Positions 1 to 64,000 of a stretch of 64,000 bases of DNA are shown here, piece after piece. Source of the stretch: a phage; sequence record PZ445428.1, one strand, 5' to 3'. Numbering within the stretch: position 1 is the first letter of the stretch; each line of letters begins with the position of its first letter. Both the position numbers and the translations under genes were made by a program. The notes under the pieces were generated by a model. It was not told where the DNA came from. It did no database searches and saw nothing but the letters and a program-made list of their open reading frames with translations.

Positions 1-394
1 GGATATACTCTTTTCGATCTGGCAATTCCTTAATACGAACTTCTGGTAAATAACCATGAACGTGTAGAACTTCACTTTTTGGCACACCAGCCCTTTCCAG
101 TAGATCATCCACGTTAGTAGTGATGTTCAGTACAGTCTCTGGATATCGTTGGAACCACTCCCCAATGCGGAGATGCGCAATGTTAGGTTCAACAGTCTGC
201 AATTCCTGACGACGCTTGTTGTAGAACTCGTGGGTTTTCCAGTAGAACTGTCCACGGAAAGCATGAATATCACATACTTCTTCCAGATCGTATTCATCCC
301 ACATTGCCTTGCCACTAGCAGTATCTGTACGGAATGCACGGATACCACTATCAACACTTAAACCTGCACCACTAACAATAATTAGTCTACGCAT
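1..394 (-). CDS. Sir2-family NAD-dependent deacetylase-like protein (N-terminal part; gene runs off window start)
   Basis: Hand translation of minus strand from ATG at 394: MRRLIIVSGAGLSVDSGIRAFR...TTNVDDLLERAG, matching Sir2 GAG.S..SGI..FR and QN.D.L motifs; not in ORF track because truncated. Confidence 0.55.
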   Translation of the reverse strand, partial: MRRLIIVSGAGLSVDSGIRAFRTDTASGKAMWDEYDLEEVCDIHAFRGQFYWKTHEFYNKRRQELQTVEPNIAHLRIGEWFQRYPETVLNITTNVDDLLERAGVPKSEVLHVHGYLPEVRIKELPDRKEYI

Positions 395-632
395 TTTTCA
401 CCTGCTCTCGGAAATTTTGACCAATACTATCTAATAGCTCAGCTAATTCTTTATTACCTTTTTCTACTAAGGTATTAGCAATAACTTCCAGCATAGTAGC
501 ACAAGATTCAACACCATCTTTGTAACCAGTTTCCCAGTGTTTCATTAAAACACCCTGAAACTCTTCATTGAGCTTGTTTAGGTCAATGAGGCTAACATTT
601 TCACTTGGTAGCTTCTGACTCGAGAATGCCAT
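387..632 (-). CDS. hypothetical protein (81 aa)
   Basis: ORF track 387..764; start moved to internal ATG (MAFSSQ...) that overlaps stop of upstream ORF. Confidence 0.4.
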   Translation of the reverse strand: MAFSSQKLPSENVSLIDLNKLNEEFQGVLMKHWETGYKDGVESCATMLEVIANTLVEKGNKELAELLDSIGQNFREQVKNA

Positions 633-804
633 ACAGTTTGTCCTCCAGTTCCATAATACGATTTTCATAGGAAGCACGCAGCTTCTCGATGGATAAAGCA
701 CGAACCGTAACCTCATCTGAGTTAATCGCCAGTTGAGCGAGGTCTTCCGTTTCCATGCGGCCATTGTAAATTAAGCGATATTTAAGATGTTTTACGTTTT
801 TCAT
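601..804 (-). CDS. hypothetical protein (67 aa)
   Basis: ORF track; AAGGAAG RBS upstream of ATG. Confidence 0.45.
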   Translation of the reverse strand: MKNVKHLKYRLIYNGRMETEDLAQLAINSDEVTVRALSIEKLRASYENRIMELEDKLYGILESEATK

Positions 805-813
805 TCTTCTTCC

Positions 814-1095
814 TTAGTTCTGTACTGTAAATGCGTTTTTATCGGCATGAGCATTATAAGGATCATTCATGCGATAGATTTTCACAGCTTTAGTAGACCC
901 TTTTGATTCTTCATAATCAATCCAGAGCCACTTGTCTTTGCCTACATAATGTACCCGAAATTTCTTAACTTTCTTATCGTTCCACGTTGCTACAACTCTA
1001 CGATAATCAAAGCCACCTAACCAATCAAGAGCCTTACGTTCTTCACTAGGCTCTCCCAAATGTGAAACGTCCACTTTAGGAAGCAATTCGCTCAT
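814..1095 (-). CDS. hypothetical protein (93 aa)
   Basis: ORF track; GAGAGGAG RBS upstream of ATG. Confidence 0.5.
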   Translation of the reverse strand: MSELLPKVDVSHLGEPSEERKALDWLGGFDYRRVVATWNDKKVKKFRVHYVGKDKWLWIDYEESKGSTKAVKIYRMNDPYNAHADKNAFTVQN

Positions 1096-1149
1096 AGCTT
1101 TCTCCTCTCAAATTTATAAATCTATTATACACAAATTTTTAGCTGAAAG

Positions 1150-1186
1150 CAAATAAAATAAAAGCCAGGTCGACTAGCAACCTGGC
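1150..1186 (-). terminator. rho-independent terminator downstream of nrdD
   Basis: Hairpin GCCAGGT...ACCTGGC preceded on plus strand by A-run (U-run on minus transcript). Confidence 0.6.
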
Positions 1187-1194
1187 TGATTCAC

Positions 1195-3069
1195 TTATTT
1201 AGCGCGAACGTCTCTATGTTTCACTCGACCCATAACCTCATGTTGTTTACCAGGGTTAAAAGGACGTGCTCCTGGGTTCCCAAGATAACCACAAACTCGA
1301 CGAGTTACCTCTAAAGTTTCAGGATCATGGTTTCCACAGATAGGACATTTGAATCCATCCTCAGAAGCGATAGTCTCACCCAAGAATCCACACTCACCAC
1401 AGGAATCTACGGGGGTATTAATACCGAAGTAATGAACCTTACTTGCAGCATAATTAATAACCCATTCCAATGCATCAGGGAATTTCTTCATATCAGGTAA
1501 TTCCACATAGGAAATGCACCCACCAGAAGCAATTGGGGTAAAGTTAGACTCATAATCAAACTTCACGTTTGGAGCAACCTTACGTTCCACATCAAGGTGA
1601 TGTGAGTTAGTATAGTATCCTTTACCAAGAATATCTTCATGCTCTGGGAAATATTCACGGTCTAGACGACAGAAGCGATCACATAGGGATTCAGAAGGCG
1701 TTGCATACAAACTGTACCCTAACTGAGTTTCTTCCTTCTTCTGATCTGCACGATCACGCATATATTGTAAAACACGCTGTACAAACTTAATGCAGGTGTC
1801 AGACATTGTATCTACATCCTTACCAAACATAAACTGTAACATTTCATGGCAGCCAATGTACCCTAGTGATACAGAAGCACGCTTGTAGAAATGATCAAAC
1901 ACATATTCATCGGGCCCCAGACGTAATCCAAAGGCTCCTGACATATAGAGGATGGGCGCAGCTTTAGCTTGAATGTATTTTAAGCGATCAACCCTCCACT
2001 CCAATGCTTTAAGTGCAGTATCAACACGCAGCTCAAGCAGATCGAAAAACAGATCAATATCTCCATCGGCTTCGATAGCGATTCGAGGAAGGTTTACAGA
2101 AACGACACCTAAGTTATTACGACCTGATGTTTCTCCATCTTCCGCAGCAGCTAAGAATGAGCGGCAGCCCATAGAAACTTTGTAGTCTCCAGTAACTTCA
2201 ACTACCTTATCATAGCTGATATAGTCAGGATACATACGTTCGGCAGTACACTTCATAGCTAACTTCTTGATATCGTAGTTTACATCACCAGGTTTCATAT
2301 TAACGCCATCACGAAGTACAAATACCAGTTTAGGGAAGATTGCAGTACGTTTATTGATACCCAGACCATCCATACGTACTTCTAGGATTGCTTTCTGTAC
2401 AAGACGAGCTTCCCAAGAAGTTCCTAAACCAAAGCCAAAGGTGATAAAAGGACTCTGACCATTAGAGTTGAACATCGTATTGATCTCATACTCTAGACCC
2501 TGACAGGCGTCGTAAACTTCTTTCTCAGTCATTTCCGTAGCCATTACAGATGCTTTGGCTTCGTCCTTAGTCCAACGCTTAGCGAACGCATGGTTCTTAT
2601 CATAAGATTTACGAACGTAAGGGGCTAATACTTCATCAAGACGGTCAACAGAAGTACCGCCATATTGATGGGAGCTAACCTGAGTAATAATCTGAGCTGT
2701 AATAGCAGCCGCAGTAGTGATAGAATTTGGCGTACTGATTTCAGCATTACCAACCTTCATACCATTCTTCAACATATCTTCCAAAGCAACGAGGCAACAG
2801 TTAGTCATACCTAAAGCTGCATAGTCAGCATCGTGGAAGTGAATATCACCAATCATATGAGCATTTCGAATCTGAATCGGCATTTCTTCTAGAATCAGAT
2901 ACTTACTCAACTCACCTGCTAGCATATCCCTTTGAGTAGGGAAGCGTTCTGAAGGTTTATTGGCGTTATTAAACAGCAGCTCTTCATCTGCTGAACCTTC
3001 GATAATTTCCTTGCAGTTTGTAATTAAAGACTGCATTCTTTTAATCTTCATCTGATCATTGTGATTCAT
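1195..3069 (-). CDS. nrdD: anaerobic ribonucleoside-triphosphate reductase (class III RNR)
   Basis: 624-aa ORF; C-terminal glycyl-radical motif RVCGYLG and CxxC zinc site (CGECGF...CPICG); AGGAGAAT RBS. Confidence 0.9.
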   Translation of the reverse strand: MNHNDQMKIKRMQSLITNCKEIIEGSADEELLFNNANKPSERFPTQRDMLAGELSKYLILEEMPIQIRNAHMIGDIHFHDADYAALGMTNCCLVALEDMLKNGMKVGNAEISTPNSITTAAAITAQIITQVSSHQYGGTSVDRLDEVLAPYVRKSYDKNHAFAKRWTKDEAKASVMATEMTEKEVYDACQGLEYEINTMFNSNGQSPFITFGFGLGTSWEARLVQKAILEVRMDGLGINKRTAIFPKLVFVLRDGVNMKPGDVNYDIKKLAMKCTAERMYPDYISYDKVVEVTGDYKVSMGCRSFLAAAEDGETSGRNNLGVVSVNLPRIAIEADGDIDLFFDLLELRVDTALKALEWRVDRLKYIQAKAAPILYMSGAFGLRLGPDEYVFDHFYKRASVSLGYIGCHEMLQFMFGKDVDTMSDTCIKFVQRVLQYMRDRADQKKEETQLGYSLYATPSESLCDRFCRLDREYFPEHEDILGKGYYTNSHHLDVERKVAPNVKFDYESNFTPIASGGCISYVELPDMKKFPDALEWVINYAASKVHYFGINTPVDSCGECGFLGETIASEDGFKCPICGNHDPETLEVTRRVCGYLGNPGARPFNPGKQHEVMGRVKHRDVRAK

Positions 3070-3327
3070 TATATTCTCCTTCTCTAACTAAGACTACTAT
3101 TATAGCTCATTTGAAGGCGTATGTCAATATAAATTTTCTAAAGAGCTAAGTAACTTGATCTGGCTCAATTTTTGGAAAATTGTTGTTGACACCTTACCCT
3201 ATTTTATACTATAATCCCGCGCCCATGTACGCGATATAAAATGATTATCTAGTATCATACATCTCCCTCTATAAGCAAGCAAATTTTTTATTTAACTGCA
3301 ATGTCATAGGCTTATTTAAAATTGTAG

Positions 3328-3356
3328 TTGCTTTTTACTGTAGATATTGGTATAAT
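3328..3356 (+). promoter_or_regulatory. sigma70-type promoter (-35 TTGCTT, 17-bp spacer, -10 TATAAT)
   Basis: Hexamers read directly upstream of phoH. Confidence 0.55.
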
Positions 3357-3429
3357 ATATTTGTAAGTTGATAAACAAGATCTTTTTGTTGATCCTCTGT
3401 TAGCGAAGTACACTATAGGAGTGTTATTT

Positions 3430-4179
3430 ATGGGAAAACTGCGTCAGAAAAGAGAAACCCGTAACGGGTCAAGAAAGCGTAACAGCAACTACGAAGATAA
3501 CATTATTCAGGGAAACTTCTCTGATTTTGCTATTCCCGTTGCTAAGTCCCTAGAAGGTAAAAACAAAGAGCAAAAATCATATATCAATATGATCAAGAAC
3601 AACACCATTACCGTTGGTATTGGTGAACCAGGTACGGGTAAGACTTTTATCCCTTCCGTTCTTGCTGCTCAGGAACTTACTAATCCTCGCTCTAATATTG
3701 AGCAAGTGATTTTAGTGCGTCCTAACGAACCTCTAGGCAAATCTCTTGGGATGCTACCGGGTGACCTGGCTGAGAAGCTAGAACCTTGGCTGGAACCGAT
3801 TGCAGATGGCATGAAATGGGCTATAGGTGATCAGGCATATAAAGGGTATGTAGAACGTCAGAAAGTTAAATTCCTGGCTATCGAGCATGCTCGTGGACGA
3901 ACTTTCAACAACTCCTATGTGATTGTCGATGAAGCTCAGAATATCTCAGTCGAAGCAATGATCTGTCTCCTAACTCGTGTAGGACAAGATTGTCGCTTAG
4001 TCATTTGCGGAGATATCGCTCAGAAAGACATTAAGGGTGACTCAGGCTTAGCACTTCTAATGGAAGTGTATAAGAGGTATGATTACTCTCCATTCTCAAT
4101 GATTGAACTTATTGAGAACGTACGTTCCCGAGAATCTAAAGCATTCTATGACATCTTTAAAGAGATGGGGCTGGTGTAA
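3430..4179 (+). CDS. phoH: PhoH-like ATPase
   Basis: ORF track 3421..4179, start moved to ATG 3430 after TAGGAG RBS; Walker A GEPGTGKT and VIVDEAQN motifs. Confidence 0.85.
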   Translation: MGKLRQKRETRNGSRKRNSNYEDNIIQGNFSDFAIPVAKSLEGKNKEQKSYINMIKNNTITVGIGEPGTGKTFIPSVLAAQELTNPRSNIEQVILVRPNEPLGKSLGMLPGDLAEKLEPWLEPIADGMKWAIGDQAYKGYVERQKVKFLAIEHARGRTFNNSYVIVDEAQNISVEAMICLLTRVGQDCRLVICGDIAQKDIKGDSGLALLMEVYKRYDYSPFSMIELIENVRSRESKAFYDIFKEMGLV

Positions 4180-4180
4180 T

Positions 4181-4423
4181 ATGGGAAATGTCGTACATCT
4201 ACATCGCAAAACTAAAATTCACCGCACTTCGCTGAGTGCTGCAAACATGATTACCCGTAAAGAGGGTGAAGAAAGTCCTAAGACTTCTCTAGCATGGAAA
4301 ATTGTAGCCTCTAATCCAAATCGACCGTTCAACTATAATGAATTGAATACTTCCGTAGATATTTTAATGGCTAAGGAAATACGAGAGAAATTAAGAGATA
4401 TGGCCGATAAAATTAAACGGTAA
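4181..4423 (+). CDS. hypothetical protein (80 aa)
   Basis: ORF track 4103..4423; start moved to ATG overlapping phoH stop (TAATATG). Confidence 0.45.
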   Translation: MGNVVHLHRKTKIHRTSLSAANMITRKEGEESPKTSLAWKIVASNPNRPFNYNELNTSVDILMAKEIREKLRDMADKIKR

Positions 4424-4430
4424 GACAGAT

Positions 4431-4465
4431 GAGCCTGGGTATGAAAATATCCGGGCTCTTTTTAT
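4431..4465 (+). terminator. rho-independent terminator
   Basis: Hairpin GAGCCTGG...CCGGGCTC followed by TTTTTAT. Confidence 0.6.
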
Positions 4466-4546
4466 CTGTAAAATTGTACTTGCATAATGACTCAAAACAA
4501 AGTAGAATATTTCCTAAATCCTGAGAACTACAAAAAGGAAACTGCA

Positions 4547-6880
4547 ATGGACTTTCGAATCACAAAAGTAATTAAACGCGACGGTACGATCCAGGACTTT
4601 GCTCCTGAAAAACTCAACGACTGGGCTGCGTGGGCATGTAAGAATGCTAACGTTAGCTGGTCTGCCGTAGTTATGGCTGCACTGAAAAATCTACCTAAAG
4701 GGGTTGTAGATTCCGATACACTTCAAGATGTATTAATCAAAGCAGCAGAAGGTTTGATCAAAGATAACCCTGCGTATGATGAAGTAGCGAAGGAATTACG
4801 TCTTGCACAGATGCGTAAACGCCTGTATGATTCCTATGAACCACCTTCTTTACGTTTCTTCCATGACCACATGGTTAAAGTTGGGGCTTGGGAAGATATG
4901 AGTGCATGGATTTCCGATGAACAGTTTGACGCTTTGAATGGTGTTATTGATCATGAACGTGATCGTCTCTTCACTAGCGGTGGTCTGAAACAGTTCTTCG
5001 ATAAGTATTCCCGTCGTAATATCGCAACTGGCGAAATTTACGAAACCCCGCAATTTGCCTACATGGGTATGGCAATGGCGATGTTATCTCAACCTAACTG
5101 GACAATTCTGGATGCAATCGACCTCTACAATGCAATGTCGCTCCATAAAATCAACGTTCCTACTCCGCCACTGGTTGGTCTGCGCTCTAGTGACCGTGGA
5201 TTTGCTAGTTGCTGCCTCGTGGATTCCACGGACACGCTGGATTCAATCGACACAGCCGAGCACATCGTTTTCAAAATGGTCGCAGCCAGAGCGGGAATCG
5301 GGTATCATCTTGAAAGCCGATCAATTGCTGATCCGGTGCGAAATGGGGCGTTCCCGCATTCCGGAAAACTGCCATATTATAGACACATCGACCGTTCAGT
5401 AAAAGCGAACACTCAGCAAACCCGTGGTGGTTCTGCTACTGTATCTTATCCGTACTTCGATCCTGAAATCATTCAGTTGATGCAGGTTAAACAGCAACGT
5501 GCTACAGACGAGAACAAAATCGATAAGATGGACTACTCTCTGAGCTTTAACAACCTTCTATTGAAACGTTATCTGAAAAACGAAGATATTACGCTCATGT
5601 CTTACTTCTATGCACCAGAAGTCCACGAAGCGTTTTATGGGGAAGATGAGGCTAAGTTTGAAGAAATCTATGTGGCAGCGGAGAAACGTGTGGCATCTCT
5701 TACAAAGATCGACCACGAAGGAAAAACAATTCCAGCAGCTCCTAAAATCCCTGCAAAAGAAATCCTAGATACTTGGTTACGTATCCGTATGGAAACAGGT
5801 CGTATGTACGCTCATCACATTGGGGAATCTAACCGTCATGGTAACTTCCTTGACCCGATTCGTATGACCAACCTTTGTGTAGAGATTACCCAGCCAACTC
5901 GTCCATTCCAGCACATTACGGAACTGTACAAAACTCCAGATCAACTGGATGATATGCGTCCAGAAGATATTGGTGAAGTATCTCTGTGTAACCTGGGTGG
6001 TGTTGTTCTAGGCCGTATGAGTTCTCTGGCAGAATGGGAGAAAACTTGCTACATCCTTCTGAAATTCGTTGATACTATCATTGAAATTCAGGACTATCCG
6101 TTCCCAACTATGGAATACACGGCTAAGAAGCGTCGTAACGTAGGTATTGGTCTGATGAATGCAGCAGGTGCAATGGCAGCAGAAGGTCTGGCTTACGAAG
6201 GTGAAGAAGCTCGTAACTGGATTCACCGTGAAGCTGAGAAGCTCTCTTACTTCCTGCATAAAGCCTCTGTACGTCTGGCAAAAGAACAAGGTGCATGTGA
6301 TTGGTTTAACCGTACCAAACCTTCTCAAGGAACTCTGGTAATCGACACCTATAAGAAAACTGTTGATGAACTGGTATCCGTAGGTCTAGAAATGGATTGG
6401 GAATCTCTGCGTGCAGATATCCTGAAATACGGTATGCGTAACTCTGTTCTGACAGCTCAGATGCCTGGTGAAAGTTCTTCTGTACTGTTAGGTGTTACCA
6501 ACTCAATTGAGCCACCTCGTAAGATTGTATCTATCAAGGGTAGTGCAGTGAACAAAGTAATTGCAATTGCTCCAGGTGCAACTGATTGGGATACTCTCAT
6601 GAGCTATAAACTAGCCTATGATGTAGATCGCATTGAGTGGATCAAGTGGGTAGCAACTATGCAGAAATTCTTCAGCCAGTCTATTAGTACGAACATGTAC
6701 TATGACTACACCAAGTTTGAGAATGAAATCATTCCTGGCCCAGTAGTAGTTCGTGATTTCATGACTGCTGTTAAGTACGGATGGAAGACTTGGTACTACG
6801 CTAACTTCAACACTGAAAACGGTGGTGGAGCAGGTGAAGAAGCCGCAGCTGGTTGTGCATCAGGTGGTTGCCAACTTTAA
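4547..6880 (+). CDS. nrdA: ribonucleoside-diphosphate reductase large subunit (class Ia)
   Basis: ORF track 4487..6880; start moved to ATG 4547 after AAGGAAA RBS (4487 possible); NLCVEI active-site region and C-terminal CASGGC tail. Confidence 0.9.
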   Translation: MDFRITKVIKRDGTIQDFAPEKLNDWAAWACKNANVSWSAVVMAALKNLPKGVVDSDTLQDVLIKAAEGLIKDNPAYDEVAKELRLAQMRKRLYDSYEPPSLRFFHDHMVKVGAWEDMSAWISDEQFDALNGVIDHERDRLFTSGGLKQFFDKYSRRNIATGEIYETPQFAYMGMAMAMLSQPNWTILDAIDLYNAMSLHKINVPTPPLVGLRSSDRGFASCCLVDSTDTLDSIDTAEHIVFKMVAARAGIGYHLESRSIADPVRNGAFPHSGKLPYYRHIDRSVKANTQQTRGGSATVSYPYFDPEIIQLMQVKQQRATDENKIDKMDYSLSFNNLLLKRYLKNEDITLMSYFYAPEVHEAFYGEDEAKFEEIYVAAEKRVASLTKIDHEGKTIPAAPKIPAKEILDTWLRIRMETGRMYAHHIGESNRHGNFLDPIRMTNLCVEITQPTRPFQHITELYKTPDQLDDMRPEDIGEVSLCNLGGVVLGRMSSLAEWEKTCYILLKFVDTIIEIQDYPFPTMEYTAKKRRNVGIGLMNAAGAMAAEGLAYEGEEARNWIHREAEKLSYFLHKASVRLAKEQGACDWFNRTKPSQGTLVIDTYKKTVDELVSVGLEMDWESLRADILKYGMRNSVLTAQMPGESSSVLLGVTNSIEPPRKIVSIKGSAVNKVIAIAPGATDWDTLMSYKLAYDVDRIEWIKWVATMQKFFSQSISTNMYYDYTKFENEIIPGPVVVRDFMTAVKYGWKTWYYANFNTENGGGAGEEAAAGCASGGCQL

Positions 6881-6889
6881 TAAAACTAA

Positions 6890-6916
6890 GGAGATCTTCG
6901 GGTCTCCTTTTTCTTT
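6890..6916 (+). terminator. rho-independent terminator after nrdA
   Basis: Hairpin GGAGATC-ttcg-GGTCTCC followed by TTTTTCTTT. Confidence 0.6.
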
Positions 6917-6926
6917 GAAATTTTAC

Positions 6927-6955
6927 TTGCTAATCGCGACCTGATTTGCTATAAT
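6927..6955 (+). promoter_or_regulatory. early promoter cassette (-35 TTGCTA, -10 TATAAT)
   Basis: Consensus hexamers with 17-bp spacer upstream of HNH/nrdB. Confidence 0.6.
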
Positions 6956-6979
6956 ATCTCTATATTAAGGAGATATACT

Positions 6980-7498
6980 GTGAAACCTCAATTAACAAAA
7001 GAATTTCTAGAGAAATACCTAGAACTCAGAGAAGATACACTCTATTGGAAGCCAAGAGAAACTAACAAGGGTGGATTTAACACTAGATTTGCTGGAAAAC
7101 CTGTAGGAGCCGTCAATGGAAATGGCTACCTATGCTTCCGACTTAATGTGGAAGGTTATAGATGGGAGTTAAGAAATCATGTAGTAATCTTCTGTCTCTA
7201 TTATGGATATTACCCTACTAAGACAGTAGATCATAAAGATACAAATAAACTTAATAACCACCCTTTAAGTCTAAGGGAATCAACCGATGCTGGTAACGCC
7301 CAAAATAGAGGAGCTGGTAAAAACAATACTCATGGGCATAAAAACCTAGAGCCTCTTAGTTCAGGAAACTGGAGGGTTAGGATAACACACAACGGTACTG
7401 TTTATAGATCTTCCGCAATGCCTTTAGAAAAAGCTCTAGAACATAGAGATATTAAACTTAAAGAATTTCATGGTGAATACGCTAATAATGGAGAATAA
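6980..7498 (+). CDS. HNH homing endonuclease (free-standing, between nrdA and nrdB)
   Basis: GTG start after AAGGAG RBS; HNH core VDHKDTNKLNNHPLSLRE; stop 3 nt before nrdB ATG. Confidence 0.7.
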   Translation: MKPQLTKEFLEKYLELREDTLYWKPRETNKGGFNTRFAGKPVGAVNGNGYLCFRLNVEGYRWELRNHVVIFCLYYGYYPTKTVDHKDTNKLNNHPLSLRESTDAGNAQNRGAGKNNTHGHKNLEPLSSGNWRVRITHNGTVYRSSAMPLEKALEHRDIKLKEFHGEYANNGE

Positions 7499-7501
7499 TT
7501 A

Positions 7502-8647
7502 ATGACAACCTTACTAAATCTGAACTGGAATCCTGATTCTGAAGAGCTATTTCTGGGTGATGCTTTGGGAGTAGCAGACTATGTTCGTGTTGCTCATCCA
7601 GAGCTAGAACGACTTGCACTATTGCAGAGGAGCCAGTTTTGGACTGAAACAGAAATCAGTCTAGAAAGTGACAAAAAGCAATGGCCTAATCTCCCAAGAG
7701 AAATACAAGAAATCACTCTGCTGAATTTAGCTTGGCAGGTTCAAACAGATTCATTTATTAGTAGAGCACCAGAAGCCGCAGTACTTCCTTTGGTTAGTCG
7801 CCCTGAGTTAGAGGGAATGCTAAAGCAGTGGAGCTACTTCGAAGATCTGCACAGCCGTGCTTATAGCAACATTATCCGTAACGTTCTGACTGATCCAGCA
7901 GAATTTATCGATTCTGTTACAAAAAACCAAGAAGCATTCGCACGTATCGCTGATTCCGTAGAACTGTTCGATGAACTGTATCAATTAGGTCAGTATTTCA
8001 TCGCAGTACGTGACCATCGTGGTGACAATACTTATCCAGAAACCGAGTTTCCTGAAGTTAAACGTGAAACTCAGGCTAAACTGTTAGATGCCTATTTTGC
8101 AATCTATGGTCTGGAAGCAATGCAGTTCTACGCATCTTTTGCTTGTACCTTTGCTCTAGCAGAAAACGATATTCTGCAAGGTATTGCTAAGAACCTGCAA
8201 TTGATTGCTAAAGATGAAGCTCTGCATACTCAAATGTCCAAAGCAGTTATCCAGATCATGTTCCAGCAGTTCGACCAAGATCTGATTGATGAAGCTCTGG
8301 CTAAAGCACCAGCGCAGCTTTTGAAAACTCTGCAAACTGAAATCAACTGGGGCCACTTTATCTTTAAAGGCCGTAGTCTGATTGGTCTGAACGCAGAACT
8401 TCTGGAAGAATACCTTTACTTTGTAGGACGTAACGCATTTATGCATATTGGCGTAGAATGGCCGAGCAATCTGCCAGTAATTACTAAGAACCCAATTCCG
8501 TGGATCATGAACTGGCTGGATACTACCTCTTTACAACCTGCTCCACAGGAAATCCAGATTGGTGCAGCTTATCGTGTAGGTCAGGTAACTGAGACTTCAA
8601 CTGATACCTTGAAAGACCTGGGTAATGAATTTGAGGGCATGTTCTAA
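7502..8647 (+). CDS. nrdB: ribonucleoside-diphosphate reductase small subunit (class Ia)
   Basis: 381-aa ORF directly after nrdA/HNH; di-iron/tyrosyl-radical subunit-like sequence. Confidence 0.85.
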   Translation: MTTLLNLNWNPDSEELFLGDALGVADYVRVAHPELERLALLQRSQFWTETEISLESDKKQWPNLPREIQEITLLNLAWQVQTDSFISRAPEAAVLPLVSRPELEGMLKQWSYFEDLHSRAYSNIIRNVLTDPAEFIDSVTKNQEAFARIADSVELFDELYQLGQYFIAVRDHRGDNTYPETEFPEVKRETQAKLLDAYFAIYGLEAMQFYASFACTFALAENDILQGIAKNLQLIAKDEALHTQMSKAVIQIMFQQFDQDLIDEALAKAPAQLLKTLQTEINWGHFIFKGRSLIGLNAELLEEYLYFVGRNAFMHIGVEWPSNLPVITKNPIPWIMNWLDTTSLQPAPQEIQIGAAYRVGQVTETSTDTLKDLGNEFEGMF

Positions 8648-9183
8648 TGATAGCAGCAATCTATGCAACTGGGCCGAAAGGGGAGTTCGGCCTCAATGGT
8701 AGACTCCCTTGGGGTTCCTTCAAAGAGGAACTAGATATATTTTATGCCACACTAGATTCTCTAGCACCTGATAACATCATCATTGGTGCAGGTACGTGGT
8801 TGGGCTTTCCTGAAACGCTTCAAAAGCGGATTTTAGGGGATTCTGATCTGTTTATTTATGCCAATGCCCACAAGCCTTTACCAGAAACTATTGGGTGCCC
8901 TACTCGAATTACTAGCATTGGGTATACTTTGCCTGAATTCTTTAAGGAAGAAGTAACAGTAGTATTGGGCGGAGCAGCTTTGCTCCTAGAGATGTATGCT
9001 AAAAATCACTTAGACATGGCATATGTTTCGACAATCGCATCAGCAACACCATTATCAGCTGATGTACACTTGCATCCACATATTACTATGACTAACTCGA
9101 TGGCAACCAGAATGGAGTATGCATCAGGGGAGAATGCGGATAAAACCCTTTCCTTCCTACAGGAGCTGGTAACGTTTAAATGA
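8647..9183 (+). CDS. frd: dihydrofolate reductase
   Basis: 178-aa ORF between nrdB and thyA; N-terminus IAAIYA..G..G.LPW DHFR-like; start overlaps nrdB stop. Confidence 0.65.
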
Positions 9184-10034
9184 AACAATATATTGAAACA
9201 GGAAAACGTATTCTCGAAGAAGGTCAGTGGGTAACTAATCCTAGAACAGGTGTACGTTGCCTCACTATTATTGATGCAGATTTCACTTTTAATGTGGGGG
9301 CTAATGAATTTCCTCTTATTACTACTCGTAAGGCATTTGCAAAACAAGCAATAATGGAAATGATTGGCTATCTACGTGGTTATGACTCCGCAGCACAATT
9401 CCGCGATATCGGGGTTAATACGTGGAACGCTAATGCAAATGAAAACCTTGCATGGTTGGATAATCCATATCGTAAAGGCGAGGATGATATGGGACGGGTC
9501 TATGGTGTTCAAGGACGTCATTGGACAAACTCTGATGGTCTTATGTTTGACCAATTATCCAAGATCTATCGTAACCTGAAAAGAGGGATTGATGATCGTG
9601 GGGAAATTCTAACTTTCTGGAATCCGGGGGAGTTCTCAAAGGGCTGCTTGCGTCCTTGTATGCACACCCATCAGTTCTCTATTCTAGGTGATACCTTATA
9701 TCTGAATTCATTTCAGAGGTCTAATGACTTCCTGCTAGGCCAGGTATTTAACATGGTTCAATGCTACGCTTTGCTTGCAATCATGGCTCAAATCACTGGA
9801 TATAAACCTGGGATCGCTCGCCAAAAGATCGTGAATCTTCACATCTATGAGAATCAGTATGAAGTTCTAATGGAACACAAACAGTTTGATCGTGAACCTT
9901 TTGAGCCGCCTCATCTGATTATTAATCCAGATATTCGAACTTTGGATGATGTATTAACTTGGGTAAGTAAGGATGATTTTACTGTTCGTGGCTATGAACA
10001 TCATCCTGCTATTGCATATCCATTTACGGTGTAA
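9180..10034 (+). CDS. thyA: thymidylate synthase
   Basis: 284-aa ORF; [10 protein letters not shown] catalytic-Cys region and QRSNDFLLG motif typical of ThyA. Confidence 0.85.
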
Positions 10035-10037
10035 CAT

Positions 10038-10391
10038 ATGTTAATTATACTATTATTTGTAATATTCTTTCTAAAACATTTTATGGCCGATTATCCTCTC
10101 CAAACACCATATATGCTAAGAAAGACTCATAAAATAGGGTGGAAACTTCCATTATTAACCCATTCTCTAGTACATGCTGTATTAACATTTGCAATTCTAA
10201 TTCTATTCACATCACTAGGGATGGCTATAGCTTTAGCTATTATGGAATTAATTTTACACTTTATTATAGATTATTGGAAAGCACAACGCTGTAAGTACGC
10301 TATAAGCGATGCTAAGTTTTGGATAGCTTTAGGATTTGATCAGTTACTGCACTATCTGACATACGCCTTAATAATCTTGATTATAATCTAA
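10038..10391 (+). CDS. small hydrophobic membrane protein
   Basis: ORF track; multiple predicted TM stretches. Confidence 0.5.
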   Translation: MLIILLFVIFFLKHFMADYPLQTPYMLRKTHKIGWKLPLLTHSLVHAVLTFAILILFTSLGMAIALAIMELILHFIIDYWKAQRCKYAISDAKFWIALGFDQLLHYLTYALIILIII

Positions 10392-10395
10392 CTCA

Positions 10396-10421
10396 AATAG
10401 CCCTTCGGGGCTATTATATTT
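10396..10421 (+). terminator. hairpin terminator
   Basis: AATAGCCC-ttcg-GGGCTATT hairpin then AT-rich run. Confidence 0.5.
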
Positions 10422-10430
10422 AAATTTCAT

Positions 10431-10459
10431 TTGCTTACTGAGTGAAATTCAAATATAAT
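10431..10459 (+). promoter_or_regulatory. early promoter cassette (-35 TTGCTT, -10 TATAAT)
   Basis: Hexamers with 17-bp spacer. Confidence 0.55.
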
Positions 10460-10483
10460 ATATTTTATAAATTGGAGACACCT

Positions 10484-10738
10484 ATGGGACTCTTTAAAAA
10501 GAAAGTTTATTTAACACAAAGTCAAGAACGCAGGTTCTTAACTCTGTCTCAGTATTATCACTTACCTTTCGATCATTTCGTAGAACGGGCGATAGAACAA
10601 TTCCTAGAAAAGGAACTAAGGGCAATAAGACCCGAACCGCCAAGAGTACCCAATGATGCACAGAGAGGCCACCCACGTATTCCTCCTATGCCGCCAATTC
10701 CTCAGGCGACTAGGGTCATTGTAGAGGGCGAAAAATAA
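10484..10738 (+). CDS. hypothetical protein (Pro-rich C-terminus)
   Basis: ORF track 10442..10738; start moved to ATG after GGAGACACC. Confidence 0.5.
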   Translation: MGLFKKKVYLTQSQERRFLTLSQYYHLPFDHFVERAIEQFLEKELRAIRPEPPRVPNDAQRGHPRIPPMPPIPQATRVIVEGEK

Positions 10739-11007
10739 TGTCTATTCTTTTATCTGCTTTAGAAGCAAAACAAAATACTATTGCTGTTATTAAACAGGAA
10801 GTAATTGACCTAGAATCACTTATTGCCGTAGAGATTGATAAAGCAATCAAAGAAAAAGAATTTAACTGCCATATTCAGGGATTAACTGAATATTCAGAAA
10901 ACGCCAGAAACAGCGTTATGCAACGACTTACTAAACTAGGCTATATCGTAGAGGCTAAGTATGAGCAGCGTGAAGGTTTTTGGCTTGAAATTGACTGGAG
11001 CAAATAA
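10738..11007 (+). CDS. hypothetical protein (89 aa)
   Basis: ORF track; start overlaps upstream stop (TAATG). Confidence 0.5.
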   Translation: MSILLSALEAKQNTIAVIKQEVIDLESLIAVEIDKAIKEKEFNCHIQGLTEYSENARNSVMQRLTKLGYIVEAKYEQREGFWLEIDWSK

Positions 11008-11483
11008 TGTCGGTTTTCCACATATATACAGATGGTGCATGTAAAGGTAATCCTGGGTTAGGCGCTTGGGGTTTTGTAGTATATGATCCTACTGATGAAC
11101 GTTTAGGTTCTAAATCCGGTTTTAATCCAAAAACCACAAATAATGAGATGGAACTCACAGCTATTGTTGAAGTTCTACGTTGGGCTACTAAAAATGATAA
11201 GCGCCCAGCTATGATCTACACTGACTCTACATACTGTAAAAATGGCATGGAAAGCTGGGTTTTCTCCTGGCAGAAAAAAGGCTGGAAGAAAGCCGATGGA
11301 GAAGCCCCTCTTAACCTAGAGTTGTGGAAAGAAGCATTCTCATTACTACAAAAATACATAAACTTCCACGACACCACACCGACCTTCGTTAAAGTCAAGG
11401 GGCACTCAGGTGGTCCTAGAAATGACGAAGTAGACGCTCTATGTAATACAGTTATAACAGAGCAAGAGTTAGCTGAGATGTAA
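11007..11483 (+). CDS. rnh: ribonuclease H
   Basis: N-terminus IYTDGACKGNPG typical of RNase HI. Confidence 0.8.
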   Translation: MSVFHIYTDGACKGNPGLGAWGFVVYDPTDERLGSKSGFNPKTTNNEMELTAIVEVLRWATKNDKRPAMIYTDSTYCKNGMESWVFSWQKKGWKKADGEAPLNLELWKEAFSLLQKYINFHDTTPTFVKVKGHSGGPRNDEVDALCNTVITEQELAEM

Positions 11484-11503
11484 TAAATAAATTAAAAATT
11501 CAG

Positions 11504-11532
11504 TTGCTTAAAGCCCTCGATTTTAGTATAAT
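11504..11532 (+). promoter_or_regulatory. early promoter cassette (-35 TTGCTT, -10 TATAAT)
   Basis: AAAAATTCAGTTGCTT...TATAAT; conserved leader with GAGGAGG RBS. Confidence 0.65.
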
Positions 11533-11559
11533 ATTCATATTGAAAGTGAGGAGGGCTTT

Positions 11560-11838
11560 ATGCGAATTTATAACTCAAATTCATTAGGTTTCAAACCATT
11601 GAGAAAACGTGCACAATCTCCGCGTCAGATCAGAAAGGCTAATATCGGAGAACCAGAAACGCGTCTTCCGCCACCTCCTGAACAACGTTTAGTTTATCTA
11701 GACGAGGAATTGGCAGAACGTGAACGTAAAGCTCAAGAAGAAATTGAGCGTAAGAAGATGTGTACTGCTCCGGCATATAATAAAGGTGCATATCAATACG
11801 TTTCTGATGAAGAACAAGCTAAGATGGTCGGCAGATAA
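11560..11838 (+). CDS. hypothetical protein (92 aa)
   Basis: ORF track; cassette promoter and RBS. Confidence 0.5.
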   Translation: MRIYNSNSLGFKPLRKRAQSPRQIRKANIGEPETRLPPPPEQRLVYLDEELAERERKAQEEIERKKMCTAPAYNKGAYQYVSDEEQAKMVGR

Positions 11839-11854
11839 TTTTTAAAAAATTCAT

Positions 11855-11883
11855 TTGCTAAACGCTTCAAAATCTCGTATAAT
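11855..11883 (+). promoter_or_regulatory. early promoter cassette (-35 TTGCTA, -10 TATAAT)
   Basis: Hexamers with 17-bp spacer. Confidence 0.6.
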
Positions 11884-11921
11884 ATACTTCATAAATTGAT
11901 CAACAAAAAGGAAAATAAATA

Positions 11922-12437
11922 ATGGCTAAGCAGAAAAACGCAAAAACTCAGGCAGCTCCAGCAGTTAAGACTTTCCCGCAGACCGAAGCTAATCGTAAGG
12001 CTCGTCTGGAACGTCATCTGCGTAAGCATCCTGAAGATGTTCAGGCTGCACAAGCTCTGGGTCGTCCGGCTCCTGTTCGTCAGAAACCGAAGGCTAAAAA
12101 CTCAACCCGAGCTGTAGCTAAACAGGTTGTGTTCATCAAAGGTGAAGGCCACAAGTCTGTACCTGTAACCCTGGGCTTCAACGGTGGAGCTGAAATGTTC
12201 TCCCGTAAGGACATGTCCCCGAAAGAGTACGAAAAAGCAGTTAATCAGAAACGTAAGCCAATGGCCGACGTATTCCGTGAAACTCGCGGCCAGTTCGGCT
12301 CTGTTAAACCGAATATCTTCGGTGTAGAGTATAGCCGTGACAACGTTCGCGCTCTGTGCTACGGCATTGGCATCAAGTTCACTGGTGCTTCTGATCGTAA
12401 ATCCGCTAAACCGGCTCGTAAGCGTAAAGCGAAGTAA
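11922..12437 (+). CDS. hypothetical basic protein (171 aa)
   Basis: ORF track; Lys/Arg-rich termini. Confidence 0.55.
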   Translation: MAKQKNAKTQAAPAVKTFPQTEANRKARLERHLRKHPEDVQAAQALGRPAPVRQKPKAKNSTRAVAKQVVFIKGEGHKSVPVTLGFNGGAEMFSRKDMSPKEYEKAVNQKRKPMADVFRETRGQFGSVKPNIFGVEYSRDNVRALCYGIGIKFTGASDRKSAKPARKRKAK

Positions 12438-12443
12438 TGATTG

Positions 12444-12460
12444 ATGGGGCGAAAGCCCCA
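12444..12460 (+). terminator. GNRA-tetraloop hairpin (TGGGGC-GAAA-GCCCCA), putative terminator/processing site
   Basis: Perfect 6-bp stem with GAAA loop right after stop codon; weak U-run. Confidence 0.4.
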
Positions 12461-12495
12461 TATACTAACTCTCTTTCTAACTAAGGATATTTTTT

Positions 12496-12711
12496 ATGTT
12501 CTCTAAGAAACCACGTTCCGTTACTGAAATCGTTGCTTCCTTTACCACAATTACTGACGAACTTCAAGCTCGTATTGATGCTGATCAGAAAACCGCTGCT
12601 GAAATTCAGAAACAGCAGGAAGAACTTGCTCTGAAATTGGCTGAAACCAATAAGAGCGAAAAATCTGCTCAAACTATTAAGGAAAACATCCTTAAACTGC
12701 TGGGTAAGTAA
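12496..12711 (+). CDS. hypothetical protein (71 aa)
   Basis: ORF track. Confidence 0.45.
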   Translation: MFSKKPRSVTEIVASFTTITDELQARIDADQKTAAEIQKQQEELALKLAETNKSEKSAQTIKENILKLLGK

Positions 12712-12712
12712 T

Positions 12713-12973
12713 ATGAGACATAATAACTCACGTATTATGTCTGGTATGCTTCAACGACTATTTAACGATGGAGCGGTGAGGGCTTATCGGACAGACATTA
12801 CCAATATTTGGAAACTAGAGTTTAGGTTATCAGATGATTCCGAAGCCATAAACAACCGTACCTTTACTTGGTATGAATTTGAAGATGAAGTTCAGCAGTT
12901 TAGCGAGGGTTACTTTGTAACACCTGGAGAAGCTCAGGCTGCCCTAGAGCACTACTGTAGGACTTATCTCTGA
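12713..12973 (+). CDS. hypothetical protein (86 aa)
   Basis: ORF track; start overlaps upstream stop. Confidence 0.45.
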   Translation: MRHNNSRIMSGMLQRLFNDGAVRAYRTDITNIWKLEFRLSDDSEAINNRTFTWYEFEDEVQQFSEGYFVTPGEAQAALEHYCRTYL

Positions 12974-13012
12974 TATACTAGGGGGCGAAAGCCCCTCTCA
13001 TTTGGAGAAACT

Positions 13013-13228
13013 ATGCGTAACTTCGTTGCAAAGAATGATTTTAACCGTGCTAGCACTCATAAGTCTGCTAGAGATTATACTCGTCTTTCTAAACATGAGC
13101 TTCTAGAAGAAATCATGGAAGAAAACTGGGATGTTAATGAAAATGGAACAGACCTGTTTGAAGAAGAAGAAATTCCCTTGAAAGACCCCAAGCAGTGGGA
13201 GTCTAACAAAGAGACCACTCTTTGTTAG
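13013..13228 (+). CDS. hypothetical acidic protein (71 aa)
   Basis: ORF track. Confidence 0.45.
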   Translation: MRNFVAKNDFNRASTHKSARDYTRLSKHELLEEIMEENWDVNENGTDLFEEEEIPLKDPKQWESNKETTLC

Positions 13229-13252
13229 TTTTCTACACAATAAGGATAAGTT

Positions 13253-13954
13253 ATGAAAGTAAAACCATTTGGTATGCTGGACATTGAATCCCTAGGGACT
13301 CCAGATAACTGTGGAACAACCCATATCGCAATGCCGTCTTTCGCTTTCGTAGCCATGCACGGAATTGATACAGACCCTGACCTGATCTTCGTAACCCTAG
13401 ACGTTCAAGATCAACTTAATGCAGGTGCTAAAGTTACTGCATCTACATTTGCTTTCTGGATGGATCAGGCTAAAAATAGCCCATCTGCCCTCCACATTAT
13501 GGAAGCTTTACAAAGCAAAGGTGCAAAACTCATTGCATTCCGTGATGGTAAACACCAGTGCACTAATGAACTAGGTTCAAACTATGGAGCTTACCTCATG
13601 GCTAAGAACATGATGGAAATCTTCCTAGACGAAAATGCACTGTACTACGGCAATGGCCCAGAATTTGATATGACTATCTACTCTGCTAATACGTTCCATG
13701 CTGGAACTAATGAAGCAGTCGTTCCATGGAAATTCTGGAATCTGGGTAACGTTCGTTCTTTCCGTAATCTGTGGATGCAAGCAGGTTATAATTACAAAGA
13801 ACTGGAAGCCGAAGGTGCTAGCTGGGCTAAGGCTAAAATGGAGAAGATGGACACCATTCGTTATGGAATCTATCCAGTTAAGCATGATCCAGCATTCGAT
13901 GCATTAGTTGAAAGTTACTGCGTTGCGCGCATGATCGAAAAAATCAAAATTTGA
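13253..13954 (+). CDS. putative DEDD-family 3'-5' exonuclease
   Basis: N-terminal LDIESLG resembles Exo-I (D.E) motif; 233 aa. Confidence 0.4.
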   Translation: MKVKPFGMLDIESLGTPDNCGTTHIAMPSFAFVAMHGIDTDPDLIFVTLDVQDQLNAGAKVTASTFAFWMDQAKNSPSALHIMEALQSKGAKLIAFRDGKHQCTNELGSNYGAYLMAKNMMEIFLDENALYYGNGPEFDMTIYSANTFHAGTNEAVVPWKFWNLGNVRSFRNLWMQAGYNYKELEAEGASWAKAKMEKMDTIRYGIYPVKHDPAFDALVESYCVARMIEKIKI

Positions 13955-13955
13955 T

Positions 13956-13984
13956 TTGCTTTCAGCTCCAAAATTCTGTATAAT
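13956..13984 (+). promoter_or_regulatory. early promoter cassette (-35 TTGCTT, -10 TATAAT)
   Basis: Hexamers with 17-bp spacer. Confidence 0.6.
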
Positions 13985-14024
13985 ATATTCATAAATTTGA
14001 GAAAACAAACAAAAGGAAAACACA

Positions 14025-14207
14025 ATGCCAGTATCTAAAAACACTCGTAAAAATGGTAAGAAAGCTACTCGTAACCTGGGCCTGCGTCGTATGGCTGAAC
14101 GTCAGTCCGGCATCCAGAAAATCTTTAACGTGCTGAATCGCGCTAATCCAAACATTGATAACAGTTCTGATACTGTTCTGCGCACTCTGCTGGCAATCGG
14201 TCTGTAA
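14025..14207 (+). CDS. hypothetical protein (60 aa)
   Basis: ORF track. Confidence 0.45.
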   Translation: MPVSKNTRKNGKKATRNLGLRRMAERQSGIQKIFNVLNRANPNIDNSSDTVLRTLLAIGL

Positions 14208-14220
14208 TAGACCGCTTTTA
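14199..14220 (+). terminator. hairpin terminator overlapping stop codon
   Basis: GGTCT-gtaat-AGACC followed by GCTTTTAAAA. Confidence 0.45.
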
Positions 14221-14260
14221 AAACAAATTCAAATCTCAAACTTCATATAAGGAAGAAATA

Positions 14261-14899
14261 ATGACTACTCGTATGTCTAAAACTCGTGCTCTGGCAACCA
14301 TCAAGTCTCTGGAAGCTAAAATCCGTAAAGCCACTGAACAACAGCTTCTGGTTGCAGTTGGTGAAGGTAAAGACCACAACCAAGTTGTTGTTGGTGCTGC
14401 AATCGAAGTAGATGCTCTGTCTACTCGTATTGCGAATGACTTCCAGTCTCTGCTGGATATGATGTCTCAGCGCGATCGCATCAAAGCTGCCCTGATTCAG
14501 AGCAACGCAGAAACGATTGTTGAAATCGGTTCTCGCAAAATGACCGTAGCGGAAGCTATCGAAGCCAAGCGTTCTATGGAACTCAAGGCACAGCTGTTGG
14601 CTAACATGCGTAAGCAGTTCCATGCTGCAACTGTTAAGTTCAACACTCAGAAAGCTCAATTTGATGCTAAGTACGAACGTCTTCAGGATAATATGTCCAC
14701 CCGTGACAAGAAGACTTCCGAAGATGAAATCAAAATGCAGATCAACCTGCTGGAACTGAAGCACACTCCGTTCCTGATCGATCCTCTGGGTCTGGAAGCG
14801 TTGATCAAGCAGCATGACGAAGACTATCAGGACTTTGCAACTAACGTTGACTTTGTTCTGTCTGAGTCCAACGCCTCTACTTTCATCGAAGTAGAGTAA
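14261..14899 (+). CDS. hypothetical protein (212 aa)
   Basis: ORF track; AAGGAAG RBS. Confidence 0.55.
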   Translation: MTTRMSKTRALATIKSLEAKIRKATEQQLLVAVGEGKDHNQVVVGAAIEVDALSTRIANDFQSLLDMMSQRDRIKAALIQSNAETIVEIGSRKMTVAEAIEAKRSMELKAQLLANMRKQFHAATVKFNTQKAQFDAKYERLQDNMSTRDKKTSEDEIKMQINLLELKHTPFLIDPLGLEALIKQHDEDYQDFATNVDFVLSESNASTFIEVE

Positions 14900-15282
14900 T
14901 GAATTAAAAGTCTAGCAAATCGGTAGACGAAAGCCCAAGCATCTTACCTCGCAGCAGCGGTTGAAATACGAGGTTAAATAAGACCGCTGACCATACTATA
15001 AAGTATAATCTATTGGAGATTATGTTTATTACATCAGACTCTTAATCTGACACGTAAAAACAAAGGTCGTTGGTAGTACCAACACAACTTCAAAGATCAA
15101 CGCTCAAGTATGAAAGCTGAAAAGTTAAAAGCACTCAAACTTCTAACCTTCTAAAGCTAAAAGATGCAAAGTATTCGTTGATGATTCAAACCCTAGGTCA
15201 AAGGTACATGGCTCATAAGATATGGCCTGTGGCGCCTCTAGGCTGTTTATCGGTTTGCTAGTCTCTCAATCTAAAAATGTAT

Positions 15283-15311
15283 TTGCGAAAACACTTTCAC
15301 TTCTGTATAAT
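15283..15311 (+). promoter_or_regulatory. early promoter cassette (-35 TTGCGA, -10 TATAAT)
   Basis: Hexamers with 17-bp spacer. Confidence 0.55.
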
Positions 15312-15341
15312 ATATTTTTAAATTGATGAGACGAGGCTATT

Positions 15342-15659
15342 ATGACTTTCCATATTCTGATTGATGATGTTCGTAACTTAAATGGAATGGATATTATCAT
15401 TCGAACCCCCGAAGCCGCTGTTGAGTTTCTGAATACAACCGATACCACTGGTCATTTCGTTTATATGGACAACGATCTGGCTGTAGATGGTATGGAAGGT
15501 TATCAAATTCTTCGTTTACTCTTAGAATTTGGCCAGAGACCCAAGAAAGTGGTACTAGTAACCTCTAACCCGGTAGCTAAAGAGACCATGCGTAATGATC
15601 TCCTAGACGAAGGGTATCAAGAAAGCCCTAATCGTATTGAGTACGATTGGCCGGAGTAA
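15342..15659 (+). CDS. hypothetical protein (105 aa)
   Basis: ORF track. Confidence 0.5.
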   Translation: MTFHILIDDVRNLNGMDIIIRTPEAAVEFLNTTDTTGHFVYMDNDLAVDGMEGYQILRLLLEFGQRPKKVVLVTSNPVAKETMRNDLLDEGYQESPNRIEYDWPE

Positions 15660-15666
15660 ACAAAAG

Positions 15667-16116
15667 ATGAAGGCAGCACTGCTACTAACTGCTGCCCTAG
15701 CCTTTAGCTTTAATAGTCATGCCACACATGATGCAAAAGAAATAGAATGTATTGCTAAAAACATCTATTTTGAGAGCCGAGGTGAGGGCACGAAGGGAAT
15801 GCTCGCAGTTGCACAGGTTACTAAAAACCGTGTTAACTCTGGTAAGTTCCCTGATACTTACTGTAAAGTAGTATATCAGTCTAACCAGTTTTCTTGGGTA
15901 TCCAAGAACCCAAAAGTTGATAAAACCGATGAGGCTTGGCAAGTTGCTAAGAATTTAGCTAGAGTGATATACTACGTTGATTTACCACAAGATCCAACAC
16001 ATGGAGCGTTATACTTCCATAGTGGTAAAGACAAACCTTATTGGACTAAAGTATTTAAGAAAACAACTAAGATCAAAGGACACACGTTCTATAAACCTGT
16101 CTCCCAAGAAACTTAA
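15667..16116 (+). CDS. putative cell-wall hydrolase (SleB-like), signal peptide
   Basis: ORF track 15637..16116, start moved to ATG 15667; N-terminal signal MKAALLLTAALAFS; GMLAVAQVTKNRV resembles SleB-family hydrolases. Confidence 0.5.
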   Translation: MKAALLLTAALAFSFNSHATHDAKEIECIAKNIYFESRGEGTKGMLAVAQVTKNRVNSGKFPDTYCKVVYQSNQFSWVSKNPKVDKTDEAWQVAKNLARVIYYVDLPQDPTHGALYFHSGKDKPYWTKVFKKTTKIKGHTFYKPVSQET

Positions 16117-16124
16117 AAATTCGG

Positions 16125-16153
16125 TTGCTTAATGCTTTAAAAACCTGTATAAT
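16125..16153 (+). promoter_or_regulatory. early promoter cassette (-35 TTGCTT, -10 TATAAT)
   Basis: Hexamers with 17-bp spacer. Confidence 0.6.
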
Positions 16154-16184
16154 ACTTTCATAAATTAATGAGAGGAAGCGAAAC

Positions 16185-16355
16185 ATGAAATCAGTTGTAA
16201 TTATTGGTGTTAATACTCGTGGTATTCGTACTACTAAAACTGTTAAAACTGCTAAGATTTCTGATGTTACATCAAACCCTAGCAAGTTTGATTTCGCTAA
16301 AGTCTCGGCAGTTATGACTGAAAAATCTTTTAATCAAACACTGGAAGCAAAATAA
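16185..16355 (+). CDS. hypothetical protein (56 aa)
   Basis: Hand-translated ORF below track cutoff (MKSVVIIGVNTRGIR...); GAGAGGAAG RBS; stop overlaps next ATG. Confidence 0.4.
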   Translation: MKSVVIIGVNTRGIRTTKTVKTAKISDVTSNPSKFDFAKVSAVMTEKSFNQTLEAK

Positions 16356-16798
16356 TGGAAGAGAATATCCTAGACGTTCTGCGTAGAGCTTTACAAGCAT
16401 CTAAAGTAAATGGTTCTGATAAAGAAGTAGTGAAGAGCTACCAGACTATAATTGGCGATCTTCAGCGGGTAGATAAAGACTTTATCACTTCTGAACAATT
16501 TGTAAATTATCTGAAAGCTCAGTTAAAGAGCATTGAAGCAACTAAAGCAAAACTGCAGGGTGCTGATCTGCAAAACTATAGTCTGCAATCTGCTCAGTAT
16601 GAATATGTACTTAACAGTTATTTAGAGAAGTATCTGCCTCCGCAGATGTCCTCTACTGAAATACGCAATTACTTTGCAGAATTAGTTAAACTGAATCCAG
16701 GTATTACCAAAGGTACCCTGATGAAAGCGATTAAGGAAGAATTTTCTGGTCGTTATGATGGTAAACTTGCAGCTCAAGTTGCTGGCGAATTTAATTAA
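16355..16798 (+). CDS. hypothetical protein (147 aa)
   Basis: ORF track. Confidence 0.55.
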   Translation: MEENILDVLRRALQASKVNGSDKEVVKSYQTIIGDLQRVDKDFITSEQFVNYLKAQLKSIEATKAKLQGADLQNYSLQSAQYEYVLNSYLEKYLPPQMSSTEIRNYFAELVKLNPGITKGTLMKAIKEEFSGRYDGKLAAQVAGEFN

Positions 16799-16806
16799 AA
16801 ATTGAT

Positions 16807-16835
16807 TTGCTAAATGCTTCAAAAGTTGATATAAT
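16807..16835 (+). promoter_or_regulatory. early promoter cassette (-35 TTGCTA, -10 TATAAT) driving an ORF-free region
   Basis: Hexamers with 17-bp spacer; no start codon or ORF follows for about 1.1 kb. Confidence 0.6.
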
Positions 16836-17963
16836 AGTTACATAAATTAGAGAGAACAGCGAGCCGATTACGCTGAGTGCAGAATCCCAACCGGAGCGCA
16901 TTGAATAGAGTCGGTGAGTTGTACTAGGATTCCTGATTAGAGAGGTTCCAGGCACCGCAGGGTTTACTCTGTACCGCTTCCAGCTATCGATATCAGGAAT
17001 GAATAGTGCGCAAAACTCGGGAGCTGTCCCGAAACCTCGTAAACTCTTCTCTCTAATTTAATTAAACGATGGATCTCAGCACGAGCCAGTCACAGTGTGA
17101 AACATGGTGCGTGACCCAGGGGTAGAAGACTAGGAGTTGGCTTGAGAAACCCATGTAACTCCTAACGCTGACCCGTCTAGGTTGCAAATCGAGACATGTG
17201 TATATCACAATGAGGTAAGTGACCATCAAATAGTGGGTAGCGTAATTTTTAGGTGAATGATGGAGGTCTAACGACTGAGGGCATCATCTCGGGATTACCA
17301 GCCACGAAATAGTGGGGTGTCGAACTGACTTATGTAATAACACTGCCGTCCTAGTATAAACGGTAATATCAAGCCGTAACTGGTGGAAGATGTAGGTTCG
17401 AATCCTACGGTCGGTAAGAATTAGATAACTCGGGCTTATACCGGATAAGCATTCGCTGCGGAAGTACATACTATGACGGTTCAGGAGGTACGCCGCCTGA
17501 TCAGTATGAGGTTAGAATCGAAACCGCTAAACCACGAGGAAACCTGACGGCCTCAGCCAAACTCGGAAACTCAGGATCGCTGCTTAGTGCGTGCCCTGTT
17601 TTAACCTAGAGACTAAGCACTCCAGCTTCGCATCGAAAATCGGAGGTGCGATTCTACTAGACCGCGTAACTATGAGAGGGGGAAATGCTCACATGAAACA
17701 TGTGACTAATGGTGCACAATAGAACAGGTAAACGCGATAAGTCCTGTTGAGTAGCAGCAGAAGGCTGGGAGTCATGACCTGAGCCTAACCGAGTTCTCCA
17801 CATAGGGAGGACATAACCACGAAGTCACCTTGACTTAAACTGGAAGATATTGTCTGACGGCAGGGCTGAAGAGCTTAATCTGAGGGGGCTGACCCTACCT
17901 ACCGCCGGGTATCTTTAAGAGCTTTTGAGAGAGTTCTTAAAAATACCTAACAAAATCTATTTT
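16836..17963 (+). ncRNA. candidate large structured non-coding RNA / tRNA-like precursor region
   Basis: 1.1 kb with stops in all plus frames, higher GC than surroundings, promoter upstream, tRNA-like T-arm (GTAGG-TTCGAAT-CCTAC near 17392-17408), canonical tRNA-Arg directly at 3' end. Confidence 0.3.
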
Positions 17964-18038
17964 CGGGGTGTAGTCTAAGGGATAGGCAGGAGTCTTCTAA
18001 ATTCCTTTATGCAGGTTCGAATCCTGTCACCTCGGCCA
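17964..18038 (+). tRNA. tRNA-Arg (anticodon TCT)
   Basis: Cloverleaf read by eye: acceptor CGGGGTG/CACCTCG, anticodon loop CTTCTAA, T-arm GCAGG-TTCGAAT-CCTGT, CCA encoded. Confidence 0.7.
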
Positions 18039-18064
18039 ATTTTATTAACTAGTAGGAAAATAAA

Positions 18065-18265
18065 ATGAAAACACGATATATAGTAAAAGCAGTAGGTGAA
18101 CATTCTCAAGTAAATACCACTGATGTTACAGCACTAGCGTTTGAAGTAGTCTCCGGTATAGTTATATTTCATAATGGAGATATTAAAGCACCTGAATTTG
18201 CTGTGGATTCTGGCCTGTTTATTTCTGCCACTAAAGTAACTGTAGTATCTAACTCTTCTAAATAA
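18065..18265 (+). CDS. hypothetical protein (66 aa)
   Basis: ORF track. Confidence 0.45.
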   Translation: MKTRYIVKAVGEHSQVNTTDVTALAFEVVSGIVIFHNGDIKAPEFAVDSGLFISATKVTVVSNSSK

Positions 18266-18276
18266 TAAGGAAATAT

Positions 18277-19221
18277 ATGTTTACTAAAAACACTAAAGAA
18301 CTAACTTCTGAACAAAAAGTAATTCGTACTATTAAACGTTGGGGTGTTGGTGCTGTAGTTGGTCTTGGTGCTCTTATTCTGGCTCTCAATTCCTATACAG
18401 TTGTTCAGGACGGTACTGTAAAGACTCAGACATTCTTGGGTAAAGTTAACCCGAACCCTGTACTGCCAGGGTTTCACATTGTCAACCCATTCGCTTCTTT
18501 TGATACTTTTAGTACGAAAGATATTTCCATGAAACTGGATAAGCTTCAGGTTCCTAGCCAGGATAAGTTTAAGTCCACTGTTGATATTACTGTTATGTTG
18601 CAGTTCGATGGTGCTAAAGCTCCGATGAACCGTGTTAACGCAGGTACTCAGGATCAGGCGCTGAACAAGTATGTTGAAGAGAAGATGCTGTCTACTATCC
18701 GTGAATTTGGTAAGTCTGTACCGAAAGCACAGGATCTGTTCGACGCTAAGATTCAGGCACAGCTGCAAACTGCAATTCAGCAGGAAGTTGAAGAATATGC
18801 TCGTCCTTATGGTTACACCGTGAAGCAAGTATTCCTTCAGGATATTACACTTCCGCCAGTAATCATGGAACAGGTTCAGAACACAAAAGTTCGTGAAGAA
18901 CAAGTTAACGCCGCTAAAGCTGAACTAGCTCGTGTTGAACAAGAAGCACAGCAGAAAGTTAAGCAAGCTGAAGCAGATCGTTCTGCTCGTGAAAACATGG
19001 CAGTAGCTAACGAACGTGACGCAGATGCTAAACTGTACGCAGCTAAGAAAGAAGCTGAAGCTAACGCCGCACTGCAACGTACCATTACCCCTGAAATGAT
19101 TCGTTGGAAACAGCTGGAAGTTGAAATGCTTCGTGCTGAGAAATATCAGGGTGGTGTACCGCAGACTGTAGTTGGTACTGGTTATGATGGCCAGATGATC
19201 ATGGATATGCGTAACAAGTAA
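18277..19221 (+). CDS. putative SPFH/band-7 (prohibitin-like) membrane protein
   Basis: N-terminal TM helix, central SPFH-like region, long Ala/Glu/Gln coiled-coil tail. Confidence 0.5.
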   Translation: MFTKNTKELTSEQKVIRTIKRWGVGAVVGLGALILALNSYTVVQDGTVKTQTFLGKVNPNPVLPGFHIVNPFASFDTFSTKDISMKLDKLQVPSQDKFKSTVDITVMLQFDGAKAPMNRVNAGTQDQALNKYVEEKMLSTIREFGKSVPKAQDLFDAKIQAQLQTAIQQEVEEYARPYGYTVKQVFLQDITLPPVIMEQVQNTKVREEQVNAAKAELARVEQEAQQKVKQAEADRSARENMAVANERDADAKLYAAKKEAEANAALQRTITPEMIRWKQLEVEMLRAEKYQGGVPQTVVGTGYDGQMIMDMRNK

Positions 19222-19245
19222 TAGACATACGTAACATCTGAAGTA

Positions 19246-19330
19246 AGCCCGCGTTTCCTCCGAGAGCGCGGGCTTTTCTGTATTTAAGGCAAAAGAAAAG
19301 CCCCTTACCTTTCGGCAGGGGCTTTGTTTT
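19246..19330. terminator. bidirectional terminator region between convergent genes
   Basis: Two hairpins (AAGCCCGCG...CGCGGGCTT and GCCCCT...AGGGGC) flanked by T-runs on one side and A-runs on the other. Confidence 0.6.
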
Positions 19331-19539
19331 TGGTTTAGAACCATACTCTCTTGTTACAGCAACCACCCATACGGGAGACCAATCTTGACTGAAAATCTAC
19401 TCTAGGGGGCAGGATAAGAGTAGGCTTAAAGGCAAACGGATTGAACACCGGTATTTGCGTAAACATTGCTGGAGAGCAACAACGTGCTACAGGCATTGGG
19501 CAGCATGATGTAGGCTTTCTACAACACATTTAAACCTCC

Positions 19540-19968
19540 TTAGGAGTTATTCCCATTGTTTTGAGCTTTTGCAATCTGACTCTGGCAGTAGCTGTTAAAC
19601 TTCCCCATGTAAGAGACAAGAAGCTTTCCATCCTCTGTTTTAGCGAATTCTTCGAAAAGGGACAATACGGCCTGTCCCTCAGCAGAAACTTGCTGTTGTT
19701 GAGGTTGTTGAACCTGCTGCTGTTGAGGCATTTGCATCTGCTGCTGAGGCTGCATTTGTTGAGGCATTTGCGGCTGCCCGCTCATTTGCTGCATCATCTG
19801 CATAGGGTTTACACTTCCAGGATTCTGCTGGAATTGCTGTTGCATATTCTGAGCTTCTGCCAAACGCTGTTGCAACTGCTGTAGGTAAGGGTTATCCAGA
19901 CCCGGAACGGGCTGCTGGGAGCCCATTGGTTGATTAAATCCGTTGTTTACAAAACCATATTTACTCAT
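19540..19968 (-). CDS. Gln/Pro/Met-rich low-complexity protein (142 aa)
   Basis: ORF track; GGAGGAG RBS; poly-Q/QQMQ repeats. Confidence 0.5.
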   Translation of the reverse strand: MSKYGFVNNGFNQPMGSQQPVPGLDNPYLQQLQQRLAEAQNMQQQFQQNPGSVNPMQMMQQMSGQPQMPQQMQPQQQMQMPQQQQVQQPQQQQVSAEGQAVLSLFEEFAKTEDGKLLVSYMGKFNSYCQSQIAKAQNNGNNS

Positions 19969-19989
19969 AATGGGCTCCTCCCCTTAATA

Positions 19990-20976
19990 TTAAGCTGGCA
20001 GCTTAGCTTGTAGGCCAGCCAGCGTCTGAGTGATAGCACCTAGGCTAACAGCGATCTGGTTGATTACCTGACCGTTTGCACCACTACCCTGAGCGATTGC
20101 TTCGCGTAGACGACATTCGTTCAGTTCGTCCTGGATACGCGCAGTAGTTACACCAGCGATCGCAGACTGAAGTTCACAGCAGCACTCAGCAATCTGACGT
20201 TCCAGAGAGTTCTGGTTAGCACACATCTGAGCCTGAACAGCGGCGAACTGGTTGTTTGTCTGGATAGACTGAGCAAAAGAGATCTGTGCAGCATCAAACT
20301 TGTCCTGTGCACGAGCGATCTGGTTAGCAGCGAAAGCTTGATCCATCTGACGAGAAAGATCGAACTGACCCTGAATAACGTTACGAGTTTCCTGACAGAT
20401 CTGGTTGGACAGGTTAGCACCAGTACCATACACAGTAGTCAGAATCTGTTGAGTGCTAGAAGCTTGAGCAGCACCTACACCATTAACAGCGTTTAGAACA
20501 GCACCAGTACCTTGATTTGCTTCAGTACGAGTAGTGTTGATTGCAGCTAGAATACTTGCAGTATCCTGGTTGGAAAGGATAGCGTCCACAGCAGTTCCCT
20601 CAGTGGCAACACCAGCACCACGACCTAAACCACCGAAACCACCGAATCCGCCTGTTAATAGAGCACCAATCAGGATAGCTCCGAATAGACCCATACCTTC
20701 ACCACCGAAAGCACCCTGTGCAGCAGCTGGGTAACCACCCATCAGACCTGGGAAGCCGCTAGTGAATACGTTTACTGGTTCTTGCATTTTATGTTTCCTA
20801 TGTTTATGACAGCCCTCATGGTCGTCATCTTCTTCATCGTCATCATCGTGATCACGATGTTTCTTTTCGTAGGCTTTGACCTTCTCCCACTTATGTTTGT
20901 CTGATTCCTCATGACGTCTCAGTTCTGCTGCGACTTCACTTACGGTCTCAGGTTTCTTAGTTACTTCATCTGTCAT
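19990..20976 (-). CDS. hypothetical protein with His/Asp-rich N-terminal segment and Gly-rich hydrophobic core
   Basis: ORF track 19990..20985, start moved to ATG at 20976 after AGGAGG RBS. Confidence 0.55.
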   Translation of the reverse strand: MTDEVTKKPETVSEVAAELRRHEESDKHKWEKVKAYEKKHRDHDDDDEEDDDHEGCHKHRKHKMQEPVNVFTSGFPGLMGGYPAAAQGAFGGEGMGLFGAILIGALLTGGFGGFGGLGRGAGVATEGTAVDAILSNQDTASILAAINTTRTEANQGTGAVLNAVNGVGAAQASSTQQILTTVYGTGANLSNQICQETRNVIQGQFDLSRQMDQAFAANQIARAQDKFDAAQISFAQSIQTNNQFAAVQAQMCANQNSLERQIAECCCELQSAIAGVTTARIQDELNECRLREAIAQGSGANGQVINQIAVSLGAITQTLAGLQAKLPA

Positions 20977-21182
20977 TTTTGACACCTCCTAGTATATAGA
21001 AAATGTGTGTCTCTTTGATCACTCATCCATAACATATACTTTACACTACCCCAGCGAAAATGTCAAGGGGTCTTTAAAAATTGCCCCCGGATTTTTATTG
21101 GGGTAATAATTTTGGGGTCTGCCCACTCACCTGCTACCCTTAAGTGCCCTACTATTTTCCTACAAAAAGTTTAAAAATTCGA

Positions 21183-21211
21183 TTGCTTGAACGCTAAATT
21201 CTCTGTATAAT
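21183..21211 (+). promoter_or_regulatory. early promoter cassette (-35 TTGCTT, -10 TATAAT)
   Basis: Hexamers with 17-bp spacer. Confidence 0.6.
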
Positions 21212-21242
21212 ATATTTATAAATTAATGAGAAGGAAGTAAAT

Positions 21243-21707
21243 ATGAACAAGTTCAAAGGCATTCGAGTTATTCCTTGTCTTATTCCTAAAACCTTCAAAA
21301 GATTCGCTGAATGGCGTGGTGATGAAGAAGAACTTAGTCATTGCTTCCATAAATATAAAGAAATAGAGTGTGAACCACGTTTCAATCGTCCAGGTCTTTA
21401 CATGGATCGTATTAACAAAGAAGCATGGTACGAACTAGAAATGCTTGATGGTACTATTCGAGCTTTCAGCACAGAATATGAGCATCAAGAATGGGTCTGG
21501 AAGTATAAGTACTCTCACGGTGATCGTATTCTGAACAAAGGCGAATATGAAGAAATGCGCCGTATGTTCCAACTATATAACGTGCCTCTAGAGCAGCAGC
21601 CAGATGTATACAGAGCTAGCCGTGAATACTGGCATGATAAAGCAATAGGACGAGATATGGAGTTGTGTTTACTTCGTTCTTCTAAACGAAAAGCTGAGAA
21701 GGAATAA
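21243..21707 (+). CDS. hypothetical protein (154 aa)
   Basis: ORF track. Confidence 0.55.
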   Translation: MNKFKGIRVIPCLIPKTFKRFAEWRGDEEELSHCFHKYKEIECEPRFNRPGLYMDRINKEAWYELEMLDGTIRAFSTEYEHQEWVWKYKYSHGDRILNKGEYEEMRRMFQLYNVPLEQQPDVYRASREYWHDKAIGRDMELCLLRSSKRKAEKE

Positions 21708-21712
21708 AAATA

Positions 21713-22003
21713 ATGAAACACTACGCAGAACGTGAAATTGATGAATTAGACTTTGCTGGCGGGTTTTATTCCACCCATGTTAGTGCTATGACCGCAGAAG
21801 GACTTAATTCTAAGTCGGCTATTGCGGCAGAATTAGCATTTCGTGATTTTACTATTGCTGAAATGCAAGAGCATATTATGCGACTAGAGAATCAGGTGGA
21901 TGAACTCCTGAAGCACAATGAGGAACTAGGTGAAGATCTCCATGAACTCACAGAAGAACGTGATACTCTTTACATGAAGTTAGCCGGTCATGAATCTTTT
22001 TAA
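21713..22003 (+). CDS. hypothetical protein (96 aa)
   Basis: ORF track. Confidence 0.5.
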   Translation: MKHYAEREIDELDFAGGFYSTHVSAMTAEGLNSKSAIAAELAFRDFTIAEMQEHIMRLENQVDELLKHNEELGEDLHELTEERDTLYMKLAGHESF

Positions 22004-22009
22004 ATTTAT

Positions 22010-22038
22010 TTGCTAAATAACTTGAATTTCTATATAAT
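22010..22038 (+). promoter_or_regulatory. early promoter cassette (-35 TTGCTA, -10 TATAAT)
   Basis: Hexamers with 17-bp spacer. Confidence 0.6.
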
Positions 22039-22068
22039 ATACTTATAAATTTGAGAGAGGAAGCAAAT

Positions 22069-23133
22069 ATGATTAAGACTGGTCTAGTAATTGGTAAATT
22101 CGCACCATTAACTCGTGGTCATATCAACCTTATTAATACTGCGGCGACAATGTGTGAGCGCGTTATCGTTGTAGTTAGCCACGACAATCGTTGGCTGGAT
22201 AAGCAAAACTCTAGGGATCAAGAAGTCCTACAGTTGAAGAATCGTTTACGATGGCTTGAGCAGACTTATGCAGATATTGAGCATGTGGAAATCCACGATC
22301 TTATCGAAGATGATATTCCTGAGTACCCTAATGGATGGGAAGCATATACCAAGATACTCCAGGAGTGTTATGGTATGTATCCTGAAATCACTATCTTTTC
22401 TAGTGAAATTGGGTATGATGCGGAGTACAAAAAGTATCTGCCAAACTTCGGCCATTATATTGTAGACTCGGAACGCACTCGTGTACCAATCTCTGCTACT
22501 ATGATTCGTGAGAATCTGATGAAGTATTGGGAGTTCCTGCCTAGCATAGTTCGTAAAGACTATGTTCGCAAGGTAGTTGTTATCGGTACTGAAAGCTCTG
22601 GCAAGACAACTTTAACAAAGTATCTTGCGAAGTTATATAATACTTCATGGGTTGAAGAGTATGGTCGTACATACTGTGAAGTTGACTTAGTAGGCAACGA
22701 AAGCCTACTGACTAGCGACGACTACACGAAGATTGCATTTAGGCACAAAGAGCTAGAGTTTGAAGCAGAATGTACTGCAAATAAGATCATGTTTGTGGAT
22801 ACCAATGCTTTCATTACTGAGTTCTACCATAGACTCTACGAACATCGTAAGAATCCTGTGGTTACGGCTATTGCGAAAGAAGAACATTACGATTTAGTTA
22901 TTGTTCTAGCACCTACTGTGAAGTGGGTAGATGATGGTTTACGTATTAACTCAGATCGTTCTATTACTTCAGAACTATTCGAGCAGATGAAGGAGGAGTT
23001 CCCTAACCAATTCCCAGAGGGACGCACTGTTTATATCGACTCACCGGACTACAAAGTTCGTATGGACGAAGCTGTAAATGCTGTAGACTGGTTAATTCAT
23101 TATGTTGACGCGGGAGCTATCCAATATGACTAA
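22069..23133 (+). CDS. nadR: NadR-like bifunctional NMN adenylyltransferase / ribosylnicotinamide kinase
   Basis: ORF track 22051..23133, start moved to ATG 22069; N-terminal nucleotidyltransferase motif GKFAPLTRGH and C-terminal Walker A GTESSGKTT. Confidence 0.65.
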   Translation: MIKTGLVIGKFAPLTRGHINLINTAATMCERVIVVVSHDNRWLDKQNSRDQEVLQLKNRLRWLEQTYADIEHVEIHDLIEDDIPEYPNGWEAYTKILQECYGMYPEITIFSSEIGYDAEYKKYLPNFGHYIVDSERTRVPISATMIRENLMKYWEFLPSIVRKDYVRKVVVIGTESSGKTTLTKYLAKLYNTSWVEEYGRTYCEVDLVGNESLLTSDDYTKIAFRHKELEFEAECTANKIMFVDTNAFITEFYHRLYEHRKNPVVTAIAKEEHYDLVIVLAPTVKWVDDGLRINSDRSITSELFEQMKEEFPNQFPEGRTVYIDSPDYKVRMDEAVNAVDWLIHYVDAGAIQYD

Positions 23134-23803
23134 TTATCTTGTAAATGACTTTAAAAACTGGAAACCTCTGGAATATCTGTGGCTGTTCATTGCAGTGGCC
23201 TTCATTAGTTTGGCTAACTATAATGGTACAGCACTAGATTGGGCAACAGCAATCACCAACGTTGTTTGTGTTATTCTGGTTGCAAAGGGGCGTGTTTCTA
23301 ACTATGTCTGGGGTTTGGTAGGTGTTCTGACCTACGGAATTACAGCTCTAAATGCTGATCTTTATGGTAACGCAGCGCTAAACCTGTTGTACTACGTCCC
23401 TATGCAGTTCTACGGAATGTACTTGTGGCATAAAAATAAGCCAAGTAATCTGCCGGATGTTCCAACTAAAGTTCTGACAAAAGCTCAAGCTTTGCTGACT
23501 CTAGGGATTTTAGCAGTAGCAACATTAGGTTATGGTAGTTTCCTTGCTACTACGGCTGATCCATTCCCAATGTTAGACGCATTTACCGCGGTTGGCAGTG
23601 TGATTGCTATGTGGCTTATGGTTAAGCAGTATGCTGAACAGTGGCTGATCTGGATTGCCATTAACTTTGGTACTGTGTACATCTGGCTTGTAACTGCCCA
23701 ATCTACGGGTGCATCTTACGCAATCCTGGCAATGTGGCTGGTATTCTTAGGTAACTCTATTATGGGAGCCTATAAAGGCTACTTTGTAAGAGTTAACAAG
23801 TAA
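23126..23803 (+). CDS. putative PnuC-like nicotinamide riboside transporter
   Basis: Multi-TM 226-aa ORF overlapping nadR-like stop (ATGACTAA); PnuC is the usual NadR partner (inference). Confidence 0.45.
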   Translation: MTNYLVNDFKNWKPLEYLWLFIAVAFISLANYNGTALDWATAITNVVCVILVAKGRVSNYVWGLVGVLTYGITALNADLYGNAALNLLYYVPMQFYGMYLWHKNKPSNLPDVPTKVLTKAQALLTLGILAVATLGYGSFLATTADPFPMLDAFTAVGSVIAMWLMVKQYAEQWLIWIAINFGTVYIWLVTAQSTGASYAILAMWLVFLGNSIMGAYKGYFVRVNK

Positions 23804-23813
23804 TTGAATTTAT

Positions 23814-23838
23814 AGCCCTCTACCTGAGGGCTATTATA
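23814..23838 (+). terminator. hairpin terminator
   Basis: AGCCCTC-tacct-GAGGGCT after stop codon; weak U-run. Confidence 0.4.
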
Positions 23839-23851
23839 CAGAAAATTTCAC

Positions 23852-23880
23852 TTGCTAATTGCCGAAATTTTCTGTATAAT
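23852..23880 (+). promoter_or_regulatory. early promoter cassette upstream of tRNA genes (-35 TTGCTA, -10 TATAAT)
   Basis: Hexamers with 17-bp spacer; next feature is a tRNA. Confidence 0.6.
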
Positions 23881-23894
23881 ATATTCATAAATTC

Positions 23895-23988
23895 GGAAGA
23901 TTAACCCTAAAGGTAAGGGAGTTGTTTGCTAAACAACCAGTAGCTGTGGAGACACGGTGTATCAGTTCGAGTCTGGTATCTTCCTCCA
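23895..23988 (+). tRNA. tRNA-Ser (anticodon GCT)
   Basis: Acceptor GGAAGAT/ATCTTCC, anticodon loop TTGCTAA, long variable arm, T-loop TTCGAGT, CCA encoded. Confidence 0.75.
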
Positions 23989-23995
23989 AATTCAT

Positions 23996-24073
23996 GGTTC
24001 CTTAGCTCAATCAGGTTAGAGCATTCCCCTCATAAGGGACAGGTTCTCGGATCATACCCGAGAGGAGCCACCA
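23996..24073 (+). tRNA. tRNA with CAT anticodon (Met/fMet/Ile2 class)
   Basis: Acceptor GGTTCCT/AGGAGCC, anticodon loop CTCATAA, atypical T-loop ATCATAC, CCA encoded. Confidence 0.55.
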
Positions 24074-24090
24074 ATTAACTAGGAGACTTT

Positions 24091-24279
24091 ATGTCTAAAT
24101 TCCAAGAACTAATGAGAGAGTTGGGTGAGCATCGCTGCAAGGATTGTTATGGGTCTGGAGAGCAAAACGATGCAGAGCCTGGAGATACTCGATTCAATAA
24201 GTGGACTTGTCCTACCTGCGAAGGTACAGGTATCAACCCTCTTTACACTATTTCTATCTACGTGGGAATTGCTAAATAA
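24091..24279 (+). CDS. small zinc-ribbon protein (62 aa)
   Basis: ORF track; AGGAG RBS; CKDC...CPTCEGTG Cys pairs. Confidence 0.5.
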   Translation: MSKFQELMRELGEHRCKDCYGSGEQNDAEPGDTRFNKWTCPTCEGTGINPLYTISIYVGIAK

Positions 24280-24617
24280 TGGATATTTTTACTACTCCAG
24301 CAGTCAACCTTTTAGGTGTAGGTCTGTTCCAAGCTACCATCTATCGTACTGATGATTCTACTGATGTGGTAATGTTCATCGTACCTGAATTCTTCCTAGA
24401 AAAGTTCTTTGAAGAGTTTGAGCAGTTCCGTGAAGAACATAATGCTCACTCCGATATGGAAGATCTAGCAGCTATGTTCCCTGCAGTTTACGGCTATATC
24501 TTTGAAAGTAATGGTCTGGATCTTAATAAATCTGAGCTGGTCGAACTTAATTGGGGAATTAGTTTTGAAGTTGGCTCTCCATTCCCCCGATACTTCCAGG
24601 GTTTAGAGATCCGCTAA
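24279..24617 (+). CDS. hypothetical protein (112 aa)
   Basis: ORF track. Confidence 0.5.
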   Translation: MDIFTTPAVNLLGVGLFQATIYRTDDSTDVVMFIVPEFFLEKFFEEFEQFREEHNAHSDMEDLAAMFPAVYGYIFESNGLDLNKSELVELNWGISFEVGSPFPRYFQGLEIR

Positions 24618-24625
24618 GATTACAT

Positions 24626-24702
24626 GGGGGTGTAATCGAATTGGCATAGGTACTGGACTTAAAATTCAGGTTTTGTGGGTTCGAATCCCACCACCCCTAC
24701 CA
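24626..24702 (+). tRNA. tRNA with TAA anticodon (Leu-like D-loop, short variable loop)
   Basis: Acceptor GGGGGTG/CACCCCT, anticodon stem CTGGA/TTCAG loop CTTAAAA, T-arm GTGGG-TTCGAAT-CCCAC, CCA encoded; D-arm imperfect. Confidence 0.5.
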
Positions 24703-24719
24703 AATAAAAGGAAACTGAT

Positions 24720-24887
24720 ATGTATCAGAGACCGTCACCACCAGCTCGAAGATCAAGAGAAACTCTTTTGATGGAGTTGGCGAAAAACTTCAAGGCTAAA
24801 CTTGAAGACGATAATTTTACTACAGATGAAGATATTGACTTCATTTGCAAACTATTAAAAATGAAATTGGAGAAAAAACATGGCTAA
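24720..24887 (+). CDS. hypothetical protein (55 aa)
   Basis: Hand-translated ORF below track cutoff; stop overlaps next ATG. Confidence 0.3.
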   Translation: MYQRPSPPARRSRETLLMELAKNFKAKLEDDNFTTDEDIDFICKLLKMKLEKKHG

Positions 24888-25086
24888 TCCAGAAGTAGTT
24901 ACACAGCGTTTGCTGATTAAAGGTGTAGTAGCTGAAGCAGGTCTTACCGAAGCTGTTGCAGATTTTCAGGCACAGTTCACAGCTATTCTCACCCAAGCTA
25001 AAGAAACTGGTGCGGAGGAGTATGCTGCTGCAACTCTAGCGCTCACGTTAGCTGGACTTGATCTGGCAGAAGAAGCCGGAGTTTAA
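24880..25086 (+). CDS. hypothetical protein (68 aa)
   Basis: ORF track. Confidence 0.45.
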   Translation: MANPEVVTQRLLIKGVVAEAGLTEAVADFQAQFTAILTQAKETGAEEYAAATLALTLAGLDLAEEAGV

Positions 25087-25116
25087 CTCCTCCAAGCAGA
25101 AATTTTAAAAATGTAC

Positions 25117-25146
25117 TTGCTTTTTACTTAAGATTTCTGCTATAAT
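25117..25146 (+). promoter_or_regulatory. early promoter cassette (-35 TTGCTT, -10 TATAAT)
   Basis: Hexamers with 18-bp spacer. Confidence 0.55.
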
Positions 25147-25175
25147 AGTTATATAAATTGATGAGAGGAATCAGA

Positions 25176-25451
25176 ATGTCAAAACGTGTTACAGCAACTG
25201 GTATTGAAAGCTCAGTATGTAAATCCTGGGGTGGTTGGGAAGGTGAGATTGAATGGCTTTATTTCTACAATGTAGAACTTCTGCCTGAAATTAAAGCCCA
25301 CTGTATCGAAGCTGGTATGTCTCCTGATGCTAAAGCAGATATCGAAATTACTATGACTAAACTAGAAGGTCGTGTAATTACTGTTAGTGATGAAGGTGAA
25401 GAGGTCTTCGAACTTCCATTCACCTTGAAAGTCACTCCTTCGTTTGATTAA
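25176..25451 (+). CDS. hypothetical protein
   Basis: ORF track 25158..25451; start moved to ATG 25176 after GAGAGGAA. Confidence 0.5.
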   Translation: MSKRVTATGIESSVCKSWGGWEGEIEWLYFYNVELLPEIKAHCIEAGMSPDAKADIEITMTKLEGRVITVSDEGEEVFELPFTLKVTPSFD

Positions 25452-25460
25452 CTGATACAG

Positions 25461-25499
25461 CACTGAGCAAGTTCTTTAAAATTTGACTTGCTCAGTGCC
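25461..25499 (+). terminator. 13-bp inverted repeat hairpin overlapping the next promoter -35
   Basis: GCACTGAGCAAGT...ACTTGCTCAGTGC, perfect stem. Confidence 0.5.
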
Positions 25500-25516
25500 T
25501 TAAAACTTGATATAAT
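25488..25516 (+). promoter_or_regulatory. early promoter cassette upstream of tRNA cluster (-10 TATAAT)
   Basis: TTGCTC / TATAAT with 17-bp spacer; -35 lies in the 3' arm of the upstream hairpin. Confidence 0.5.
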
Positions 25517-25641
25517 AGTTATCTAATTTGGAAAACATATCTGAATGAGAAGTAACTAAGCGAGTTGCTTTGAGGGGTAAGGTCAGGATAGCCTGAAATA
25601 TTCCACCTTGAGTTTAACCGACTTACTTTTCATTCAAATAT

Positions 25642-25732
25642 GTTGGATTAGTATCGTAGAGGTAGCGAAGCAGACTGTAAATCTGCCGACTCGGAAGGGT
25701 CTCGGGTGGTTCGACTCCATCATCCAACACCA
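25642..25732 (+). tRNA. tRNA-Tyr (anticodon GTA)
   Basis: Acceptor GTTGGAT/ATCCAAC, anticodon loop CTGTAAA, long variable arm, T-loop TTCGACT, CCA. Confidence 0.75.
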
Positions 25733-25740
25733 AATTTAAT

Positions 25741-25815
25741 GCACCTATCGTCTATCGGTTAGGACATCAGGTTTTCAACCTGAGAAGCTCGGTTCGATTC
25801 CGTGTGGGTGTACCA
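25741..25815 (+). tRNA. tRNA-Glu (anticodon TTC)
   Basis: Acceptor GCACCTA/TGGGTGT, anticodon stem TCAGG/CCTGA loop TTTTCAA, T-loop TTCGATT, CCA. Confidence 0.6.
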
Positions 25816-25822
25816 AATTAAT

Positions 25823-25899
25823 GTTCTGCTAGACAAACAGGTAAAGTCCCTACCCTTTCAAGGTAGGGTTTGCGGGTTCGATCCCCGCACAGAACGCCA
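25823..25899 (+). tRNA. tRNA with TTC anticodon (second Glu-type)
   Basis: Acceptor GTTCTGC/ACAGAAC (one mismatch), anticodon stem CTACC/GGTAG loop CTTTCAA, T-arm GCGGG-TTCGATC-CCCGC, CCA. Confidence 0.55.
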
Positions 25900-25907
25900 T
25901 ATTCTGC

Positions 25908-25984
25908 ATTCCTAGAGTGTTACTGGACAGCATGTCGGTCTCCAAAACCGTACGGTCTAGGTTCGAGTCCTAGTAGGTTTGCCA
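25908..25984 (+). tRNA. tRNA-Trp candidate (anticodon CCA)
   Basis: Anticodon loop CTCCAAA, T-arm CTAGG-TTCGAGT-CCTAG, CCA encoded; acceptor stem has two T-T mismatches. Confidence 0.4.
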
Positions 25985-25990
25985 ATATTT

Positions 25991-26065
25991 GCACCTTTAG
26001 CTGAGATGGATTAGCGCTTGCCTGAAGAGCTTGAGAGGTTGGATCGTTACCAACGGGGTGCACCA
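25991..26065 (+). tRNA. tRNA candidate (anticodon GAA, Phe?)
   Basis: Perfect acceptor GCACCTT/GGGGTGC and D-arm; anticodon stem imperfect, loop CTGAAGA; atypical T-loop ATCGTTA; CCA. Confidence 0.45.
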
Positions 26066-26082
26066 ATTTGAAGGAGATGCTG

Positions 26083-26355
26083 ATGCATCCTGAAAACTTC
26101 TTTATATACTGTACTAGTCCTTTGCTTAAACGCCGGATTAATAAAGTATATCACTACAGAGCTAGTCAACAGCCTTATATTTATGATTCTAGTGGAGATC
26201 ACATTCCACTTGAGCAACTAGGGACTGATTATATGGTTTTGAAGCACTTTAATGAGGCAAAGATCTCAAGCGTTCATAACCGACAAAACTCTAAAACGTG
26301 GTGGTATAAGAAGCGTAAGAAAGGCATCAAATTTCTGAAAAATGTAGTTGCTTAA
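26083..26355 (+). CDS. hypothetical basic protein
   Basis: ORF track 26068..26355; start moved to ATG about 6 nt after AAGGAG. Confidence 0.45.
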   Translation: MHPENFFIYCTSPLLKRRINKVYHYRASQQPYIYDSSGDHIPLEQLGTDYMVLKHFNEAKISSVHNRQNSKTWWYKKRKKGIKFLKNVVA

Positions 26356-26376
26356 ATCCTTAAAGTTCTGTATAAT
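26348..26376 (+). promoter_or_regulatory. early promoter cassette (-35 TTGCTT, -10 TATAAT)
   Basis: Hexamers with 17-bp spacer; -35 overlaps upstream stop codon. Confidence 0.55.
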
Positions 26377-26404
26377 TATTACATAAATTGAACTGGAGAA
26401 CTAG

Positions 26405-26593
26405 ATGAAAGCACCTAAACCGAAATTAGTTAAGTTCGACTGCTGTGACACTGAAATCTTATTTACTAAGTTTGGTGAATTTAAGATGTGTGAATGTGGA
26501 ACATGTGGTTACGATCATGGTGATGGATATTATTGCAGAACCCTCGGGCCTTCTGAACTAATCCACTTCTCATGGCCGGAAAGTAAAGAATAA
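26405..26593 (+). CDS. small Cys-rich protein (62 aa)
   Basis: ORF track; CCDT...CECGTCGYDHGDGYYC. Confidence 0.45.
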   Translation: MKAPKPKLVKFDCCDTEILFTKFGEFKMCECGTCGYDHGDGYYCRTLGPSELIHFSWPESKE

Positions 26594-26595
26594 TA

Positions 26596-26671
26596 CGACC
26601 GTTGGCTGAATGGCTTAGGCGGGGGCCTGCAAAACCTCCTTATGTGAGTTCGAATCTCATGCGGTCGTCCA
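26596..26671 (+). tRNA. tRNA-Cys (anticodon GCA)
   Basis: Acceptor CGACCGT/GCGGTCG, anticodon loop CTGCAAA, T-loop TTCGAAT, CCA. Confidence 0.6.
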
Positions 26672-26678
26672 AATTTAT

Positions 26679-26761
26679 GGGTCGTTAGCCAAGCGGTTTG
26701 GCGGTGGACTGTTAATCCATGTCGAAAGACAACGTAGGTTCGAATCCTGCACGGCCCGCCA
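26679..26761 (+). tRNA. tRNA with GTT (Asn) anticodon and 13-nt variable arm
   Basis: Acceptor GGGTCGT/ACGGCCC, D-stem GCCA/TGGC, anticodon stem GTGGA/TCCAT loop CTGTTAA, variable hairpin GTC-GAAA-GAC, T-loop TTCGAAT, CCA. Confidence 0.55.
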
Positions 26762-26789
26762 TTTTTCACTAAAAACTGAGGAAATAGAT

Positions 26790-26975
26790 ATGACAACTCA
26801 TGCAATTGCTCGACTAGAAGCTGATCGCGATAGTATTAAGAACAATATTAAAGTTCGTGATCAAATCATTAAGGTTTTAAAGGCAGAACTGCTTGAAGAA
26901 CTTCAACATCAAGTAGATCGTCGTGAGTCTTTAAAAGAAGTCGAGGAAGCTCTGTCTAAACTCAAAGCTGAATAA
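26790..26975 (+). CDS. hypothetical coiled-coil protein (61 aa)
   Basis: ORF track. Confidence 0.45.
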   Translation: MTTHAIARLEADRDSIKNNIKVRDQIIKVLKAELLEELQHQVDRRESLKEVEEALSKLKAE

Positions 26976-26984
26976 ACAAATTAT

Positions 26985-27061
26985 GCGATCGGGGCTGGCT
27001 TGGTAATGGTACTCCCCTGTCACGGGAGAGAATGTGGGTTCGAATCCCATCGGTCGCGCCA
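26985..27061 (+). tRNA. tRNA-Asp (anticodon GTC)
   Basis: Acceptor GCGATCG/CGGTCGC, anticodon stem CTCCC/GGGAG loop CTGTCAC, T-loop TTCGAAT, CCA. Confidence 0.7.
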
Positions 27062-27067
27062 AATTAT

Positions 27068-27143
27068 ACATCCATAGCTCAATGGTTAGAGCTACCGCCT
27101 CTTAAGCGGAGGGTTCTAGGTTCAAGTCCTAGTGGGTGTACCA
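27068..27143 (+). tRNA. tRNA-Lys (anticodon CTT)
   Basis: Acceptor ACATCCA/TGGGTGT, D-arm GCTC..GAGC, anticodon loop CTCTTAA, T-loop TTCAAGT, CCA. Confidence 0.65.
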
Positions 27144-27149
27144 AATACT

Positions 27150-27237
27150 GGGGTCTTAGCTAATCGGTTAAGCGTCATGGATAGCGGTGAATTCCGGCCT
27201 ATGAAGGGAGTAACACGTAGTCTCCCAGACTCCACCA
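27150..27237 (+). ncRNA. tRNA-like element (88 nt) with canonical acceptor and D-arm but no canonical T-loop
   Basis: GGGGTCT...AGACTCC-A-CCA acceptor pairing; D-arm GCT-AATCGGTTA-AGC; remainder does not fold as standard cloverleaf. Confidence 0.3.
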
Positions 27238-27487
27238 AATTTCAGTGCAGAACACGGAGCTAGCAATTCGGAAGTGCTGACGCGCGATAAGCTGCCTATG
27301 TACTTGCAAAGCGGACGTGTCCTAGACTCGGACTCTTGCACTGAAACCAATTAAACATTCTAGCGTGGTGGAGAGGGGACACCAGCTTGCCGAGGGTAGA
27401 AGCTCGTTCGATTCGAGTGAAAGAATGGTTCTCGTAAATCCGCACAAGTGATAGTAGGTTCAAGTCCTGCCTAGATTGACTTATTAT

Positions 27488-27561
27488 GCGTCCATAGTTA
27501 AAAGGTATAATTTCTGGTTGCCAACCAGATGTTGAGAGTTCGATTCTCTCTGGCCGCACCA
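27488..27561 (+). tRNA. tRNA-Gly (anticodon GCC)
   Basis: Acceptor GCGTCCA/TGGCCGC (one mismatch), anticodon stem TCTGG/CCAGA loop TTGCCAA, T-arm GAGAG-TTCGATT-CTCTC, CCA. Confidence 0.65.
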
Positions 27562-27808
27562 AATTTAGGTTTATGCTTCCTAGAGAACGTACTCCTAAAT
27601 AAACAAGGCGATGAGTTTCCGGCCGGTTCTAGTCGCTGAAAATCCTCCCGACCAGGTAGGTGTAGGTAAACGAAAGTTTACTTATTAAGTAAGTCCGACA
27701 CATCGGCGGGTGTGTTCTAGTATTTAAAGAAGGTCTCGCAAACTTTCTCGCTAGCATGAGTTCATAGCTCGGTGACTTACCTAATAAGTAAATTTATTAA
27801 AAATGTAA

Positions 27809-27837
27809 TTGCTATTTAGCTTAATTCTCTGTATAAT
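27809..27837 (+). promoter_or_regulatory. early promoter cassette (-35 TTGCTA, -10 TATAAT)
   Basis: Hexamers with 17-bp spacer. Confidence 0.6.
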
Positions 27838-27869
27838 ATATTTTATAAAGTGATGAGAAGGAAAGCAAA

Positions 27870-28028
27870 GTGAAATTAAAAATTGCAGATGTACTTATGT
27901 GTACTTGGGTAATTCCAATCATAATTGTTGGTTTTAACGCAGATATACTTTCCACAGCGTGGAAGATTGTAGGGCTAAGTACAGGGTTCACAATGCTAGG
28001 GTTAAGCATGTTGTGGACGAAAAACTAA
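27870..28028 (+). CDS. small hydrophobic protein (52 aa), GTG start
   Basis: Hand-translated ORF after cassette RBS GAAGGAAAG; below track cutoff. Confidence 0.3.
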   Translation: MKLKIADVLMCTWVIPIIIVGFNADILSTAWKIVGLSTGFTMLGLSMLWTKN

Positions 28029-28032
28029 TATT

Positions 28033-28109
28033 CTCCGATTAGCTCAATTGGCTAGAGTACACCGTTTGGGGTGGTGGGGTTGAAGGTTCGAGTCCTTCAT
28101 TGGAGACCA
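28033..28109 (+). tRNA. tRNA-Pro (anticodon TGG)
   Basis: Acceptor CTCCGAT/ATTGGAG, anticodon stem CACCG/TGGTG loop TTTGGGG, T-arm GAAGG-TTCGAGT-CCTTC, CCA. Confidence 0.6.
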
Positions 28110-28124
28110 AATAAGAGGTTAATA

Positions 28125-28277
28125 ATGCGTCATTTAAATAGGCAAAAAACAAAAGCACCTAAAAGGTTTAAGACTTGGTGCGGTTGTGATAGAGAACTCG
28201 TTTCTCTAGGAGAGAAATGTTCTGTTTGTGGTGTACGCTTTGTTAAGTTCAAACAAAGATTTAAATTTGCGAGTTAG
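28125..28277 (+). CDS. small zinc-ribbon protein (50 aa)
   Basis: ORF track 28071..28277 trimmed to ATG after AAGAGG (track 5' part overlaps tRNA-Pro); CGCD...CSVCG. Confidence 0.4.
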   Translation: MRHLNRQKTKAPKRFKTWCGCDRELVSLGEKCSVCGVRFVKFKQRFKFAS

Positions 28278-28345
28278 ATCTCTGGTAGAGATCACTAGTC
28301 TCATAAGCTAGTAAGAGGTCGGTTCGATTCCGACACTCGCATCCA
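28268..28345 (+). tRNA. tRNA with CAT anticodon (Met/fMet/Ile2 class)
   Basis: Acceptor TGCGAGT/ACTCGCA, D-stem GATC/GATC, anticodon stem CTAGT/GCTAG loop CTCATAA, T-loop TTCGATT, CCA. Confidence 0.65.
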
Positions 28346-28356
28346 AAAAGTATTAA

Positions 28357-28434
28357 GGGTTGCTAGCTCAACTGGTTTAGAGCACTGGTCTTTTAAACCA
28401 TAGGTTACAGGTTCGAGTCCTGTGCAACCCACCA
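28357..28434 (+). tRNA. tRNA-Lys (anticodon TTT)
   Basis: Acceptor GGGTTGC/GCAACCC, anticodon loop CTTTTAA, T-arm ACAGG-TTCGAGT-CCTGT, CCA. Confidence 0.7.
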
Positions 28435-28438
28435 AATT

Positions 28439-28512
28439 GCTCGGTTAGTTTAATGGGAGAACCCCGTCTTTACACGGCGGTTGCGATAGTTCGATTCTAT
28501 CACCGAGTACCA
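28439..28512 (+). tRNA. tRNA-Val (anticodon TAC)
   Basis: Acceptor GCTCGGT/ACCGAGT, anticodon stem CCGTC/GGCGG loop TTTACAC, T-arm GATAG-TTCGATT-CTATC, CCA. Confidence 0.65.
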
Positions 28513-28536
28513 CTTAACTAAAATAAGGAATTGCAA

Positions 28537-28896
28537 ATGCAATTATCATCTAAAGTTCAAGGTTTCTTCACACATGCAACAGCAGAATTTGCTATTAGCA
28601 AGGGTTGGGACTTTGAGCAAGAACTTTCTGAGTTCTATAAAGATATAGATATGAATACACCATACATGGCCTTAGCTTCTGGACAAGAGTTCTCAGAAGG
28701 TGATCTTTTCAAGGCAAGTCAAGGCGAGGTAACGCCTGGTTTTGCCGCTTTTTGGAGTGGCTTCACAATTAAAGAAGAAGCTCCAGATGATGATGTATTT
28801 ATGCAAAGCATGCACTCTGGGAGTTCTGATATGTTATTCGTTAAAGATGTACGACATATCCAAGAAGTGGTAAAAACGTATTTGCAAAATGCTTAA
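28537..28896 (+). CDS. hypothetical protein (119 aa)
   Basis: ORF track 28531..28896; start moved to ATG after TAAGGAA. Confidence 0.55.
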   Translation: MQLSSKVQGFFTHATAEFAISKGWDFEQELSEFYKDIDMNTPYMALASGQEFSEGDLFKASQGEVTPGFAAFWSGFTIKEEAPDDDVFMQSMHSGSSDMLFVKDVRHIQEVVKTYLQNA

Positions 28897-28910
28897 TTTC
28901 TTGTTATAAT
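28882..28910 (+). promoter_or_regulatory. early promoter cassette (-35 TTGCAA, -10 TATAAT) driving ORF-free leader plus tRNAs
   Basis: Hexamers with 17-bp spacer; -35 overlaps upstream stop. Confidence 0.55.
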
Positions 28911-29150
28911 ATTTATATAAATTGATGGGGAGAAATCCTCATCAAAGTTCACTAAGGTATTAGCTCGACCTAGGACTGGCTGCCACCAAGCACGATCCCT
29001 ACGACTCGGGAGAAGTTCTAGATTAGTCCACTAGATTCAGCGGCAACTGAATAGTGTATCGGGTTTGTGAAGAGCGGGTATCCAAGCCTGGCTAATGGCA
29101 CTGGGTATTACGCACACCGAGCTAATAGCCTTAGTAAACTTGAAGAATTT

Positions 29151-29225
29151 GGGCGAATAGTGTCAGCGGGAGCACACCAGACTTGCAATCTGGTAGGGAG
29201 GGTTCGAGTCCCTCTTTGTCCACCA
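29151..29225 (+). tRNA. tRNA-Ala (anticodon TGC)
   Basis: Acceptor GGGCGAA/TTTGTCC, anticodon stem CCAGA/TCTGG loop CTTGCAA, T-arm GAGGG-TTCGAGT-CCCTC, CCA. Confidence 0.65.
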
Positions 29226-29231
29226 AATTTT

Positions 29232-29307
29232 GGGGTCATAGGTTATTTGGTTAAACTTACTGCCTTGCAAGCAGTAGAACTCAGTTCAATTCTGAGTGAC
29301 TCCACCA
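29232..29307 (+). tRNA. tRNA with TGC anticodon (second Ala-type)
   Basis: Acceptor GGGGTCA/TGACTCC, anticodon stem ACTGC/GCAGT loop CTTGCAA, T-arm CTCAG-TTCAATT-CTGAG, CCA. Confidence 0.6.
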
Positions 29308-29326
29308 AACAAATTAAGGAAATAAT

Positions 29327-29545
29327 ATGGTATTCTTAGCAGCCTCTGTAGTTCTTGCATCTTTAGCGTTAGCTATCTATTTTAGAACTGCTAAAGATTT
29401 ATCTAAAGAAAAGAAAACTTTCTTTACTGATTACTCTTGGGGTGCTCCATACGCTATCAATTCTATCAGTCTAGAAGCTATGTTGATAATGGTATTCAGT
29501 GGTATAGGTTCTATCGTTGCTGGATTACTTTTTATTTCTAACTAA
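29327..29545 (+). CDS. small membrane protein (72 aa)
   Basis: ORF track; two hydrophobic helices. Confidence 0.45.
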   Translation: MVFLAASVVLASLALAIYFRTAKDLSKEKKTFFTDYSWGAPYAINSISLEAMLIMVFSGIGSIVAGLLFISN

Positions 29546-29552
29546 ACAAAAT

Positions 29553-29633
29553 GGGGATGTGGCGAAATTGGCAGACGCGCTAGATTTAGGTTCTAGTCTT
29601 CGGGTGTGGGTTCGAGTCCCTCCATCCCTACCA
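29553..29633 (+). tRNA. tRNA-Leu (anticodon TAG)
   Basis: Acceptor GGGGATG/CATCCCT, Leu-type D-loop GAAATTGGCAGAC, anticodon stem CTAGA/TCTAG loop TTTAGGT, extended variable region, T-loop TTCGAGT, CCA. Confidence 0.65.
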
Positions 29634-29653
29634 TTTTAAAATAGGATTAATTA

Positions 29654-29818
29654 ATGTTAAAGATGCCAGTAAAACATATTTGGTTAGCTAGAAATAGGGC
29701 TACTAATGAATTTGTCTTTATTGATACAGGAATGACATATGATCAACGAATATATGATCTTCTGTATTCCGTGTCTGCTGAAGAAGTACACAAATTAATT
29801 CTAAAAGATGCAACATAA
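29654..29818 (+). CDS. hypothetical protein (54 aa)
   Basis: Hand-translated ORF between two tRNAs; weak RBS; below track cutoff. Confidence 0.3.
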   Translation: MLKMPVKHIWLARNRATNEFVFIDTGMTYDQRIYDLLYSVSAEEVHKLILKDAT

Positions 29819-29820
29819 TT

Positions 29821-29913
29821 GGAAGAGCAAATCGACTTGGTGACGAAAACCGCTTGGAAAGTGGCTGACTTGTGAAAGCAGGCTTGAGAGTTCGAATCTC
29901 TCTTCTTCCGCCA
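29821..29913 (+). tRNA. tRNA-Ser (anticodon GGA)
   Basis: Acceptor GGAAGAG/TTCTTCC, 3-bp D-stem, anticodon loop TTGGAAA, long variable arm, T-arm GAGAG-TTCGAAT-CTCTC, CCA. Confidence 0.65.
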
Positions 29914-29920
29914 AACAATT

Positions 29921-30010
29921 GGAAGTACGGGCGTAGTGGTATGCAACTAGTCTTGAAAACTAGCCCGCTGTAGCGATATGGTGATGGTTCGACTCCATGT
30001 GCTTCCGCCA
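29921..30010 (+). tRNA. tRNA-Ser (anticodon TGA)
   Basis: Acceptor GGAAGTA/TGCTTCC, anticodon stem CTAGT/ACTAG loop CTTGAAA, long variable arm, T-loop TTCGACT, CCA. Confidence 0.7.
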
Positions 30011-30016
30011 AATCTT

Positions 30017-30145
30017 GGAATATGCCGGAATTGGTAGACGGGACTGCCGAATAGGTTTACTAGGAACATCCACTCCTAGAAATATACCTTAAAAGCGGTT
30101 GAGTTAAATGGTCTAACTCGTGAAGGTTCAAGTCCTTCTATTCCT
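30017..30145 (+). tRNA. oversized tRNA-Leu(TAA)-like gene (~129 nt) with ~40-nt insertion in anticodon arm; possible intron-containing or disrupted tRNA
   Basis: Acceptor GGAATA/TATTCC, Leu-type D-arm CCG-GAATTGGTAGA-CGG, T-arm GAAGG-TTCAAGT-CCTTC, variable hairpin GAGTTA...TAACTC, anticodon stem ACTGC/GCGGT enclosing CTTAAAA loop plus inserted hairpin CTAGGA...TCCTAG; no CCA. Confidence 0.35.
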
Positions 30146-30395
30146 TGATACATCAATGGCTCAAAGAGTAACGGTGCACCTTTCTAGAGAATTTCCTGGG
30201 CGAGAATCCAGGTGTAATCAACTAGTCGTTAGTGTGATGAGTTTCGGAGAGCCGCCACAATTGAAGATCATTGTCTGTTTGAGTCTACCATTTAGGGTCG
30301 TTACTTGTAGCGCCTATCTGCTAGGTCTAATCACTAGGTAAAGGCATGCAAGCTTCTAGTGTAGAGAGTTCGCTACTCCTCGATGGTTTTCAATT

Positions 30396-30472
30396 GTGGC
30401 TATATCATAATTGGTTAATGATCCTGATTGTGAATCAGGCCTATGTGGATTCGAGTTCCACTAGCCACCCCA
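30396..30472 (+). tRNA. tRNA-His (anticodon GTG)
   Basis: Acceptor GTGGCTA/TAGCCAC, anticodon stem CCTGA/TCAGG loop TTGTGAA, T-arm GTGGA-TTCGAGT-TCCAC, CCA. Confidence 0.75.
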
Positions 30473-30478
30473 AATATT

Positions 30479-30553
30479 GCGTCCTTATTTCAACGGAAAG
30501 AATGTAAAGCTACGAACTTTACGATCGGGGTTCGATTCCCTGAGGATGCACCA
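30479..30553 (+). tRNA. tRNA-Arg (anticodon ACG)
   Basis: Acceptor GCGTCCT/AGGATGC, anticodon stem TAAAG/CTTTA loop CTACGAA, T-loop TTCGATT, CCA. Confidence 0.7.
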
Positions 30554-30577
30554 ATTAACTTAAACAGGAAAATAATA

Positions 30578-30778
30578 ATGGCTGATTTCTGTAAAGAATG
30601 CTCTATCGATATGTGGGGCAAAGATACACAAGATCTTTCTGGTCTTATCACTGAAGCTGAAGTTAAAGAAGGCTATGGTGCTGTAGTAATCTGCGAAGGT
30701 TGTGGTATTATCCGTGTTGATCATGAAGGCAAACGCCTTGAAGAACCTGAGCCAATCGCAACGGTTCCTGTAGAGTAA
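30578..30778 (+). CDS. small zinc-ribbon protein (66 aa)
   Basis: ORF track 30443..30778 trimmed to ATG after AGGAAAATAATA (5' part of track ORF overlaps two tRNAs); CKEC...CEGCG. Confidence 0.5.
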   Translation: MADFCKECSIDMWGKDTQDLSGLITEAEVKEGYGAVVICEGCGIIRVDHEGKRLEEPEPIATVPVE

Positions 30779-30786
30779 CAAATTAT

Positions 30787-30862
30787 TGGGATGTAGATCA
30801 ATTGGCAGATCGTCGGCCTCTGACTCCGAAGGTTCCTGGTTCGATCCCAGGCATCCCAGCCA
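30787..30862 (+). tRNA. tRNA-Gln (anticodon CTG)
   Basis: T1-A72 acceptor TGGGATG/CATCCCA (Gln-like), anticodon loop CTCTGAC, T-arm CCTGG-TTCGATC-CCAGG, CCA. Confidence 0.65.
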
Positions 30863-30868
30863 AACAAT

Positions 30869-30944
30869 TGGAGAATAGTGTAGTGGTTCGCACAACGGCC
30901 TTTGACTCCGTTAGTGGTAGGTTCAATTCCTCCTTCTCCTGCCA
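30869..30944 (+). tRNA. tRNA-Gln (anticodon TTG)
   Basis: Acceptor (T)GGAGAA/TTCTCC(T), anticodon loop CTTTGAC, T-loop TTCAATT, CCA. Confidence 0.6.
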
Positions 30945-30950
30945 ATTTAT

Positions 30951-31025
30951 GCGTGATTAGTTCAGTGGCTAGAATAACTGGCTTCCAACCAGTAGACACG
31001 AGTTCGACTCTCGTATCCCGCACCA
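30951..31025 (+). tRNA. tRNA-Gly (anticodon TCC)
   Basis: Acceptor GCGTGAT/ATCCCGC, anticodon stem ACTGG/CCAGT loop CTTCCAA, T-arm ACGAG-TTCGACT-CTCGT, CCA. Confidence 0.7.
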
Positions 31026-31039
31026 AATAAGGAAACGTT

Positions 31040-31261
31040 ATGCACGTTTTTGAGTTTCGTAATAAAAGCCCCAATAGACGCGTTTTGATTATTGGTGAAA
31101 CATATCGAGCTTACGAGCAAGAAGATGGTTCAGTTTTACTAAACGATGAAAAGCAAGGTTATAGCTTTCATCCAGAAGAAACGTATGAAGAGTTTCGTAC
31201 TAAGTTTCTTTTACCAGACTGGCTAGCAGTAGCCGAGCAACGAGAATCCGAAGATGGCTGA
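31040..31261 (+). CDS. hypothetical protein (73 aa)
   Basis: ORF track; AAGGAAA RBS. Confidence 0.5.
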   Translation: MHVFEFRNKSPNRRVLIIGETYRAYEQEDGSVLLNDEKQGYSFHPEETYEEFRTKFLLPDWLAVAEQRESEDG

Positions 31262-31427
31262 TAACCTGAAACTAAAGGTTGACAAACAGAAGAAACGTGT
31301 AGAGATTGAGCTTGGTGACGAACGCCTAGCACTATCCTTCGAGTTTCTTCAGCAGTTGGCGATGACAGTAATGTCTGATAAGTCTCCTGTATTTGAAAAA
31401 GAAATCCCGTTGAAATGACGGGTTTAT

Positions 31428-31502
31428 TGCTCCTAAAGCATTGCTGGCGATGCAGTTGCCTTGTAAGCATCTGAACCGGGTTCGATTCCTGGTGGGAGCA
31501 CC
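31428..31502 (+). tRNA. tRNA-Thr (anticodon TGT)
   Basis: Acceptor GCTCCTA/TGGGAGC, D-stem GCAT/ATGC, anticodon loop CTTGTAA, T-arm CCGGG-TTCGATT-CCTGG, CCA. Confidence 0.65.
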
Positions 31503-31517
31503 AAATTTAAAAATTCA

Positions 31518-31546
31518 TTTGCCTTCTCTCTTATTTCTTGTTATAA
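31518..31546 (+). promoter_or_regulatory. early promoter cassette (-35 TTGCCT, -10 TATAAT)
   Basis: Hexamers with 17-bp spacer. Confidence 0.55.
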
Positions 31547-31577
31547 TATTTATATAAATTAATGAGAGGGAAACCAA

Positions 31578-31871
31578 ATGAAACGTTATCTTTCTGTCGT
31601 GTTCCAAACTGGTGGTCAGCGTTATACCTACGAATTTCCAGAGTCTTGGAAAATCAAAGAAGGTGATCAGGTTGTTGTACTGACACCGCGTGAAGGCTTC
31701 AAAGTGGTTACGGTTAAACAAGTATTTCCTAAAGATCACGAACCATCTAAATCTATTAATTATAAGATGATTCATGGTCTGGTACGAAAAGTACCACGGA
31801 CGGAAGTTGAAGTAGATAAAGATGGTGAAGCTAAATACCAGTATACTTCTTACCTAGACGAGATGCGATAA
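31578..31871 (+). CDS. hypothetical protein (97 aa)
   Basis: ORF track; cassette RBS GAGAGGGAA. Confidence 0.55.
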   Translation: MKRYLSVVFQTGGQRYTYEFPESWKIKEGDQVVVLTPREGFKVVTVKQVFPKDHEPSKSINYKMIHGLVRKVPRTEVEVDKDGEAKYQYTSYLDEMR

Positions 31872-32095
31872 TGAGAATTACCTTTACTGAGAAGATAATA
31901 TGTAATGGGATTATGATCATTACAGCGTGGGAAGGTAAACAATGGTGCAGTATAACGGGTCTTAAAGCAGAAGATCAAACACCAGAAAACATTCTCAAAA
32001 TAAAACAAAACATGGCAAAACATGCTAAACGTCCTGGTGCTCCTAGGAATGGCATACGTTTTGCAGCAAAATGCTCCGATAGTTCAAACGGTTAG
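31871..32095 (+). CDS. hypothetical protein (74 aa)
   Basis: ORF track; 3' end overlaps tRNA-Ile by about 20 nt, so the call is uncertain. Confidence 0.35.
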   Translation: MRITFTEKIICNGIMIITAWEGKQWCSITGLKAEDQTPENILKIKQNMAKHAKRPGAPRNGIRFAAKCSDSSNG

Positions 32096-32148
32096 AACAG
32101 GCGACCGATAATCGTCAAATCTTGGTTCGATCCCAAGTTGGAGTACCA
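32073..32148 (+). tRNA. tRNA-Ile (anticodon GAT)
   Basis: Acceptor GCTCCGA/TTGGAGT, anticodon stem GGCGA/TCGTC loop CCGATAA, T-arm CTTGG-TTCGATC-CCAAG, CCA. Confidence 0.65.
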
Positions 32149-32192
32149 AAACAACGGAGAGTCACTACCGTAAGTGTGAAGTTGAAAAATAT

Positions 32193-32268
32193 AGTTAGTT
32201 GGCAGATCGGTTATGCACCTCCTTCATACGGAGCGATCAGAGTGGTTCGATTCCACTACTAACTACCA
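32193..32268 (+). tRNA. tRNA with CAT anticodon (Met/fMet/Ile2 class)
   Basis: Acceptor AGTTAGT/ACTAACT, anticodon loop TTCATAC, T-arm AGTGG-TTCGATT-CCACT, CCA. Confidence 0.6.
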
Positions 32269-32637
32269 AACAGAAGATCAGGCCATAGTGCCAGATCCTG
32301 CTGAGAAGAGAGTCCACATTCTATAAATGGACGGGCGTGACAGCAGGAAGTAGACTGCAACTCGATGCTATCTAAGAGTATAAATGTAGAAGCTAAGACT
32401 TTAGATAGTCATTGTCTTAGCGTGAGTAATCACGTAGTTGCAACAGACCAGGAAGATCGCAACGTTAAAATCAAAGCTCCTGTGCTTTTCTTCTTAATCG
32501 AGACCATCAATCTCACCGGAATGCTAGCACCCCAACAGTAGCTAGTGATTAAGAGAAAAGCAAACCTGCCTTCCAGTTTTTATCTTGCTTCTGGGTTATC
32601 AAAAAGCTGAGCCAATTTCTAACATCAGGGAGATCTA

Positions 32638-33006
32638 ATGAAAGCATATCAAAGTCTTAAATCCGGCGTAATTAACCTTGTTCATGACAATCAGATCATT
32701 CAGCTATACTCTAAAGACGGCGAACTTAAACAGAAAGTTCTAGTTGAAGATCTAGAAGGTATCACACCTCACTTTGATCCTGAAGCCTTCCGCATCGTGG
32801 ATGTTAAAGTAGTTCCTCAAGTCGAGGGTGGTCAACACCTAAATGTCAACGTATTAAGTCGTGATCAGCTTTTGGATGCTCAGAAACATCCTGAAAAATA
32901 TCCTCAGTTGACCATTCGTGTCTCTGGTTATGCTGTTCGATTTAATGCACTGACGCGTGAACAACAGAACGACGTTATTAGTCGTACATTTACTCAGGCG
33001 ATCTAA
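32638..33006 (+). CDS. grcA: autonomous glycyl-radical cofactor (GrcA/YfiD-like)
   Basis: 122-aa ORF ending [11 protein letters not shown]...[36 protein letters not shown], nearly collinear with E. coli YfiD glycyl-radical domain (RVSGY motif). Confidence 0.8.
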
Positions 33007-33087
33007 TGGGGTTTGGATACGATTTCTCCCAGCTACGCAAGGTAGTCGAGCAAACTCCATTTATCTCCGAAGTTTTAGGAGAACTTA

Positions 33088-33387
33088 GTGGACAGAGCAT
33101 TAAGACGTCACCACCGTCAACGTGTCAAGAACAATCGCAAGAAGTATTGGACAGTCTTCCCTCATGAAGAAAGTCCTAAACGGTTAGGTATTATTACTAC
33201 CACTCCTTGTATTTGCTCTTGCTGGATGTGTGGCAACCCACGCAAATACTATAAAAATAGTAAAGCAGCAATGAAAATCTCGGAGATTAAAAAGATGGAT
33301 TCAGGATATAATGAAATCACGTTTACAGGTGGTATCTCTGATGAGTTCGATGGTTTTGTATCACAAGACGTTATCGAAATTATCTAA
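33088..33387 (+). CDS. hypothetical basic Cys-rich protein (99 aa), GTG start
   Basis: ORF track; AGGAG RBS. Confidence 0.45.
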   Translation: MDRALRRHHRQRVKNNRKKYWTVFPHEESPKRLGIITTTPCICSCWMCGNPRKYYKNSKAAMKISEIKKMDSGYNEITFTGGISDEFDGFVSQDVIEII

Positions 33388-33396
33388 TTAAATAAC

Positions 33397-33432
33397 AAAC
33401 CCCGGCTATTGAATAAGTAGTTGGGGTTTTCT
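33397..33432 (+). terminator. rho-independent terminator
   Basis: AAACCCCGGCTA...TAGTTGGGGTTT hairpin followed by TTCTTAT. Confidence 0.5.
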
Positions 33433-33453
33433 TATATACACAGGATTTTCAAA

Positions 33454-33639
33454 ATGAAAATTTTTAAAGTGAACTACCGTGGACTATGGTTAGGTGGTAC
33501 AGCTATTGTTGTTGCGGAAACTGCGGAAAAAGCAATCGAACTGGCTAGAAACCATAGATCTTCTATAGAGTTTGAAGGTGTGACAGTAGAAGAACTCCCT
33601 AGCAGTGGGGTAGTATACAACGATAACGGGAATTACTGA
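33454..33639 (+). CDS. hypothetical protein (61 aa)
   Basis: ORF track 33421..33639 trimmed to ATG downstream of terminator. Confidence 0.45.
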   Translation: MKIFKVNYRGLWLGGTAIVVAETAEKAIELARNHRSSIEFEGVTVEELPSSGVVYNDNGNY

Positions 33640-33696
33640 TGTTATATTTTAAAGTTCGACCACATTAAGTTAATTCACAGACTTAATGGAGAAAAT

Positions 33697-34092
33697 ATGA
33701 GCCGTACTTATCGCAAACAATCTGGAAATCATTACTGGCGTGACAAACATCGTTGCACTTATAACTTCCACAGCACTAATGTGCGTATTCCCTATGTTTA
33801 CACAGATCGTGAAGGTAAACAGTGGAAATACTACAAAGTTCGCTCTAATGAAGCATGGGCTATGTCTTGGGATGAAGTTGATGCAGAAATTCAGGAAGGC
33901 ATCCTGAATAACGAAAAGAAAGATGGTCACTGGTGGGATTCTATCAACCAGAGTGTTAAATGGCACTCTAACAAAATGGTTCGACAGGGAAATCGCCGTG
34001 AGTTACATCGTGTAATGAAAGATCCAGAAAATTACGACTACAATCGAGATCACGACCTTCGTAAGAAAGGCATCTGGTGGATCTACGACTAA
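33697..34092 (+). CDS. hypothetical Trp/His-rich protein (131 aa)
   Basis: ORF track. Confidence 0.55.
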   Translation: MSRTYRKQSGNHYWRDKHRCTYNFHSTNVRIPYVYTDREGKQWKYYKVRSNEAWAMSWDEVDAEIQEGILNNEKKDGHWWDSINQSVKWHSNKMVRQGNRRELHRVMKDPENYDYNRDHDLRKKGIWWIYD

Positions 34093-34109
34093 TTTCGTAA
34101 ATAATTCAT

Positions 34110-34138
34110 TTGCTAAAACCCTCTCCTTTTGATATAAT
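34110..34138 (+). promoter_or_regulatory. early promoter cassette (-35 TTGCTA, -10 TATAAT)
   Basis: Hexamers with 17-bp spacer. Confidence 0.6.
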
Positions 34139-34168
34139 ATTTATATAAATTGATGAGAGGGCTTTGAA

Positions 34169-34441
34169 ATGAAAGAAGCAGAAATTAATGAAATGGCTAG
34201 GGTTTTCGTAGTTTCCTATATGCAAGGTAGCTGCAATAGTCTTTTCGATTCAGCAGTAGTATTTCAGGAAGAATTAGCTGAGAAAGGTATACATATGGAA
34301 GATACTGAAATTGAGGATCTTCTGATGGAAGCTGCAAGTAGTGCAGAAGTATTCTTGTGTGATAATTGTGGTTGGTGGTGTCCTGAGCATGACCGTTCTG
34401 AAGAAGGCTCTTACTGTTCTGACTGTGAGGGAGAAGAATAA
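34169..34441 (+). CDS. hypothetical acidic Cys-cluster protein (90 aa)
   Basis: ORF track; CDNCGWWCPEH...CSDCEG. Confidence 0.5.
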   Translation: MKEAEINEMARVFVVSYMQGSCNSLFDSAVVFQEELAEKGIHMEDTEIEDLLMEAASSAEVFLCDNCGWWCPEHDRSEEGSYCSDCEGEE

Positions 34442-34737
34442 TGAATAAGTTTACTATTGCACTGATGATTTCCGCAGTTAGTTTCAGTTCTCTGGCATCC
34501 ACCAAAGTTTCTATGAAAAATGGTAATGTTAAAGTTCAGCAGAACGGCATTACCACTGAGTATGGTAAAGTCAGATTAGTAAAGGAGCGTAATGGTAATA
34601 TAGAAATTATGACCAATAAAAACTTCTCTACTCCAGCTATTACCATTCAGCGTAACGGTAATATTACTACCCAACGTTCCAACAATTCTGACTCGTTTAC
34701 TTGTCGTTATGATTGTGGTGTGGAAGTAGAAGAATGA
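34441..34737 (+). CDS. secreted small protein (signal peptide)
   Basis: ORF track; N-terminal MNKFTIALMISAVSFSSLAS. Confidence 0.5.
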   Translation: MNKFTIALMISAVSFSSLASTKVSMKNGNVKVQQNGITTEYGKVRLVKERNGNIEIMTNKNFSTPAITIQRNGNITTQRSNNSDSFTCRYDCGVEVEE

Positions 34738-35261
34738 TTACTCAAGAAAGGTTAAAAGAACTGCTAGAGTATAATCCTGAGACAGGACAATTTACTAATA
34801 AAATCCTAAGAGGTAGACTAAAGGTAGGTGCATTTGCAGGCACGTTAAGGTCTGATGGGTATATCCAAATAAGGCTTGATAAAAAAGCATATTATGCACA
34901 ACAACTAGCTTTCCTATATATGACAGGTATACTTCCAGAGGAAGTTGATCACATTAATAGGATTAGGTCGGATAACAGATGGGTTAATCTTAGAGAATCT
35001 AACAGACAAGAAAATAGTAGAAATCGTAAATCCACTAGTAACTCTGGATACTTAGGTGTGTCTTGGAATACAAAGGCACAGAAATGGCAAGTAATGGTGC
35101 GAAATTCCACGGGAAATAATATATTTGGTGGTTATTTTAACTATGAAGATTTAGATTATGCCGTTGCTAAAGCTAATGGATTACGACTAGAATTGCATGG
35201 AACTCTAGCAGTTATCGAAGAGTTTAGCGGTTTTCCACAAGAAAGAGAGAGAAGAACGTGA
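34734..35261 (+). CDS. HNH homing endonuclease (second copy)
   Basis: ORF track 34713..35261, start moved to ATG 34734; HNH core EVDHINRIRSDNRWVNLR plus AP2-like GYLGVSWNTKAQKWQ. Confidence 0.7.
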   Translation: MITQERLKELLEYNPETGQFTNKILRGRLKVGAFAGTLRSDGYIQIRLDKKAYYAQQLAFLYMTGILPEEVDHINRIRSDNRWVNLRESNRQENSRNRKSTSNSGYLGVSWNTKAQKWQVMVRNSTGNNIFGGYFNYEDLDYAVAKANGLRLELHGTLAVIEEFSGFPQERERRT

Positions 35262-35551
35262 AAGAAATAAACTTAAACAGTTACGCGAGGATTCTAGCGA
35301 CGGAACCAGTTCTGGAGTTCCTTCGTAAAGAACATACTGAATTCTGGCAAGAGTACAGCTTTGAGCATGGTTCAGAAGCAGCCGCAGCCTTTGCTAGAAA
35401 AAGAATTGACGAGTATGTTGACCCAGTAATTACTGATGGATTTATCAAGATGCCCCTTTGGGATCTGATGCAAAAATTCGGTGACACAATGGTAATGGGA
35501 CGAGTTCCTTACTTCACTGAAATCTACTTTGACGAAAAGGATATTAAATGA
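35258..35551 (+). CDS. hypothetical protein (97 aa), GTG start
   Basis: ORF track. Confidence 0.45.
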   Translation: MKEINLNSYARILATEPVLEFLRKEHTEFWQEYSFEHGSEAAAAFARKRIDEYVDPVITDGFIKMPLWDLMQKFGDTMVMGRVPYFTEIYFDEKDIK

Positions 35552-35832
35552 TTGTTTCTCCGTTTGCTCTTTGGTTTATTATTGGTGCAGTCGTTGCGAT
35601 TTACAGCTGTGTTGACGATGTGTTCTTCTCGAAAAACAAGGCTGTATTGTTAGAGCATATGCGGCGAACTTCCTCAGATATCTTAACCTTCTTTGGTGAG
35701 GAAAAGGCATACAAGATCGCTCTAGCAATATTTATTATATTTGACACATTATTCGGGCCGGTAGCTCTCTACGGATTCTATCGTAAAACCCGCAAGATGA
35801 AACAACTCAAAGCTGAATACTTTGGGAAGTAA
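35548..35832 (+). CDS. small membrane protein (94 aa)
   Basis: ORF track. Confidence 0.5.
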   Translation: MIVSPFALWFIIGAVVAIYSCVDDVFFSKNKAVLLEHMRRTSSDILTFFGEEKAYKIALAIFIIFDTLFGPVALYGFYRKTRKMKQLKAEYFGK

Positions 35833-35949
35833 AGAACTCGCGTAGGACCGAGTTAGTGTCACCTACTAACGTTACGGAGGGGAGTCGTGCCCCCGACAGG
35901 CAAAAGTGGTGAGTTGGTCGCTGACCTCAATTTTAACTTAGGAGCTAAC

Positions 35950-36294
35950 ATGACTTTTCTTTTAATTATTCTTGTTGCATGGCTGTTGATCGGAGCTGGT
36001 TATGCAATTGCACTTACTCGTCATCTTGATGAATACTCCGCTGAGTGGTTTGTAAAGTATCTACGACTAGACGATAAAGCTGAATCTTTTTCTAGTGAAG
36101 ATGAACGAAAAGCTGTTATGGAAATGACCCCGAAGCAATGTTTACGTTACATGCGTGTTGTTGGCTTCTTTGGTCTATTATTCCTTGGGCCGATTGGTAC
36201 TACAATCGCCCCGTACAAAGAAACAGTTGCCGACATCAAACTATGGAGAACTGCTGGATCGCTACGTCGTGCTAGAGAATTGAGTACCAAATAA
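35950..36294 (+). CDS. membrane protein (114 aa)
   Basis: ORF track 35887..36294, start moved to ATG after AGGAG. Confidence 0.5.
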   Translation: MTFLLIILVAWLLIGAGYAIALTRHLDEYSAEWFVKYLRLDDKAESFSSEDERKAVMEMTPKQCLRYMRVVGFFGLLFLGPIGTTIAPYKETVADIKLWRTAGSLRRARELSTK

Positions 36295-36335
36295 GATTGA
36301 TCTCAAATCAACTTACTAGCAAAACAATAATGACA

Positions 36336-36370
36336 AAGCCCAGCCTGCACTTTTGCGACTGGGCTATTTT
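36336..36370 (+). terminator. rho-independent terminator
   Basis: AGCCCAG...CTGGGCT hairpin followed by TTTTT. Confidence 0.6.
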
Positions 36371-36386
36371 TGTAATAAAATTTCAG

Positions 36387-36415
36387 TTGCGTAGATGCCC
36401 AAAGTCTTGTATAAT
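36387..36415 (+). promoter_or_regulatory. early promoter cassette (-35 TTGCGT, -10 TATAAT)
   Basis: Hexamers with 17-bp spacer. Confidence 0.55.
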
Positions 36416-36446
36416 ATGTTTATAGATTGAGGCAAAAGGATAATTT

Positions 36447-37145
36447 ATGAGAATCATTTCAAAGTTTAATGATGTTTATGATTTACAGAACAGTTTATTT
36501 GACCCCGACCGTGTTTGGGAACGTAAATCAGACGAGATTCTGGTAAAAGTAACTGAAGATGTAGAAAAGAACATCGTTCATGATCGCCAAGTATTTCAAG
36601 AAGGCTCTATGTCCTTCCGCGGTGACTTCGAGTATCATGTAAATCCACTATTCGTTGCAGGTGAAGTGTACTGGTTACATGGGTTATACTGCTGGCATCC
36701 AAAATTCAGCTTCAAAACGTTTAATCTCGATGCAGTGTTCGACAAAATGGAAGAAATGGGATTACACGCTCGCTCTTACTTACTAGACAAAAGTCGTGGT
36801 GATGTTCGAGAATCCATGCGAGATATGCTGATTGAGGCAAAACCAAAAGCAGAACGTATCTTATCTGAGCTGAGAGTACCGATTGCGTATGTGAAGGGTA
36901 TTAAGAAGAACGACAACGATGATATTCGTAACTTCGTTATTCAGACCAACATTCGTTTCCATCAGTCAGGTATTCCGTGGCAGGAAATTGAAAGTAACTT
37001 ATATCGTTTACACCAAGTTCTCGAACAGTATATCTTCGGAGTGCTAGGAACTGGTGAGCCTGATATGATCACCGTATCAGATAAAGACAGGTTAGCAGCT
37101 CATGGTTTCGATACAAAAACTTCTTTCAGGAATATGGCAAGGTAA
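36447..37145 (+). CDS. hypothetical protein (232 aa)
   Basis: ORF track. Confidence 0.55.
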   Translation: MRIISKFNDVYDLQNSLFDPDRVWERKSDEILVKVTEDVEKNIVHDRQVFQEGSMSFRGDFEYHVNPLFVAGEVYWLHGLYCWHPKFSFKTFNLDAVFDKMEEMGLHARSYLLDKSRGDVRESMRDMLIEAKPKAERILSELRVPIAYVKGIKKNDNDDIRNFVIQTNIRFHQSGIPWQEIESNLYRLHQVLEQYIFGVLGTGEPDMITVSDKDRLAAHGFDTKTSFRNMAR

Positions 37146-37551
37146 GTGGTATATTCTGGGAGCTGGACTAGCGATAGGCATCGGATTTGGTGCTTATCAT
37201 CTAGTAAATAAGGTAGAGACTTTAGCAGGAGATCTAGCGGTAGCTACTAAAAAGATCTCAACTCTAGAAACTTCCTTAAACAAGGTGAAAGCAGAGAGTG
37301 AACAGCGTGAAACACGCATGAATCAATACTTCACTTTCCACAACATTTCACAACAAGATCTTGATAAAAAGATCGCCCAGCTTGATAAAGCTCTTAGTCG
37401 TCAAGACATTATAGCTGCAAAGCCTGGACTGGTAACATTAATAGCTAAAAAGCAGAGTAAAGAGTTCGAGGAAAGATTAGCATGTTTAACTGGAAACTTG
37501 GAATACTGCTCGCAGCCGCAATCACCGTCACAGGCTGCGCAGAAACGGTAG
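37102..37551 (+). CDS. membrane-anchored coiled-coil protein (i-spanin-like?)
   Basis: ORF track; N-terminal TM then coiled-coil; overlaps downstream lipoprotein gene. Confidence 0.3.
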   Translation: MVSIQKLLSGIWQGKWYILGAGLAIGIGFGAYHLVNKVETLAGDLAVATKKISTLETSLNKVKAESEQRETRMNQYFTFHNISQQDLDKKIAQLDKALSRQDIIAAKPGLVTLIAKKQSKEFEERLACLTGNLEYCSQPQSPSQAAQKR

Positions 37552-37835
37552 TACCAGAGCCGTCACATGAGTTAAAGCAAGCCCATGTGGATTGGCCTAA
37601 AGGACTTCAGCCTTGTAGCTTTGATTTCAAATTCGAAAAGAAACTAGCTACAAATGGTGAAGATGGCGTAGTAGTTGTTGTACCGTATAAAGATTGGAAT
37701 ATGTTAGCGAAATGTCGTGAGGCAGAATTTTCGTATATTTCAAGACTGACTAGTATGGTTTGCTTCTACCGCCAAGATTTACAAGAACAACGTTGCTTAG
37801 TTTACTATCCACCCATTACAAATAGGAAAGATTAA
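37482..37835 (+). CDS. lipoprotein (o-spanin-like?)
   Basis: ORF track; lipobox ...AITVTGC; embedded in 3' end of preceding ORF in another frame. Confidence 0.4.
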   Translation: MFNWKLGILLAAAITVTGCAETVVPEPSHELKQAHVDWPKGLQPCSFDFKFEKKLATNGEDGVVVVVPYKDWNMLAKCREAEFSYISRLTSMVCFYRQDLQEQRCLVYYPPITNRKD

Positions 37836-38581
37836 TGTCAGTATTAGTCGGTTTACATGGTGAGGCTGGTGCGGGGAAAGATACCGTAGCAAAATTGATG
37901 TTAGAATGGTGCAATGATACGTTCCCAACGTATTTAGCCCGCCAATACAGTTTTGCTAAACCCGTTTACGAACTTGCATCCGTAATCCTCGGGGTAACTC
38001 CAGAGTTTCTGGGAGAGCGCAGGGGAAAAGAGGTTAGTCAATGGTTTAATGTGACTCAATCTCAATTGGAGCGAGCTAGGGATGTGTGGTTTAAATACGG
38101 AATCGACAAATATGAAGACTTCTCGTACGTTTGGCCGATTTTTGAAGGAAAATACCTTGATCCTCAGCAGCTTATCAGTCAGGAGGAAGCACTATATAGT
38201 GTATTTATCTCCCCAAGAAAGATGCTACAGCTTGTAGGTACTGAGTTAGGAAGGCAGCTGGTGCATGAACGCATTTGGCTCATAATTCTGGAGCAATCCA
38301 TCGCTAAAGACGACCCAGACGTCGCCGTAGTAACAGATGTGAGATTCCCTAATGAAGGAGAGTTGATCAGAGAAACAAATCGTCTAGATATGGATTCTCT
38401 GTTAGTAAATGTCGTACCCGCGGAACGTGAATATACTATAAAGACAAACCATCCGTCAGAAAATGGTATTCCCGTTAAATACATTACTCACGAATTTGTT
38501 AATACATTCGAGGGTATGCACAACCTTAAACTAGAAGTAAATAACTTCTGTGACTTAGAGCTAGAACCACTAGTTGGATAA
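37835..38581 (+). CDS. dnk: deoxynucleoside monophosphate kinase
   Basis: N-terminal P-loop GLHGEAGAGKDT resembles phage dNMP kinases. Confidence 0.6.
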   Translation: MSVLVGLHGEAGAGKDTVAKLMLEWCNDTFPTYLARQYSFAKPVYELASVILGVTPEFLGERRGKEVSQWFNVTQSQLERARDVWFKYGIDKYEDFSYVWPIFEGKYLDPQQLISQEEALYSVFISPRKMLQLVGTELGRQLVHERIWLIILEQSIAKDDPDVAVVTDVRFPNEGELIRETNRLDMDSLLVNVVPAEREYTIKTNHPSENGIPVKYITHEFVNTFEGMHNLKLEVNNFCDLELEPLVG

Positions 38582-38594
38582 TTAAAGGATCACT

Positions 38595-39194
38595 ATGACT
38601 AATAAGAAAGAAGAGAAGACTAACCTGTTTCACACTGTTCGCCAATCTAACGAATATACCTTTTTCTTTGACGAAGAATTAGGTTCACCAGATGAGTATC
38701 GTGATCTTTCAATGATACTGATGCAGGCTGGTGAAGAAGATGAAATTAATCTGATGATTAATGGGCCTGGTGGTTATGTTGATACTGCTGCACAGCTATC
38801 TAACCTGATTGCCAACTGTCGTGGAACGGTTATTGGACACCTGCTCGGTCCTAGTGCCTCTGCTTACTGCACAATCTTCCTGTCTTGCCACGGTTGGGTT
38901 GTACATCCACATGCTACGCTTATGGGACATACGTTCTCTGGCGGATTCTGTGAGAAAGGTCAAGAAATCAAGAAAGCCTATGAATCTTACAACCAGTTCG
39001 TAGAAGATATGATGCTCGATGTTTACTTCCCGTTCTTCTCCATCGATGAAATCGAGGATATGGTAAAAGAGAATAAAAATATCTATCTCGACAGCAAAGA
39101 AATCAATAAGCGTATTGAAGTATTGGCGAACTATCGCAAAGAGCAGTACAGTAAAGCTCAATGCCCTCATCCAGAAGAACATGGAGAAGTGTAA
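38595..39194 (+). CDS. ClpP-like serine peptidase (putative)
   Basis: INGPGGYVDTAAQLSNLI resembles ClpP INSPGG... segment. Confidence 0.4.
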   Translation: MTNKKEEKTNLFHTVRQSNEYTFFFDEELGSPDEYRDLSMILMQAGEEDEINLMINGPGGYVDTAAQLSNLIANCRGTVIGHLLGPSASAYCTIFLSCHGWVVHPHATLMGHTFSGGFCEKGQEIKKAYESYNQFVEDMMLDVYFPFFSIDEIEDMVKENKNIYLDSKEINKRIEVLANYRKEQYSKAQCPHPEEHGEV

Positions 39195-39203
39195 GTAATT
39201 TTA

Positions 39204-39235
39204 AGCCAGAGTTTAACGACTCTGGCTTTTCTTTT
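39204..39235 (+). terminator. rho-independent terminator
   Basis: AAGCCAGAGT-ttaacg-ACTCTGGCTT followed by TTCTTTT. Confidence 0.6.
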
Positions 39236-39297
39236 GCCTAAAATTCTTCTTGACAACGATAAAAAATTGTGCTCCAGAAGTGAACTTTAAAAACACG

Positions 39298-39326
39298 TTG
39301 TAATTTTCCTCTAGACTTAGTATAAT
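39298..39326 (+). promoter_or_regulatory. promoter (-35 TTGTAA, -10 TATAAT) for lysis genes
   Basis: Hexamers with 17-bp spacer; additional TTGACA at about 39250. Confidence 0.45.
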
Positions 39327-39350
39327 GGTAATGGTTAGAGGAGGTTACAA

Positions 39351-40007
39351 GTGGAAAAGTTTCTACAACTATTAACGGTACTGCTCCAAGAAGCGAAAGA
39401 TCCAGCTTCGCTTCTAAAACGTCTGCTAACTATCTTAGTTGCTGTCATTATTTTCTTATTTGTTAGTAATACTAGCGAGGTGATGTCATTTTTAAAGACT
39501 TTCTCCACGTCTGCGGTTTTACAGGATGTTCAAACCCAAAGGATCGATAACTTTCCTAATATAGCTCGAGAAAAGAGTATGGTGCTTTTCTCGCAAACGG
39601 GTGCGGATGCTGTTTTTGTAGTCAAGTATAAACCCGATGCTATTAATGATTATTCCAACATTATCGCATGGGAGAGCAATGCGCAATTAGATAGGGCTGA
39701 CTTGGCCGATAAAGCAGTAAATAAGACGTCTGAAATGTATAGACGTCACCTGGAAGGCTTTAACTACGCTTCGGACTTAACTGTAAAGATTAATAAATAT
39801 ATGGGGGCAAATATCCCTACGTTTAAGAACGTTACATTTAATTATATTTACACGTGTCCGTATTTCAACCTGAATAATATCTACGCTGGATATGTAGGTA
39901 TTGCATGGAAGGATAAACCCGTAGATACAGCTGACTCGGAACAATTTAACGAGTACTTAACAAAGCTTTGCTCACCGCAGCAAAGATCATTAGGTAGATC
40001 TATATGA
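39351..40007 (+). CDS. putative holin / membrane protein
   Basis: GTG start after AGAGGAGG; N-terminal TM segment; immediately upstream of, and overlapping, the endolysin gene. Confidence 0.45.
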   Translation: MEKFLQLLTVLLQEAKDPASLLKRLLTILVAVIIFLFVSNTSEVMSFLKTFSTSAVLQDVQTQRIDNFPNIAREKSMVLFSQTGADAVFVVKYKPDAINDYSNIIAWESNAQLDRADLADKAVNKTSEMYRRHLEGFNYASDLTVKINKYMGANIPTFKNVTFNYIYTCPYFNLNNIYAGYVGIAWKDKPVDTADSEQFNEYLTKLCSPQQRSLGRSI

Positions 40008-40417
40008 GTTTTAAATTTGGTAAAAATAGCGAAAAACAACTTGCTACTGTAAAACCCGAGCTACAAAAGGTAGCTCGGAGAGCATTAGAACTGTCTCCTT
40101 ACGATTTTACTATCGTTCAAGGGATTCGTACTGTTGCTCAAAGTGCCCAAAACATTGCTAATGGCACATCATTCCTCAAAGATCCTAGTAAGAGTAAACA
40201 CGTTACTGGAGATGCAATCGATTTTGCACCATATATTAATGGTAAGATTGATTGGAACGATCTTGAGGCATTTTGGGCTGTTAAGAAGGCTTTCGAACAA
40301 GCTGGAAAAGAATTGGGCGTGAAACTTCGTTTCGGGGCTGACTGGAATGCATCTAACGATTATCGTGATGAAATTCAACGTGGTACCTACGACGGTGGTC
40401 ATGTAGAATTGGTTTAA
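40004..40417 (+). CDS. lys: endolysin, L-alanyl-D-glutamate peptidase (M15-like)
   Basis: 137-aa ORF; sequence and length as expected for T5-type endolysin; Zn-ligand-like H/D residues. Confidence 0.7.
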   Translation: MSFKFGKNSEKQLATVKPELQKVARRALELSPYDFTIVQGIRTVAQSAQNIANGTSFLKDPSKSKHVTGDAIDFAPYINGKIDWNDLEAFWAVKKAFEQAGKELGVKLRFGADWNASNDYRDEIQRGTYDGGHVELV

Positions 40418-40428
40418 ATAGTAAGGTA

Positions 40429-40452
40429 AGGCGGGGTTCTCCCGCCTTTTAA
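40429..40452 (+). terminator. rho-independent terminator after endolysin
   Basis: AGGCGGGG-ttct-CCCGCCTT followed by TTTT. Confidence 0.6.
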
Positions 40453-40492
40453 AGCAAAGGGGGCTTTAATAACTTAATGATAGGAGAAAGCC

Positions 40493-40909
40493 ATGTTTGC
40501 AGAACTATTCACAATGACGCTATTAGGTATCTGGAAAATAAGTCTGATAGTGTTCGTCTTAATGATAATTTTAACTATAGTCGCACTAGTCACCCAAAAT
40601 GACCTACTAAAAAGAGTCATCCAAGGGCTAGAGTATATAATTATGGGCACATTCGGTGTTTGCAAATGTAAATGCCAGAGGAATACGAAATATTGTTGGT
40701 TATGGATGGAATTAGAAAGCTGTCTATCTGTCGCCTTGGCTGTCTCATTCGGTATGATTCTTATGGCCCTTACTCTAGCACTGATACCATTAATGCTGGC
40801 TGGGGGAGTCACGGCTTATTTCACTCTTTTCTCCCCTATACTTATGTATTCAATCTACCCAATCACTATGTTCTTAGTGAGGAAGAGATTCCCGCATATT
40901 GCACATTAA
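40493..40909 (+). CDS. membrane protein (138 aa)
   Basis: ORF track; TAGGAGAAAG RBS; four hydrophobic segments. Confidence 0.5.
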   Translation: MFAELFTMTLLGIWKISLIVFVLMIILTIVALVTQNDLLKRVIQGLEYIIMGTFGVCKCKCQRNTKYCWLWMELESCLSVALAVSFGMILMALTLALIPLMLAGGVTAYFTLFSPILMYSIYPITMFLVRKRFPHIAH

Positions 40910-40922
40910 GATAAAAAAGTAA

Positions 40923-40951
40923 TTGACTTCCTGCTTAAATTTTTATATAAT
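40923..40951 (+). promoter_or_regulatory. early promoter cassette (-35 TTGACT, -10 TATAAT)
   Basis: Hexamers with 17-bp spacer. Confidence 0.6.
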
Positions 40952-40982
40952 ATATGTATAAATTGAATCAGAGGAGTTCACT

Positions 40983-41393
40983 ATGTCAGATCGTTTCTAT
41001 ACTCAGATGGCCAACCATTACAATATGGCTCCGTATGAATTGAACATCGCATTACGTGACCTCGATTCACCAGAGCGTCAGAAACTTGAGAAAAAGGCGG
41101 GAATTCGTATGTCTAGCAAGGGCAAAAAACTTACTCGTATTGACTTAAATACTATGCTAATGGAAGAGCTTGGCAGAAACATTGAAGGTCAAAAACTGCC
41201 TCTCAATGTGTTAGAATTGATGCTGGATAAAGTCAAGAAGAAAACTTATAAGAAAGTAGAAGTACCAGAAGGCAGGCTAAAAGCCCCTTATCAGGCTGCT
41301 GTATCCGAGTGCTTGGGAGCTACTTTAGATATGAGCACTGCGACTGTTAAAGTAATGAAGGCATTTTTGGAGGCCATTAATAAACATGAGTAA
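40983..41393 (+). CDS. hypothetical protein (136 aa)
   Basis: ORF track. Confidence 0.55.
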   Translation: MSDRFYTQMANHYNMAPYELNIALRDLDSPERQKLEKKAGIRMSSKGKKLTRIDLNTMLMEELGRNIEGQKLPLNVLELMLDKVKKKTYKKVEVPEGRLKAPYQAAVSECLGATLDMSTATVKVMKAFLEAINKHE

Positions 41394-41676
41394 ATTAGTA
41401 TATCTGTTAAAGGGATCTACCTGCAATCCGTGCAAACTTTTCGAGCCTGTGTTCGATAAAGTAGTGGATGAATACAGTTTGGAAGTCCATAAGGAAACTG
41501 ATAATACTGAGCTAATGCAGAAGTTTGGTGTACGCCAAGTTCCTGTTGTGGTTCTAGCAGATCGTCTCCCGAACGGTCGTATTGAGGCTAATCATATTAT
41601 GGTTGGTCGTCAGCTTCGTAAAGAAACTATGCACGAGGCTATCAAAACATTCCTGGAAGATAATCCAGAAGATTAA
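41386..41676 (+). CDS. thioredoxin-like protein
   Basis: CNPC active-site-like CxxC and VRQVPVVVL cis-Pro region. Confidence 0.5.
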   Translation: MSKLVYLLKGSTCNPCKLFEPVFDKVVDEYSLEVHKETDNTELMQKFGVRQVPVVVLADRLPNGRIEANHIMVGRQLRKETMHEAIKTFLEDNPED

Positions 41677-41683
41677 TAATTCA

Positions 41684-41713
41684 ACCCAGATCTTAGCTGA
41701 TCTGGGTTTTTTA
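41684..41713 (+). terminator. rho-independent terminator
   Basis: ACCCAGATC-ttagct-GATCTGGGT followed by TTTTTTATT. Confidence 0.65.
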
Positions 41714-41717
41714 TTAG

Positions 41718-41746
41718 TTGCTAAACGCTAAAATTTTTGATATAAT
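41718..41746 (+). promoter_or_regulatory. early promoter cassette (-35 TTGCTA, -10 TATAAT)
   Basis: Hexamers with 17-bp spacer. Confidence 0.6.
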
Positions 41747-41780
41747 ATACATATAAATTGATGAGAGGAGTATCAAATAA

Positions 41781-42161
41781 ATGAATTACGCTTACTTAAT
41801 AATCCATAATAACGTAGTTTGTGGTACTCGCGCTGTCGAAATGGGTATCACAGAAGAAAAGTATAACTCTTTGTCTGAATCGGAGCAAGAATACTATGTC
41901 GAACAAGCTGCTTGGGAATATGCTGAAGCTTATCCCGAAGAACGTGAAGGCCGCGTTACTATTGTTGTGTCTTTGGGCTTGGTTGGCTGTGATACCGAAG
42001 TTGATACAGATTTAGAAACGCTTGAAGAATGGGAAGAGCTAGATATTGGCGAACAAAACGCTATTATCAAAACATCTTTCTGGGAAGCAGTAGACTGCCA
42101 TGTAGTCTTTGAGCCTAACGATAACGAAGCTGAAAAGCACACTAATTGGATGACTCGATAA
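41781..42161 (+). CDS. hypothetical acidic protein (126 aa)
   Basis: ORF track. Confidence 0.5.
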   Translation: MNYAYLIIHNNVVCGTRAVEMGITEEKYNSLSESEQEYYVEQAAWEYAEAYPEEREGRVTIVVSLGLVGCDTEVDTDLETLEEWEELDIGEQNAIIKTSFWEAVDCHVVFEPNDNEAEKHTNWMTR

Positions 42162-43024
42162 TGAAAAAAGAATTTAATGTACATGAAACGCTGGTAGTTC
42201 CTGATACCGCTAACCTGTTCTTCGTAGGTGATATTCATGGTTGCCATGATATGCTGGAAGATGCACTCAAACTAGCAGGATACAAGGATCGTCGTGACTA
42301 TGTTGTTTGCGTTGGTGATCTAATCGACCGTGGTAAGCAGAATTTACAGGTTCTAGCGAAGTTCCTTTACAACCCACGTTTCCGCAGCGTTCGTGGCAAT
42401 CATGATCAGTTTATGATTGGTGGCGACTATGCCAACTGGATGTACAACGGTGGTAGTTGGGCAATGAATGATATGGATACTGATACCATTAAGGGTATTG
42501 CAGCAGATATGGCTGAAAAACTTCCAGTATTCATGACTATTCTGCATCGTGGCAAGAAGTATGGCGTAGTTCATGGTGGTGTCCCATTCCAATATAAGGA
42601 TAATGGGAATGATGTACATAAACCTAACTGGGATACTATCATTCAGACTATCGAAGCCAGCAAACTCGATAAGAATGATCATCCAGCATATTACATCGAG
42701 CCTTATCTGTGGGATCGTGATGTAATTCAGGAAATTGGGTTCAATCTGGCACGTCAAGGTGCTACAGATGAGTATTTCCAGCGGTACGCTAGCTTTAAGG
42801 CAGAATTAGTAATGGAAGTACCTCCGGTGGATGGTGTGGATTTCGTATTCCATGGTCATACTGGTGTTCCATATCCAATTCTGTACCAGAACCGTGTTTA
42901 CCTCGATACTGGCGGTGTTTTCAACGGCAAGTTGACGGTTGCGCAAGTTAGTGATGATGCTAACAAAATTATAACGTTTACCACAGATCGTGATGATAGC
43001 TGTGGTGTGCAGAGGGTTCTCTAA
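42161..43024 (+). CDS. Ser/Thr protein phosphatase (calcineurin-like metallophosphoesterase)
   Basis: ORF track 42146..43024, start moved to ATG overlapping upstream stop; GDIHGCHD, GDLIDRG, GNHD motifs. Confidence 0.7.
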   Translation: MKKEFNVHETLVVPDTANLFFVGDIHGCHDMLEDALKLAGYKDRRDYVVCVGDLIDRGKQNLQVLAKFLYNPRFRSVRGNHDQFMIGGDYANWMYNGGSWAMNDMDTDTIKGIAADMAEKLPVFMTILHRGKKYGVVHGGVPFQYKDNGNDVHKPNWDTIIQTIEASKLDKNDHPAYYIEPYLWDRDVIQEIGFNLARQGATDEYFQRYASFKAELVMEVPPVDGVDFVFHGHTGVPYPILYQNRVYLDTGGVFNGKLTVAQVSDDANKIITFTTDRDDSCGVQRVL

Positions 43025-43398
43025 TGGAACGCGAAGAACGTTACATAGTTATAAAGCTAGCCGATATTGAGAAAGCCCTAGAATTAGGGCATATCAATCA
43101 AAGCAACATTACTACGCTAGAGCATATCGTTACTAAGATATGGTATAGTCGTAATCAGCGTGGTAAAGAGGATCTCAAAACTGTCGTGGTAGAACAAGAT
43201 TGGCCTGAATATGAAAAAGTTTGGGAAATGCTTGAAGAACGGGATGAAAAAGAAGACTATGCCAACTCTGAGTATAATAGTGGGTGGGATAATGCATTAA
43301 TGCATATAGGTAGTGGCGAGAAACCTTACCTAATAAGAGGTATTAGCCCTTACGCTACAGGTTGGAATACTTATATGAAATCCTTGAGGAATGAATAA
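43024..43398 (+). CDS. hypothetical protein (124 aa)
   Basis: ORF track. Confidence 0.5.
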   Translation: MEREERYIVIKLADIEKALELGHINQSNITTLEHIVTKIWYSRNQRGKEDLKTVVVEQDWPEYEKVWEMLEERDEKEDYANSEYNSGWDNALMHIGSGEKPYLIRGISPYATGWNTYMKSLRNE

Positions 43399-44021
43399 TG
43401 AAAGTTAAATTCTGGTCGGATTTGCACTTAGACCACCCAGGGACATTACGTTTCCGTCCATGGTTTAAGAACATGAAAGAGCACGATGAATATATTCTGG
43501 ATACCCTATCCAAGCACATCGGCAAGCGTACTAAGCTCGTCCTGCTAGGAGACATTGCAGTAGGTCGTGAAGGTCTGGCAAAATTAAAATCGGTTATCTA
43601 CAACGTGCCGAACCAACTTATCCTGGGCAACCATGATGCTGAACGTCAGGGTCTGCGTATTAAAGATCTTGTAGACGTTTACGATGATATTCAGGCTCTA
43701 GGTAAGCAGACTGGTGGTGGCAAGAAGTTCTGGCTGTCACACTGCCCATTGCACGAAGCTGAACTTCGGGGTAAGGTAAACATCCACGGACACGTTCACA
43801 CCAATTCTGTACGTGACCAACGTTATATCAACGTTTCATTTGAAATGAGCAAGACACCGATTACTCTAGAAGATATCGTGTCTGGTAAGTATCAGACGTG
43901 GAACAAGATTGTTGACCCAATTACTGGTGTTGTATCTGAAATTAGCCAAGATATGGTTGATATCCTTAGTAAGGGGTTTACTTTCGCTGATGGACACCCT
44001 GTGAGGACTAACAATGTTTGA
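43398..44021 (+). CDS. metallophosphoesterase
   Basis: DLHLDHP...LGDIAVG...GNHD...GHVH motifs. Confidence 0.6.
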   Translation: MKVKFWSDLHLDHPGTLRFRPWFKNMKEHDEYILDTLSKHIGKRTKLVLLGDIAVGREGLAKLKSVIYNVPNQLILGNHDAERQGLRIKDLVDVYDDIQALGKQTGGGKKFWLSHCPLHEAELRGKVNIHGHVHTNSVRDQRYINVSFEMSKTPITLEDIVSGKYQTWNKIVDPITGVVSEISQDMVDILSKGFTFADGHPVRTNNV

Positions 44022-44123
44022 TTTTGATGGAATGGCTCGTGAAATATTTATTGCGATAGCAATAGTAGTTCTTATTTCTTTCTTCACTGGCCTAGGAATA
44101 GGCCTTTTATTTTAAAACTTCAG

Positions 44124-44152
44124 TTGCTAAAATGCTTTAATTTCTGTATAAT
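44124..44152 (+). promoter_or_regulatory. early promoter cassette (-35 TTGCTA, -10 TATAAT)
   Basis: Hexamers with 17-bp spacer. Confidence 0.6.
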
Positions 44153-44182
44153 TACTTTATAAATTGATGAGAAGGAATCAAA

Positions 44183-44614
44183 ATGCAAAAGGTTGATAAA
44201 GCACTCTTAATCGCAGCAGCAGATAAGTTTGAACAAGTTAAAGCTACTTTTAGAGCAGTCTTCCAGACCTATGTTCAAGACAAATCAAACCCTATTTCTG
44301 AACGTTTGATGATGTGGGAATGTTTTGCTTGTAATGCTCTGCTAATTTCCGATTATAAGGGAGAAGTATCTGAGGAGTTACACGAGATCTTTATTAATGA
44401 AGATACTCCACGCTATCAGTTAGTGAACTTCCAAGATCTGGCTGAGCAAGTTATTCCTGATGATCTTTGGGACAAGTATTACGGTGATCCTGAAGAAGAT
44501 GGTATGGAACCTGAGAAGTGCATCGAACTGATCTGTAAAGATCATCCGCATATTGCGGAAAAGTTTGAAGCGGTATTTGCTTCTGAGTTCTCCGGTTTTG
44601 TGAATGACTGGTAA
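44183..44614 (+). CDS. hypothetical protein (143 aa)
   Basis: ORF track. Confidence 0.55.
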   Translation: MQKVDKALLIAAADKFEQVKATFRAVFQTYVQDKSNPISERLMMWECFACNALLISDYKGEVSEELHEIFINEDTPRYQLVNFQDLAEQVIPDDLWDKYYGDPEEDGMEPEKCIELICKDHPHIAEKFEAVFASEFSGFVNDW

Positions 44615-44631
44615 TTAATTTAAAAATTCAC

Positions 44632-44660
44632 TTGCTTGATGCTTCAAAATGCTGTATAAT
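44632..44660 (+). promoter_or_regulatory. early promoter cassette (-35 TTGCTT, -10 TATAAT)
   Basis: Hexamers with 17-bp spacer. Confidence 0.6.
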
Positions 44661-44692
44661 AGCTTCATAAATTAATGAGAGAGGATTCAAAC

Positions 44693-44944
44693 ATGGAAAA
44701 CATGACTAAAAACGAAATGGCAAACGTATTGGCTATCCTGCTGGATATGCAGGGTCTGGAAGGTCAGCTGATGAAGATGTCCATTCCGGCAATGAAGAAG
44801 ATGTATGATTCTCTGAACAAGAACGCTATGGCATTCAACCTCGCTAAACAAGAAGCACGTTTTGCGAAAGAGCATCAGGCAACTGCCGAACGTCGTGCAG
44901 CTTCCTTTGAGCGTGAAGTTAAACAACTGAAAGGTAAGAAATAA
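44693..44944 (+). CDS. hypothetical protein (83 aa)
   Basis: ORF track 44675..44944 trimmed to ATG after cassette RBS. Confidence 0.5.
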   Translation: MENMTKNEMANVLAILLDMQGLEGQLMKMSIPAMKKMYDSLNKNAMAFNLAKQEARFAKEHQATAERRAASFEREVKQLKGKK

Positions 44945-45342
44945 TGACTAATGGAAAATTCTTACTTGTACTAGGGCTGAATGCTCTAGTTTCTATAGCT
45001 ATCACACTCGGTGTTACTGATTTTATGCTCAACCAACATGAGAAGAAGGAAGCACTTGAGCAAGTATATATTAGCCCTGAAATTAAAGCACAGGCAGAAC
45101 GTAATAAAATGCTCGCAGAAGCAAACCTTGTGCTTAATCAAGCAGAGTTTGATAAAGCTCTCTCGATATATTCAGGTGCTAAAATAAAAGATGCGCATGT
45201 GCTAAAGGATTTAGAAGAAATAAAGCATCAAATTGAAGAGGCCAAAAGATTTTGTAAATCAATTGACCAATCTTTAGAAAAAATCACGTTCTATAGAACT
45301 ATAAGCCCATATATTGAGTGTGGTCATGGAGTAGTTAAATGA
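44944..45342 (+). CDS. hypothetical membrane-anchored protein
   Basis: ORF track. Confidence 0.5.
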   Translation: MTNGKFLLVLGLNALVSIAITLGVTDFMLNQHEKKEALEQVYISPEIKAQAERNKMLAEANLVLNQAEFDKALSIYSGAKIKDAHVLKDLEEIKHQIEEAKRFCKSIDQSLEKITFYRTISPYIECGHGVVK

Positions 45343-45620
45343 TAACAGAAATTCTAATTGGATTGCTAGTAATTACAACGATAGCAGCAATCGGTGGTAT
45401 AATTGGCATCATTAATGCCAGTAAAAATATGGAAGCTATGAAGCTTACTAATGAAGGGTTACACAAACGTCTGGTCGAACAAGAAGAAGCTATTGAAATG
45501 GCTCAGCGAAGATCAGATATTCTTAAAGATAAACTAACAACTGTCGAGTCTCTGGCCGGAAACGTTAAACTGCCTGTTAAAATATTACGTGCACAGATTA
45601 TTACGGAGATTAAGAAATGA
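45339..45620 (+). CDS. hypothetical protein (93 aa)
   Basis: ORF track; overlapping start/stop. Confidence 0.5.
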   Translation: MITEILIGLLVITTIAAIGGIIGIINASKNMEAMKLTNEGLHKRLVEQEEAIEMAQRRSDILKDKLTTVESLAGNVKLPVKILRAQIITEIKK

Positions 45621-45862
45621 TTATGTTCCTCCTAGCGATGTATCTTGTTGTTATTGCGGTTCTGGTTCAAAAGTACCACACCTGGACTATTAAGAACGTT
45701 GCAAAAGTAGCACTGTTTATTATTCCAGTTCCGGTTCTTATCGTTGCCTTAGTTCTCACGATGATTGCGGGTAAGATCACCAAGACTAACGTTAAACGTA
45801 TTATCGACGAAATACAGCAATCTTCTGACCTAATCGAGGATATCCTGAAAGATGAAGCTTAA
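45617..45862 (+). CDS. small membrane protein (81 aa)
   Basis: ORF track. Confidence 0.5.
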   Translation: MIMFLLAMYLVVIAVLVQKYHTWTIKNVAKVALFIIPVPVLIVALVLTMIAGKITKTNVKRIIDEIQQSSDLIEDILKDEA

Positions 45863-46181
45863 TCACTTAGAAGCAACTTTACTGCACGAGTTCCTGGGTT
45901 TTGTTACTGATGGTTTCATCCAGACAGATGCCCAAACTACCGAAGTTCTCGGGCGGATTCGTGGGAAGCTAGAAGGTACGTTGGAAGATTTCTGGCGTCC
46001 ACTGTCTGAATTACCGCCACTTCAACTAAAGGTAATTGTTAAAGATATCGAGACTGGTGAAGAACGTGAAATGATCCGTAAAGAGTACGCGGATAGCTAT
46101 TCTCCAGCTTCTCTGATTATGCACCACGACGATGAACCAGAAACCCTCTGGACAGCCCATTACAAATGGCGTCTCCCGTGA
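45852..46181 (+). CDS. hypothetical protein (109 aa)
   Basis: ORF track. Confidence 0.5.
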   Translation: MKLNHLEATLLHEFLGFVTDGFIQTDAQTTEVLGRIRGKLEGTLEDFWRPLSELPPLQLKVIVKDIETGEEREMIRKEYADSYSPASLIMHHDDEPETLWTAHYKWRLP

Positions 46182-46281
46182 TTGAACTATCAACTGTTAC
46201 GGCAATCCTAGTCTTCGGTTTAGTGTTTGCCGTTTTCATTATTGTGGAGCAGGCCAAAGTAATAAGGAGACTTAAAAACAG

Positions 46282-46482
46282 ATGATCAATTTTTATAACC
46301 CTCGATTGCAAAAAGCAACATGGGATTACTTCATAATCCTGCCAGCCTTCATGCTAAGCTGCGCAATCATCAATATTATGTATCAAGAAGCTGGTTGGAC
46401 AGTTCAAGACTTCCATGTTTCGCAAGTTTTACCTTTTATGTATGAAGGCTTTATCGCAGCAATAAATGGAGTTCGCAAATGA
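46282..46482 (+). CDS. hypothetical protein (66 aa)
   Basis: ORF track. Confidence 0.4.
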   Translation: MINFYNPRLQKATWDYFIILPAFMLSCAIINIMYQEAGWTVQDFHVSQVLPFMYEGFIAAINGVRK

Positions 46483-46946
46483 CAGCACTACAGAGATTAC
46501 AAAACTACTGGTTTGATGGCCAATTTAACGATCTGTTTGTCCAGTTATTTGTCGAAACGAATGGACGCTTTAACTACCGCTTCTTCAACACATTCCACGA
46601 ATCTAAATACTCTCATACAGAAATTAACGCAGCGATTCAAGACCTCACAGGTTCTAAGGTAATTCCTTATCGTGATGTAGATTTCGCTCCTGATTGTTTC
46701 GGTTTTGAACTGTTTAAGAAAGCGTATAAATTCGGTAAGTTCGAGGATGCACGTCAATGGGTTCATGACTTTTGGTACAATACCGATATCGTTCCTAGTC
46801 GTGTTCTGATCCTCAACTGGATTGCAAAACAACATCCACCTAAGCAGCAAAGTTCGTTCCTCCCAACTGATACAAGGAATCTATACCATGACTCAAAAGA
46901 AAAATCCAGTTCTAGAGCAGATGAAGCAGTTGGAGAAGCGGATTGA
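46479..46946 (+). CDS. hypothetical protein (155 aa)
   Basis: ORF track. Confidence 0.5.
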   Translation: MTALQRLQNYWFDGQFNDLFVQLFVETNGRFNYRFFNTFHESKYSHTEINAAIQDLTGSKVIPYRDVDFAPDCFGFELFKKAYKFGKFEDARQWVHDFWYNTDIVPSRVLILNWIAKQHPPKQQSSFLPTDTRNLYHDSKEKSSSRADEAVGEAD

Positions 46947-47271
46947 GGAAGGCACTCTAGAAGGTCGAGATATTGTTAATCATGCCTTTGATCTTACTAC
47001 AGACCATGCTGACCCAATCGTTGCAGGTGAAACAGCAGATCTTATTGGTCTTTTAATGGCGGTTGGCCAGTTAATGGACATTACTCAGGAAGAGATTGAT
47101 AATGGTGAAGAAGTCACTGTTCAAGATGTTCTTGGTGCTATAGATCTAGTTGTTAATGCCTATGCTTATAAGCGTCGTCACGCAATTAACGAGTATTCAG
47201 TATCTCGTGAAATGACTGAATCATTACTTGAAACTGCTGACTTAGCTCTGCAAGGCAAGAAACTCCACTAA
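46888..47271 (+). CDS. hypothetical protein (127 aa)
   Basis: ORF track 46822..47271 trimmed to first ATG; still overlaps upstream ORF by 59 nt. Confidence 0.45.
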   Translation: MTQKKNPVLEQMKQLEKRIEEGTLEGRDIVNHAFDLTTDHADPIVAGETADLIGLLMAVGQLMDITQEEIDNGEEVTVQDVLGAIDLVVNAYAYKRRHAINEYSVSREMTESLLETADLALQGKKLH

Positions 47272-47277
47272 TCCTAG

Positions 47278-47307
47278 AGGCCAGGACTTAATTGTTCTGG
47301 CCTTTTG
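47278..47307 (+). terminator. rho-independent terminator
   Basis: AGGCCAGGA...TTCTGGCCT hairpin followed by TTTTGTGT. Confidence 0.6.
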
Positions 47308-47315
47308 TGTATACT

Positions 47316-47834
47316 ATGCGTGATAAAATAAATGATTTACTTTATGAGGAAGCTCTAGCTTTCCCATATAATAAGTTCACAAAGTCTGACGGTTCTATTA
47401 ATAGAACGAAGATTAGACAGTTACACCCTGACTTCCAACAAGAAGCACTAAACCTTATATTCGTTAGAAGAGCTATTAAAGCTCATGGTAAGTTCTTTGG
47501 GTATGAGAGAGTTAAGTATAGAACTATGCAACAGCAGGTTGAGATTTATTGTCCGGATCATGATGGATATTACTTGCAGACTGCACGTTCTCACTTAGAA
47601 GGTCATGGTTGCCGATTATGTGCGCACAAAGTTGTGACACGCCTTACAGAATATGGTGTGTATACCGTACCAGCATCTCTCCACAAATTTGTAGTTGACG
47701 GTGAGCACATAATTTGGTATAATAAAGATCAAAAGTTAAAACAGGAGTTAAAGAAAGATGGAGTACGTAGTTTGGTCAAACCCCTTAGCTCTCCTGTCCC
47801 ACAAACTGTTCAAGACGACGTGGGGAAGGAATGA
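47316..47834 (+). CDS. hypothetical protein (172 aa)
   Basis: ORF track 47292..47834 trimmed to ATG (MRDKIND...). Confidence 0.5.
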   Translation: MRDKINDLLYEEALAFPYNKFTKSDGSINRTKIRQLHPDFQQEALNLIFVRRAIKAHGKFFGYERVKYRTMQQQVEIYCPDHDGYYLQTARSHLEGHGCRLCAHKVVTRLTEYGVYTVPASLHKFVVDGEHIIWYNKDQKLKQELKKDGVRSLVKPLSSPVPQTVQDDVGKE

Positions 47835-48045
47835 GGTTGATATAAGTCTAACACCTTACCCAAATAATCATCCTCTAGTTCCTACCTTGTTTAAGGTAAG
47901 GATTAATGATAAAGAATACTTACTAGATTCTTTTGGACATGAATTTGTATTGGAAGCTATAGAGGACAATAGTATCTCTATGGGCGAATTAATTAATAGA
48001 GCAGCCACGTTCGACAAGAGCTGGATGCTAATCTGGAGTAACTAA
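47758..48045 (+). CDS. hypothetical protein (95 aa)
   Basis: ORF track; overlaps upstream ORF by 77 nt. Confidence 0.4.
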   Translation: MEYVVWSNPLALLSHKLFKTTWGRNEVDISLTPYPNNHPLVPTLFKVRINDKEYLLDSFGHEFVLEAIEDNSISMGELINRAATFDKSWMLIWSN

Positions 48046-48230
48046 TGGAAACCTTATTACTAGTAATACTTGGCGGCTCACTCTTAACCATCCTAGGCTT
48101 GATACTTGTATGCAGTCGCCTAAATGTTAAGAATCTAGAACTAAATAGTGAGAACGAAATTCTTAACCGAGAAATTAAACAACATAATATCGCAGCTTGT
48201 AAGCTATTAGATAAACTGGAGAATAAATAA
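48045..48230 (+). CDS. small membrane protein (61 aa)
   Basis: ORF track. Confidence 0.45.
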   Translation: METLLLVILGGSLLTILGLILVCSRLNVKNLELNSENEILNREIKQHNIAACKLLDKLENK

Positions 48231-48862
48231 TGTTTACACAACAATCTATCCAAGTAGTAGCAGACCATGAATTAGATACATGGGACTATAGTTTTAAAGA
48301 TCTAACTGCAACGGTTCAGTTCAAATCTATGAAGATGTCGTTTTTGCACACTGATCTGCAAGGTTGCAAGGATTTCGAAAGCAAACTCATGAGTGCTCGG
48401 GCTATCTTTGGCACGGCTCGCATCCCGGCTGATAACCTCATTAATGCACTGATCGATGCTGGATACAAACTCGTGAAGACTGAGGTGAATCGTCCTAGTA
48501 ATAACAGTATGCAGCTACCATCTTTAGGTTCTGGGTACATCACAGCTATGACAAATTCTGATAAAAGATTAATGTCGGATATGCACAATGTTAAACTTGG
48601 GGGTACTATTGAAGCCTCTACACCTTACCGAATTGGGGAAGCTGGTGGCACTGGAGCTACGGAGGTATTCAGAGAAGTAGCCCAGAAACAGTTCGAGGAC
48701 TCCGGAGCTTCTAGGAACCGTGTAATACCTTTGGATGCTAAAGCTTCTGGGAAGCAGATCTATACTGTGCATCTGAGTACACCATCTAGCAGAAATGAGA
48801 GCTTTGCTGATGCAGTTATGGAAGCTCTTGTAGATCTTACCAATGACAGTGGTTTTAAGTAA
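48230..48862 (+). CDS. hypothetical protein (210 aa)
   Basis: ORF track. Confidence 0.55.
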   Translation: MFTQQSIQVVADHELDTWDYSFKDLTATVQFKSMKMSFLHTDLQGCKDFESKLMSARAIFGTARIPADNLINALIDAGYKLVKTEVNRPSNNSMQLPSLGSGYITAMTNSDKRLMSDMHNVKLGGTIEASTPYRIGEAGGTGATEVFREVAQKQFEDSGASRNRVIPLDAKASGKQIYTVHLSTPSSRNESFADAVMEALVDLTNDSGFK

Positions 48863-48931
48863 GTAACACACAAGCCTCTACGGAGGCTTTAAAATAAAAA
48901 GCAGGTCATCTGACCTTAAAAAGGAAATACA

Positions 48932-49819
48932 ATGAGTACATATAATTTCAAAGACAAACTGAGACAAAATGCCGGTAAAGGGAAAACTAAGGAAACAAAT
49001 AACATTCCAAATGCTAAGATCCTACCATTCCCTGAACTAACCCAAGAAGAAAAAGATAAACTAGCATTTATGTTTGACACCTTGCTAGGGTTGAATGGGC
49101 GTTTATATTCTACGTTATCTTTAAATGAGAAACGTTTAGTGGAGTTCTTCGGAAAACGTTATCAAGTTACATCTAAGGGTAATGCTCTTAAAGAAGGAGA
49201 GAAACCCTACACAGTTATTAAGATTAGTGCATATGCACATCGTTTTTTAATTCGTGCGCTAGAGACAGAATACTTCACGTTACCCTCATTTAGTGCATTC
49301 CATATCTTCGAAGATGAACGAATGAATATTGATGATTTATATGGAGATCGTTATCAATATTCTGGAAGTCCTTTTCATGATGCATTGAGAAGCTACCCAA
49401 ATTGTTATCTACCAATCAGAGCATCACAAGGTAAAGCAAGTGTCTTTGCAGTGTATTCAGGATCTAAAGCATCTGATATAGAAACTTATATTTATAAAGA
49501 ACGCAGATCTGCTATTCCTGAAGAAGCACGTTATGAAAATCCAATCCTACCAACTAAAGAAGTCAAGGAAACCAAAACTTCTACTACTCAAACAGAATCT
49601 CCTTATCTGAAATTTGAGAAACAAACTGGATGGGTTCTAGAAATGGGTATAGCTTCACCGCTTGCTGCAGCATTCATCAATAGATATCTAGAAATTCCTG
49701 ACGAGTTCCACTCACGTTATAACACGAATATTCAGATCACTGATGAATTAATTGCAATTGCAAAAGATACACCTACAGATACCGAGGCGTATCAAAAAGC
49801 GTACCAAGAACTACTGTAA
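48932..49819 (+). CDS. hypothetical protein (295 aa)
   Basis: ORF track; AAAAGGAAA RBS. Confidence 0.55.
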   Translation: MSTYNFKDKLRQNAGKGKTKETNNIPNAKILPFPELTQEEKDKLAFMFDTLLGLNGRLYSTLSLNEKRLVEFFGKRYQVTSKGNALKEGEKPYTVIKISAYAHRFLIRALETEYFTLPSFSAFHIFEDERMNIDDLYGDRYQYSGSPFHDALRSYPNCYLPIRASQGKASVFAVYSGSKASDIETYIYKERRSAIPEEARYENPILPTKEVKETKTSTTQTESPYLKFEKQTGWVLEMGIASPLAAAFINRYLEIPDEFHSRYNTNIQITDELIAIAKDTPTDTEAYQKAYQELL

Positions 49820-49829
49820 ATATCTGCAT

Positions 49830-49858
49830 GTCTCGGTACACAATACCTGTACCGAGAC
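49830..49858. repeat. perfect 11-bp inverted repeat hairpin (GTCTCGGTACA...TGTACCGAGAC) at end of early gene array
   Basis: Read directly; no U-run follows. Confidence 0.6.
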
Positions 49859-50189
49859 AACAATACAAACTCTCGTTGACAGATAGATTAATGTATGTTA
49901 TCATAACTCTATGAGTTAATAAAATTAACCATTTAGAGTTGCCACACAGAAGGTGTGGTGGTTCAGGAATCTTAAATTACTGACTTGTAGCGTAGGATAC
50001 GGAGCGACAGGACAAGTCAACAGGTAATTTAATAAAGATTACTAGAAACATCACGAGACCTTCTGGCGGGGGCAAAGCTCTATATGAGAACCCTGGGGGA
50101 TCTTATACTTATATAAAAACTGATACTGTCAAATAGGTAAATTAACGTTCAAGATGATACACCGGTTGCCGCTCATCTGCTAGGATGGC

Positions 50190-50470
50190 TCAACACTTTC
50201 TTCTAGACTCCTAAGTTTCTAGGAAAACTCTCGATATCCAGGGCAGTTTTCATTATTCCTAGAAACTCTAGCAATAGGCGGTTAATACAGTAAACTGTCA
50301 TTTCAGTCGCTACCCTCCTTCAATGACAGGGCGGTTATAGGGAGGGCGGTTATTTCTAGGAGACATTTTTTGAAAACACATTTCTGGAAATTCTCATCGG
50401 ATTTGCACATTACATTTCTAGAAATTTATGGTCGGATTTGCACATTGATAGAAGACTCCAGAATTTCTAT
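50190..50470. repeat. cluster of TTTCTAGRAA-type palindromic motifs (about 6 copies)
   Basis: AGTTTCTAGGAAAACT, TTCCTAGAAACT, CATTTCTAGGAGA, TACATTTCTAGAAATTTATG, CCAGAATTTCTATG read in sequence. Confidence 0.5.
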
Positions 50471-50996
50471 GAACATTGAAAATAGCAGCATTATTTCGGG
50501 CCGAAGGCCCATGTTTGCCTGAGTTTTTAGAGCCACAGGAATTTTCACTTGTCAAGCAATTTTGCCCCCTTTAACTAATAAAATTTCACATAATCTCCAC
50601 CTATCTCAAATCTCCCCAAAACATCCCACATTATCCCCAAAAACGCAGCAAATAAGGCGTTTCACGCCATTTCCGCTGCCCCTTCCGTTTCTCCTCTTAT
50701 TTTCTCTCACTGCGTCAACTCTCACACAAACTCACACAATCACACACTCTCTCATCGAACTCACAAAAACTTCATCGGATTCGCACATCTTAACCCTAGA
50801 AAAATCATGTCGTATTTGCACATATGCGGCTGGATTTGTGCGCAGCACGAGTCTGCCCGAGTTTTTAGGAAAATTCATTGTCGGATTTGCACAATATAAA
50901 ATATTTTCGGGTCGGATTTGCACACTACCAAAAATTGTCGGATTCGCACATACACGCCCACGCGTAATTCATGGCGGCAAATGTCGGATTTGCACA
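50394..50996 (+). repeat. array of about 9 direct copies of 14-bp motif GTCGGATT(T/C)GCACA with irregular spacing
   Basis: Copies near 50397, 50431, 50775, 50809, 50830 (degenerate), 50880, 50911, 50937, 50983, all same orientation. Confidence 0.8.
50570..50760 (+). repeat. CA/CT-rich low-complexity tract (CTCACACAA repeats)
   Basis: Strand-biased pyrimidine+A composition; generates spurious Pro/Ser/Thr/His ORFs. Confidence 0.6.
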
Positions 50997-51039
50997 AAAG
51001 CGCAGGGCAAAATGAAAATGCCCTGCTGGCCGAAATGCG

Positions 51040-51175
51040 AATGATAATGAGAACGATTCGCATTTGAGAAGTTGAATGCGAATGAGAATGAGTCGCGTTT
51101 GGAAAGTGGAATGAGAATGGTTATTATTTACAGAGTTGAATGCGAATGAGTCGCATAATGAGAATGATTTGCATT
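51040..51175 (+). repeat. tandem GAATGCGAATGAGAATGA-family repeats
   Basis: GTTGAATGCGAATGAG twice plus several GAATGAGAATG units. Confidence 0.7.
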
Positions 51176-51204
51176 TAGGGAGGGAAGTGAGAAACACTGC
51201 TATT

Positions 51205-51305
51205 TAAGTTATCCACAGGTTTATCAACAGCACGATTTGACTTGACAAAACCCTAGCGATTTTGAGGCGTTTTCAACAGACTTATCAACAGGTTATCCTA
51301 CTGGA
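51205..51305. promoter_or_regulatory. cluster of DnaA-box-like 9-mers (one perfect TTATCCACA, plus TTATCAACA x2 and TTATCCTAC)
   Basis: Consensus TTATCCACA at about 51209-51217; related boxes at about 51221, 51282, 51293. Confidence 0.5.
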
Positions 51306-51345
51306 TAAATATACAGTATTCCTGCGTAGGGAATAACTCTAATAT

Positions 51346-51385
51346 AGCGTTTAAACGCTCTCAAACGCATTCTAAGCGGTTTAAT
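51346..51385 (+). repeat. copy A of ~30-bp repeat AAACGCTCT..AA.GC.ATTCTAAGCG.TTT
   Basis: Near-identical to copy at 54931-54968; inverted related copy at 54393-54430. Confidence 0.55.
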
Positions 51386-51691
51386 TTTGGAGGAGGTATT
51401 TTAATAAGGGGAAATTTGTTTGCAGGCAGAAAAGGCGGGGCCGATAGTTGCGCCCCGTTATTATTAGAGGAGTGGGCAATTATCCCGCTTTGCCATTTCG
51501 CGCCACTCCTCCCACTGTTTCACCTTGCGGCGATGTTCCAAAAACTTTTTAAACCACTGTTTCATAATGCCATCGCACCTAGAATGAGAATGATTATTAT
51601 TAACATTGCAAAGCCGTTCCCAAATCGTAAACGCTGGGAATGTTTCCCAGCGGTATTATTAGATTTATGGGATTGCGTTTTACGCCACCAG

Positions 51692-51877
51692 CTATTCACG
51701 GTAGACACGCCAGCCGTCATTAAACATTTCACGGCTGTAAAATTCATGATTGAATTTGTAACCGTCCTCAGTGGTGATCACTTCATATTTCATGAATAAA
51801 TATTCATGGATAGAAAAATAACGATGGGTTACTTTTTCACCTTCTAGCATAGCCTTTACAGCTTCATTTCTAGTCAT
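51692..51877 (-). CDS. hypothetical protein (61 aa)
   Basis: ORF track; start overlaps stop of upstream gene (ATGA); AAGGTGG RBS. Confidence 0.45.
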   Translation of the reverse strand: MTRNEAVKAMLEGEKVTHRYFSIHEYLFMKYEVITTEDGYKFNHEFYSREMFNDGWRVYRE

Positions 51878-52218
51878 TGCGCCACCTTTCGAAACGCTGT
51901 TTCAATACTTTCAGCGGTTGATTGAATATACGCGCCTTTCATAATCAGGCGCTCTGTACATACTTTGCGGAAAATATCAATAAATTCATCTTCATTTTCT
52001 GCAATCAAAGGCTCACCCATAACCTGAATATCGCATGAGTTAAAAGTAAGAAACTGAAAGGCAAGCTCGCGAGCGACAACGGCATTAATCTTATAATGTG
52101 CTTTTCCTTCATAGATGTTAACCACGCCTTTATAAACTGGTGAAAGCTGATTTAAATAGTTTGCTAACAATGCCGGACGGCAATTAGTTACAAAGCGGTT
52201 GCCTTCATAAATAACCAT
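51874..52218 (-). CDS. hypothetical protein (114 aa)
   Basis: ORF track 51874..52317 trimmed to ATG after AGGAG RBS. Confidence 0.5.
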   Translation of the reverse strand: MVIYEGNRFVTNCRPALLANYLNQLSPVYKGVVNIYEGKAHYKINAVVARELAFQFLTFNSCDIQVMGEPLIAENEDEFIDIFRKVCTERLIMKGAYIQSTAESIETAFRKVAQ

Positions 52219-52354
52219 TAGAAATATACTCCTGTTACCAGATTGTAGCACAAACGGACGGTAGCAGATATTGACAGCGCCACGGCACAAACGCCCCCAA
52301 ACGCCGCCACTATACAAACAACGGTTTCACAAGTTTTTTCAAAATCGCTTTTCA

Positions 52355-52567
52355 TTATAATACCCCACGAAAAGCAGCGTAAAAAGTAGCAAAGTGTTTA
52401 ACCGTTTCCGCTATCAAATTGCCGCGCTTATCAAATTTCTTTTCTGTAACACGGAAAGCGTTTTTGTTGCGCGGTACATATTCAATTTTGCAGTCGTCAC
52501 GCTCAAACGTGTTAACATCCACCAGCTTAAAACCTTTAGAACGGGCAAGGGATACATTTTTCAACAT
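52355..52567 (-). CDS. hypothetical protein (70 aa)
   Basis: ORF track; strong AGGAGG RBS. Confidence 0.5.
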   Translation of the reverse strand: MLKNVSLARSKGFKLVDVNTFERDDCKIEYVPRNKNAFRVTEKKFDKRGNLIAETVKHFATFYAAFRGVL

Positions 52568-52624
52568 TTTACTTCCTCCTAGTAAGGGAATTTTTTACTC
52601 CACCATTTCGGTGTAAAGGCATTA

Positions 52625-52657
52625 TAACAAAAAAGGCCGCCGATTAGGGCGACCTTT
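52625..52657 (-). terminator. hairpin terminator (minus strand)
   Basis: AAGGCCGC...GCGACCTT hairpin with A-run on plus strand to the left. Confidence 0.45.
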
Positions 52658-52670
52658 ACAAAACTTTACA

Positions 52671-53144
52671 TTACGCTATTTCTGTGACTTCAATACTGTA
52701 TAACTCTCTTAAAGCCTGAATGAGAACGTTGTACTCTTCCCATTCTTTCCCCTCGGGAATATATACAAGTTGCTTTAATCGGTTGGCGTATAATAACGCC
52801 TTGTTATCATTAATAGCTACGCCGCCGTGTTTAACAATCCATCGTGTAACAGTTCCAATCGGATCACCGCCATTAACATAAATACCTGATTGCGTCAACT
52901 GATATTTATAGAGGCTGCCTTCAATACTATTATCTTCAATGCCGCTTTCGAAATCCTCATCATTTTCGAAACGAGAAGCATTATCATATGCTAGTTCTTG
53001 GGCGAAAGCGTCCAGATCACAGCCAGCAGGAATAAAATGTTCCTCCGTCCAGTTCTCTCCGCAATAGCCCGTATTGCAATCTGATATAACGATCATATCG
53101 TGGTTAGCTTTCCCGCTAACAGGTAAACCGTATTTCTCTGACAT
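52671..53144 (-). CDS. hypothetical protein (157 aa)
   Basis: ORF track; AGGAGA RBS; CG-rich codon usage unlike the early region. Confidence 0.6.
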   Translation of the reverse strand: MSEKYGLPVSGKANHDMIVISDCNTGYCGENWTEEHFIPAGCDLDAFAQELAYDNASRFENDEDFESGIEDNSIEGSLYKYQLTQSGIYVNGGDPIGTVTRWIVKHGGVAINDNKALLYANRLKQLVYIPEGKEWEEYNVLIQALRELYSIEVTEIA

Positions 53145-53160
53145 TAATTAGTCTCCTAAC

Positions 53161-53193
53161 TAAAAGGGAAAAGGCGGGGCAAACTACCCCGCC
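53161..53193 (-). terminator. rho-independent terminator (minus strand)
   Basis: GGCGGGG-caaacta-CCCCGCC hairpin with A-run on plus strand to the left. Confidence 0.55.
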
Positions 53194-53202
53194 CGATTAT
53201 TA

Positions 53203-54210
53203 TTACTCGCTTTCGGCGTTTTGGGTAAAGGTGGAAATGTCAATGCCTTTTACCATTTCGTCGATCATTTCAGCGATGTTAAAAGATTGTACCATTTCTA
53301 ACATTGCCGCTTCCATTGCCGCGCCTGCTACTGCTTTAGCTTTTGCGTTAGTCGGGGCGTACTGGTCAACCGCTACGCTTAACAGGTTAGCGATCACTAC
53401 GCGGCCAATCGGCGTATCAATATAACCTTTAATCATAAACGGTGCTTTTTTCGCCGCTACTTTTGTGATTTGAGTCAAAGCAATTTTACCCGCTTCCAGT
53501 TTAGCAGCGTTTACAACGGCGGATTTATTAGCGGCGATGATAGAAGTTACTTTAGACATAGTGTTATTTCCTTTATTTTCAGTAGTTTGCGCAATTGCGC
53601 TTGAAGTTTGAGTGTTAGAGCTTACAGCTTGTTTAGCTACGTTGTCAACTGGTTTTAATGTAAATCCAGATTTTGCGACATTCATCACATTATCCTCATC
53701 CTCAAAATAACTTTGAGGAAACAACATGTTACCTGTCGAACGTTCAAAACACAATACGCCGGTAGTAGAAATTGAATCATCTTTCGCGCGGCTAATATGT
53801 GTACCACACTCGCCCCAAATGCTAGACAATAAATCTTCTACACTGCTAGAGTTAATATTAGATACCCGAACGCCGAAAACTTGATCTTTATCCTGTACAT
53901 TATAACCACGGGCAAGATAACCGCGATCGTCATGACCTACAATGATAAAATCAATATTGTTTTCACGGCGATTATTAAAGATGAAATAATCACGGTTATA
54001 TAATACTAAAATCCGCGTAGGATCAAGTAATTGTGTGAAATCATCAATTGAATAATCCACCTCACAATCATCTAAAATCATGCTGTGGATTTGTTCAACC
54101 TTTGCCGCCGTATGGTGAACGCTTGCCGCGCTACTACCATCTAGCAGATTGCGCAAACTACCTTTTAAAATAGTTGCGTTTTCTGGTACTGCAATTCTGG
54201 TCAAAGACAT
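53203..54210 (-). CDS. hypothetical protein (335 aa)
   Basis: ORF track; GAGGGAG RBS; Ala/Lys-rich C-terminal half. Confidence 0.6.
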   Translation of the reverse strand: MSLTRIAVPENATILKGSLRNLLDGSSAASVHHTAAKVEQIHSMILDDCEVDYSIDDFTQLLDPTRILVLYNRDYFIFNNRRENNIDFIIVGHDDRGYLARGYNVQDKDQVFGVRVSNINSSSVEDLLSSIWGECGTHISRAKDDSISTTGVLCFERSTGNMLFPQSYFEDEDNVMNVAKSGFTLKPVDNVAKQAVSSNTQTSSAIAQTTENKGNNTMSKVTSIIAANKSAVVNAAKLEAGKIALTQITKVAAKKAPFMIKGYIDTPIGRVVIANLLSVAVDQYAPTNAKAKAVAGAAMEAAMLEMVQSFNIAEMIDEMVKGIDISTFTQNAESE

Positions 54211-54392
54211 TTCTTTGTCTCCCTCGTTAATCGGTGAGTGAATGATATAGATATTTGTTCACTATGGGCAACGTTTATTTTACCTTTTTATTTTTCTTGC
54301 TCAAATCGAAAAAGTATGCTAACCGCGCGTTTTCTATTTCTAGCTCTCTGTAAGCGTACACAAGGCTTTATTATAATAAGGGTAACAGTGAG

Positions 54393-54430
54393 AAAACCGC
54401 TTAGAATCGATTCTAGACCGCTTAAAATTG
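54393..54430 (-). repeat. inverted copy of TTCTAAGCGG-family repeat
   Basis: AAACCGCTTAGAATCGATTCTAGACCGCTTAAAA. Confidence 0.45.
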
Positions 54431-54930
54431 ATTGCGGTTGTTAGTGCTACCTATTTACCCTGTATATTTATACAGTAGGATAACCTGTTTATAAGTCTGT
54501 AGATAAGTCCTCTTATCTCTGCCTATTGCGTCAAGTTATTTTGTGCTGTGTATAACTTTGGGGATAAGTTAAATGATAGTGGTTCTCACTTAGCCCGATA
54601 GTTTCTCATAGTTATTATTTCTCATTAATTTATATGTATATTATATATTATGGAATAGTTAGTTGGCTAATAGGATTTTCCGTGATTAATAGTCTGCTAA
54701 TGATAACGCATGTTACAATCCACCAGCGCGATTACCATCCTAGCGACTGTTAGCGTGCTAATGATCCATAACGTTACCAATTCTTAAATGATACTCATTC
54801 TCATTGTAGGAAAGTTACGAAATGCTGTTATAAAGCAACATGTCAATAGCAAAGCGGGTAAGGCATAAAAATAAATTTTGTCAATACCCGAAAGTTATTA
54901 AATGTGGTGTGAATAAGTTATCAACAGGGT

Positions 54931-54968
54931 CTAAAACGCTCTGTAAGCGATTCTAAGCGCTTTTGATG
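54931..54968 (+). repeat. copy B of ~30-bp repeat, preceded by DnaA-box-like TTATCAACA
   Basis: CTAAAACGCTCTGTAAGCGATTCTAAGCGCTTTTGATG; TTATCAACA at about 54918. Confidence 0.55.
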
Positions 54969-55377
54969 AAAAGCTATCCCATCATAAGGGGACTATACCG
55001 AACGCCTCACCACGAGGATTTTAGATTTTGTCAAGTACCCTAGAGCAGATATAAATGAAAAAATTACTTGCTTAAATGGTTGTTTTCGTGTTATTCGCGC
55101 GCCCGTTTCATTAAATTTAGTGCCTTGCTGGACGTTTGCGGAGACTGGTTTTCTTTACGTTTCTTTACAAAAATAAGGTTGCGCCATTTTCGGGAATAAC
55201 CTATTATTTATCTCGTAGGACGGCAAGACGGAAACGAAAGGCCAGAATACACGGTAAGGATAACAGCGATTGACAGTCTGTATGACCTTTCAAAACCTTA
55301 CCACGCTCTTTAAAAATCAGGTACAAGATACATATTAAAGCCTATCGGCTTACTCCACTAAACAAGGATAAGACGAT

Positions 55378-55569
55378 ATGAGAGAAAAACTGTATGATGC
55401 GACTATTTCAAATGAAATCAGGACGCTAGATAAAATTACAGTAGAACAAGCCGAAAATGTGATTAAATTTGTTGAAAAATATGATGGTGAATGTTTCTTT
55501 ATAAGAGACGATATCTACGCATGTTGTTACAAATCACATAATTTTTCAGTTACTCATAAAGGTTTATAA
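55378..55569 (+). CDS. hypothetical protein (63 aa)
   Basis: ORF track. Confidence 0.45.
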   Translation: MREKLYDATISNEIRTLDKITVEQAENVIKFVEKYDGECFFIRDDIYACCYKSHNFSVTHKGL

Positions 55570-55570
55570 T

Positions 55571-55780
55571 ATGAAACAATCTCTTTTGCTAACGGGTAAA
55601 CCTGCTAGCCCATTAAACAGCAGAACAAAAAAGCTCTTGACAGTAGCGCAACAATCCGTAAAATACAGATTCAAGCAATACAAGAAAGGCAAGCAACAAG
55701 GTTTAGAAATGGTGTGGCGTAATATAATGATTGATTTATATAACTCACATCAAATCGAAAAAAGTTTAAAAAACGCTTGA
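55571..55780 (+). CDS. hypothetical basic protein (69 aa)
   Basis: ORF track. Confidence 0.45.
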   Translation: MKQSLLLTGKPASPLNSRTKKLLTVAQQSVKYRFKQYKKGKQQGLEMVWRNIMIDLYNSHQIEKSLKNA

Positions 55781-55962
55781 CGCTCCAGCCGATAGGCTCT
55801 AATATGTATCTCGTACCACGGCGAATGACAAAACGCCCTGCTCTTTAAAAATTTGGATAACGGTAATGTTTAGGCTAACTCCTAGCGGATTATAATCTAA
55901 TACCGATTTAAAACATCAAATCGGTATTGTGGAATAATCCCCAATAAACCGGAGTATTAAAA

Positions 55963-56214
55963 ATGCAAAACGTTATTACCGCGCCGAAAGTTGGTCAATC
56001 TGTATTCATTCCTTTTGTTACTAAAACGGATGAATTAACCGGAAAAGCCGAACGTATTAAAGGTGCGGCGCTTGATCCTTTCGATAAAATCGAAGCGGTC
56101 TATGCGGAAACGGAACGCAGTAACCACGGCAAGCCGATTTATAACGTCCGTGTTAAATCAGGCGACGTTGTAAAGATCATTCAAAAAGATGATAAATGGC
56201 AAGCTATCGCATAA
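55963..56214 (+). CDS. hypothetical protein (83 aa)
   Basis: ORF track; GGAGTATTAAAA before ATG. Confidence 0.5.
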   Translation: MQNVITAPKVGQSVFIPFVTKTDELTGKAERIKGAALDPFDKIEAVYAETERSNHGKPIYNVRVKSGDVVKIIQKDDKWQAIA

Positions 56215-56470
56215 TAAGCGGTAACGATTTTAAATTAAAATATCATGCTTAGAGCGGCAATTATGAGCTAACTCGAAGTAATAGCGAGAAATTACCATAC
56301 CAGTGAAAGTGATAAAAGCTATCGGTTATAACCTTTAGCGCCTTAATTGGCTTTAAATTGAAAACTATAATCTAGAGTTTTCGTTATATATTTCGTGACT
56401 ATATACCGGAATATATAGCGGCTAATTCTAGCCATAATCCCTTAATTAAAAATTGAATGGAGTATTAAAT

Positions 56471-56887
56471 ATGTCTAACGTTAAAACCGAAAAAACCGCA
56501 AAATTCTCTTGGAACGAAGAAAACACCGAAAAAGCGGTATCAATGTATAATACTTTCGTAAAAGATAGCGGCATTGAATTTGCTAACACTGACGGCTTAA
56601 AAGAAATTGCCGCCGCCGTTGGCGCTGCAAGTCCTGTTTCTGTACGTTCTAAATTGACAAGCGCGAAAGCGTATCAGAAAAGCGATAAACCGCGTAAAGT
56701 TGGCGGCGGGTCTAGTGTCCGTAAAGCTCACTATGTACGCGTCATTGCTAAACACGCCATTGATTCAGGTATCGTAAAAGATGCTGACGATCTGGCATCG
56801 CTGGAAAGTGCAAAATTGGAAACGCTGGACGCGGTAGCGCAATTGCTCGGCGTAGCGGAGGAAGTAAAACAGGCCGCAGGTGAATAA
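56471..56887 (+). CDS. hypothetical protein (138 aa); possible A2-like pre-early protein
   Basis: ORF track 56453..56887 trimmed to ATG after AATGGAGT; size and position relative to A1-like gene fit T5 A2 (inference only). Confidence 0.4.
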   Translation: MSNVKTEKTAKFSWNEENTEKAVSMYNTFVKDSGIEFANTDGLKEIAAAVGAASPVSVRSKLTSAKAYQKSDKPRKVGGGSSVRKAHYVRVIAKHAIDSGIVKDADDLASLESAKLETLDAVAQLLGVAEEVKQAAGE

Positions 56888-56936
56888 ATTTTAATTAGCG
56901 GGGAATATTCCCCGCTATCCCTGAAAGGAGAATAAA

Positions 56937-57164
56937 TTGATTTTCTATCCTAGCGAGTCGCTAATATTAGGTTTATTCCTGATAGCGGTTATATTTATCT
57001 TTAATTACGGTAAATATATAATTGCAATAATCGGTATTAATTCAGTATATGCCGCCGATAAATTTAAACGATCGGCAAATGTGCAAAAGTATTTAGCCAT
57101 TATCTTTTTAACGCTGGCTATAGCTTGCGGTTTTAGTTCTAGTCTAGTGCCTATATTAGAATAA
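56937..57164 (+). CDS. small membrane protein (75 aa), TTG start
   Basis: ORF track; AAAGGAGA RBS. Confidence 0.35.
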   Translation: MIFYPSESLILGLFLIAVIFIFNYGKYIIAIIGINSVYAADKFKRSANVQKYLAIIFLTLAIACGFSSSLVPILE

Positions 57165-57270
57165 TATTGCAAATTATAACGCCTTTAAAAGTCCCCACTT
57201 CGGGTAAGGCGTTATATTTGGCAATATTGCCAGTATTAATAATTATCCCTTTAATGGAGTTGAATTAGTT

Positions 57271-58935
57271 ATGAATATTTCCGCTGAAAAACAAGCTCAA
57301 ATCGTTAAACTTGCTGCTGATTTTAATTTCTACGGTAAACGTTTACGCGCTACTAAGCTGGAAGTGTGCGACGATATTTCAAAAGCTGTTTACGATACAA
57401 CGAAACATTCAACCGCAATCTGTGACTGGCTGGAAGCAAACAAGCCAGCAAAACCAAAAGCGGCAAAAGCTGAAAAGGCGATTAAAAATGATGATCGCCC
57501 CGAAGCGGCAGGGATTGTTTCTAGTACCGTTGAACAATGGGAAGTTAAATCCGGTCGCCGTTTTATTCTAACGTCGATTCAAAATAACACTTTCCCGCAT
57601 AAAAACTTTTTAGCAAGTCTGGAAAAATTCGCTGATTATATCGGCGCTGAATTGCTGATTAGTAAATTCATTTACAATAAAAACGGCTTCCAGAATGGTG
57701 AAGGTAGCGACGGCATTAAATACGATCCCGCATTTAATAAATATATTTGCGAGAAAAACGTATTTTTGAATAATCGCCGCTTTGCTTTCATGGCTGAAAT
57801 TAACGTATTACCAACGGCAGATTATCCGCTTTCAGGATTCGCAGAAACCGCCACGGCTTTAAATATTGAAGGTTTGGCAATCGGTCACGCTAAAATCACC
57901 GCTGAAAGTGTGCCAGCGTTAAAAGGTGAAATTGTGCGCCGTATGTATTCAACCGGAACGGCTACGCTTAAAAACTACATCCAGCAGAAAGCAGGTCAAA
58001 AAGCTGAAGCGTTACATAATTTCGGCGCTTTGCTGGTGGAGTTCGACGACGACGGCGAATTTTTTGTTCGCCAGCTTGAAACAATGGATGAAAGCGGAAT
58101 GTTCTATGATTTGAATATTTGCGCCACTCCTAGCGGTTGCAAAGAAATTACAGGACACGTTTTAGGCTTGCAATATGGCGATATTCATGCCGAAAAATTA
58201 GATGATGAATGTGCCGTTGCGTCATGGGCTAGTGAAAATTCATTGCTGGATATTCTTAAACCGAAATATCAGTTTATTCATGATGTGCATGATTTTACAT
58301 CCCGCAATCACCATAACCGCGCAAGTGGTGTATTCCTTGCTAAACAGTACGCCGCAGGACGTGACAAAGTTCTGGATGATCTAATTGATACGGGTCGCGT
58401 ATTGGAATCAATGGAGCGTGATTTTAGTCAGACAATCATTGTTGAATCTAACCATGATTTAGCGCTTTCACGCTGGCTTGATGATCGCAACGCTAACATT
58501 AAGGACGATCCCGCAAACGCCGAACTATATCACCGCCTGAATGCAGCCATTTACGCCGCAATCGGTGAACGTGATGAAACGTTTAACGTGTTAGATTACG
58601 CGCTTAGAAACGTTGCTGGCTGCGAATTTAACGCCATATTCCTGACTACTGACCAGTCGTTTAAAATCGCTGGCATTGAATGCGGCGTACATGGTCACAA
58701 CGGCATTAACGGCAGTCGTGGCAATCCTAAGCAGTTTAAGAAACTTGGACGCCTTAACACTGGTCACACTCACACGGCTAGTATTTACGGCGGCGTTTAT
58801 ACCGCTGGCGTTGCTGGTAATCTTGATATGGGCTACAACGTCGGCGCTAGTAGCTGGACGCAAACGCATTTAATTACCTATGCAAACGGTCAAAGAACAT
58901 TGATTGACTTTAAGAATGGTAAATTCTTTGCATAA
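57271..58935 (+). CDS. A1: A1-like pre-early protein (metallophosphoesterase-type nuclease domain)
   Basis: 554-aa ORF with GDIHAE and HD..H metallophosphatase-like motifs; size close to T5 A1 and adjacent to dmp-like gene. Confidence 0.6.
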   Translation: MNISAEKQAQIVKLAADFNFYGKRLRATKLEVCDDISKAVYDTTKHSTAICDWLEANKPAKPKAAKAEKAIKNDDRPEAAGIVSSTVEQWEVKSGRRFILTSIQNNTFPHKNFLASLEKFADYIGAELLISKFIYNKNGFQNGEGSDGIKYDPAFNKYICEKNVFLNNRRFAFMAEINVLPTADYPLSGFAETATALNIEGLAIGHAKITAESVPALKGEIVRRMYSTGTATLKNYIQQKAGQKAEALHNFGALLVEFDDDGEFFVRQLETMDESGMFYDLNICATPSGCKEITGHVLGLQYGDIHAEKLDDECAVASWASENSLLDILKPKYQFIHDVHDFTSRNHHNRASGVFLAKQYAAGRDKVLDDLIDTGRVLESMERDFSQTIIVESNHDLALSRWLDDRNANIKDDPANAELYHRLNAAIYAAIGERDETFNVLDYALRNVAGCEFNAIFLTTDQSFKIAGIECGVHGHNGINGSRGNPKQFKKLGRLNTGHTHTASIYGGVYTAGVAGNLDMGYNVGASSWTQTHLITYANGQRTLIDFKNGKFFA

Positions 58936-58987
58936 TTAAATTTAATCGGCGGTTGAAATATACCGCCATTAATAAAAGGATAATTAA

Positions 58988-59260
58988 ATGTCTATTAAAA
59001 TTAATATTCCATCTAGTAAAAACGTGTCAGATGTTTACGATATTAGCCAGATAAGGCAGGGCACTGTATATCAAAATATTAAAGATGGTGAATGTTATAT
59101 TTACCAGAATGAATTAAACGGTCATTCATATATTATTGAATCACACGATTTTTATTCTTTTGAAACTGACCACGAGGCAAGGGAATTTATTTCTGATAAT
59201 GATTTGCCTGACGCATGGAAAGAAACAAATCTAAACTTTGTTGTAAGTTTAGAAAAATAA
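58988..59260 (+). CDS. hypothetical protein (90 aa)
   Basis: ORF track. Confidence 0.45.
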   Translation: MSIKINIPSSKNVSDVYDISQIRQGTVYQNIKDGECYIYQNELNGHSYIIESHDFYSFETDHEAREFISDNDLPDAWKETNLNFVVSLEK

Positions 59261-59296
59261 ATTAATCCCGTAATTAAATAATCTGGAGTTATAAAC

Positions 59297-59689
59297 ATGA
59301 AACAATCAAACATTCCTTTTGATCGCGCCGCTTCTTCAATCGTTCTGGTTTATTCTAATGGTGAACGCTATCACGTTGAATCAGGTCATGTTATCGACGA
59401 TTTGCTAAACTATAACGAAGCGTTACAGGTTACAACGTTTGCATATATGACAGGGAAAGCGGCAAGCCATATTAAAGCAAAAGGCGTTTATGTCGATACA
59501 ATCAAACAAGAAACGATTATTATCGATGCTGTTAAATCCGGTCTAGCGTTTGCAGTTGTCGCGCCGTGTCTCGGTTGCCTTGATGATCAAATGGTATCGG
59601 CAAAGGTCTACACTTGCGCGGGGATTCGTTCTAGCGTATCCGGTGAAGATGTTAGCTTTATTGCTGATGCTCTCGCTTTTGGTCTGTAA
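59297..59689 (+). CDS. hypothetical protein (130 aa)
   Basis: ORF track. Confidence 0.5.
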   Translation: MKQSNIPFDRAASSIVLVYSNGERYHVESGHVIDDLLNYNEALQVTTFAYMTGKAASHIKAKGVYVDTIKQETIIIDAVKSGLAFAVVAPCLGCLDDQMVSAKVYTCAGIRSSVSGEDVSFIADALAFGL

Positions 59690-59778
59690 TAGTTAATTGA
59701 ACATTGCCAGCTAATCTAATATAATTAGCTGGCAAGATTGAATTAATAACCCAGTCCCTTAAATGGAGAAAGTAACAA

Positions 59779-60513
59779 ATGAATCAAGTTAACATGAATA
59801 TTACCCGCACTTTCCCGCATATTTCCCGCGTTATGATTTGGGATTTAGACGGAACGGTTATAAATAGTTTTCATCGTGTAGCGCCTTGCTTTGATGATAA
59901 CGGGAATTTAGATTTAGTTAAGTATTCCCGCGAAGCCTGCAAACATGATTTAATTATGCAGGATTCTTTATTGCCATTGGTTGAATATATGCGCCAATGT
60001 ATGAATGATGCTAATACATTAAACATCATTTGCACCGCTCGCTTAATGTCTAAAAGCGATTATTTCTACTTACGTAAACAAGGTCTAAGAGGGCGCGGAA
60101 ATAGTAACATTCGCGTGTTTTCCCGAGATACATTACATAAATACTTTGAAGCGGAAAAGGTTAGCGATATATATCACAGCAAAGACGCTGTATATAAATC
60201 TTATTACTTTGAACTGTTTAAACAGCTATATCCGAACGCTGATTTTACGATGATTGATGATCATAAAGGCGTATTATCAGCAGCAGCAAACGCAGGATTT
60301 AAAACACTGGACGCTCAAGCCGTTAACGATATCCTATCAATCGGGGTAACATTGATCGGTGAAACCTTTATTGATGAATCGCTTGATGATGATAACGATT
60401 ATCAATTCCTAGCCGAACGTTTAAAAATGTGTTGGGAAGGTATGACCGAAGAAGAACGCAGCGAATATAGTACCACGCCGCAACAGTTCATTGATAAATT
60501 AAAAGTTGCCTAA
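59779..60513 (+). CDS. dmp: 5'-deoxyribonucleotidase-like HAD-family hydrolase
   Basis: 244-aa ORF; HAD motif I IWDLDGTVI near N-terminus; size matches T5 dmp. Confidence 0.6.
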   Translation: MNQVNMNITRTFPHISRVMIWDLDGTVINSFHRVAPCFDDNGNLDLVKYSREACKHDLIMQDSLLPLVEYMRQCMNDANTLNIICTARLMSKSDYFYLRKQGLRGRGNSNIRVFSRDTLHKYFEAEKVSDIYHSKDAVYKSYYFELFKQLYPNADFTMIDDHKGVLSAAANAGFKTLDAQAVNDILSIGVTLIGETFIDESLDDDNDYQFLAERLKMCWEGMTEEERSEYSTTPQQFIDKLKVA

Positions 60514-60677
60514 CAATTAAAAATAAAATAGTCACGGTGTGTAATGATAACATGCCGTGACTATTAGCTTGCTAAGTACCGGGGCGGTAATGAGACTCAT
60601 TCTCATCTGGGGAACCACTGGGCCCACCTCCATGTGTAATCTTATGAAATTTGGCAAAAAGGTAATTAGCGCTAAAC

Positions 60678-60923
60678 TTAGGAGGAACGCCTATCTACTG
60701 GCTTATCTCCCGATTCTGACATACGAAATCTCCTCCGAGAACTTCTTGAGCCATCGCTCCACTCCCGCTCGAACTCCTCCCGTTTCTCCGCAAACCTCCT
60801 CTCTCTTTCCGAAAGCTCCCGCATCAGCCCCGAGACATATTCACGATGCCTGTTGATTGCCGCAGCCGTCCCGAAAATACCTGCAAGCACCCCGATAATA
60901 AATATGATTACTAAAGTTGACAT
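60678..60923 (-). CDS. small membrane protein (81 aa)
   Basis: ORF track 60678..60959 trimmed to internal ATG (MSTLVIIFIIG...). Confidence 0.35.
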   Translation of the reverse strand: MSTLVIIFIIGVLAGIFGTAAAINRHREYVSGLMRELSERERRFAEKREEFEREWSDGSRSSRRRFRMSESGDKPVDRRSS

Positions 60924-61031
60924 TATCCCACACACCCCGCCATTGCCGCAATAAACCAAACTACGAAAATTAGAAATAGTACAGTCCCGAATCCGAAACT
61001 ATTTATCCAACTCTCGTACACTTCCCCTCTT

Positions 61032-61310
61032 TTATTTCTTCTGTTGTCGTTTGACATCTCTTTGCTTCTCCTGTAAGCCTGGTATTTGGAAGATCCTAGA
61101 TATTGCACGAACCATTACGACTGTCCCGATAAGATCCATTACTTCATCGAAGCCGGATTCTTCTAGTAAGAAGGATGTTCCCATAACATCTTCCATTGTA
61201 TCTTGTATGACGTCTTGAATAATTTCGTTTATTGCATCATGTATTGCCTTTGTCTTGGGATCTAACTCTAGAGGTAGAGGTTCCTGAAAAGGCTTATCAT
61301 TTTCTTGCAT
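61032..61310 (-). CDS. hypothetical acidic protein (92 aa)
   Basis: ORF track. Confidence 0.4.
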   Translation of the reverse strand: MQENDKPFQEPLPLELDPKTKAIHDAINEIIQDVIQDTMEDVMGTSFLLEESGFDEVMDLIGTVVMVRAISRIFQIPGLQEKQRDVKRQQKK

Positions 61311-61384
61311 TGTGTTTGCTACCTGTACCTCATCCCAAAAATAAAAATTTTTGTTTACTTCGAGATCTTTTTAATTTATACTAA

Positions 61385-61651
61385 TTACAAGTATCCAGAT
61401 TGTTCGAGATTAAATTTACAATCACCGTATTTTAAATCGAATTGTGATAAGTCCCACCAACCAAATTTAGTACGCATCTGTACTTTAGGGAAACGATATC
61501 CTACTTCACGAACATCTCGGATTGTTAAGCTATAGTGACCCGACCCTGCTGCCCACGAAGTTTTCACATATGAAGTACAGAATGGTTTCGGTTGTGGTGC
61601 ACAGCCAGATAATAGTGTTATAGTAGCTAAAGCGATTAGTAACTTTTTCAT
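61385..61651 (-). CDS. llp: lipoprotein, Llp-like (putative lytic-conversion / receptor-blocking lipoprotein)
   Basis: ORF track 61385..61669 trimmed to ATG (MKKLLIALATITLLSGC...); lipobox LLSGC; divergent from adjacent receptor-binding protein gene as in T5 llp-oad. Confidence 0.5.
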   Translation of the reverse strand: MKKLLIALATITLLSGCAPQPKPFCTSYVKTSWAAGSGHYSLTIRDVREVGYRFPKVQMRTKFGWWDLSQFDLKYGDCKFNLEQSGYL

Positions 61652-61734
61652 TTTAGTTCTCCAGTTCAATTTATAAATATATTATAACAAAATAATAGGA
61701 ACAGAGCAACTACATTTTTAATTTAGGAGATTGT

Positions 61735-63507
61735 ATGGGTTTTTTCGCAGGAAAGTTTAGTGATGGTAAAACAGTATTATCACTAACAAACAATAATGGT
61801 GGAGACACCAATGAACATTACAGTCCTGGTGGTAATACAATATTTCACTCTGATATGCCCTTCGTTCTAGTAGACGGGACATATGAGGCTGCTCTAGGTA
61901 ACGCCGGTAATGGGTATTTTGTTTGTGCGATGCCTTCTGATATCATTAATATGAAGTCTAATGATCCTGGTAGAGTAATCCTTACTGCTATTGAGATTAA
62001 TGGTACGCATAGGGGGTTCCTCAATGGTACACAATCGCAAGTAGGTCAGTATCTTACTTTTGCAGAAGAGCCATCACGCGCATTTGCTGCTGTTGGATTA
62101 AGTTCAGCTTTTGCTATTGGGGATAGTTTGGCTAGTGGTACATATATATACAATAGTTTAATAGGTCATGAAGAATCTATAGCGCGTCAAGGTACTGGTG
62201 GTACACTAATTCAGGGTTCTGATTTTGGTATAGTAAGGCCAGGTGGATTTGTACCTGCAGGTGAAGCTATTGCAGGGGCTTATGATTTACTAGGCTTCCC
62301 CAAAGGGTCTAGTACTGTACCTTTGGATGGTGGAAATGCTAAATACTGGGATCCGAACTGGTATAACCCTATTGGGTCTGCTGGTAGGGGGCATAATCAT
62401 TTTTATGTGTGTAGCTCTAACATTCGTAGCTACATCGGAAAGAAAAGAGAAGTTCCTGCGAATACTAACGTATTCTATAACCCTAGTACTCTAGTTTACG
62501 CATGTAGGGGATCCGCTAGTAACATGGCTAGTCAGTCTGTTAACACCGTTTATGTTCAGGATTGGTATAATATTACTCCGACCAAAGTTATTTGGTATGT
62601 ACTGAATCTACGTTATTCAAATGGTAATATGGGAGTTTCTGGAACTCCCTTTACTGGTTCTGATATACTTATTTCCCCCTCTAATTTTACTATTAAAGGT
62701 GTTAGTCTCCCTAACACAGGATATAAGTTCATTAACCAGAATGCTTTTGGGAACTTGGGTTATCGTCCTGACATGGAGTACGTGGGTAATAATGCTGCGT
62801 ATACTGGAGTTTTTGGCGATACAACCGCTAGATGTGAGTTCATTGGCTCTAATAATGGTAGTCTATGGTCCCCTGTAAACTACGGAGGTGCTGCCTCCCA
62901 GATTAGTATATACAAGTTTAATGCGGGTAAACAGTGGTACGTAGATACTAATACTAACTCTATTGGCAACGAACATGGGGCTGTGTGGAGTCCAAGTACA
63001 GTTCCTCTCAGATTATTTCCAAATAACGTGGCTAGTACGTATGTTGGGGATGATATTACTCCTTCGTACCCAGGTACTGGAGATTACTATCTTCCTCTAT
63101 CAACTGTTTGGTTGGGGCTACCTAATGCCCATTCTACTATCATCCTAACTACTGAAGTTATTATGGGTAATATTAATACTGCCGGACAACCAATACGTAC
63201 GTATGGTGGTAGTGCTTGGCAGGTACAGGGTAGGCGTCAACAGAGCTATACTGCGGGTGATGGAGTATTCCACCAAATATTGACTTTGCCACCTGGTTAC
63301 TTAGTACCTTATCATGGAACTTCTTCTTATAGCTATTGGCAATTATGGGGTAGTAGACCAGATATGGAATTCCGTAGAAACGGATATATCTACACAGTAA
63401 AGAACCTGGGTAATGGTAATGTCGAGTTCGGTGTAATTATACATGCTGGATCTCAGGCTGCTATATTCCTACCAAGACTACGTGTAACTGCACAGCGCCT
63501 GACCTAA
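61735..63507 (+). CDS. receptor-binding tail protein (pb5/Oad/Hrs-like)
   Basis: 590-aa Gly/Asn/Ser/Thr/Tyr-rich ORF next to llp-like gene; GGAGATTGT RBS. Confidence 0.55.
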
Positions 63508-63518
63508 AGGAGGTAATT

Positions 63519-64000
63519 ATGGCAAATGATGTTTTAGTACCTGATCTCATGTCTCCTGAAGGCATGGACGTAATTGAGGCTTATCTACAATGTGGTAGTG
63601 ATGTACGAATGGCCTCACGTACTCTTGGAATGTCGGAAATTGCATTCCGCGATATTATGAATCGTGGTGAGGTAAAGAATTATCTCAACGACATATTTAT
63701 GGAGAGTGGCTTCCGCAATCGTGACAAGTTATTTGGTGTACTCGATGAAGTCATCAAGCGCAAGTTGGAAGAACTCGAAGAAACTGGTATGGGATCTGAC
63801 CAGGATATCATGGATATTCTGTGGAAAGCCCATAAAATGAAGATGGAAGAAATGAAGATGATGGTAGAGCTGGAGAAAGCGAGAGCTGCTACACGTGCTC
63901 CTACTAATCAGACTAACATTCAGAACAACATTATTGCTGGCTCCGGTGATCAGAACTACATGGACTTAATTACTTCGCTAGCAACTGGAGGTAGAAAGTA
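63519..64000 (+). CDS. HTH DNA-binding protein, possibly terminase small subunit (3' end beyond window)
   Basis: AAGGAGG RBS; helix-turn-helix-like [16 protein letters not shown]; no stop before window end. Confidence 0.35.

What the first reader, a model, noticed from the sequence alone, without database searches (positions are those of the whole stretch)
26679..26761. tRNA with Asn anticodon GTT but a type-II-like 13-nt variable arm
Clean acceptor, 4-bp D-stem, anticodon stem-loop GTGGA-CTGTTAA-TCCAT and T-arm, yet a 13-nt variable region forming a GTC-GAAA-GAC hairpin. Long variable arms are normally restricted to Ser/Leu/Tyr/Sec tRNAs, so identity and decoding are unclear.
Basis: seen in the sequence. 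Interest (0 to 1): 0.4.

Follow-up and report, generated by a model that had tools for sequence, protein, structure and literature searches.

The report
Phage asparagine tRNA with extra arm
This is a real asparagine tRNA gene of a T5-like E. coli phage that carries an extra hairpin arm normally seen only in serine, leucine and tyrosine tRNAs; the same design recurs in hundreds of unrelated phages but almost never in bacteria, so the arm is selected for a purpose that is still untested.

Summary
Window 26679-26761 (+) is an 83-nt tRNA with anticodon GTT, G73, an encoded CCA and a 13-nt variable region folding as GTC-GAAA-GAC plus AAC. ARAGORN, Rfam (56.3 bits) and the minimum-energy fold agree. 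The window is Escherichia phage TrudiGerster (Bas27, T5-like), and GenBank already annotates the gene as tRNA-Asn.

It is not a one-off or a sequencing error. Homologues of 83-88 nt occur in about 285 T5-like records and in T4-like, rV5/phAPEC8-like and phiKZ-like phages. I collected 98 distinct long-arm Asn tRNAs. The extra stem covaries as strongly as the T stem, G73 is kept in 96 of 98, and the arm geometry is tyrosine-like, not serine-like. About 8% of sampled viral Asn tRNAs have the arm. No close homologue was found in 5,426 complete E. coli genomes, and in 185,579 species genomes only about 22 cases appeared, mostly in tRNA arrays.

Most likely it is charged with asparagine by host AsnRS and reads AAC/AAU. 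The role of the arm is inferred only. My preferred guess is altered recognition by host tRNA-cutting defence nucleases; host tRNA-Asn is a known PARIS AriB target. I found no paper describing this class. It is a new variant of a known kind, of moderate interest.

The parts
26679..26761 (+). tRNA-Asn(GUU) gene, 83 nt including encoded CCA
   Evidence: ARAGORN; Rfam tRNA 56.3 bits; GenBank bas27_0110 tRNA-Asn
26679..26685 (+). acceptor stem 5' strand GGGTCGT; pairs with 26751-26757 (ACGGCCC): G1-C72, G2-C71, G3-C70, T4-G69, C5-G68, G6-C67, T7-A66
   Evidence: sequence; fold
26688..26702 (+). D arm: stem GCCA/TGGC (4 bp here; 3 bp plus G13-A22 in most relatives), loop AGCGGTT with C16 G17
   Evidence: sequence; alignment A1
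26704..26720 (+). anticodon arm GTGGA-CTGTTAA-TCCAT. Positions 29-41 (GGACTGTTAATCC) are identical to host E. coli tRNA-Asn, including the U36-A-A-U-C-C41 stretch where AriB cuts the host tRNA
   Evidence: PMC12409363
26711..26713 (+). anticodon GTT (Asn; reads AAC/AAU)
   Evidence: ARAGORN anticodon at position 33
26721..26733 (+). variable arm, 13 nt: stem 26721-26723 (GTC) with 26728-26730 (GAC), GNRA loop GAAA at 26724-26727, three unpaired 3' bases AAC at 26731-26733
   Evidence: fold; Rfam insertion; covariation in homologues; family statistics
26734..26750 (+). T arm GTAGG-TTCGAAT-CCTGC
26758..26758 (+). discriminator G73 (AsnRS determinant; antideterminant for LeuRS and TyrRS)
   Evidence: sequence; G in 96/98 family members; PMC9976931
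26759..26761 (+). genomically encoded 3' CCA
   Evidence: sequence; CCA encoded in 57/98 family members

Best explanation
This is a functional phage-encoded asparagine tRNA. It belongs to a widespread viral class of tRNA-Asn(GUU) that carries a short, tyrosine-type variable-arm hairpin: 3-4 bp, usually a GNRA loop, and 3-4 unpaired bases on its 3' side.

Step 1 (shown): it is a genuine cloverleaf tRNA gene. The extra hairpin is maintained by selection, with compensatory changes across very different phages.

Step 2 (inferred, probability about 0.8): it is transcribed with the neighbouring T5-type tRNA cluster. Host AsnRS charges it with asparagine through G34-U35-U36 and G73. It decodes AAC/AAU, adding Asn-tRNA supply during infection. 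In hosts without AsnRS, the relatives with U1-A72 would go through non-discriminating AspRS and GatCAB.

Step 3 (inferred, probability about 0.3-0.35, but still my preferred reading of what the arm is for): the extra arm changes the shape of the tRNA next to the 3' strand of the anticodon stem. Host tRNA-targeting defence nucleases would then bind or cut it less well, or unproductively, while synthetase identity is kept. PARIS AriB is the known example; it cuts host tRNA-Asn between positions 40 and 41. This would be an alternative to the route taken by the phage T5 Asn allele, which keeps a normal 5-nt variable loop but has substitutions at the cut site.
For: Step 1. ARAGORN, Rfam and the MFE fold agree. 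Long-arm Asn tRNAs of 83-88 nt occur in Demerecviridae, Straboviridae (Winklervirus, Karamvirus, Moonvirus), Marfavirus, Stephanstirmvirinae and Phikzvirus. An IMG/VR scan gave at least 120 loci, and 98 unique parsed sequences resulted. At least 3 bp of hairpin form in 83/98, against 27% of shuffles, and 60 of those 83 loops are GNRA. In 32 sequences with a 15-nt arm, all 4 arm pairs show changes on both sides and the three inner pairs are 97-100% paired. Over the whole structure tested, the covariation score is 0.61 against 0.15 shuffled (0/500 shuffles reach it), and slid controls give at most 0.12.

Step 2. Anticodon GUU and G73 are the AsnRS identity set, transplantable into tRNA-Lys (PMC9976931). 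G73 is kept in 96/98. G73 is an antideterminant for LeuRS and TyrRS. The arm has 3-4 unpaired 3' bases and 3-4 bp, like phage tRNA-Tyr; tRNA-Ser has 1 unpaired base and 5-6 bp. U1-A72, the GatCAB determinant and not a Ser feature, is present in 62/98, including the Pseudomonas phage. Long-arm Cys, Trp, Thr, Lys and Ile tRNAs in the same loci keep their own typical discriminators, so the arm behaves as an add-on to cognate tRNAs. This is the only Asn tRNA of the phage. About 5.4% of codons in crudely called ORFs of the window are Asn.

Step 3. E. coli tRNA-Asn(GUU) is cut by AriB at 40|41, and the T5 Asn variant contributes to rescue (PMC12409363). This tRNA keeps the host cut-site sequence but has C16 instead of U16 and the arm starting at position 44. 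T5-like phages carry either the T5-type allele (152 records) or the long-arm allele (about 285 records) at the same Cys-Asn-T5.068 position. There is precedent that the variable arm decides nuclease sensitivity: retron-Eco7/Septu PtuAB cut the tRNA-Tyr variable arm, and T5 tRNA-Tyr resists through its distinctive variable loop (PMC13096335). The class is strongly virus-biased: about 8% of sampled viral Asn tRNAs, no close homologue in 5,426 E. coli genomes, and about 22 true cases in 185,579 species genomes, mostly inside arrays of 10-36 tRNAs.
Against: There are no expression, charging or cleavage data for this tRNA. From my own knowledge (Ruff et al. 1991), class IIb synthetases approach tRNA from the variable-loop side, so an extra arm could hinder AsnRS. 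This particular tRNA also has G1-C72, G2-C71 and G73, which are the acceptor features of E. coli tRNA-Ser, so weak serylation cannot be excluded. For step 3, keeping the UAAUC site is not more frequent in long-arm than in short-arm phage Asn, Thr or Lys tRNAs (small numbers, inconclusive). The AriB model places its second contact on the D loop, not on the variable region. The arm occurs in phages of many hosts and on isotypes with no known nuclease. A phage T5-like tRNA-Asn did not rescue from PrrC170, but that nuclease targets tRNA-Lys, so this is not informative.
Confidence: 0.7

Rival explanations
1. It is a functional Asn tRNA, and the extra arm has no role in conflict with the host. It would be a structural stabiliser of the tRNA core, for example compensating for missing host modifications such as m7G46 or helping fast folding and processing of cluster transcripts. 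Or it is an inherited architecture that is simply tolerated.
For: Phage tRNAs cross the class boundary in both directions: 17/505 other type-I isotypes have long arms and 24/59 Leu tRNAs have short ones. This suggests relaxed architectural constraints. GNRA loops are also the commonest loops of the phage Ser and Leu arms, so the loop is not special. No association with retention of the nuclease site was found.
Against: Strong compensatory covariation and persistence across phage families and hosts show the hairpin is selected, not merely tolerated. The near absence from bacterial chromosomes is not explained by a purely structural benefit, which cells could also use.
Confidence: 0.22
2. The tRNA has dual or altered identity. 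SerRS, which ignores the anticodon and reads the long arm, G73 and G1-C72/G2-C71, also charges it, so some Asn codons are read as Ser.
For: This tRNA has G73, G1-C72 and G2-C71. [quoted passage not shown] From my own knowledge (Himeno et al. 1990), lengthening the tRNA-Tyr arm by two bases creates serine acceptance, and many relatives have 15-nt, 4-bp arms.
Against: The arm geometry differs from phage and host tRNA-Ser: 3-4 unpaired 3' bases against 1, and 3-4 bp against 5-6. U1-A72 occurs in 62/98 and non-G-C 2:71 pairs in about half the family, whereas G1-C72/G2-C71 occur in about 90% of the Ser tRNAs in the same loci. Proteome-wide Asn-to-Ser substitution would be costly, and this is the phage's only Asn tRNA.
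Confidence: 0.05
3. It is not mainly a translation substrate. It would act as a decoy or sponge for tRNA-binding defence proteins, for example PtuAB-type enzymes that read a tyrosine-like variable arm, or as another kind of regulatory RNA.
For: The arm geometry and the CUGUNAA anticodon loop resemble tRNA-Tyr. The authors of the PARIS and Septu studies raise the possibility that viral tRNAs act as competitive inhibitors or decoys.
Against: Full conservation of the Asn anticodon loop, G73, the encoded CCA and a normal 7/5 acceptor/T helix points to use by the translation apparatus.
Confidence: 0.03

Closest known systems
Host E. coli tRNA-Asn(GUU) (asnT/U/V/W), class I
   Same: Anticodon loop CUGUUAA, anticodon-arm positions 29-41 identical, G73, 7/5 acceptor/T helices.
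   Different: The host tRNA is 76 nt with a 5-nt variable loop (AUGUC), U1-A72 and a D loop with U16. The phage tRNA has a 13-nt hairpin arm, G1-C72 and C16. There is no overall sequence similarity beyond the anticodon and T arms.
Bacterial class II tRNA-Tyr(GUA)
   Same: Variable arm of 12-15 nt, 3-bp stem, 0-1 unpaired base 5' and 3 unpaired bases 3'. The anticodon differs at one position. It is often the adjacent gene in phages.
   Different: tRNA-Tyr has A73 and A36, and its loops are mostly not GNRA. There is no consistent paralogy: the nearest tRNA within the same phage is Tyr in only 15 of 72 cases, and Lys/Asp in this window.
tRNA-Ser (class II, SerRS reads the arm)
   Same: G73, G1-C72 and G2-C71 in this phage; GAAA-capped arm.
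   Different: Ser arms are 15-20 nt with 5-6 bp and one unpaired 3' base. The anticodon here is an AsnRS determinant.
Phage T5 tRNA-Asn (T5t17), the PARIS-neutralising variant
   Same: Same genomic slot between tRNA-Cys and the T5.068 homologue in T5-like phages; GUU, G73, encoded CCA.
   Different: The T5 allele is 78 nt and class I, with substitutions in the anticodon stem (UAAGUU). It lies next to a T5orf172-type nuclease ORF. The allele here keeps the host-like stem and adds the arm.
allo-tRNAs and other non-canonical long-arm tRNAs (Mukai et al. 2017, PMC5389517)
   Same: Long variable arms combined with anticodons other than Ser/Leu/Tyr, found in metagenomes and phages.
   Different: allo-tRNAs are defined by 8/4 or 9/3 acceptor/T helices and serine-type identity. 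This tRNA has the canonical 7/5 arrangement and Asn identity elements.
T5 tRNA-Tyr with a distinctive variable loop that resists retron-Eco7/Septu PtuAB (PMC11555353, PMC13096335)
   Same: A phage tRNA of the same cluster in which the variable arm determines sensitivity to a defence nuclease.
   Different: That case is a change within an arm that tRNA-Tyr always has. Here an arm is present on an isotype that normally lacks one, and no nuclease effect has been shown.

Membership tests
tRNA (Rfam RF00005) | Cloverleaf matching the covariance model above the gathering score | tested here: met
   56.3 bits against 29, full-length model match; ARAGORN call
tRNA-Asn (E. coli AsnRS substrate) | Anticodon G34 U35 U36 | tested here: met
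   GTT at 26711-26713 in a 7-nt loop CTGTTAA; identity rule from PMC9976931
tRNA-Asn (E. coli AsnRS substrate) | Discriminator G73 | tested here: met
   G at 26758; G in 96/98 relatives
tRNA-Asn (E. coli AsnRS substrate) | Actual aminoacylation with asparagine | not testable with these tools
   Needs an in vitro or in vivo charging assay
Class II (long-arm) tRNA architecture | Variable region of at least 10 nt forming a stem-loop | tested here: met
   13 nt, 3 bp plus GAAA; covariation in relatives
Class II (long-arm) tRNA architecture | 3-bp D stem with unpaired 13:22 (bacterial class II habit) | tested here: inconclusive
   This tRNA has a 4-bp D stem (A13-T22); most relatives have 3 bp plus G13-A22
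tRNA-Ser (SerRS substrate) | Long arm of serine type: about 5-6 bp and one unpaired 3' base | tested here: not met
   3 bp and 3 unpaired 3' bases here; Ser tRNAs of the same loci have mode 5-6 bp and 1 unpaired base
tRNA-Ser (SerRS substrate) | G1-C72, G2-C71, G73 | tested here: met
   Present in this tRNA, but U1-A72 in 62/98 relatives
tRNA-Tyr (TyrRS substrate) | A73 and anticodon GUA | tested here: not met
   G73 and U36; G73 listed as a TyrRS antideterminant
tRNA-Leu (LeuRS substrate) | A73 | tested here: not met
   G73; A73 in 103/104 long-arm phage Leu tRNAs
tRNA-Sec / allo-tRNA | 8/4, 9/4 or 9/3 acceptor/T helices | tested here: not met
   Canonical 7-bp acceptor and 5-bp T stem
Nuclease-resistant phage tRNA variants (counter-defence tRNAs) | Resists a host tRNA nuclease that cuts the host isoacceptor, and rescues infection | not testable with these tools
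   Only circumstantial: host tRNA-Asn is an AriB target; the association test was inconclusive

The most novel reading that the evidence does not exclude
The hairpin is a portable add-on that phages place on tRNAs of many isotypes (Asn above all, also Thr, Lys, Cys, Ile and Met). It would make them unrecognisable to, or decoys for, host tRNA-cutting immune nucleases while leaving synthetase identity intact. This would be a second general route of tRNA-based counter-defence, besides the known anticodon-loop substitutions.
Probability: 0.25. Interest if true: 0.8.

Novelty: new variant of a known kind. Interest (0 to 1): 0.5.

Why it matters
Textbook tRNA biology restricts long variable arms to Ser, Leu, bacterial Tyr and Sec, where synthetases read them. 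Here a conserved, covarying arm sits on an isotype whose synthetase reads the anticodon. It occurs in hundreds of well-studied phages, yet is essentially absent from their hosts.

If the arm protects against tRNA-targeting immunity such as PARIS, it would reveal a new structural principle in the phage-host arms race. It would also help explain why large virulent phages carry their own copies of tRNAs the host already has.

If it does not, it still bears on other questions: how class IIb synthetases, EF-Tu and the ribosome accommodate an extra arm, isotype prediction in phage annotation, and the design of orthogonal tRNAs.

Tried and rejected
1. Sequence error or one-off. Rejected: the arm is identical in more than 260 genomes.

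2. A better alternative fold or anticodon. None was found.

3. Origin by a one-base anticodon shift from tRNA-Tyr (GTA) or tRNA-Ser (GCT). Not supported. In this window the nearest paralogues are Lys(TTT) and Asp. Across 72 long-arm Asn tRNAs (one to two per locus) the nearest tRNA within the same locus is Tyr 15, Lys 12, Leu 7 and others, with low scores. Only local cases show close long-arm paralogues (Lys in L146, Cys in L081/L082).

4. Host origin. No match at E <= 1e-6 to the phage tRNA in 5,426 complete E. coli genomes. A permissive search hit only T-arm fragments of Lys and Arg tRNAs.

5. Bacterial occurrence. Of 75 pattern hits in 185,579 species genomes, only about 22 are real long-arm Asn tRNAs, mostly in dense tRNA arrays. 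One (Azoarcus, L215) is a 9-nt tandem duplication in a normal tRNA-Asn.

6. Using the published remark that the Bas34 tRNA-Asn does not protect against PARIS as evidence against the shield idea. Rejected: the Bas34 copy is a long-arm homologue with a broken acceptor stem and T32, probably a pseudogene.

7. Association between a long arm and retention of the AriB site UAAUC. Asn 4/9 against 42/104, Thr 5/9 against 28/80, Lys 2/2 against 34/80. Too few cases; inconclusive.

8. Literature. Eight full-text searches and targeted reads of the PARIS, retron/Septu, tRNA-identity, tRNA-array and anticodon-loop-mutation papers found no description of long-arm phage tRNA-Asn. Subscription-only and older T5/BF23 literature could not be searched.

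Full report
**What is there.** The window is part of Escherichia phage TrudiGerster (Bas27, MZ501108; Demerecviridae, Epseptimavirus; 100% identity). It contains the T5-type tRNA cluster: 29 tRNAs by ARAGORN and a few more by Rfam and GenBank. At 26679-26761 (+) ARAGORN calls an 83-nt tRNA-Asn with anticodon GTT. Rfam's tRNA model matches end to end at 56.3 bits with a 10-nt insertion in the variable region. The minimum-energy fold is the cloverleaf plus a GUC-GAAA-GAC hairpin.

Read directly from the sequence, the parts are:
- a 7-bp acceptor stem and a 4-bp D stem;
- anticodon arm GTGGA-CTGTTAA-TCCAT;
- a 13-nt variable region at 26721-26733;
- T arm GTAGG-TTCGAAT-CCTGC;
- discriminator G73 and an encoded CCA.

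GenBank already annotates the gene as tRNA-Asn.

**Is it more than chance?** A single 3-bp hairpin is weak evidence, because 27% of shuffled variable regions form one. The comparative evidence is decisive.
- blastn finds the gene in 647 phage records. About 285 are at least 90% identical (T5-like phages of Salmonella, Escherichia, Proteus and others).
- Full-length matches of 84-88 nt also occur in T4-like phages of Klebsiella, Enterobacter, Serratia, Citrobacter and Salmonella, in rV5/phAPEC8-like phages and in a Pseudomonas phiKZ-like phage.
- Their variable arms differ in sequence but keep the hairpin: TC/GA, TTC/GAA, TCC/GGA, TCA/TGA, TCG/CGA, GGC/GCC, AAC/GTT.
- An IMG/VR scan anchored on the anticodon arm hit its 120-locus limit.
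- In all I parsed 98 distinct long-arm Asn tRNAs. Variable regions are 9-19 nt (mode 15). At least 3 bp form in 83/98, and 60 of those 83 loops are GNRA.
- On 32 sequences with a 15-nt arm, aligned without gaps, all four arm pairs show changes on both sides and the inner three are 97-100% paired. Over the whole structure tested, the covariation score is 0.61 against 0.15 for shuffles (0 of 500 reach it) and at most 0.12 for slid controls. The arm covaries as well as the T stem.

**Identity.** According to the tRNA-identity review (PMC9976931), E. coli asparagine identity rests on the three anticodon bases and G73, and can be transplanted into tRNA-Lys. G73 is an antideterminant for LeuRS and TyrRS. 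This tRNA has GUU and G73, and the family keeps G73 in 96/98.

I compared arm geometry with the Ser, Leu and Tyr tRNAs of the same viral loci:

| tRNA | stem | unpaired 3' bases | N73 | 1:72 and 2:71 |
|---|---|---|---|---|
| long-arm Asn | 3-4 bp | 3-4 | G | U1-A72 in 62/98 |
| Tyr | 3 bp | 3 | A | mostly G-C |
| Leu | 3-4 bp | 2 | A | mixed |
| Ser | 5-6 bp | 1 | G or U | G-C/G-C in about 90% |

So the arm is tyrosine-like in shape, while the discriminator excludes TyrRS and LeuRS. U1-A72 is the determinant of the GatCAB amidotransferase route and is not a serine feature. It is present in 62/98, including the Pseudomonas phage. Pseudomonas makes Asn-tRNA indirectly (my own knowledge).

Long-arm Cys, Trp, Thr, Lys and Ile tRNAs found in the same loci also keep their own typical discriminators. 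The hairpin therefore behaves as an add-on to otherwise cognate tRNAs.

This specific tRNA does have G1-C72 and G2-C71, so low-level serylation cannot be formally excluded. From my own knowledge, the 13-nt, 3-bp arm equals that of E. coli tRNA-Tyr, which SerRS rejects (Himeno et al. 1990). It is the only Asn tRNA of the phage. Asn codons make up about 5.4% of crudely called ORF codons in the window.

**Relation to the host and to other tRNAs.** The host tRNA-Asn is 76 nt with a 5-nt variable loop. I verified it at 100% identity in 5,425 of 5,426 genomes. The phage tRNA shares with it only the anticodon arm (positions 29-41 identical) and the T loop. No close homologue of the phage tRNA (no match at E <= 1e-6) was found in 5,426 complete E. 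coli genomes, including prophages and plasmids.

My idea that the tRNA arose from tRNA-Tyr or tRNA-Ser by a one-base anticodon shift was not borne out. The nearest paralogues in this window are Lys(UUU) and Asp, and across phages there is no consistent nearest isotype.

**Distribution.**
- A scan that does not depend on arm length (CTGTTAA ... GGTTCGAATCC) gave 112 ARAGORN-confirmed Asn tRNAs in the newly fetched loci, 8 with long arms, all in loci with several tRNAs.
- Counted another way, Asn is 9/114 long. All other class-I isotypes together are 17/505; Cys, Ile and Met are the next highest. Conversely, 24/59 Leu tRNAs lack the long arm. Phage tRNAs thus cross the class boundary in both directions, with Asn among the most frequent cases.
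- In one genome for each of 185,579 bacterial and archaeal species, the anchored pattern gave 75 hits. Only about 22 are true long-arm Asn tRNAs, mostly inside arrays of 10-36 tRNA genes.

**What the arm might do.** This part is inference. Three published findings set the context.
[quoted passage not shown] The T5 Lys, Thr and Asn variants together neutralise PARIS. Those variants carry substitutions at or near the cut site, and U16 in the D loop also matters (PMC12409363).
- Retron-Eco7 and Septu PtuAB cut the variable arm of tRNA-Tyr. T5 tRNA-Tyr is reported to resist retron-Eco7 cleavage because of its distinctive variable loop (PMC13096335).
- Phage tRNA clusters are now viewed as counter-defence (PMC11555353).

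T5 itself has a different, class-I Asn allele (78 nt, UAAGUU in the anticodon stem) at the same position, next to a T5orf172-type nuclease ORF. That allele is in 152 records. The long-arm allele keeps the host cut-site sequence UAAUCC but has C16 and an arm starting three bases after the cut site.

The two alleles may be alternative solutions to the same pressure. I rate this at about 0.3. My one computational test, association of the arm with retention of UAAUC, was inconclusive. The Bas34 remark in the PARIS paper does not bear on it, because the Bas34 copy is a degenerate long-arm homologue. A purely structural role is the main rival.

**Novelty and verdict.** The gene is known and annotated. 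The class-II-like architecture, its conservation, covariation, breadth and virus bias are not described in any paper I could search. Older subscription literature on T5/BF23 tRNAs was out of reach.

I classify it as a new variant of a known kind: a phage tRNA-Asn with a tyrosine-type extra arm. Probabilities:
- about 0.8 that it is a working Asn tRNA;
- about 0.3 that the arm is a counter-defence feature;
- about 0.05 for dual Ser/Asn identity.

Interest is 0.5.

Noticed in passing
window 24626-24702 (+): tRNA-Leu(TAA) of 77 nt with only a 5-nt variable loop, A73 and an encoded CCA. This is the reverse oddity, a Leu tRNA without the long arm. In an unbiased viral sample 24 of 59 Leu tRNAs are short.
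   Followed up: partly
window 17344-17417 (+): A 74-nt tRNA called Ser with anticodon ACT and no long arm; Rfam 36 bits. The same element lies inside the 'RNAX' stable-RNA feature of phage T5.
   Followed up: no
window 29821-29913 and 29921-30010 (+); also 30078-30146: Two GenBank-annotated tRNA-Ser genes (GGA, UGA) are missed by ARAGORN and fall below the Rfam tRNA gathering score. Their best match is the tRNA-Sec model, at 25 and 38 bits. There is a further weak tRNA-like hit of 24 bits at 30078-30146.
   Followed up: partly
window 25991-26062 (+): tRNA-Phe (GenBank) found by Rfam at 33 bits but not by ARAGORN.
   Followed up: no
window 16355-16798 (+): A 147-aa ORF, apparently the counterpart by position and size (not aligned) of T5.081, which T5 annotates as 'tRNA amidotransferase'. 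It matches Pfam YqeY (PF09424), the GatB-tail-like tRNA-binding fold, at E = 8.8e-6 and 26.3 bits, just under the cutoff of 27. A possible tRNA-binding accessory protein near the tRNA cluster.
   Followed up: partly
L031 (phage T5, NC_005859) 9878-10525, minus strand: T5 carries a different, 78-nt class-I tRNA-Asn with a poorly paired anticodon stem. The T5.069 ORF (T5orf172/MUG113 nuclease-like domain) overlaps it, and the tRNA-like 'rna3' follows it, all in the slot where TrudiGerster has the long-arm Asn. This suggests allele replacement linked to a homing-type nuclease.
   Followed up: partly
L335 (phage SelmaRatti, Bas34, MZ501103) about 10598-10682: A long-arm tRNA-Asn homologue whose 3' acceptor strand no longer pairs (ACCCGCT against GGGTCGT), with T32; annotated as a 77-nt tRNA-Asn. 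It is probably a pseudogene, which may explain why the Bas34 Asn tRNA did not protect against PARIS in PMC12409363.
   Followed up: partly
L002 4406-4492 (Salmonella phage SP01-like contig), L009 8998-9084: T5-like phages with an 87-nt tRNA-Thr(TGT) carrying a similar GNRA-capped variable arm and keeping the host-like UAAUCA AriB site. TrudiGerster's own Thr(TGT) at window 31429-31503 is a 75-nt class-I form with UAAGCA.
   Followed up: partly
L148, L150, L159, L208 (Micromonospora/Verrucosispora), L212 (Methyloprofundus), L166, L146, L206: Bacterial genomes and MAGs with dense arrays of 10-36 tRNA genes within 8 kb that include a long-arm tRNA-Asn. Some also hold long-arm Lys(TTT) of 88-90 nt and Ile(TAT) of 93 nt.
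   Followed up: partly
L215 114-200 (Azoarcus sp. L1K30): A chromosomal tRNA-Asn of 87 nt whose 'long arm' is a 9-nt tandem duplication (CCGTAGGTC twice) of the normal variable-loop region. It is not a member of the phage class.
   Followed up: no
Viral loci L015, L048, L051, L053, L055, L085, L107: tRNA-Ile(TAT) genes of 91-96 nt with 20-26-nt variable regions sharing an AGAT(A/T)A-like motif (for example CAGATAATCGG). They look like another recurrent non-canonical phage tRNA class.
   Followed up: no

What the first reader, a model, noticed from the sequence alone, without database searches (positions are those of the whole stretch)
27150..27487. ORF-free block of tRNA-like but non-canonical RNA structures between tRNA-Lys and tRNA-Gly
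An 88-nt element (27150-27237) has perfect tRNA acceptor pairing, a classic D-arm and 3' CCA but no recognisable T-loop. It is followed by a ~110-nt unit closed by an 8-bp long-range stem (TCAGTGCA near 27242 with TGCACTGA near 27338) ending AACCA, and by two orphan T-arm-like hairpins (GCTCG-TTCGATT-CGAGT near 27393; GTAGG-TTCAAGT-CCTGC near 27454). Only antisense spurious ORFs map here. These could be processed small RNAs, tRNA fragments acting as decoys, or decayed tRNA genes.
Basis: seen in the sequence. Interest (0 to 1): 0.5.

Follow-up and report, generated by a model that had tools for sequence, protein, structure and literature searches.

The report
Three tRNA-like RNA genes in a phage
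The gap between two tRNA genes of a T5-like phage holds three conserved non-coding RNA genes: one is the long-known but unexplained T5 "RNA2", and one is an unannotated tRNA look-alike that keeps the alanine-charging signals yet has no anticodon and occurs in several unrelated phage families.

Summary
The window is Escherichia phage TrudiGerster (Bas27, T5-like). The described structures are real, and the 344-bp Lys–Gly spacer splits into three independently inherited modules.

Module C (27356-27481) is the RNA2 annotated in T5, BF23 and phage 5 as a "tRNA-like stable RNA with unknown functions". Both "orphan" T-arm hairpins belong to it, and its cloverleaf with a ~49-nt insert is supported by covariation.

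Module B (27238-27349) is ≥90% identical in 220 phage records and is unannotated. It is closed by a 10-bp stem. It shows no covariation, and its "CCA" end is unique to this phage.

Module A (27150-27237) is the interesting part. It belongs to an unannotated family of 16 copies found here, in Demerecviridae, Schitoviridae, Chaseviridae and a jumbo phage.
- The stems covary.
- G1-C72, G2-C71, G3·U70, A73-CCA (the bacterial alanine identity set), the D-loop and an 11-nt T-loop (UAACACGUAGU) are essentially invariant.
- The "anticodon" arm is hypervariable and carries no canonical anticodon stem-loop (5-bp stem, 7-nt loop).

These are not decayed tRNA genes. I infer that A is excised like a tRNA, charged by AlaRS, cannot decode, and acts as a tRNA mimic. 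Its function is untested.

The parts
27068..27143 (+). tRNA-Lys(CTT), upstream boundary of the block (context)
   Evidence: ARAGORN; Rfam 64.8 bits; GenBank bas27_0113
27150..27237 (+). Module A: 88-nt tRNA-Ala-like mimic. Acceptor 27150-27156 / 27227-27233 with G3·U70. D-arm 27159-27173. Variable 'anticodon' arm 27175-27204. T-arm 27206-27226. A73-CCA 27234-27237.
   Evidence: Covariance model R1 scores it 94.6 bits. 16 family members score >=64 bits, against <=31 bits for true tRNAs. Covariation. Invariant G1-C72/G2-C71/G3·U70/A73/CCA.
27211..27221 (+). Invariant 11-nt loop TAACACGTAGT that replaces the 7-nt T-loop in module A
   Evidence: Identical in 15 of 16 family members; the one exception has A->G. 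Only exact copy in the window.
27238..27349 (+). Module B: conserved non-coding unit of about 110 nt, closed by the 10-bp stem 27240-27249 / 27337-27346
   Evidence: 220 phage records at >=90% identity. Present but unannotated in T5 and BF23. Stem. No covariation. 93.8% identical to the BF23 copy, against 86.5% for tRNA-Gly.
27356..27481 (+). Module C: homologue of T5/BF23 RNA2 ('tRNA-like stable RNA with unknown functions'). Acceptor 27356-27363 / 27471-27478. D-arm 27366-27384. Anticodon-stem equivalent 27386-27389 / 27445-27448. Inner stem 27391-27394 / 27431-27434.
   Evidence: 90.5% identity to BF23 rna2 over its full length. Annotations. 97% of cells paired, 9 pairs compensatory, 0 of 500 shuffles as good.
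27402..27418 (+).
   Evidence: Stem changes CTCG/CGAG -> CTTG/CAAG in atrejo and -> ACGG/CCGT in INF11 and My1, with the loop kept.
27454..27470 (+).
   Evidence: Pairs 104-120 and 105-119 of alignment A4 show GC, AU, GU and CG, UA, GC, UG types.
27488..27561 (+). tRNA-Gly(GCC), downstream boundary of the block (context)
   Evidence: ARAGORN; Rfam 61.8 bits

Best explanation
The spacer holds three separate non-coding RNA genes. They lie in what the promoter/terminator scan suggests is one early tRNA operon of a T5-like phage.

Shown here:
- Each module is inherited independently of the others.
- Modules A and C are under purifying selection for a tRNA-shaped fold.
- Module C is T5 RNA2.
- Module A belongs to a family spread over at least four phage lineages.
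- That family keeps the bacterial alanine identity set (G2-C71, G3·U70, A73, plus G1-C72 and an encoded CCA), a tRNA-type D-loop and a fixed 11-nt T-loop.
- Its third arm varies freely and has no canonical anticodon stem-loop.

Inferred for module A:
- Its 12-bp acceptor/T-stem stack and its RCCA end make it a substrate for RNase P and for the host 3'-end trimming enzymes. It would therefore be released as an 88-nt stable RNA, like its tRNA neighbours.
- Host alanyl-tRNA synthetase, which reads only the acceptor end, charges it with alanine.
- With no anticodon it cannot decode. It therefore acts in trans as a tRNA mimic.

Speculative: module A most plausibly engages or titrates a host factor that recognises the tRNA acceptor end or elbow. 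An anti-phage tRNA-targeting nuclease is one candidate.

Module B is probably a further processed structured RNA. RNA2 is a tRNA-shaped RNA whose anticodon loop is replaced by a ~49-nt domain with a second T-loop-like hairpin. Their functions remain unknown.
For: Identity of the window: 100% match to phage TrudiGerster.

Modularity:
- Relatives carry A+B+C, another cassette +B+C, another cassette +C, or C alone in the same slot.

Module C is RNA2:
- Sequence match to BF23 rna2 and the GenBank annotations.
- Covariation in the D, anticodon-equivalent, inner and T stems.

Module A family:
- The covariance model separates members (64-95 bits) from all true tRNAs (<=31 bits).
- Members occur in these lineages:
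  - Epseptimavirus, Tequintavirus, Sugarlandvirus and Myunavirus (all Demerecviridae);
  - Schitoviridae;
  - Chaseviridae (Faunus);
  - the 366-kb phage Hallingskeid.
- The acceptor helix is 100% paired, and 4 of its 7 pairs show compensatory changes, while pairs 1-3 are invariant GC, GC, GU.
- In the window, the GGG/UCC-A set occurs only in module A and the two tRNA-Ala genes.
- The acceptor stem of tRNA-Ala 29232-29307 matches that of A at 6 of 7 pairs.

Alanine identity: the bacterial set is A73, G2-C71, G3·U70, G4-C69 and G20, with no anticodon element, and minihelices are charged (PMC9976931).

Operon context: the scan found no promoter- or terminator-like site between a 9/12 promoter-like match at 26567-26594 and the strong site at 27809-27837.

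Plausibility of a decoy role: defences that cut tRNA acceptor stems, anticodon loops or CCA tails exist, and T5 tRNAs counter some of them (PMC12916289; PMC11464382).

Phage specificity: no true copy was found in one genome each of 185,579 bacterial and archaeal species.
Against: - No expression, processing or charging data for modules A or B were available. The 'stable RNA' status applies only to RNA2 in T5, and I know it only from GenBank annotation.
- The changed T-loop may weaken recognition by RNase P, EF-Tu or modification enzymes.
- G20 is absent in most members, and G4-C69 varies.
- The G·U pair could be a relic of descent from a tRNA-Ala gene.
- Folding energies are not better than shuffled sequence for any module.
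- Module B shows no covariation at all.
- T5 mutants that have lost large parts of the tRNA region are viable in the laboratory (PMC11464382). Any function is therefore conditional.
- No conserved protein partner lies next to module A.
Confidence: 0.5

Rival explanations
1. The modules act only in cis. They are tRNA-shaped 'punctuation' that guides RNase P and RNase E cleavage of the polycistronic transcript and protects the ends of neighbouring RNAs. The released pieces have no function of their own.
For: - The modules sit head to tail with tRNAs in one operon and share CCA-AAU-type junctions.
- In the Pylas-like contig L029, module A lies at the very end of an operon, just before a convergent gene.
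- Deletions in the T5 tRNA region are viable.
Against: - A processing signal needs only an acceptor/T-stem stack.
- It does not explain an invariant 11-nt loop, an invariant D-loop and an invariant G3·U70 across phage families while the stems change.
- It also does not explain the spread of A into phages that have no recognisable tRNA genes next to the copy.
Confidence: 0.2
2. They are decaying tRNA pseudogenes left by duplication in the tRNA cluster.
For: - The acceptor stem of module A is nearly identical to that of the phage tRNA-Ala at 29232-29307.
- tRNA finders reject all three units.
Against: - Compensatory changes keep the helices intact: 93% paired in A and 97% paired in RNA2.
- Non-tRNA loops are invariant across families.
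- Module B is 93.8% conserved between this phage and BF23, against 86.5% for tRNA-Gly.
Confidence: 0.03
3. They are working decoding tRNAs of unusual shape. Module A would be an odd tRNA-Ala. RNA2 would be a tRNA gene interrupted by an intron in the anticodon loop.
For: - Cloverleaf topology, a CCA end and alanine identity in A.
- In RNA2 the ~49-nt insert sits exactly where an anticodon loop would be.
- The My1 copy of A has a 7-nt loop, UUGAAUC.
Against: - The third arm of A ranges from 18 to 30 nt. Its apical loops are 4 to 11 nt depending on how the stem is drawn, with no shared triplet.
- The RNA2 insert is the most conserved part of that RNA, and the RNA is annotated as a 125-nt mature stable species in T5.
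- From established knowledge, no splicing system for such a short insert is known in E. coli.
Confidence: 0.05
4. The block encodes small proteins. Some GenBank records annotate it that way.
For: - ORFs of 26-88 aa overlap the block.
- Relatives carry 'hypothetical protein' CDS features over these positions.
Against: - No ORF is kept across relatives. The module-B ORF has an in-frame TGA in atrejo, and its variable sites do not favour third codon positions in any open frame.
- RNA-level covariation explains the conservation.
Confidence: 0.02

Closest known systems
Bacteriophage T5 / BF23 / phage 5 RNA2 ('tRNA-like stable RNA with unknown functions'; GenBank AY543070, NC_042564, AJ604531)
   Same: - Module C is this gene. 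It is 90.5% identical over the whole 125-126 nt.
- It holds the same position, just upstream of tRNA-Gly2 and RNAIV.
- It has the same fold.
   Different: Only small differences. The Epseptimavirus copies have a U·U mismatch at the third acceptor pair and a GC instead of a UA pair in the D-stem.
Other small stable RNAs of T-odd and T-even phage tRNA clusters: T5 RNA1 and RNA3 (tRNA-like); T5 RNAI, RNAIII, RNAIV and RNA2H; T4 rnaC and rnaD (species 1 and 2)
   Same: - The same kind of object: non-decoding, often CCA-ended or T-arm-bearing RNAs.
- They are embedded in phage tRNA operons, and their function has been unknown for decades.
   Different: - Modules A and B show no sequence similarity to any of them.
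- Model R1 scores T4 rnaC at 5.9 bits.
- None of the T5 or BF23 RNAs I checked has the GGG/UCC-ACCA alanine set or the 11-nt loop.
tRNA-Ala and the alanine minihelix substrates of AlaRS
   Same: - G1-C72, G2-C71, G3·U70, A73 and CCA.
- The acceptor stem is almost the same as that of the phage's own tRNA-Ala (PMC9976931).
   Different: - No canonical anticodon stem-loop and no UGC anticodon.
- The T-loop is 11 nt and not TΨC-like.
- The variable region is 0-1 nt.
- It scores below threshold with tRNA models.
tRNA-like domain of tmRNA
   Same: An alanine-accepting tRNA mimic with G3·U70 and no anticodon (established knowledge).
   Different: - Module A has no mRNA-like domain, tag reading frame or pseudoknots.
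- It keeps a D-stem and a third arm where SmpB would sit.
- ARAGORN finds no tmRNA.
Aminoacylatable 3' tRNA-like structures of plant RNA viruses (TYMV, BMV, TMV)
   Same: Viral RNAs that mimic the tRNA acceptor end, carry synthetase identity elements and do not decode (established knowledge; PMC5723415 is listed but I did not read it).
   Different: - Those are cis elements at genome ends, built with pseudoknots, in eukaryotic RNA viruses.
- Module A is a free-standing gene in dsDNA phages with an ordinary acceptor helix.

Membership tests
Canonical tRNA (Rfam RF00005 / ARAGORN) | 7-bp acceptor stem, discriminator base and CCA end | tested here: met
   Module A has GGGGTCT/AGACTCC followed by ACCA. 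RNA2 has a 7-8-bp stem but an ACT tail.
Canonical tRNA (Rfam RF00005 / ARAGORN) | 5-bp anticodon stem with a 7-nt loop carrying an anticodon | tested here: not met
   The third arm of A is 30 nt here and 18-30 nt in relatives, with apical loops of 4-11 nt and no shared triplet. RNA2 has a ~49-nt insert at this position.
Canonical tRNA (Rfam RF00005 / ARAGORN) | 7-nt T-loop (TΨCRANY) and detection by tRNA models | tested here: not met
   Module A has an 11-nt loop, TAACACGTAGT. There is no ARAGORN or Rfam hit in 27144-27487, even at E<=10. RNA2 does have a canonical T-loop, but it is still not called.
AlaRS substrates (alanine identity) | G3·U70 wobble pair | tested here: met
   Present in 16 of 16 family members from at least 10 lineages.
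AlaRS substrates (alanine identity) | A73 and G2-C71; minor elements G4-C69 and G20 | tested here: met
   A73 and G2-C71 are invariant. G4-C69 is present in the window copy but varies in the family. G20 occurs only in My1 and Hallingskeid. The identity set is taken from PMC9976931.
AlaRS substrates (alanine identity) | Actual aminoacylation with alanine | not testable with these tools
   Needs an in vitro charging assay or in vivo charge analysis.
T5 RNA2 family | Sequence homology over the full length to the annotated rna2 | tested here: met
   BLAST: BF23 rna2 positions 1-125 align to window 27356-27481 at 90.5% identity, E = 3e-45. 418 phage records cover at least 80% of the query.
T5 RNA2 family | Conserved position in the tRNA operon (upstream of tRNA-Gly2 and RNAIV) | tested here: met
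T5 RNA2 family | Accumulates as a stable RNA in infected cells | not testable with these tools
   This rests on the depositors' annotation for T5, BF23 and phage 5. I could not retrieve the primary paper.
tmRNA | tRNA-like domain plus mRNA-like tag reading frame and pseudoknots | tested here: not met
   ARAGORN reports no tmRNA. Rfam finds none. Module A is a closed 88-nt cloverleaf.
T4 species 1 / species 2 RNAs (rnaC, rnaD) | Sequence or model similarity | tested here: not met
   Model R1 scores rnaC at 5.9 bits, E = 1.8, and gives no hit for rnaD.
tRNA pseudogene | No selective constraint on the fold | tested here: not met
   Compensatory changes in 11 pairs of A and 9 pairs of RNA2. 0 of 500 shuffles reach the observed values.

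The most novel reading that the evidence does not exclude
Module A is the first recognised member of a horizontally mobile class of phage 'alanine tRNA mimics'. These would be free-standing RNAs that are charged by host AlaRS and cannot decode. Their fixed, non-tRNA elbow (the 11-nt T-loop together with the D-loop) would let them bind, or evade, a specific host tRNA-recognising factor. One possibility is that they act as bait for an anti-phage tRNA nuclease or a CCA/acceptor-end toxin. Another is that they donate alanine to a non-ribosomal reaction. Either role would explain why unrelated phages of Klebsiella, Escherichia, Salmonella, Erwinia and Pectobacterium all acquired the element.
Probability: 0.25. 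Interest if true: 0.8.

Novelty: new variant of a known kind. Interest (0 to 1): 0.55.

Why it matters
T5 and T4 have been known for decades to make small, tRNA-like stable RNAs, and nobody knows what they do.

This analysis has two parts.
- The ordinary part: one third of the block is the already annotated RNA2.
- The new part: another third is an unannotated family that crosses phage family boundaries and carries a precise, experimentally checkable signature, the full acceptor-end identity set for alanyl-tRNA synthetase on a molecule with no anticodon.

That turns "function unknown" into a simple bench question: is it charged with alanine, and what happens when G3·U70 or the 11-nt loop is mutated? 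The question fits current work showing that phage tRNA genes are weapons against tRNA-cleaving defence systems.

There is also a practical gain. Several GenBank records annotate "hypothetical proteins" over these RNA genes.

Tried and rejected
- Rfam at gathering threshold and at E<=10 gave nothing in 27144-27487 except the flanking tRNAs. ARAGORN gave nothing.
- Single-sequence folding energies versus shuffles were not significant for A, B or C on either strand.
- I tested whether A or B are paralogues of the named BF23 RNAs (RNA1, RNA3, RNAI, RNAIII, RNAIV, RNA2H). They are not.
- T4 rnaC and rnaD are not related to A.
- Module B:
  - RNAalifold gave a cloverleaf-like fold but zero compensatory pairs.
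  - Variable sites are enriched in predicted loops (Fisher p ≈ 0.001). That test is circular, because the fold was derived from the same alignment, so I do not rely on it.
  - Reading frames were examined and rejected as coding.
- I considered a 4-bp D-loop/T-loop pairing in A (GUUA with UAAC). The My1 and Hallingskeid D-loop variant (GGGUAA) breaks it without any compensating change.
- I considered alternative pairing of the RNA2 5' end with the internal AGAATG. It is not conserved in INF11 or My1.
- The complementarity between the 3' end of A and the RNA2 D-arm is not conserved in Tequintavirus.
- Pattern scans produced chance hits, all discarded:
  - archaeal 16S rRNA;
  - two bacterial MAG sites at 17-19 bits;
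  - loci L015, L017, L020, L081 and L082.
- Literature searches for the primary T5 RNA2 papers, or for any description of an alanine-type phage tRNA mimic, found nothing in the held library. A 2023 catalogue of 10,006 candidate viral structured RNAs (PMC10690425) might contain module A. I could not check this.

Full report
**Source and setting.** The window matches Escherichia phage TrudiGerster (Bas27, MZ501108; Demerecviridae, Epseptimavirus) at 100% identity. The finding lies in the early tRNA region. ARAGORN and Rfam find 29 tRNA genes each in the window. tRNA-Lys(CTT) ends at 27143 and tRNA-Gly(GCC) starts at 27488. Neither tool reports anything between them, even with Rfam relaxed to E<=10. 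The consensus scan finds no promoter- or terminator-like site inside the block. The nearest candidates are a 9/12 promoter-like match at 26567-26594 upstream and a strong TTGCTA-17-TATAAT site at 27809-27837 downstream. My reading that the downstream site corresponds to the T5/BF23 promoter P13a rests only on its position just after the RNAIV homologue. The block therefore looks co-transcribed with the flanking tRNAs.

**Check of the observation.** Every described feature is present.
- The long-range stem of the second unit is 10 bp: 27240-27249 with 27337-27346.
- The two T-arm-like hairpins lie at 27402-27418 and 27454-27470.
- Short ORFs of 20-88 aa occur on both strands.
- Minimum-free-energy folding does not beat shuffled sequence for any unit (z from -1.6 to +0.2). 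The case for function rests on comparison with relatives.

**The spacer is modular.** Related T5-like phages carry different combinations in the same slot.
- A+B+C: TrudiGerster, SB9, KKP 3953.
- A different ~55-nt unit +B+C: atrejo.
- A different ~75-nt unit +C: SuperGirl, GreteKellenberger.
- C alone: STG2.
- An ORF +B+C: T5, BF23.

BLAST finds module C in about 420 records, module B in 220 and module A in about 105.

**Module C is T5 RNA2.**
- The BF23, phage 5 and T5 records deposited by the Ksenzenko laboratory annotate the homologous 125 nt as "rna2 – tRNA-like (stable) RNA with unknown functions".
- BF23 rna2 aligns to window 27356-27481 at 90.5% identity over its whole length.
- I aligned 19 distinct variants, including the divergent copies of Pectobacterium phage My1 and Salmonella phage INF11.
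- The structure is a cloverleaf with these parts:
  - an acceptor stem;
  - a 5-bp D-stem;
  - a 4-bp stem in the anticodon-stem position;
  - a 5-nt variable region;
  - a canonical T-arm.
- The anticodon loop is replaced by a ~49-nt domain. That domain holds an inner CGAG/CTCG stem and a second T-loop-like hairpin.
- In this alignment 97% of cells pair and nine pairs show compensatory changes. No shuffle out of 500 reaches the observed values, and slid controls fall to 30-42% paired.
- Both "orphan" hairpins therefore belong to one known RNA.
- The 3' tail after the acceptor stem is ACT, ACA or ACC, and GCCA in INF11. A CCA end is usually not encoded.

**Module B.**
- All 14 distinct variants collected are 112-113 nt and 92-100% identical to the window copy.
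- The element is present but unannotated in T5 and BF23, between ORF trn2.10 and rna2.
- The window and BF23 copies are 93.8% identical. RNA2 is 90.5% and tRNA-Gly 86.5% identical between the same two phages.
- The 10-11-bp closing stem is the only robust structural feature.
- RNAalifold proposes three inner arms, a cloverleaf-like topology, but no pair shows a compensatory change.
Every other variant reads AAACA or AAATA.
- No reading frame is conserved. The + strand ORF acquires a TGA in atrejo.
- B is therefore a constrained non-coding element whose nature is unresolved.

**Module A is a distinct and widespread family.**
- Blastn found copies in Klebsiella T5-like phages (Sugarlandvirus) at 85-90% identity, and a partial match in Salmonella phage 5.
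- Pattern scans of IMG/VR and of metagenomes added further copies.
- Further blastn and model searches added others. The full set is:
  - Erwinia phage Faunus (Chaseviridae);
  - a Pylas-like contig identical to Klebsiella phage MY01, an N4-like (Schitoviridae-type) phage;
  - Klebsiella phages K60PH164C1 (Schitoviridae) and phi1_146050;
  - Pectobacterium phage My1 (Myunavirus);
  - the 366-kb Erwinia phage Hallingskeid.
- A covariance model built from 13 copies scores all 16 distinct members at 64-95 bits. The best true tRNAs score at most 31 bits, and the top ones are phage tRNA-Ala genes.
- Phage Pylas itself lacks the element. Its relative L029 carries it, together with a 67-aa ORF, at the end of an operon. 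This pattern fits gain and loss as a cassette.
- An exact-pattern scan of one genome for each of 185,579 bacterial and archaeal species gave only two chance hits, at 17-19 bits.
- In the 40 GenBank records listed, the position is either unannotated or covered by a "hypothetical protein".

**Anatomy of module A**.
- Acceptor helix:
  - It is 7 bp, or 8 bp in three lineages.
  - All cells pair, and pairs 4-7 show up to four different pair types.
  - Pairs 1-3 are invariant G-C, G-C, G·U.
  - They are followed by invariant A73-C-C-A.
- D-arm: it has the tRNA hallmarks (pyrimidine 8, A9, A14, G18G19, A21). The sequence AGCNAANCGG(U/G)UAAGC is nearly fixed.
- T-stem: it covaries (GGGAG/CTCCC, GTGGG/CCCAC, TCGGG/CCCGA, GGAGG/CCTCC), while its 11-nt loop UAACACGUAGU is fixed. 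One copy has a single A>G change.
- Third arm: it cannot be aligned between lineages. It is 18-30 nt long, with apical loops GAAU, UGAAUU, AGUAGU, UACUUC and others. Only My1 has a 7-nt loop, and that sits on a 7-bp stem.
- Overall, 93% of cells pair and 11 of 19 pairs show compensatory changes. None of 500 shuffles reaches this, and slid controls give about 50% paired.

**Meaning of the invariant acceptor end.**
- According to the identity compilation of Giegé and Eriani (PMC9976931), bacterial alanine identity consists of A73, G2-C71, G3·U70, G4-C69 and G20. It has no anticodon contribution, and acceptor minihelices are charged (Francklyn and Schimmel 1989, as cited there).
- Among the window's 29 tRNAs, the G1-C72/G2-C71/G3·U70/A73 combination occurs only in the two tRNA-Ala genes.
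- The acceptor stem of tRNA-Ala at 29232-29307 (GGGGTCA/TGACTCC) differs from that of A (GGGGTCT/AGACTCC) at a single pair.
- Module A therefore looks like a descendant of a phage tRNA-Ala. It has kept what AlaRS, RNase P and the CCA-recognising enzymes read, lost the anticodon, and acquired a new fixed elbow.

**Mechanism: what is shown and what is inferred.**
- Shown:
  - three independently inherited conserved modules;
  - tRNA-like folds for A and C, maintained by selection;
  - alanine identity elements and the absence of a canonical anticodon stem-loop in A;
  - location inside a tRNA operon;
  - distribution of A across unrelated phages of Enterobacterales.
- Inferred:
  - release by RNase P and 3' trimming;
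  - charging by AlaRS;
  - inability to decode.
- Speculative: a trans-acting role as a mimic or decoy for a host factor that recognises tRNA acceptor ends or elbows.

The speculative step has some context. Defence systems that nick acceptor stems (retron Eco2), cut anticodon loops or stems (PARIS, Cas13), or clip CCA tails (HEPN-MNT) are documented, and T5 tRNAs neutralise some of them (PMC12916289; PMC11464382; PMC10644984). Viable T5 deletion mutants of the tRNA region show that any role is conditional.

**Comparison with what is known.**
- The closest class is the set of non-decoding stable RNAs in phage tRNA clusters: T5 RNA1, RNA2 and RNA3, and T4 species 1 and 2.
- Module C is a member of that class.
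- Modules A and B are not homologous to any named member.
- Functionally, the nearest analogues of A are the tRNA-like domain of tmRNA and the aminoacylatable tRNA-like ends of plant RNA viruses. It fails the defining features of both.

**Verdict.** The "decayed genes" reading is wrong. One third of the block is already known. The first 88 nt reveal an unannotated, cross-family phage tRNA mimic with a sharp, testable biochemical prediction.

Noticed in passing
window 27562-27837: Downstream of tRNA-Gly lies a further ORF-free stretch. 27562-27693 is conserved with BF23 and phage 5 but annotated nowhere. It is followed by a partial homologue of 'RNAIV' (27694-27745, 83% to BF23) and a strong promoter-like site at 27809-27837, which by position may correspond to P13a. 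A 52-aa ORF at 27870-28028 follows; it is hydrophobic and lies where T5 annotates T5.066, a small protein with two transmembrane domains.
   Followed up: partly
window 30479-30553: The phage tRNA-Arg(ACG) has the acceptor stem GCGTCCT/AGGATGC. This gives a G3·U70 wobble pair plus A73, with C2-G71. G3·U70 is the major alanine determinant, so this tRNA might be prone to mischarging unless another feature blocks AlaRS.
   Followed up: no
L004 515-591, L005 445-521, L010 689-765 (relatives): A different conserved non-coding unit of about 75 nt (AACATCAGAGCAGCGTGATGTACTGC...GGAGCAGGCA) occupies the slot of B in SuperGirl and GreteKellenberger. It follows module A in Klebsiella Sugarlandvirus phages. 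In SuperGirl and GreteKellenberger it is annotated as part of a 56-aa CDS that overlaps tRNA-Lys and RNA2, which is probably a spurious call.
   Followed up: partly
L007 434-500 and L068 (atrejo, HildyBeyeler): Another small unit (ATAGAGTAAAGGCTACAGTAGGTGCACCCTTACGGACTGCTACACCGGACTCT...) replaces module A. It is closed by an ATAGAGT/ACTCTAT-type stem. The Lys-to-RNA2 slot is a hot spot for swapping small RNA cassettes, with junctions at CCA-AAU-like sequences.
   Followed up: no
window 27230-27237 and 27366-27373: The 3' end of module A (CTCCACCA) is perfectly complementary to the 5' half of the RNA2 D-arm (TGGTGGAG). The Tequintavirus RNA2 D-arm (TGGTTGAT) does not keep this complementarity, so it is probably chance.
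   Followed up: partly
L018 about 12400-12535 and L069 1282-1364, 3096-3278 (Erwinia phage Faunus): Faunus carries further tRNA-like units. Two stretches just upstream of its module-A copy end in CCA and have T-arm-like hairpins. Other stretches elsewhere in the locus score weakly with the tRNA-shaped model. ARAGORN finds no tRNA in that locus, and Rfam gives only one weak tRNA hit at 31 bits.
   Followed up: no
window 28958-29070 and 30014-30157: Homologues of two other T5/BF23 'stable RNAs with unknown functions' are present and unannotated in the TrudiGerster record: RNA2H (94.7% identity) and the tRNA-like RNA1 (96.5%).
   Followed up: no
window 25991-26062: Rfam calls a tRNA here at 33.4 bits, and GenBank annotates it as tRNA-Phe. 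ARAGORN misses it. Conversely, ARAGORN's tRNA-Ser(ACT) at 17344-17417 scores only 36 bits in Rfam, and its ARAGORN coordinates do not end in CCA.
   Followed up: no
L030, L031, L033, L034, L037, L039, L040 (metagenome loci): The motif pair used to fish for module A (GGTTAAGC ... GTAACACGTAGT) also occurs in archaeal 16S rRNA genes. These are chance matches and are not related to the phage RNA.
   Followed up: yes
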